Positions 1 through 10,385 of a DNA stretch of 10,385 bases are shown one piece after another. Source of the DNA: a virus (Duplodnaviria; Heunggongvirae; Uroviricota; Caudoviricetes); IMG/VR virus record IMGVR_UViG_3300034022_000539; one strand, given 5' to 3'. Every line of letters begins with the position of its first letter. Within the stretch, counting starts at the first letter, position 1. The notes under the pieces were generated by a model, which did not search any database, was not told the DNA's origin, and saw only the letters and a list, made by a program, of their open reading frames with translations. The position numbers and the translations under genes are program-made.

Positions 1-661
1 CACCTATGACGCTATTTTCTAGAATAGTATTAGTTCTAACAGTCGTTTTGATAATAATCTTATCATCTTGTTTTGAAATTAATTCTTCTATTCTTTTAAA
101 ATAATTTTCATCAGTCCACTTTTCAGTGTACATTAAGTTCATTTTAAATCCTTTCCAATCACTTGCAAAATACTTATTAGGTTTTAAAAAGTGGTAAACA
201 TGCATCATATTGTCAGGAGTGTGAACGAATACAAAACCGTCATTTAAAAAATATGGTTTCTTTGGAACATAGTTACATGTGGTACCCTCTTCTATTTCTC
301 TCCATTGTTCTCTGCAAATAGCGTGTAGATTTTCAAATTCATCTATAGCTTCATCTAATAATTCATCTAACACTTCATCATCTTCTGGCTCTTCAGCAGT
401 ACTAAATACCAATTCTAAGTCTGGAAATTCAAAGCCACTAATTATTTGATTTACTTGACTATCATCTTGAGTCATTTTAACTGCATCATATCTATAAAGA
501 TAATCTAACGTGTCGTCAATTTCTGTCAAAGCTTCCATCAATTTACCTTCAGCTAATTTCTTTTTAAGTTCAGAAACTGCACCGCGTAACTTATACATGT
601 GATACTCTATATCACGAGGACCTTCATGGATCCAGACCGGTATTTTAAATTTCACGTTCAT
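1..661 (-). CDS. Hypothetical protein, 3'-truncated by the window edge (at least 220 aa, MNVKFKIPVWIHEGPRDIEYHMYKLRG...), with an acidic helical middle segment
   Basis: Translated by hand: ATG at 661-659, open frame with no stop down to base 2. It is missing from the ORF track because it has no stop in the window. It starts just downstream of the terminator and of a GATAAATA motif. No family recognised. Confidence 0.85.
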   Translation of the reverse strand, partial: MNVKFKIPVWIHEGPRDIEYHMYKLRGAVSELKKKLAEGKLMEALTEIDDTLDYLYRYDAVKMTQDDSQVNQIISGFEFPDLELVFSTAEEPEDDEVLDELLDEAIDEFENLHAICREQWREIEEGTTCNYVPKKPYFLNDGFVFVHTPDNMMHVYHFLKPNKYFASDWKGFKMNLMYTEKWTDENYFKRIEELISKQDDKIIIKTTVRTNTILENSVIG

Positions 662-665
662 AATC

Positions 666-673
666 TATTTATC
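666..673 (-). promoter_or_regulatory. Putative T4-late-type promoter box (GATAAATA)
   Basis: Minus strand GATAAATAGATTATG. The same GATAAATAG 9-mer recurs at 5498-5506 in another intergenic gap. It resembles the T4 gp55 consensus TATAAATA, but the AT-rich background limits confidence. Confidence 0.4.
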
Positions 674-695
674 GATTTATAAAAACTATAAAAAC

Positions 696-734
696 AAAAA
701 AAGGGCATTATATTGATATAATGCCCTTTTTTTT
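696..734. terminator. Intrinsic (Rho-independent) terminator, symmetric and potentially bidirectional
   Basis: A7-GGGCATTATA-TTGA-TATAATGCCC-T8: a perfect 10-bp stem (703-712/717-726), 4-nt loop, and A/T tracts on both sides. It lies 15 nt downstream of the stop of the minus-strand ORF 750-1073. Confidence 0.9.
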
Positions 735-749
735 CATAATATAATAATA

Positions 750-1073
750 CTATTTACGTGTTCTCTTCAGATTTTCTTTCTTAGTTTCTATAAAAACCTC
801 TTCTGCGTTGTCTACTGTATTGTTGGTTGTTAAACCCCATTGCAAAATAAACCAATTGATTTCTTTCTCTGCAACTGAGTTACTCATTCTTAGTTTTGTT
901 TTGAGAATCTGCATAGCTTTCTTTATGAATTCTTGTTCCTTTTCTCTAGTAGTGCTATATTGCATATACCAGTCGTTTTCATTTACGACATCTTCATATT
1001 TCTTGCCATGTGGTTCAAGCTGAAGATTGATTAATTCAATAAAGACTTCGCGTGTTTTTTCTCTTCTAATCAT
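750..1073 (-). CDS. Hypothetical protein (107 aa)
   Basis: ORF follows clpP after an 11-nt gap, on the same strand, and ends before the terminator. No recognised domain. Confidence 0.8.
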   Translation of the reverse strand: MIRREKTREVFIELINLQLEPHGKKYEDVVNENDWYMQYSTTREKEQEFIKKAMQILKTKLRMSNSVAEKEINWFILQWGLTTNNTVDNAEEVFIETKKENLKRTRK

Positions 1074-1081
1074 GGTTTATA

Positions 1082-1089
1082 TATTTATA
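1082..1089 (-). promoter_or_regulatory. Putative T4-late-type promoter box (TATAAATA) overlapping the clpP stop codon
   Basis: Exact TATAAATA on the minus strand, 8 nt upstream of the ATG at 1073. Confidence 0.35.
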
Positions 1090-1774
1090 TTTGTTTTGGT
1101 TTTATGATCTCATCTATAATACCATATTTAACTGCTTCTTCTGCATTTAACCAAAAATCTCGAGTAGCATCTTTCATTACTCTTTCTGGTTTCTTGCCAC
1201 AATATGATCCTAATAGATTAAATAGTTCATAGTTTACTTTTTGCCATTCTGCCCAATCTACTTCAGCGTCTTGTATATTTCCACTAAAACCACCCGAAGA
1301 TTGGTGTAACATTGTTGTCGAATGTCTCAAAGACGCTCTTTTACCTTTAGTTCCAGCACCTAATAAGACTGAACCCATTGATGCTGCCATACCAGTATTA
1401 ACTGTGCGTATATCACATGGTATGTATTCCATAACGTCTACCATAGAAAGCCCTGACTTAACTGAACCACCTGGAGAATCGATATGCATTGTAATATCGT
1501 CTGCGCTATTGCTTGATAAAAACATTAATTGTGCTTGTACAACAGTGCTCATATTGTCATCTACTGGACCTGCAACCCATAATAATCTATCTGCCATTAA
1601 TCTTGAAAAAATATCCATTTGAGTAACTCGCATTTCACGCTCCTCTAAAATATAAGGAGTCATTGAAGCTTGCTTACTTGCAATTGAACTATATAAGTCT
1701 AAGTGTGATCCACCTAAATTGAATTCTGATTTTGCGAATCTGTGAAATTCTTTTTCTTTTGGAAAATAATTCAT
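1085..1774 (-). CDS. clpP: ATP-dependent Clp protease proteolytic subunit, Bacteroidota-type N-terminus
   Basis: Motifs MTPYILEER, DIFSRL..DR, SPGGSV, GMAASMG (Ser132), MLHQ (His157), RDFW (Asp206). The triad spacing of 25 and 49 residues matches E. coli Ser97/His122/Asp171. Confidence 0.97.
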   Translation of the reverse strand: MNYFPKEKEFHRFAKSEFNLGGSHLDLYSSIASKQASMTPYILEEREMRVTQMDIFSRLMADRLLWVAGPVDDNMSTVVQAQLMFLSSNSADDITMHIDSPGGSVKSGLSMVDVMEYIPCDIRTVNTGMAASMGSVLLGAGTKGKRASLRHSTTMLHQSSGGFSGNIQDAEVDWAEWQKVNYELFNLLGSYCGKKPERVMKDATRDFWLNAEEAVKYGIIDEIIKPKQI

Positions 1775-2082
1775 TATTGTATCTGTTTTTGTATTTGTTT
1801 AATTAAATCACACGTTTCATACTCTTCAATAAGAGAAAAATAGTTCTTTGCTTTGTTCAAAGATTTTTCATAACCAGATTCTGGTAATACCATCTCGTAT
1901 TCTCTGTCTTCGGCATCTACTAAAATTGCTAGTAAATGTGAATCAGGTTTCCTCTCTATCTTATTTAGTATATATTCTACAATTCTTCTATAGAATATGT
2001 CATACTTGGACATTAAGAGTTTTTCAAAGTCTTCTGCTAAAATATGTGTGGGATCAATATGTATTCTTGGAGGTGTATTCAT
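1774..2082 (-). CDS. Small hypothetical protein (102 aa) with a C-terminal UVR-like coiled-coil motif
   Basis: The track starts it at GTG 2103. The ATG at 2082 follows the upstream stop (TAA-C-ATG) and is more likely. Its stop overlaps the clpP start (TAATG). Tail: LNKAKNYFSLIEEYETCDLIKQI. Confidence 0.75.
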   Translation of the reverse strand: MNTPPRIHIDPTHILAEDFEKLLMSKYDIFYRRIVEYILNKIERKPDSHLLAILVDAEDREYEMVLPESGYEKSLNKAKNYFSLIEEYETCDLIKQIQKQIQ

Positions 2083-2083
2083 G

Positions 2084-2932
2084 TTATAACGTAAAGTAAT
2101 CACTTAATATTGCTTTGTAGTTAACATCACTGTCTCCGCTTGTTTGATCTACTCTTGTTACGAATTCAATTCCAGCATCTGTCAAAAATACATTACCGTC
2201 TTTGTAATCTATAAGTGGTTGTTTTAGAATTAAACTAGATACAGTATCTTTTAAATCTTCTTGTTTGATTTTTTCAGCTAGTTCAAAATGTCTTTCGTAA
2301 AAGTGTAAGTTGTCTGCGAAATGGTAATAATCACCTAATTCTAAAGATTTATACTTGTCATCTTTTTTAAGAATCAAATATACAGATTGCATTAAGAATG
2401 AAAAGAACGGTGCATCAAATGTAAGACCATAGAAAACATCATTTGATCTCATCTGAATCTTCATGTTTAATTTATTATCTCTAATAAAGAAGTTAGCGTA
2501 CATTGTACATACGAAATCTTTATTGCCTTTGAATTGAAACTTAGGTTGATTAAAGAACATGATAGCTTGACGACTATTGTCATCAGCTAATAATGAATCA
2601 ACTACCCAACCAATTTGTTCATTATTGATAACTAATGCACCATAATTTGAATTGATTTGGTTTGTACCTTGATTTGTGATACCTTTCCAGAAATTTGAAA
2701 ATTTATTAATGTAACTAATATCTGTGTCTCTGTGAAGATACCATGCCATTTCACCTGCAAAGTATTTCCAATTGAATTTTCTTGATTCAAAATTTGCAAT
2801 TGGTTTTTTAGGATCAATTGTTATATCAGCTAATAATAATTCTTTGACTTCAAGATCTCTCGGTTTCGAGAGATCTCCGAATGTGTCTATTTGTAATATA
2901 GCTTCTTTAAGTATATTTGAAAAGTCTGTCAT
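2084..2932 (-). CDS. Thymidylate-synthase-superfamily enzyme, dCMP hydroxymethylase (T4 gp42)-like
   Basis: Motifs EMAWY, INSNYG, DDNSRQAIM, KDFVCT (Cys142), IRDNKLN..QMRSNDVFYG, LTFDAPF (Asp173, 31 residues after the Cys), LHFYERHF. These match gp42 motifs as recalled (ELEWY, INSNYG, SDFMCT, MRSNDVVFG, RND179, LHVYSRHF). Confidence 0.8.
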   Translation of the reverse strand: MTDFSNILKEAILQIDTFGDLSKPRDLEVKELLLADITIDPKKPIANFESRKFNWKYFAGEMAWYLHRDTDISYINKFSNFWKGITNQGTNQINSNYGALVINNEQIGWVVDSLLADDNSRQAIMFFNQPKFQFKGNKDFVCTMYANFFIRDNKLNMKIQMRSNDVFYGLTFDAPFFSFLMQSVYLILKKDDKYKSLELGDYYHFADNLHFYERHFELAEKIKQEDLKDTVSSLILKQPLIDYKDGNVFLTDAGIEFVTRVDQTSGDSDVNYKAILSDYFTL

Positions 2933-2945
2933 TTGTTAATTGTTT

Positions 2946-2959
2946 TTATAGTAGTTATA
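2946..2959 (-). promoter_or_regulatory. Repeated intergenic motif TATAACTACTATAA (putative promoter or operator)
   Basis: 13/14 identical to 4993-5006. It lies 13 nt upstream of the ATG at 2932. Confidence 0.35.
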
Positions 2960-4975
2960 CTATAATTTAATAAATAGTTTATCTTCTGATGTAATCTTAG
3001 TGATTGTGTATTCTATATCTTTTTTAATACTTTGATCGATAATTGCATCTGCAACAATATCTTCAACATATTTTTGTATAGCTCTTTTTACTGGTCTTGC
3101 ACCATAAGATTGATCGTATCCTTCTTTTACTAAGAAATCTTTAGCTTGTTTAGAAAACTTAAAGAAGTAACCTTCGTCTTGCATTCTATAAGAAAAGTTA
3201 TCTAGTTCTATTTGAACAATTTTTAATATGTCAGTGTTCTCTAATTGATCGAATAAAACAATATCATCTAATCTGTTTAAGAATTCAGGACTAAATTTGT
3301 TCTTTAATTCTTTTTTAATAATGGAATCCATCTTTTTGCTTTCTTCGGCTATTGCTGAGCCACTTGCAAATCCAATTCCTGATCCAAAATCTGCAACCTT
3401 TCTGGCACCAACATTTGATGTCATGATGATAATAGTATTTGTAAAATCTACTGTACGTCCACTTGAATCTGTTAATCGACCTTCATCTAATACCTGTAAT
3501 AAAGTGTTGAATACATCTGGGTGGGCTTTCTCGATCTCATCAAACAAGACAACTGAATAAGGTTTACGTCTAACCGCTTCAGTTAATTGACCGCCTTCCT
3601 CGTGTCCTACGTAACCTGGAGGAGATCCTATCAAACGACTCACATTGAATTTTTCTTGATACTCACTCATATCAATTCTAATCATAGCATCAATATCTCC
3701 AAATAAGTATTCGGCTAAAGCTTTTACTGTTTCAGTTTTACCAACACCAGTTGGTCCTAAGAACATGAATGATCCACTTGGTTTTCTATGACTAGCAACA
3801 CCAGTTCTAGATCTTTTAATAACACTACATAAAGCATCTACCGCTTTGTCTTGTCCGATAATCATTTTCTTGATTTCTGCGGCCATGTTCTTAATCATCT
3901 TAAGATCGTCAACTCCTAATTTATTTACAGGAATTCCAGTTTGTGTAGATATTGTTTCAGCTATATCTTCTACTGTGATTTTTAATTTAGTCACCTTAAG
4001 TGACTCTTCCCATAAAGTAGTCTCTTGAGCAATTTTATTTTCTATTGACAATTGATCATCTCTAAGTCTTGCAGCAACTTCATAATCTTGTTCTTCGACT
4101 GCTTTTTTCTTTTGTAATTTAATGTCTTCAGATTGTTTCTCAAGGTTTTTTATCTTTGATGGAATTTTAACCTCTAGTAAATGTGTTCTTGCACCAGCTT
4201 CATCCATTAAATCAATGGCCTTGTCAGGAAGTTCTCTTTGTTTAATATAACGATCACTCATTCTTACACATGCATCAATAGCTTCATCTGTATATTCTAC
4301 AGAGTGATACTCTTCGTAGTTATGTTTGATACGCATAAGAATATCAATGGTATCTTCAACTGATGGAGCATCTACAAACACTTCTTGGAAACGTCTAGTT
4401 AATGCACCATCATCTTCAATATTCTCGCGATATTCATCTAATGTTGTTGCACCAATACATTGTACTTGTCCACGTGCTAATGCTGGTTTAAGGATATTAG
4501 ATGCATCTAAAGCACCGCTAACACCACCTGCACCAACAATTGTATGTAACTCATCAATGAATATAATAACATTATCATTGGCTTTAAGTTCCTCTACAAT
4601 ATTTTTCATTCTCTCTTCGAATTCACCCCTGTATTTAGTACCTGCTACGATGGTAGTCATATTCAATGAAATAAGTCTTTTATTAATCAAGACTCTTGCC
4701 ACTTTCTTATCAACTATTCGTTGTGCGATAGCTTCTACAATTGCAGTTTTACCAACACCTGGATCACCTAAGATAATTGGATTGTTTTTCTTTCTTCGTG
4801 CCAAAATCTGACAAATTCTATGAATCTCTTTATCTCTACCGATAATAGGATCCAATTTACCTTCAGCTGCAGCCGCAGTCAAATCCTCACCGAATTCATC
4901 TAAGAATGGTGTAGTCTTTTTCTTTTGGTTGCCCTTTCTGTTTTTCTCGTTTTCGTATCCGTCTGCTAATGACAT
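2960..4975 (-). CDS. clpC: ClpC-type AAA+ unfoldase lacking the N-terminal Clp-repeat domain (671 aa)
   Basis: NBD1: GDPGVGKT, GTKYRGEFEER, IFIDELH, LTRRFQ. Short UVR-type M-domain: AVEEQDYEVAARLRD. NBD2: GPTGVGKT, GYVG, LFDEIEKAH, GARPV. ClpP-docking IGF loop at 3368-3376. Only about 20 residues precede TPFLDEFG.DLT. Confidence 0.9.
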   Translation of the reverse strand: MSLADGYENEKNRKGNQKKKTTPFLDEFGEDLTAAAAEGKLDPIIGRDKEIHRICQILARRKKNNPIILGDPGVGKTAIVEAIAQRIVDKKVARVLINKRLISLNMTTIVAGTKYRGEFEERMKNIVEELKANDNVIIFIDELHTIVGAGGVSGALDASNILKPALARGQVQCIGATTLDEYRENIEDDGALTRRFQEVFVDAPSVEDTIDILMRIKHNYEEYHSVEYTDEAIDACVRMSDRYIKQRELPDKAIDLMDEAGARTHLLEVKIPSKIKNLEKQSEDIKLQKKKAVEEQDYEVAARLRDDQLSIENKIAQETTLWEESLKVTKLKITVEDIAETISTQTGIPVNKLGVDDLKMIKNMAAEIKKMIIGQDKAVDALCSVIKRSRTGVASHRKPSGSFMFLGPTGVGKTETVKALAEYLFGDIDAMIRIDMSEYQEKFNVSRLIGSPPGYVGHEEGGQLTEAVRRKPYSVVLFDEIEKAHPDVFNTLLQVLDEGRLTDSSGRTVDFTNTIIIMTSNVGARKVADFGSGIGFASGSAIAEESKKMDSIIKKELKNKFSPEFLNRLDDIVLFDQLENTDILKIVQIELDNFSYRMQDEGYFFKFSKQAKDFLVKEGYDQSYGARPVKRAIQKYVEDIVADAIIDQSIKKDIEYTITKITSEDKLFIKL

Positions 4976-4990
4976 ATATTAATTTAGTTT

Positions 4991-5008
4991 TATTATAGTT
5001 GTTATATG
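4991..5008 (-). promoter_or_regulatory. Repeated intergenic motif CATATAACAACTATAATA upstream of clpC
   Basis: 15/18 identical to 9661-9678 and 13/14 core identity with 2946-2959. It lies 15 nt from the clpC ATG. Confidence 0.4.
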
Positions 5009-5020
5009 TATCAATTTCAT

Positions 5021-5476
5021 TTAGTTTACAATATTATCGGCAGCGTATGCACCCGGTAAAAGATCAGGTTTACATCTAGCTTTAAATCCTAAAGACTCTA
5101 CATATCCAACAGCTGCGCTAACTAGTTTATTGGATTTTTTAGCTGGATCTGTGTTGTAATCTAAATCTATCGTTGAGACTTCAATTCCATGTTCTCTTAA
5201 ATATAATGCAGTTTCACATGATAATTCGGTTTCCTTCCACAATCTTGTCCACATATCTCTAACAATGGGAATCTCTTCTCTTTTATAAATCACATGACAA
5301 CCTGTGTTTGATATATGAAATACTACGGTCACTGCATAAACAGTTTTGATAGCTTTGTTTTGACTATCGCATCCGAGATATATTTTTACATCAAGACCCT
5401 CGTTTTCTTTAAGAATATTTTTAACGTATGAAGCTAGTTCAAATTGAGGTGGACCCGTTAGTTTTTGAAATTTCAT
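5021..5476 (-). CDS. RNase H-like fold protein, YkuK/DUF458 family
   Basis: Family-typical motifs IYLGCDSQ, RLWKE, IDLDYN, KP...GAYAAD, with acidic residues in RNase H-like positions. 151 aa. Confidence 0.8.
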   Translation of the reverse strand: MKFQKLTGPPQFELASYVKNILKENEGLDVKIYLGCDSQNKAIKTVYAVTVVFHISNTGCHVIYKREEIPIVRDMWTRLWKETELSCETALYLREHGIEVSTIDLDYNTDPAKKSNKLVSAAVGYVESLGFKARCKPDLLPGAYAADNIVN

Positions 5477-5498
5477 TATTTAACATATTAGTATATGC

Positions 5499-5506
5499 TA
5501 TTTATC
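5499..5506 (-). promoter_or_regulatory. Putative T4-late-type promoter box (GATAAATA)
   Basis: Identical 9-mer GATAAATAG to 665-673, in the 49-nt gap upstream of the ATG at 5476. Confidence 0.4.
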
Positions 5507-5525
5507 TCAAAAAGTAGGGTATGAA

Positions 5526-5825
5526 TTATACGTAAAGTGTTAGTATATATGCAAGCTTATAACCGATGAATGCTCCTAATGCAGTTGGAATTGGAAACAC
5601 TATTAATTTACCAAGATCTGTTACGTATTTAGGTCTATTAACAATAGTTCCCATATATGAATAATATACTAAGTATCCAACTAATACTGCCCAGTCAATA
5701 TGAGCCGAAATAAAAACCACAAGTATGGCTCCTAAAAATCCAAAAATAAAGTTATCACGAGTAGCTTCCCAAATTTCTTTACGAGTTGCATCTTTCCATT
5801 CTTTAACAATTTTCTTTAAGCGCAT
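5526..5825 (-). CDS. Small integral membrane protein (99 aa, about 3 TM helices)
   Basis: Basic N-terminus followed by hydrophobic stretches FIFGFLGAILVVFISA, WAVLVGYLVYYSYMGTIV and LIVFPIPTALGAFIGYKLAYIL. It starts 3 nt after the kdsB stop. Confidence 0.8.
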   Translation of the reverse strand: MRLKKIVKEWKDATRKEIWEATRDNFIFGFLGAILVVFISAHIDWAVLVGYLVYYSYMGTIVNRPKYVTDLGKLIVFPIPTALGAFIGYKLAYILTLYV

Positions 5826-5828
5826 ATA

Positions 5829-6527
5829 TTATTGATTGATAAATTTATTGGCACGTTCAAGATCTTCTGGCGTATCAATACCAAATGACTTGTATTCTGT
5901 GAATTCAGAAACTACTTGGATTCCATTATCCATCCAAGTCAATTGCTCTAATGAATTATTTATTGAGTTTTCTGAAGGTTTCAATTTAGATATTCTATTT
6001 AATGTTTCCTTAGAATATCCATATATTCCGATATGTTTAAATATAAAATTGTTTTTATCATAAACATTGCTCCGCGTAAACATCACTGCAATACCCATAT
6101 GATTAGTTAAAATCTTAACTGCATTCGGATCAATAGATTCATTTTCAATTAAGTCGGTTTTAAGAGTAGCTACTGAGTTTGGATTTGCCTTAATCAATTT
6201 TATAATTAGGTCAATATCCGATGGATTGATAAAAGGTTCATCACCCTGTACATTAATAATAATATCGCTATTAATTGATCGATGTGCTTGAATAACTCTC
6301 TCTGTTCCAGTTTCACATTCGGTTGTTGCTATTACTTTAGCTCCGAAATTTTCAGCAACTTCAGATATTAATCGACTATCTGTGGCAATAATTACTTCAT
6401 CTGCATTAGATTGACATGCTCGTTCCCAAGTATGTTGAATCATTGGTTTGTCACCGATCATTGCTAATGGTTTTCCAGGTAATCGAGTTGACTTAAATCT
6501 TGCAGGTATAATAACCGTCACTTTCAT
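5829..6527 (-). CDS. kdsB: 3-deoxy-manno-octulosonate cytidylyltransferase (CMP-Kdo synthetase)
   Basis: Motifs IIPARFKSTRLPGKPL, TGTERV, NVQGDEP, PNAVK, FTRS, HIGIYGY, LEQL, GIDTPEDL. Confidence 0.92.
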   Translation of the reverse strand: MKVTVIIPARFKSTRLPGKPLAMIGDKPMIQHTWERACQSNADEVIIATDSRLISEVAENFGAKVIATTECETGTERVIQAHRSINSDIIINVQGDEPFINPSDIDLIIKLIKANPNSVATLKTDLIENESIDPNAVKILTNHMGIAVMFTRSNVYDKNNFIFKHIGIYGYSKETLNRISKLKPSENSINNSLEQLTWMDNGIQVVSEFTEYKSFGIDTPEDLERANKFINQ

Positions 6528-7123
6528 TATTGCTCTTTACTCTTTTGACCTAAATAACCGCTGTGATGTCTTTTTGAATATTCTCTTTTAGTGAAGCCAA
6601 TTTTCTTCATTAACTCTACCACTATAATATCTCCAATTACTGTCATCAGTGTTGTTGAAATAGTAGGTGTTAATCCAAGTGGACAAATTTCTTCTGAATC
6701 ACCAGTATGCAATACAACATCTGATTCGATTGCTAATGGACTGTCTATTTTACCAGTGATAGAAATTACTTTAACCTTCGGTTGTAAAATCCTAGACAGC
6801 ATGATTAATTCACTGATCTCTCTGGTTTTACCAGAATTTGATAATAATATAAGAACGTCGTGTTTACAAAGAATTCCTAAATCACCATGTTGAGCTTCGC
6901 TTGGATGCAAATAAACAGCAGGTGTTCCAGTTGAACACAAAGTCTGTGCTATGTTTATACCAATTTGTCCAGCCTTTCCCATTCCACTAACAACTATTTT
7001 TCCACCTAAATCGTGTACTTGATATTTGATTATATCCACGGCAGATTCGAATGAATCATTTATTGGAATATTTTGAATTGCTTCAACTTCTAGTTGAATT
7101 ATTTTTTTAATATTATCTTGCAT
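6527..7123 (-). CDS. kdsD: Arabinose-5-phosphate isomerase, SIS-domain-only (no CBS domains), Bacteroides type
   Basis: Motifs SGMGKAGQI, STGTPAVYLHPSEAQHGDLG, SNSGKTRE, CPLGLTPT.STT, EYSKRHH.GYLG. At 198 aa it closely resembles the stand-alone SIS API of Bacteroides fragilis as recalled. Confidence 0.9.
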   Translation of the reverse strand: MQDNIKKIIQLEVEAIQNIPINDSFESAVDIIKYQVHDLGGKIVVSGMGKAGQIGINIAQTLCSTGTPAVYLHPSEAQHGDLGILCKHDVLILLSNSGKTREISELIMLSRILQPKVKVISITGKIDSPLAIESDVVLHTGDSEEICPLGLTPTISTTLMTVIGDIIVVELMKKIGFTKREYSKRHHSGYLGQKSKEQ

Positions 7124-7126
7124 AAT

Positions 7127-8242
7127 CTAGTTTGATAGTGGTGCTTTGATTTCTGGATGTGATTCGTAATTTACCAGTTTAATTGAGTTCCTGTCTATTT
7201 TATTAAATTCAGTAATGTAACCATCATAATATGTATACTCAAAATCTAATTCAATATTGGGCAATTTCATAGGTTCTCTATTTAATTGTTCTTTTGCCTG
7301 TTCAATATGATTAGAATATAGGTGAACATCTCCAAGATTTCCAATTAATTCATCAGGAACCATGTTAACGCGTTTTGCTAACATCATCAATAATAGACCA
7401 TACGAAGCAATGTTAAATGGTAACCCCAAGAATGTGTCTACACTTCGCTGATTCCACATTAATGAGATTGCTCGAGCTGGTATTTCATTTTCATCATATT
7501 GATTATGAGTGTAGATATTTCCAGCAGGGTTATGTGTATTATTCCATAATTTTGCTCGCTCTTCTAAACTCAACTCTCTTGTATAAACTTGAAATCCATA
7601 GTGACATGGCGGAAGTACCATTTGATCAATTTCTGCAACATTCCATGCATTAACCATTAATCTTCTAGAATCTGGATTCCTTTCAAGATCTGCAATAAGT
7701 CGAAGTATTTGATCGTACCAAAGAGAACCGTGTCCTTTCGAACCATCATCGTTTTTATAATGCATCCAACCTTGCCATTGTCTCCATTGTTTGCCATAAA
7801 CTGGACCTAAATCTCCAAGTTGGTAACCTGTCAAATCTGGAATAAAATGAGTAGCAGGACTTTTAATCTTCTCGATCCAATCTCGATCATCTTTGTAGTT
7901 CTTAATTCCCTGGATAAATTGTTCCATCGACATTGGATCTACACCATGTGCAACACATTCCTTTTCATATCCTTTGTATGCATCACCATTCCAAATATTA
8001 CAATTGTTGTCAACTAAGAATTTGATATTGGTATCGCCCTGTAAAAACCAAAGTAACTCAGTTACCATGGTTTTAAATGCCATTTTCTTGGTAGTCAATA
8101 ATGGAAATCCTTCGGACATTTTGTGTCTAATCTGACGACCAAAAATTGAGACAGTTCCTGTTCCAGTTCTATCTTGTTTCTCGATACCATTGTCAAGAAT
8201 GTCTTTAAGTAATTTTAAGTAATCGTGTTCTATGTTATTCAT
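7127..8242 (-). CDS. thyA: Thymidylate synthase ThyA with several insertions (371 aa)
   Basis: Motifs DRTGTGT, FPLLTTKK, ELLWFL.GDTN, GDLGPVYGKQWR, PDSRR, LPPCH (Cys213), QRSVD.FLGLPFNIASY (Asn277, dUMP-type), GDVHLY.NH. Confidence 0.97.
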   Translation of the reverse strand: MNNIEHDYLKLLKDILDNGIEKQDRTGTGTVSIFGRQIRHKMSEGFPLLTTKKMAFKTMVTELLWFLQGDTNIKFLVDNNCNIWNGDAYKGYEKECVAHGVDPMSMEQFIQGIKNYKDDRDWIEKIKSPATHFIPDLTGYQLGDLGPVYGKQWRQWQGWMHYKNDDGSKGHGSLWYDQILRLIADLERNPDSRRLMVNAWNVAEIDQMVLPPCHYGFQVYTRELSLEERAKLWNNTHNPAGNIYTHNQYDENEIPARAISLMWNQRSVDTFLGLPFNIASYGLLLMMLAKRVNMVPDELIGNLGDVHLYSNHIEQAKEQLNREPMKLPNIELDFEYTYYDGYITEFNKIDRNSIKLVNYESHPEIKAPLSN

Positions 8243-8396
8243 TTTTGTCTAGTCTTCTTTTAATTATCTCTTCAATAGAGGATTCAATCTCTTCTTGTGT
8301 ATCATCATCTAAATTATACCACCAATCATCAAATCCGCTTCTATCACAAAGTGCATCAAAAATTTCTAATACACATTTTTTAATTTGTCTACTCAT
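8235..8396 (-). CDS. Small acidic hypothetical protein (53 aa, MSRQIKKCVLEIFDALCDRSGFDDWWYNLDDDTQEEIESSIEEIIKRRLDKNE)
   Basis: Translated by hand; below the track's length cutoff. It fills the gap exactly: ATGA overlap with the upstream ORF and an 8-nt ATGAATAA overlap with the thyA start. Confidence 0.8.
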   Translation of the reverse strand: MSRQIKKCVLEIFDALCDRSGFDDWWYNLDDDTQEEIESSIEEIIKRRLDKNE

Positions 8397-8608
8397 ATGA
8401 AAAGATCAAATGTTTCATCTTCTTCCACCCACATATAAATGTCTGTCTCTAATGGATTTGATTTGCCAGGAATATAATCAGGATTGCTAACAGTTTTCCA
8501 TTTCCTACCACATCTTTTACATGAACACTTACTCGGCATCCATCCGAAGTTATAAGAGTATTGATGTCCTCTAATCTTGCAAATAATTTGAGCTATCGTC
8601 CTTTTCAT
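8393..8608 (-). CDS. DUF1660-like small phage protein, probable Zn-binding (71 aa)
   Basis: IICKIRGHQY...CSCKRCG matches the C-x3-GH...C-x-RCG pattern of DUF1660-type prophage proteins. Confidence 0.6.
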   Translation of the reverse strand: MKRTIAQIICKIRGHQYSYNFGWMPSKCSCKRCGRKWKTVSNPDYIPGKSNPLETDIYMWVEEDETFDLFI

Positions 8609-9008
8609 CTAATTCATGTATTTTAAAACTAATTTTTTGTAATGAAGCATTTAGTCTTTCTCGTGACTTTGCAAATTCTGTGCGAATCCACCCCTCACGA
8701 CCTTCTTCGATCAAAGCCTTATTAACAATTTTATCAATCTTCTTGTATATTTCATTACTTAATTGATCTGGACTCTTATGACTCGACATATAAAATATAT
8801 CTTCACGGTGAATCCCTTCAAATGTTAAATGTAATTTTGCAGATCTGCTATAAATATCAACAACTTCTACTTGGACACTTACTTTGACAAATGGTCCAAG
8901 TTTGCTTAAAAACCATGGTTTTGATTCATCCTCGTTTTTAGGTTGGTCTAATGAAACCTTATAAATATCATTTAGATATTCTTGTACAATAAATTCAGGA
9001 TATGTCAT
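8571..9008 (-). CDS. Hypothetical protein (145 aa)
   Basis: ORF abuts the upstream stop at 9009 and overlaps the next ORF by 38 nt. No domain recognised. Confidence 0.75.
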   Translation of the reverse strand: MTYPEFIVQEYLNDIYKVSLDQPKNEDESKPWFLSKLGPFVKVSVQVEVVDIYSRSAKLHLTFEGIHREDIFYMSSHKSPDQLSNEIYKKIDKIVNKALIEEGREGWIRTEFAKSRERLNASLQKISFKIHELDEKDDSSNYLQD

Positions 9009-9200
9009 TTAATCTAGATATTTGTTAAACATTTCTTTTGCTTTCTCTAATTTCTCAGTGCGCTCATCCATAATTACATTAATAATGAAGTTAGCTTCTC
9101 TATTAGAACATTCATTTTCAATAATTCTAATATATGTTTCTACATCAACACCCAATTCTTCAGCAATAGCCATATCCATCATGTCATATAATCCTGCCAT
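9009..9200 (-). CDS. Hypothetical protein (63 aa)
   Basis: Tiles tightly between its neighbours (1-nt and 0-nt gaps). Helical and acidic. Confidence 0.75.
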   Translation of the reverse strand: MAGLYDMMDMAIAEELGVDVETYIRIIENECSNREANFIINVIMDERTEKLEKAKEMFNKYLD

Positions 9201-9201
9201 G

Positions 9202-9429
9202 TTATTTCTGTTTTTCTATTAGAATTTCTTTTAAGATAACACAATGCTCATAAAGTCCATCCTTTTCAAATGCTATTAATGCAGCGCGTAAATCTTGAGG
9301 TGTACCTAATTCTGCCCATTCTTTGAATTCTTGAGTACCACCCAAATAATCAATTAATTTGTTTGGTTGCACCAATTCACTATAAGCCTTGTCTAAAGTT
9401 TTAATGTGTTGTTCGTTTAAATTATCCAT
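9202..9429 (-). CDS. Small hypothetical protein (75 aa) with a C-terminal UVR-like motif
   Basis: Tail LRAALIAFEKDGLYEHCVILKEI has the same spacing as the tail of ORF 1774-2082. Confidence 0.75.
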   Translation of the reverse strand: MDNLNEQHIKTLDKAYSELVQPNKLIDYLGGTQEFKEWAELGTPQDLRAALIAFEKDGLYEHCVILKEILIEKQK

Positions 9430-9433
9430 TGTA

Positions 9434-9646
9434 TTATTTTTCAGTTGATACAGTATAAGATTCTCCTTTGATATTACCTACACTTCTAGAAGTGCAACGC
9501 CAGCATAAACCTTTGGTTGCATTTTGATCAATGTACATTTTTTCATTGCAACCACCTTCTGGTGCATAGTCGCCCCATTTTGAGTTTTCAGGGTCATGAT
9601 TCATGCACTTAACCAACTGCATGCCCTTTCTTTGATTTTCTACCAT
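9434..9646 (-). CDS. Cys-rich hypothetical protein, possible Zn ribbon (70 aa)
   Basis: C14-x2-H17, C33 and C48-x2-C51. Preceded by TTAAATAATG, the same start context as the ATG at 5476. Confidence 0.75.
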   Translation of the reverse strand: MVENQRKGMQLVKCMNHDPENSKWGDYAPEGGCNEKMYIDQNATKGLCWRCTSRSVGNIKGESYTVSTEK

Positions 9647-9660
9647 TATTTAATATTTTA

Positions 9661-9678
9661 TATTATGTTCGTTATATG
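9661..9678 (-). promoter_or_regulatory. Repeated intergenic motif CATATAACGAACATAATA
   Basis: 15/18 identical to 4991-5008 and at nearly the same distance from the ATG (14 vs 15 nt). Confidence 0.35.
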
Positions 9679-9697
9679 ATCTTTTTTAAATCAAGTT

Positions 9698-10385
9698 TCA
9701 AATTAGATTAGAATTTACAAAATGCACTATATTATTTAAATCTGGATTGTGAAGTGTCCAATGATTAAATCCAAGTGATTCCATTCTATCGTAGATTTTT
9801 TGGGCTTTAGTTTCACCAATAGCATCAACGTGTAATTCCATAGATACACATCGAGTATTCTTTAGAAACTGATCACTCATACCATCAAATGCAAATATCT
9901 CTGCACCTTCAATATCCATCTTAATAAAGTCAGGTTGTTCAATTAATCTATTATTAATCATGGTGTCTACCGTCATTGACATTACGTTCTGTAAAACGCC
10001 ATCATCATATTTAACAATCGAGCTTCCACCTGGACAATCTGATTTGTAAGCTATTTTAACTAATTGATTATCAGTATTTGAAATGGCTACTTTGAACACT
10101 TCACATTGCTCTGGTTTATTTAGTAAGAGAAGCAAAAAGTTTTCATTTGTAGGTTCTACACTATAAATCTTCTTGGCACCTTTTGCCGCAGCAAATCTAC
10201 TAAAAACACCAATATTTGCACCTAAGTCCAAAACCACATCATTCGGTCTGATTTCGCATGCACCTCTTTGGTATAAGCAATCGTCAGTATAACCTCCAGA
10301 ATGACAGTCAAATATTTCATAGTAGATCAAAACGGGTTCATCTATGATTCCCGCACTATAACTAGGGAAAACGTTATTTCGCACT
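9698..10385 (-). CDS. FkbM-family SAM-dependent methyltransferase, probably 5'-truncated by the window edge
   Basis: SAM-binding motif VVLDLGANIGVFS, plus YSVEP, PDFIKMDIEGAE and SMELH. The frame is open to the edge, so the GTG at 10384 may be internal. Confidence 0.88.
   Translation of the reverse strand, partial: VRNNVFPSYSAGIIDEPVLIYYEIFDCHSGGYTDDCLYQRGACEIRPNDVVLDLGANIGVFSRFAAAKGAKKIYSVEPTNENFLLLLLNKPEQCEVFKVAISNTDNQLVKIAYKSDCPGGSSIVKYDDGVLQNVMSMTVDTMINNRLIEQPDFIKMDIEGAEIFAFDGMSDQFLKNTRCVSMELHVDAIGETKAQKIYDRMESLGFNHWTLHNPDLNNIVHFVNSNLI

Follow-up and report, generated by a model that had tools for sequence, protein, structure and literature searches.

What regulates a phage ClpC that has no N-domain? 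Many large Bacteroidota phages carry their own ClpC-ClpP protease, and to our knowledge all known adaptors work through the ClpC N-domain. The stretch of DNA analysed here (10,385 nt in full, referred to below as the window) comes from an uncultured marine jumbo phage with a probable Bacteroidota host, and encodes a ClpC of this kind, for which a small protein fixed in the operon is the obvious candidate regulator. An earlier note on the window had singled out two small genes, here called ORF A and ORF B, and proposed that they belong to a family of modular adaptors, in which the tail is UVR-like and constant, and docks by pairing with the UVR coiled coil in the M-domain of ClpC, and the heads vary and recruit substrates, the whole replacing the N-domain.

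The clpC-clpP operon and ORF A

All genes described here lie on the minus strand. The clpC gene (2960..4975) encodes a class I Hsp100 ATPase without an N-domain, in which a short M-domain accompanies the two AAA modules and a GIGF loop serves for ClpP docking. Pfam identified AAA, AAA_lid_9, UVR, AAA_2 and ClpB_D2-small domains and no Clp_N, the PHROG alignment begins at profile position 159, the protein has just 23 residues ahead of the conserved LDxFGxDLT motif, and the GIGF loop is invariant. The UVR motif of the M-domain covers residues 283-313 (nt 4037..4129; PF02151, E=3.9e-5, 23.7 bits), so that in these respects the ClpC is as described before. When ClpC was used as a tblastn query against cultured phages, the matches listed were 46-53% identical and came mostly from unannotated records. 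Searches of cultured phages with the window (megablast) and with ORF A (tblastn) found nothing, and a divergent relative of ORF A reached E=0.4 at best.

The operon consists of an RNaseH-like gene, clpC, a divergent gene with a thymidylate-synthase fold (TS-like, 2084..2932), ORF A (1774..2082; 102 aa, with an alternative GTG start at 2103), clpP (1085..1774) and, downstream of clpP, the gene of a conserved 107-aa protein (750..1073). The ATG of ORF A is found 1 nt past the TS-like stop, and its own stop codon overlaps the start codon of clpP as TAATG, in line with the translational coupling that had been proposed. In all 33 related loci, in which ClpC is at least 68% identical and which, like all family-A synteny, come from a single clade, ORF A is located between the TS-like gene and clpP, with the TS-like gene always directly upstream (1 nt spacing or overlap) and clpP directly adjacent in 26. 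Loci L018-L024 have an additional, GT25-like gene that separates ORF A from clpP, and here ORF A stays with the TS-like gene, to which its linkage is no looser than to clpP. In other phages, the gap between clpC and clpP holds unrelated cargo, such as an MGS-like gene in L083, and neither the ORF A family (family A) nor the ORF B family (family B) was found within 10 kb of the other phage clpC genes lacking the N-domain. The suggested tie to N-domain-less ClpC is thus seen for ORF A at every related locus, but does not extend to these other clpC genes.

Pairwise distances within family A correlated best with those of ClpC (rho 0.61), followed by ClpP (0.47) and the TS-like protein (0.33), values that are uncorrected for, and confounded by, shared phylogeny. 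A complex prediction of ClpC residues 1-350 with ORF A gave an ipSAE of 0.43, against 0.00 for the best control. Three runs agreed in 100% of the contacts and the partner pLDDT was at least 76, with no interface being reported. In the benchmark for this score, 58 of 80 solved complexes and 2 of 110 mismatched pairs attained the mark, and values up to 0.60 were those of 7 of the 80 complexes and of both mismatches; the prediction is a weak pass, in a range that the tool rates more often wrong than right. With the operon position and this model in mind, ORF A may be a plausible ClpC cofactor, although we would not go so far as to call this probable. This is nevertheless the role that we favour for ORF A. 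Such a cofactor would be made together with ClpP and would attach to the N-domain-less ClpC in its N-terminal half, at the N-stub, D1 or the M-domain, and its binding would tune the assembly or the substrate choice of ClpC.

A C-terminal hairpin common to several families

Contrary to what had been assumed, neither gene is an ORFan. Profile searches found 288-471 relatives for family A (471 or more, the second search having listed close relatives only), and ORF B (9202..9429; 75 aa) belongs to a large family of small phage proteins with 184 representative clusters at 50% identity. Some family-B members are fused to other domains, among which a Pfam scan gave none above its cut-off. Queries with single family-B proteins for related loci returned few loci. 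ORF A and ORF B had no match in PHROGs, where 150 family-B members gave four single-member matches, or in NCBIfam, and searches of Pfam, PHROGs, NCBIfam and PDB sequences identified neither as a known adaptor. Families A and B form part of an extensive, uncharacterised group of small phage proteins.

The open reading frames, their coordinates and the similarity between them that had been reported were confirmed: the 23-residue stretches L75-I97 of ORF A and L47-I69 of ORF B share 8 identities with the same spacing. This motif is the best-conserved region in both families, and reads KSL-x-KA-x2-YF-x2-IEEYETC-x-LIK in ORF A, where it is the most conserved part of family A, and AFE-x2-ELYEHC-x-IL in ORF B. 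The consensus comprises a first helix with L-x2-A-x3-[FY], an acidic E-E turn, and a second helix with [YF]-E-x-C-x2-[IL]-K. A plain BLASTP comparison of ORF A and ORF B was not significant (E=0.088 across 10 residues). Profile alignment of the two families gave P=0.013 with close families only and P=2.4e-4 with the broad family-B profile and a smaller family-A set, and when divergent family-A members were added, hhalign reported P=2.8e-6 and a probability of 88% over 33 C-terminal columns. For comparison, 15 of 16 other gene families of the window gave P values of 0.014 or higher. Furthermore, a regular expression of the motif matched 55 six-frame ORFs, compared to 0.65 in shuffled sequences, and three additional families of small ORFs in the sister phages L029-L031 carry the hairpin. 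We conclude that families A and B share a module in this hairpin, by homology or at the very least by recurrence.

The AlphaFold models of both proteins (pLDDT 86.7 for ORF A and 92.7 for ORF B) contain the motif as a helix-turn-helix hairpin at the same C-terminal position, with a pLDDT of 93-96 over the hairpin block, as had been anticipated. In ORF A the hairpin is formed by residues 68-101 (nt 1780..1881; helix 68-84, turn, helix 88-101) and follows a beta-alpha-beta-beta head, whereas ORF B is composed of five helices, of which 44-56 and 60-74 form the hairpin (nt 9208..9300). The N-terminal parts are indeed unrelated, as ORF A is alpha/beta and ORF B all-alpha, and the profile alignments between the families are confined to the C-terminal 29-33 columns. 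The heads ahead of the hairpin vary between families while the last ~30 residues are constant. We infer that the hairpin packs against the head with its hydrophobic face, and that contacts are likely to be made by the conserved acidic tip.

Fold searches with the ORF A model (Foldseek against the PDB, VIA-wide, AFDB and BFVD) returned only generic helical matches or uncharacterised phage proteins, the latter being its only structural neighbours, and with the ORF B model Foldseek against the PDB found nothing significant and the Atlas shape search no match. Among the matches listed for the two models, which were generic and helical with Z scores up to 5.8, none was a known adaptor. A ClpS-like fold was considered for ORF A, whose ~100 residues include three strands and three helices, but neither PDB search returned a ClpS chain. 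A metal site formed by the conserved Cys was dropped as well, since a single Cys is all that families A and B have in common.

In the lineage of this phage, family-B genes lie just upstream of thyA (7127..8242 in the window), as found in the window, L006-8, L012, L015, L035 and L092/93, where the genes overlap, and the same arrangement is present in the unrelated short contigs L094/95. In the jumbo phages, family B is located beside thyA and several kb from clpC. In small siphophages the family-B gene adjoins an endolysin gene, and in further contexts a DNA methyltransferase or unknown genes are nearby, and no thyA. Family-B proteins with an intact YE-x-C motif are encoded by two Cellulophaga phages, phi19:1 and Nekkels, whose complete genomes gave no match to AAA_2 (positive controls 14 of 14) or PF00303 (controls positive). 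The earlier note had held that a motif widespread in phages without ClpC would speak against its proposal, and this is in part what was found, since many phages that lack a ClpC altogether carry family B. The partner of ORF B is most likely a protein other than ClpC. Phages that encode a ClpC and phages that encode none both carry the hairpin, which in every family is the region of highest conservation; it is therefore a general-purpose module rather than a ClpC-specific docking tail. The modular architecture that had been proposed, a constant hairpin with differing heads, therefore holds for families A and B and the three additional families, but its specificity for ClpC does not.

Comparison of the hairpin with the UVR motif

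UVR motifs, known from UvrB/UvrC, the M-domain of ClpC/ClpB, and McsA, are likewise helix-turn-helix structures of ~35 residues, in which helix 2 opens with an aromatic residue and Glu, followed by a small residue and an [IL]-[KR] pair. The hairpin families differ in that Ala-Ala is replaced by x-Cys and R-D mostly by K-x in family A and in ORF B of the window, and that the spacing from helix 1 to the aromatic residue, as read from the alignment, is one position off that of the ClpC segment. A helix-loop-helix of about 35 residues, as present in both models, is in itself a generic feature and no proof of UVR membership.

Taking a Pfam PF02151 match of at least 21.5 bits as the criterion for membership, neither ORF A and ORF B nor their C-terminal parts matched even at E<=10, and no matches were obtained for family A (0 of 28), its divergent members (0 of 10), family B (0 of 19) or the Cellulophaga phage genomes, leaving a single match (E=0.0022) among 150 members of the broad family B. 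An HMM made from the UVR segment of ClpC recovered true UVR proteins, and neither family even at E<=10. When the motif was aligned by hhalign to the M-domain or UVR segment alone, the proposed register was obtained with P=0.047-0.22, and with P=0.047-0.065 for the combined motif profile against the UVR segment, but against the whole of ClpC the best alignment of the profiles was found elsewhere and was not significant. The UVR-like character claimed for the motif was therefore not detected by Pfam, the ClpC-derived HMM or profile-profile comparison, and its alignment with the UVR of ClpC itself lacks statistical support. There are leads in the other direction: the nearest Pfam-named Atlas clusters (scores 0.81 and 0.87) are small viral proteins of which 57% and 32%, respectively, carry PF02151, and in one structural-neighbour cluster of ORF A 13% of the members have a UVR.

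Candidate roles and known systems

The adaptor family of the earlier note, with UVR pairing as its docking mode, draws on the common tail and differing heads, on the place of ORF A inside the clpC-clpP operon, and on the weak pass of the predicted complex. The Atlas leads, the register found on the isolated UVR segment and a phage gene with a double UVR next to another N-domain-less clpC (see below) point the same way. Nevertheless, the two UVR models find neither family, save for the one broad family-B member, the whole-ClpC alignment prefers another site, and family B occurs in complete genomes without ClpC and, in jumbo phages, next to thyA at kilobases from clpC, so that this reading appears improbable. 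Only slightly better placed, and still doubtful, is a version in which ORF A docks on the N-terminal half of ClpC via the acidic EEYE-x-C tip, and the wider family would combine a single docking tail with exchangeable heads that direct the phage ClpCP, or the host ClpC where the phage has none, to chosen substrates. Alternatively, the Clp neighbourhood may be incidental, and the hairpin proteins may be partners or regulators of nucleotide enzymes with a TS fold, ORF A acting with the TS-like protein, which possibly modifies dCMP, and ORF B acting with ThyA. They could, for instance, hold these enzymes together in a complex for nucleotide synthesis. ORF A adjoins the TS-like gene at every locus, even where the glycosyltransferase-like gene separates it from clpP, and family B precedes thyA in several loci of the lineage and in two unrelated contigs. 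However, PF00303 is absent from the Cellulophaga phages that carry family B, other family-B contexts are without thyA, and the TS-like protein shows the weakest distance correlation with family A, which leaves a nucleotide-enzyme role unlikely.

Finally, there may be no common partner, and the hairpin could simply be a stable folding nucleus, taken up again and again by many small phage proteins of early or accessory type that are otherwise unrelated, and whose positions would follow the gene order of the lineage and not function. The neighbours of family B are indeed very diverse, from endolysin and thyA to methyltransferase and unknown genes, the fold searches gave generic helical matches only, and the family-A synteny all stems from one clade. 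Moreover, residues 11-53 of the 107-aa protein resemble the N-terminal half of family B (hhalign P=2e-4), and a protein with a different half of family B suggests that small helical modules are shuffled. On the other hand, families with little else in common keep the acidic tip and the Cys without variation, which points to a conserved contact and not to stability alone, and the weak pass of ClpC with ORF A came with zero-scoring controls. We regard a hairpin with no common partner as possible but rather unlikely; were it just a structural scaffold, the result would be an ordinary family description. Whatever the partner, the EEYE-x-C hairpin marks a very large, unnamed group, comprising hundreds of marine virome clusters and cultured Cellulophaga phages, and its definition makes a portion of the phage 'dark matter' more accessible.

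If ORF A is a ClpC cofactor, several known systems provide a comparison. MecA, McsB/McsA and ClpS control ClpC assembly and substrate choice. These small proteins attach to ClpC in its N-terminal half, and ORF A is proposed to act in this manner, but they need the N-domain that the phage ClpC does not have, and no sequence similarity links them to ORF A. NblA, a small cyanobacterial adaptor with a helix-loop-helix structure, connects phycobilisomes with ClpC. It has a helical hairpin and ~60 residues, and is carried by some cyanophages, but ORF A and ORF B have no match to Pfam NblA, and belong to another host group without a phycobilisome context. Adjoining another phage clpC without N-domain (L086) is a 142-aa gene whose product is likewise small, helical and phage-encoded, but contains two genuine UVR motifs, unlike families A and B. 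The phage protein Gp53, to which no similarity was found in ORF A or ORF B, is reported to bind ClpC and to stimulate its ATPase like an adaptor. Gp53 is a 25 kDa protein that targets the full-length ClpC of the host in Bacillus, whereas ORF A would act on an N-domain-less ClpC that the phage itself encodes together with ClpP.

Gene organisation of the window and two small proteins with a common tail

All genes in the window lie on the minus strand, and the GC content is ~31%. A methyltransferase-like gene comes first in transcription order and is followed by several small genes, ORF B (9202-9429) among them, downstream of which lie thyA (7127-8242), a SIS-domain gene and a CMP-KDO-synthetase-like gene (both labels based on Pfam matches of syntenic genes in related loci), a 99-aa ORF (5526-5825), an RNaseH-like gene, the gene for a ClpC-type ATPase (2960-4975), a gene for a divergent thymidylate-synthase fold (TS-like, 2084-2932), ORF A (1774-2082), clpP (1085-1774) and a 107-aa gene (750-1073). 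Both AAA modules are present in the ATPase, together with the invariant GIGF loop and a UVR motif that Pfam places at residues 283-313; the N-domain is missing, with just 23 residues before the conserved LDxFGxDLT motif. The ATG of ORF A is located 1 nt past the stop codon of the TS-like gene, and its own stop codon overlaps the clpP start (TAATG), in keeping with the translational coupling to clpP noted earlier. Two small ORFs on either side of the ORF B region, 8393-8608 and 9434-9646, contain Cys pairs (CSCKRCG; CWRC with more upstream Cys), which suggests zinc ribbons. The uncultured marine jumbo phage probably has a Bacteroidota host, and the Cellulophaga-phage relatives of ORF B agree with this.

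The earlier note had drawn attention to two 23-residue stretches, one in ORF A (1792-1860) and one in ORF B (9223-9291), which indeed have 8 identities in common. Since a pairwise BLASTP of the two proteins did not reach significance by itself (E = 0.088), we compared profiles of their relatives (families A and B). Profiles of the close families gave P = 0.013, a broad family-B profile against family A gave P = 2.4e-4, and the addition of divergent family-A members from related loci lowered this to P = 2.8e-6 (probability 88%, 33 columns). The same test on the window's 16 other gene families returned P ≥ 0.014 in 15 of them, thus the common tail is not a composition artefact. The exception was the 107-aa protein (750-1073, minus strand), residues 11-53 of which aligned with residues 1-39, the N-terminal half, of the broad family-B profile (hhalign P = 2e-4, probability 47%), a likeness that could stem from chance or from the shuffling of small helical modules. 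Of note, clpP is flanked upstream by ORF A, with the C-terminal half of family B, and downstream by this protein, which resembles the N-terminal half. In both family A and family B, conservation is highest in the motif region.

AlphaFold models built from the family alignments were confident, and in both the motif forms a C-terminal helix-turn-helix behind unlike heads. ORF A (pLDDT 86.7) consists of three short strands and a long helix, followed by helices 68-84 and 88-101, and ORF B (pLDDT 92.7) of five helices, the final two being 44-56 and 60-74. Searching PDB, AFDB, BFVD and ESM Atlas with the ORF A model found no characterised fold, the good neighbours (TM 0.6-0.72) being only uncharacterised proteins of ~100 residues from uncultured phages, and the ORF B model had no significant match in Foldseek/PDB and none in an Atlas shape search.

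Neither protein is an ORFan, as had been assumed. ORF A has 288 relatives in a single-sequence search and at least 471 in a profile search, all from marine metagenomes, on contigs of up to 262 kb. ORF B has 18 close relatives, and an exhaustive HMM search retrieved 184 representative clusters at 50% identity. Several family-B members are fusions (P0188, P0192, P0214, P0232 and P0275) with a common N-terminal domain of ~130 residues that carries a TLAMRI-like motif and had no match in a Pfam scan. Moreover, a 32-column motif HMM identified three more small-ORF families (87-101 residues) in sister phages, ending in EEYEKC or EDYEKC and clustered 5-7 kb downstream of clpP (L029, 18410-20394; L030, 19231-20878; L031, 10046-11693). 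A motif regular expression applied to six-frame ORFs of the collected loci gave 55 matches, mostly orthologues, versus 0.65 in shuffled sequences.

Relation of the hairpin to the UVR motif

The motif had also been aligned with the UVR motif of the window's own ClpC, and this part of the observation found no statistical support. Pfam UVR matched neither ORF A nor ORF B, even at E ≤ 10, and among their relatives it matched 0 of 28 family-A, 0 of 19 family-B, 0 of 10 divergent family-A and 1 of 150 broad family-B sequences (E = 0.0022). When the UVR segments of 69 phage ClpC sequences were made into an HMM, it recovered genuine UVR proteins in the collected loci, including a 142-aa protein with two such motifs encoded divergently from an N-domain-less clpC (L086, 9345-9770, minus strand), and matched neither family at E ≤ 10. 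In a profile-profile comparison with the whole ClpC alignment, the best match was non-significant and outside the M-domain. The proposed register (ELYEHC-x-II against QDYE-x-AA-x-LRD) was seen with the combined motif only when the target was cut to the M-domain or UVR segment (P = 0.047-0.22, 13 columns). In favour of a UVR relationship, the nearest Pfam-named Atlas clusters of the two proteins are small viral proteins with UVR in 57% and 32%, and one structural-neighbour cluster of ORF A has UVR in 13% of its members; these are leads only. Thus, the hairpin may derive, distantly, from UVR.

Genomic contexts of families A and B

Gene context was surveyed on 80 viral contigs encoding a ClpC relative and in metagenome loci. 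Family A was present in every locus with a ClpC at least 68% identical to that of the window (33/33), always directly after the TS-like gene, and ORF A adjoined clpP in 26 of these loci. The two genes are kept apart in L018-L024 by a 279-aa gene that resembles glycosyltransferases (GT25-like by our reading; L018, 10735-11574, plus strand) and that could, from its place next to the TS-like gene, be part of a cassette for DNA hypermodification. An N-domain-less ClpC also occurs in sixteen other loci (L048, L049, L051, L053, L071, L074-L077, L079, L083, L084, L086 and L089-L091), in all of which family A, family B and the TS-like gene are absent within 10 kb of clpC. In L084, clpC directly adjoins clpP, and in L083 a 123-aa methylglyoxal-synthase-like gene lies between them (9942-10313, plus strand), so the clpC-clpP gap takes varied cargo.

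In all jumbo-phage loci that have family B, it is located shortly upstream of thyA, either overlapping it (L012 and L092/93), separated by one gene (L006-8) or, in the window, by four small genes, with L015 and L035 as the further cases. It likewise adjoins thyA on short unrelated contigs with an amidase endolysin (L094/95), and elsewhere DNA methyltransferase or unknown genes are nearby. The Cellulophaga phages phi19:1 and Nekkels (54-57 kb) encode family-B members with the full AFE-x-HEMYEYC motif, whose genes overlap the end of the lysozyme gene. Their complete genomes contain no ClpC relative, AAA_2 domain or thymidylate synthase (controls were positive). Thus, the motif does occur in phages without ClpC, and in view of this and its varied neighbours family B is not tied to a phage-encoded ClpC, contrary to the specific link proposed for ORF B. 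An action of family B on the host's ClpC is conceivable.

ORF A as a possible partner of ClpC or of a thymidylate-synthase-fold enzyme

Because family B lies upstream of thyA and ORF A always follows the TS-like gene, each hairpin family neighbours a thymidylate-synthase-fold enzyme, and hairpin proteins that partner these enzymes instead of Clp would fit the gene order about as well; for ORF A, gene order by itself cannot discriminate. However, pairwise distances in family A track the TS-like protein least (rho 0.33, versus 0.61 for ClpC and 0.47 for ClpP), and phi19:1 and Nekkels carry family B without any thymidylate synthase. With the D2-domain distance removed, family A still correlated positively with the N-stub, D1 and M-domain of ClpC, and its residual correlation with TS-like was negative, although such correlations are weak evidence because of shared phylogeny.

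Complex prediction with ClpC residues 1-350 (34-row alignment) and ORF A (28 rows) gave ipSAE values of 0.43, 0.41 and 0.43 in three runs (best control 0.00), with 100% contact agreement and a partner pLDDT of at least 76. This counts as weak support: 58 of 80 solved complexes attain the mark, as do 2 of 110 mismatches, with values of 0.60 or below in 7 of the 80 solved complexes versus both mismatches that reached the mark. Based on this prediction, binding of ORF A to ClpC moved from improbable to a serious possibility, somewhat short of an even chance. Of the modular-adaptor reading, the constant tail on variable heads stands, but the tail is not demonstrably UVR and ORF B has no specific link to ClpC. 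As a cofactor of the N-domain-less ClpC, ORF A is a reasonable candidate, and the hairpin tail is a general phage module.

Follow-up and report, generated by a model that had tools for sequence, protein, structure and literature searches.

What does a phage that already encodes a canonical thymidylate synthase (TS), ThyA, make with a second enzyme of the same fold? The question is raised by a gene in the window, by which we mean the whole 10,385-bp stretch of DNA analysed here (32% G+C, with every gene on the minus strand). The initial annotation had proposed a gp42-like, dCMP-specific enzyme that yields hmC or another 5-modified cytosine, with ThyA kept for dTMP, and this proposal is supported by the active-site signature, the best match, a phylogenetic tree and the occurrence of gp56-like and alpha-glucosyltransferase (alpha-gt)-like genes in relatives. 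We consider it likely that the gene encodes a dCMP hydroxymethylase of the T4 gp42 type that makes 5-hydroxymethyl-dCMP.

The locus and its phage group

When reverse-complemented, positions 2547-12932 of the record L001, itself part of a 260,917-bp ENA metagenome contig, correspond to the window, whose gene layout is given in Table 1. An Rfam search of L001:1-13000 found no RNA family. The sequencing runs that contain the TS-fold gene are lake-water and estuary metagenomes; a search for nanopore runs with the window listed none. Marine and freshwater datasets, TARA included, also contain relatives. The phage group is T4-like, since a T4-type gp23 capsid protein is encoded on each of four large IMG/VR contigs related to it (G001-G004; 149-261 kb, 49-88% complete).

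Table 1. Gene layout of the window and the evidence for each assignment.
Feature	Position	Strand	Evidence and remarks
FkbM-family methyltransferase	9698..10384	-	Pfam Methyltransf_21 E 3.5e-15; truncated at window edge, 261-267 aa in L001
Six small ORFs	between FkbM methyltransferase and ThyA	-	
ThyA, canonical thymidylate synthase, 371 aa including ~100 aa of insertions	7127..8242	-	PF00303 E 2.5e-92; NCBIfam TIGR03284 309 bits, above cut-off
SIS-only arabinose-5-phosphate (A5P) isomerase, KdsD-like, 198 aa	6527..7123	-	NCBIfam KdsD/KpsF E 1e-45 to 6e-48
KdsB-like cytidylyltransferase, 232 aa	5829..6527	-	NCBIfam NF003952 235.6 bits (cut-off 193 bits); Pfam CTP_transf_3 E 3.5e-44
99-aa ORF, then RNaseH-like protein	between KdsB-like gene and ClpB/ClpC-type gene	-	
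ClpB/ClpC-type double AAA+ ATPase	2960-4975	-	
TS-fold enzyme, 282 aa, predicted folate-dependent dCMP 5-hydroxymethylase	2084..2932	-	PF00303 E 5.7e-19; T4 dCH best solved relative; signature; AlphaFold2 fold
102-aa ORF	between TS-fold gene and ClpP	-	
ClpP	1085-1774	-	

Sequence, fold and active-site signature

The open reading frame of the second TS-fold gene runs from an ATG at position 2932 down to 2084. Among solved structures, T4 dCMP hydroxymethylase (dCH; 1b49, E 4.3e-19) matches its product best; MilA comes next (5e-12), and E. coli ThyA gives about 5e-8. Likewise, phmmer returned T4 gp42 (1.8e-20) ahead of E. coli ThyA (8e-10) and RB69 gp48 (1.9e-4). A word-indexed search of public protein data gave 1757 homologues at E < 1e-5, while an exhaustive search of 50%-identity representatives gave 5141 with E values no higher than 0.001, 155 of them no higher than 1e-30. 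Given the Pfam Thymidylat_synt and 1b49 matches and the 1757 homologues, the resemblance to the TS family is not due to chance.

The motifs named in the initial annotation all lie at the residues assigned to them: INSNYG (93-98), DFVCT (139-143), MRSND (161-165), LTFDAPF (170-176) and LHFYERHF (209-216). Asp173 follows Cys142, the sole cysteine of the protein, at the described distance of 31 residues, and the ThyA of the window does carry the Asn with which Asp173 had been contrasted (N277, within LPFNIASY; the same protein has C213 within PPCH).

We compared these positions in an alignment of the query protein, T4 gp42, RB69 gp48, E. coli ThyA, the window ThyA, a ViI-like (Ag3) homologue and 143 relatives, each representing one cluster at 50% identity. 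The query has E61, W82, S95, Y97, R121, Q122, D139, C142, S163, D165, D173, H210 and Y212; twelve of these 13 signature positions are identical in T4 gp42, the sole difference being Q122 (R124 in gp42). All gp42 residues found by mutagenesis to be needed for hydroxymethylation are present (S95, Y97, D139, C142 and D173), and the folate site is that of T4, with E61, W82 and D165 corresponding to Glu60, Trp82 and Asp171. The phosphate clamp (R123', R124', R168 and S169 in T4) retains R121, R162 and S163, but the second arginine contributed by the partner subunit (R124' in T4, R127' in E. coli) is replaced by Gln122. This glutamine is invariant in the close family and occurs in 95 of the 143 relatives as well as in the ViI-like homologue; judged from its distribution in the alignment, it is probably tolerated.

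Cys142 is invariant in 120 close and 143 diverse homologues, the combination D139-C142-D165-D173 is found in all 120 close homologues and in 142 of the 143 representatives, and every one of the 143 has Asp at the position of E. coli residue 177. D173 itself aligns to T4 gp42 D179 and to E. coli ThyA Asn177. Query positions 95, 139 and 173 are Pro, Leu and Asn in both ThyAs, and L210, C213, H214, D269 and N277 of the window ThyA are the same residues as in E. coli ThyA. The canonical Asn177, Leu143 and His147 are absent from the query in this alignment, which shows D173, D139 and T143 there. In RB69 gp48, W82 is replaced by Ala, S95 by Thr, D139 by Glu, D165 by Asn (N186) and Y212 by Phe, and the ViI-like homologue has Asn at position 173.

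Published chemistry provides a yardstick for these residues. Asp173 had been put forward as the switch to dCMP, and its alignment to gp42 D179 upholds that part of the claim; an Asp at 177 is not sufficient to imply 5-hydroxymethylcytosine (5hmC), however, because the Asp177-bearing TS homologues of RB69, DLP3, RL38J1 and others bind flavin and make 5-hydroxy-dCMP (PMC13326640). What distinguishes such synthases is an Asn at the position of E. coli D169, and an acidic instead of a hydrophobic residue at L143 accompanies a hydroxymethyl or hydroxy, rather than a methyl, product (PMC13326640). For T4 dCH, an Asp three residues before the Cys together with Ser94-x-Tyr96 has been proposed as the hydroxymethylation signature, and the S94N, Y96F, D145N, C148S and D179N variants gave nil or negligible product (PMC6400193). 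The ribose preference of MilA resides in Lys133' and Ala176, deoxy-specific enzymes having Arg and Ser there, and the MilA A176S/K133R mutant lost its CMP activity (PMC5175136). When environmental phage DNA was enriched for modified cytosine (MetaGPA), the TS features most strongly associated with modification were Asp at position 177 and a residue other than His at 147 (PMC8670742).

Set against these precedents, hydroxymethylation is indicated because the query possesses Asp165, Asp139 and Ser95-x-Tyr97 beyond Asp173. Asp rather than Asn at the position of E. coli D169 (D165 in the query, and so in 142 of 143 relatives) argues against a 5-hydroxy-dCMP synthase, and R121 and S163, found in the columns of the MilA residues Lys133' and Ala176, mark the protein as a deoxyribose type. 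The alignment shows neither the pattern of dUMP hydroxymethylases (Asn177 with an acidic residue at 143), the query having D173, nor the hydrophobic residue of the XP12 type at E. coli L143, the query having D139; the XP12 type was judged by the published criterion alone (PMC13326640, PMC6400193). A useful outcome is a residue checklist that separates TS homologues producing 5hmC, 5-hydroxycytosine (5hoC), 5mC or hmU and those specific for ribonucleotides.

From a 131-sequence alignment, AlphaFold2 gave a model with a pLDDT of 97.2, a pTM of 0.94 and no low-confidence stretch. Foldseek matched it to MilA, T4 dCH and many ThyAs at E values of about 1e-16 to 1e-19. In VIA-align, MilA matches the query over residues 1-282 (Z 26.6) and residues 1-249 of E. 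coli ThyA match query residues 5-282 (Z 22.9), while T4 dCH (Z 22.3) and the flavin-dependent dCMP monooxygenase 9iqc (Z 22.2) span only query residues 1-227 and 1-224, respectively. MilA scores slightly above T4 dCH in both comparisons only because it keeps the C-terminal part. An extra C-terminal segment beyond the gp42 core had been described for the query, and the protein is indeed the longer of the two, with 72 residues after the conserved His (His210) against 30 in gp42. Yet 72 is also the median of the relatives, and the segment is a normal TS part rather than an added module; on the evidence of the model, these ~55 residues are an ancestral TS/MilA sub-structure that gp42 and the 5hoC synthases have lost. 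The C-terminal tail of ThyA closes the active site for hydride transfer. Our model stops near E. coli residue 249 of 264, so that this tail is missing, which would fit a hydroxymethylase.

A maximum-likelihood tree rooted on ThyA unites the query with T4 gp42 (clade support SH-aLRT 88) and leaves RB69 gp48 and the ViI-like homologue, whose Asn177 is the signature expected of a dUMP hydroxymethylase, outside. The placement is only indicative because all three reference branches are long.

Pathway genes in relatives and in the contig of the window

T4 and RB69 proteins served as phmmer queries against every ORF of the relatives. G001, G002 and G003 each encode a gp56-like all-alpha NTP pyrophosphatase (E 1e-16 to 1e-21); these proteins match phrog_173, the family that T4 gp56 also matches, and share 36% identity with T4 gp56 from end to end. 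The Pfam dUTPase_2 model was too insensitive to find them, whereas phrog_173 and phmmer with T4 gp56 succeeded. The gp56-like protein could be only a dUTPase. Directly upstream of its gene, G003 encodes a full-length homologue of T4 alpha-glucosyltransferase (phmmer 3.4e-25, Pfam AGT 3.1e-18, phrog_2888 9.3e-67).

The stretch that extends from a conserved small gene to the gp56-like gene differs among the relatives. In G003 it contains the alpha-gt homologue. G002 has a myo-inositol-1-phosphate synthase, an FkbM methyltransferase, a cREC domain protein and an HMUDK-like protein, in which the helical domain of 5-hmdU DNA kinases is recognised (PF18723, 7.9e-14), and G001 has a PLP-dependent enzyme (phrog_7093, annotated as threonine dehydratase) and unnamed proteins. 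The stretch begins in G001 and G002 with a conserved protein of 345-361 aa (phrog_13881), which in G004 adjoins the TS-like gene; an Atlas search with the 345-aa protein returned nothing beyond unnamed viral clusters and a weak SGNH-like resemblance. Separate parts of one profile, phrog_17781 (795 positions), match this protein and the HMUDK-like protein, which suggests that the two are fused in other phages. No match to the HMUDK-like protein was found in a PDB sequence search. Because neither alpha-gt nor HMUDK-type enzymes can work on DNA that has no 5-hydroxymethyl group, they independently favour hydroxymethylation as the reaction in this clade.

We know of HMUDK-type kinase chemistry so far only from hmU pathways. 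The more promising side lead of this analysis lies in these varying gene sets of close relatives, among them an HMUDK-like kinase in a phage (G002) whose TS homologue is of the cytosine type. A homologue of the FkbM protein of the window (E 5e-11) also lies in this modification-type gene island, beside the gp56-like gene of G002.

Other nucleotide-metabolism genes are distributed unevenly. A dCMP deaminase is encoded by G001, G003, G004 and G005, and one family member (P0357) is a fusion to dCMP deaminase; in another (P0351), a short P-loop match to thymidylate kinase precedes the TS-like part (E 2.7e-5, below the Pfam cut-off). G004 possesses a gene of the trimeric dUTPase family, and a gp56-like gene was not found there. 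No dNMP kinase of the T4 gp1 or thymidylate-kinase type was seen in the relatives, all of which are incomplete: searches with phrog_139 (T4 gp1), phrog_761 (thymidylate kinase) and RB69 gp45 gave only weak P-loop matches among them. The G001 copy of the TS-like gene is split by a frameshift; because ClpB and RNR on that contig are split in a similar manner, these interruptions look like assembly errors.

Within the 20.8 kb read of the 261-kb contig to which the window belongs, we found no gp56-like dCTPase, dNMP kinase or DNA glycosyltransferase. In G002 the FkbM gene, the gp56-like gene and a 73-aa ORF lie in this order upstream of ThyA. In the window, only a 70-aa ORF separates FkbM from the homologue of that 73-aa ORF, and a gp56-like gene, if present in this phage, must consequently lie elsewhere. 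The 260,917-bp contig contributed no match among the best 120 listed for the G001 gp56-like protein or for the neighbouring RNR small subunit, and a metagenome scan for the gp56-like gene returned none from the samples of the window among 80 of at least 232 loci. A DUF2827 protein (L001:18679-19878) was considered as a DNA glycosyltransferase and set aside: it has no similarity to the alpha-gt homologue and no solved relative, and it is encoded beside a collagen-like fibre gene.

The KdsD-like and KdsB-like genes occur only in the lineage of the window (L001, L002, L004, L007 and L008) and not in G001-G004. The isomerase shares its SIS-only architecture with RB69 gp55 (phmmer E 1.6e-24), which we take to be the isomerase of the arabinosyl-5hoC pathway, and its KdsD/KpsF scores fall below the NCBIfam cut-offs because it has no CBS domains. 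The second gene of the pair encodes a KdsB-family cytidylyltransferase, not the kinase/uridylyltransferase of the arabinose pathway. In the L007 lineage (76% identity), a methylglyoxal synthase and a cupin-type mannose-6-phosphate-isomerase domain are added to the cluster; a search of five related records, each a fragment, for KdsA (PF00793) gave no match. In the phage database, the TS-like (40.6%) and the KdsB-like (42.6%) protein both have their best match in LR756500.1, a 462-kb uncultured phage in which the two genes lie 21 kb apart. The KdsD-like and KdsB-like genes are candidates for sugar supply and sugar activation, respectively, in DNA modification; the pair is also a candidate for serving a glycan on the collagen-like fibres of the phage instead.

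Proposed function, alternatives and known systems

TS-family enzymes dimerise, and we propose that the protein would act as a homodimeric, methylene-tetrahydrofolate-dependent deoxycytidylate 5-hydroxymethylase. Cys142 would attack C6 of dCMP, Asp173 would recognise and protonate cytosine N3/N4, and Glu61 would open the cofactor, the pterin being held by Trp82 and Asp165. Asp139, with Ser95 and Tyr97, would position the water that traps the exocyclic methylene, giving 5-hydroxymethyl-dCMP and not 5-methyl-dCMP. The modified nucleotide would then be phosphorylated and put into phage DNA in place of dC, with the separate ThyA supplying dTMP. Support for this reading comes from homology and fold, from all of the signature residues and from the pathway genes of relatives; we infer that the enzyme is active, that cytosine is replaced in virion DNA and that further decoration takes place in this phage.

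Other products have to be weighed. A flavin-dependent 5-hydroxy-dCMP synthase of the RB69 gp48, DLP3 gp80 and 9iqc type, feeding an arabinosyl-5-hydroxycytosine pathway with sugar from the nearby isomerase, would share the Asp at the N177 position, would give a role to the relative of RB69 gp55 encoded 3.6 kb away and would agree with the match of 9iqc to the model. We nevertheless allow it a very slim chance: the diagnostic D169N is missing, the folate-site Trp82 is present where RB69 has Ala, RB69 gp48 is much the weaker phmmer match than gp42 and falls outside the query clade, and the window lacks the AfhE-like kinase/uridylyltransferase and the HAD phosphatase that the arabinose pathway uses, having a KdsB-type gene instead. 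An XP12-type dCMP methyltransferase, making 5-methyl-dCMP, could equally have the cytosine-specific Asp173 and an intact folate site. It is highly unlikely here, where Asp139 rather than a hydrophobic residue occupies the L143 position, the water-binding Ser95-x-Tyr97 motif is present, His147 is replaced by Thr143 and the model lacks the tail with which ThyA closes its active site; furthermore, the alpha-gt homologue and HMUDK-like kinase of relatives require a hydroxymethyl group.

A different substrate may also be envisaged, namely hydroxymethylation of CMP (MilA/BcmA-like, for a small molecule or RNA) or of dUMP (SPO1 gp29/ViI-like, for thymidine hypermodification derived from hmU). MilA is the top structural match and G002 encodes an HMUDK-family kinase, but R121 and S163 are the deoxyribose determinants, the corresponding double mutant of MilA has no activity on CMP, and the Asn177 required for uracil is Asp in all of the relatives examined. 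Since, moreover, the phage is T4-like and its relatives encode gp56-like and alpha-gt-like proteins, we regard either substrate as very improbable. Least probable of all is an inactive or regulatory TS paralogue that leaves DNA composition unaffected. The loss of one phosphate-binding Arg to Gln122 and the frameshifted G001 copy might be cited in its favour; the catalytic residues are all invariant in both close and distant homologues, and the likely assembly errors in ClpB and RNR of G001 reduce the weight of the frameshift.

Retaining a dCMP hydroxymethylase as the preferred reading, the clade probably decorates the hydroxymethyl group further, lineage by lineage. It is tempting to go beyond this and regard 5hmC as a mere platform in an aquatic clade of T4-like jumbo phages, decorated differently in each: with glucose in G003, by an HMUDK-like route in G002 and with an A5P-derived sugar in the lineage of the window. 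We hold this specific scheme to be rather unlikely. Under it, G003 would glucosylate 5hmC through its alpha-gt homologue; G002 would activate hmC with its HMUDK-like kinase, alongside inositol-1-phosphate synthase, FkbM and cREC proteins; and the KdsD-like, KdsB-like and FkbM genes of the window would furnish hmC with an A5P-derived sugar in activated form (CMP-Kdo or a relative). If true, the lineage of the window would bear a DNA sugar modification not yet described.

The enzyme family is already well known, and Asp177-type TS homologues are common in environmental phages with modified cytosine. The significance of a dCMP hydroxymethylase at this locus would lie in its bearers: an abundant group of uncultured jumbo phages from lake, estuary and marine waters would have hmC or a derivative replacing C. 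This would alter the set of host defences able to cut their DNA, among them restriction enzymes, CRISPR-Cas, type IV and glycosylase systems, and would affect recovery of the phages by some library preparations and by single-molecule sequencing. In addition, the differing genes beside the gp56-like gene in close relatives are candidates for new cytosine hypermodification enzymes.

Among characterised systems, T4 offers the closest parallel. Its gp42 (PDB 1B5E, 6A9A) has the same TS fold, catalytic Cys, cytosine Asp, water-activating Asp, Ser-x-Tyr and Glu/Trp/Asp folate site, T4 likewise has two TS-fold genes (td and gene 42, here ThyA and the second TS-fold gene), and the gp56-like and alpha-gt-like genes of relatives extend the likeness. 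Unlike gp42, to which it is ~25% identical, the query keeps the ~55-aa C-terminal TS sub-structure and has Gln122 for R124', and no gp1-type dNMP kinase was seen in the relatives or in the 20.8 kb. The 5-hydroxy-dCMP synthases (RB69 gp48, DLP3 gp80, RL38J1 gp216; 9iqc; PMC13326640) have in common with it the TS fold, the Cys, an acidic residue at the L143 position, Asp177 and a nearby phage A5P isomerase; they differ in having Asn at D169 and flavin, and RB69 gp48 is without the folate Trp, where the query has Asp165 and Trp82. MilA, the CMP 5-hydroxymethylase (PDB 5B6D, 5JNH), is the best full-length structural match, C-terminal part included, and has the same hydroxymethylase residues; it is, however, an enzyme of a Streptomyces antibiotic pathway, with the ribose preference of Lys133'/Ala176 in place of Arg121/Ser163.

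The environmental TS homologues identified by MetaGPA, which lead from 5hmC to 5-carbamoyloxymethyl-C (PMC8670742), resemble the query in belonging to uncultured phages and in having Asp177 and a non-His residue at 147 (D173 and T143). They differ in their surroundings, for we saw no carbamoyltransferase and the neighbours of the query are KdsD/KdsB-like sugar genes and an FkbM methyltransferase. By analogy with these homologues, the enzyme described here probably performs the first step of a variable hypermodification pathway.

Conserved and lineage-restricted neighbours of the TS-like gene

The thymidylate synthase (TS)-like gene, which encodes a predicted T4 gp42-type dCMP 5-hydroxymethylase, is flanked by phage-encoded ClpP and ClpB/ClpC-type ATPase genes, an order that is kept in all relatives. 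In one related contig, G001, the TS-like, ClpB and ribonucleotide reductase large-subunit genes are each broken into two or three ORFs (L035-L045; 10842-13746 and 129743-131456), which look like frameshift errors of that assembly and not gene decay. The window also encodes a separate canonical ThyA, which is approximately 100 aa longer than that of E. coli due to insertions; the ThyAs of the relatives span 309-384 aa.

The KdsD-like/KdsB-like pair is restricted to the lineage of the window, being absent from the related contigs G001-G004, and may serve glycosylation of either DNA or fibres. In a lineage of 76% identity (L007:4590-7453) the cluster is enlarged by a methylglyoxal synthase and by a mannose-6-P-isomerase domain of the cupin type, and a search of related fragments for KdsA found none. 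On the contig to which the window belongs (L001), the gene for a collagen-repeat fibre protein and two unnamed genes precede one for a protein with a full-length match to DUF2827 (E 6e-76), a family mentioned in one paper abstract, which deals with trimeric autotransporters; this protein may be a protein glycosyltransferase.

Locations of features in the window and related contigs
Feature	Location	Strand	Remarks
ClpP	window 1085-1774	minus	
ClpB/ClpC-type ATPase	window 2960-4975	minus	671 aa, lacks N-domain
KdsD-like SIS-only isomerase and KdsB-like cytidylyltransferase	window 5829-7123	minus	between ThyA and TS-like gene
ThyA	window 7127-8242	minus	371 aa
FkbM-family methyltransferase	window 9698-10384	minus	upstream of ThyA
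Collagen-repeat fibre protein (1080 aa), two unnamed genes, DUF2827 protein	L001:13020-19878		
phrog_13881 protein	L166:1079-2116 (G002); G004:80885-81970; G001:122067-123128		345-361 aa, no Pfam family
Variable stretch	G002, L166:1079-6500; G003, L069:9894-11971; G001, L041:2067-7007		

Fusions within the TS-like family

Distant members of the family are joined to other modules: P0357 is a dCMP deaminase fusion, P0315 carries a GIY-YIG/NUMOD3 homing-endonuclease module, and P0351 is fused to a thymidylate-kinase-like P-loop (a weak match).

Variable gene content upstream of the gp56-like gene

Immediately upstream of the gp56-like dCTPase/dUTPase gene, gene content differs among three relatives. 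G003 encodes a T4 alpha-glucosyltransferase homologue, and G001 a PLP enzyme and unnamed proteins. In G002 the stretch encodes inositol-1-P synthase, a cREC domain protein, a protein with the helical domain of 5-hmdU DNA kinase (HMUDK; PF18723) and, next to this HMUDK-like gene, a homologue of the window FkbM methyltransferase (L166:3862-4530; E 5e-11).

The first gene of the stretch in both G001 and G002 encodes the phrog_13881 protein, which has a weakly SGNH-like fold and whose gene directly adjoins the TS-like gene in G004. A single profile, phrog_17781 (795 positions), matches both this protein and the HMUDK-like protein, which suggests that fused forms of the two exist. An HMUDK-like kinase alongside a cytosine-type TS homologue would represent a new combination.
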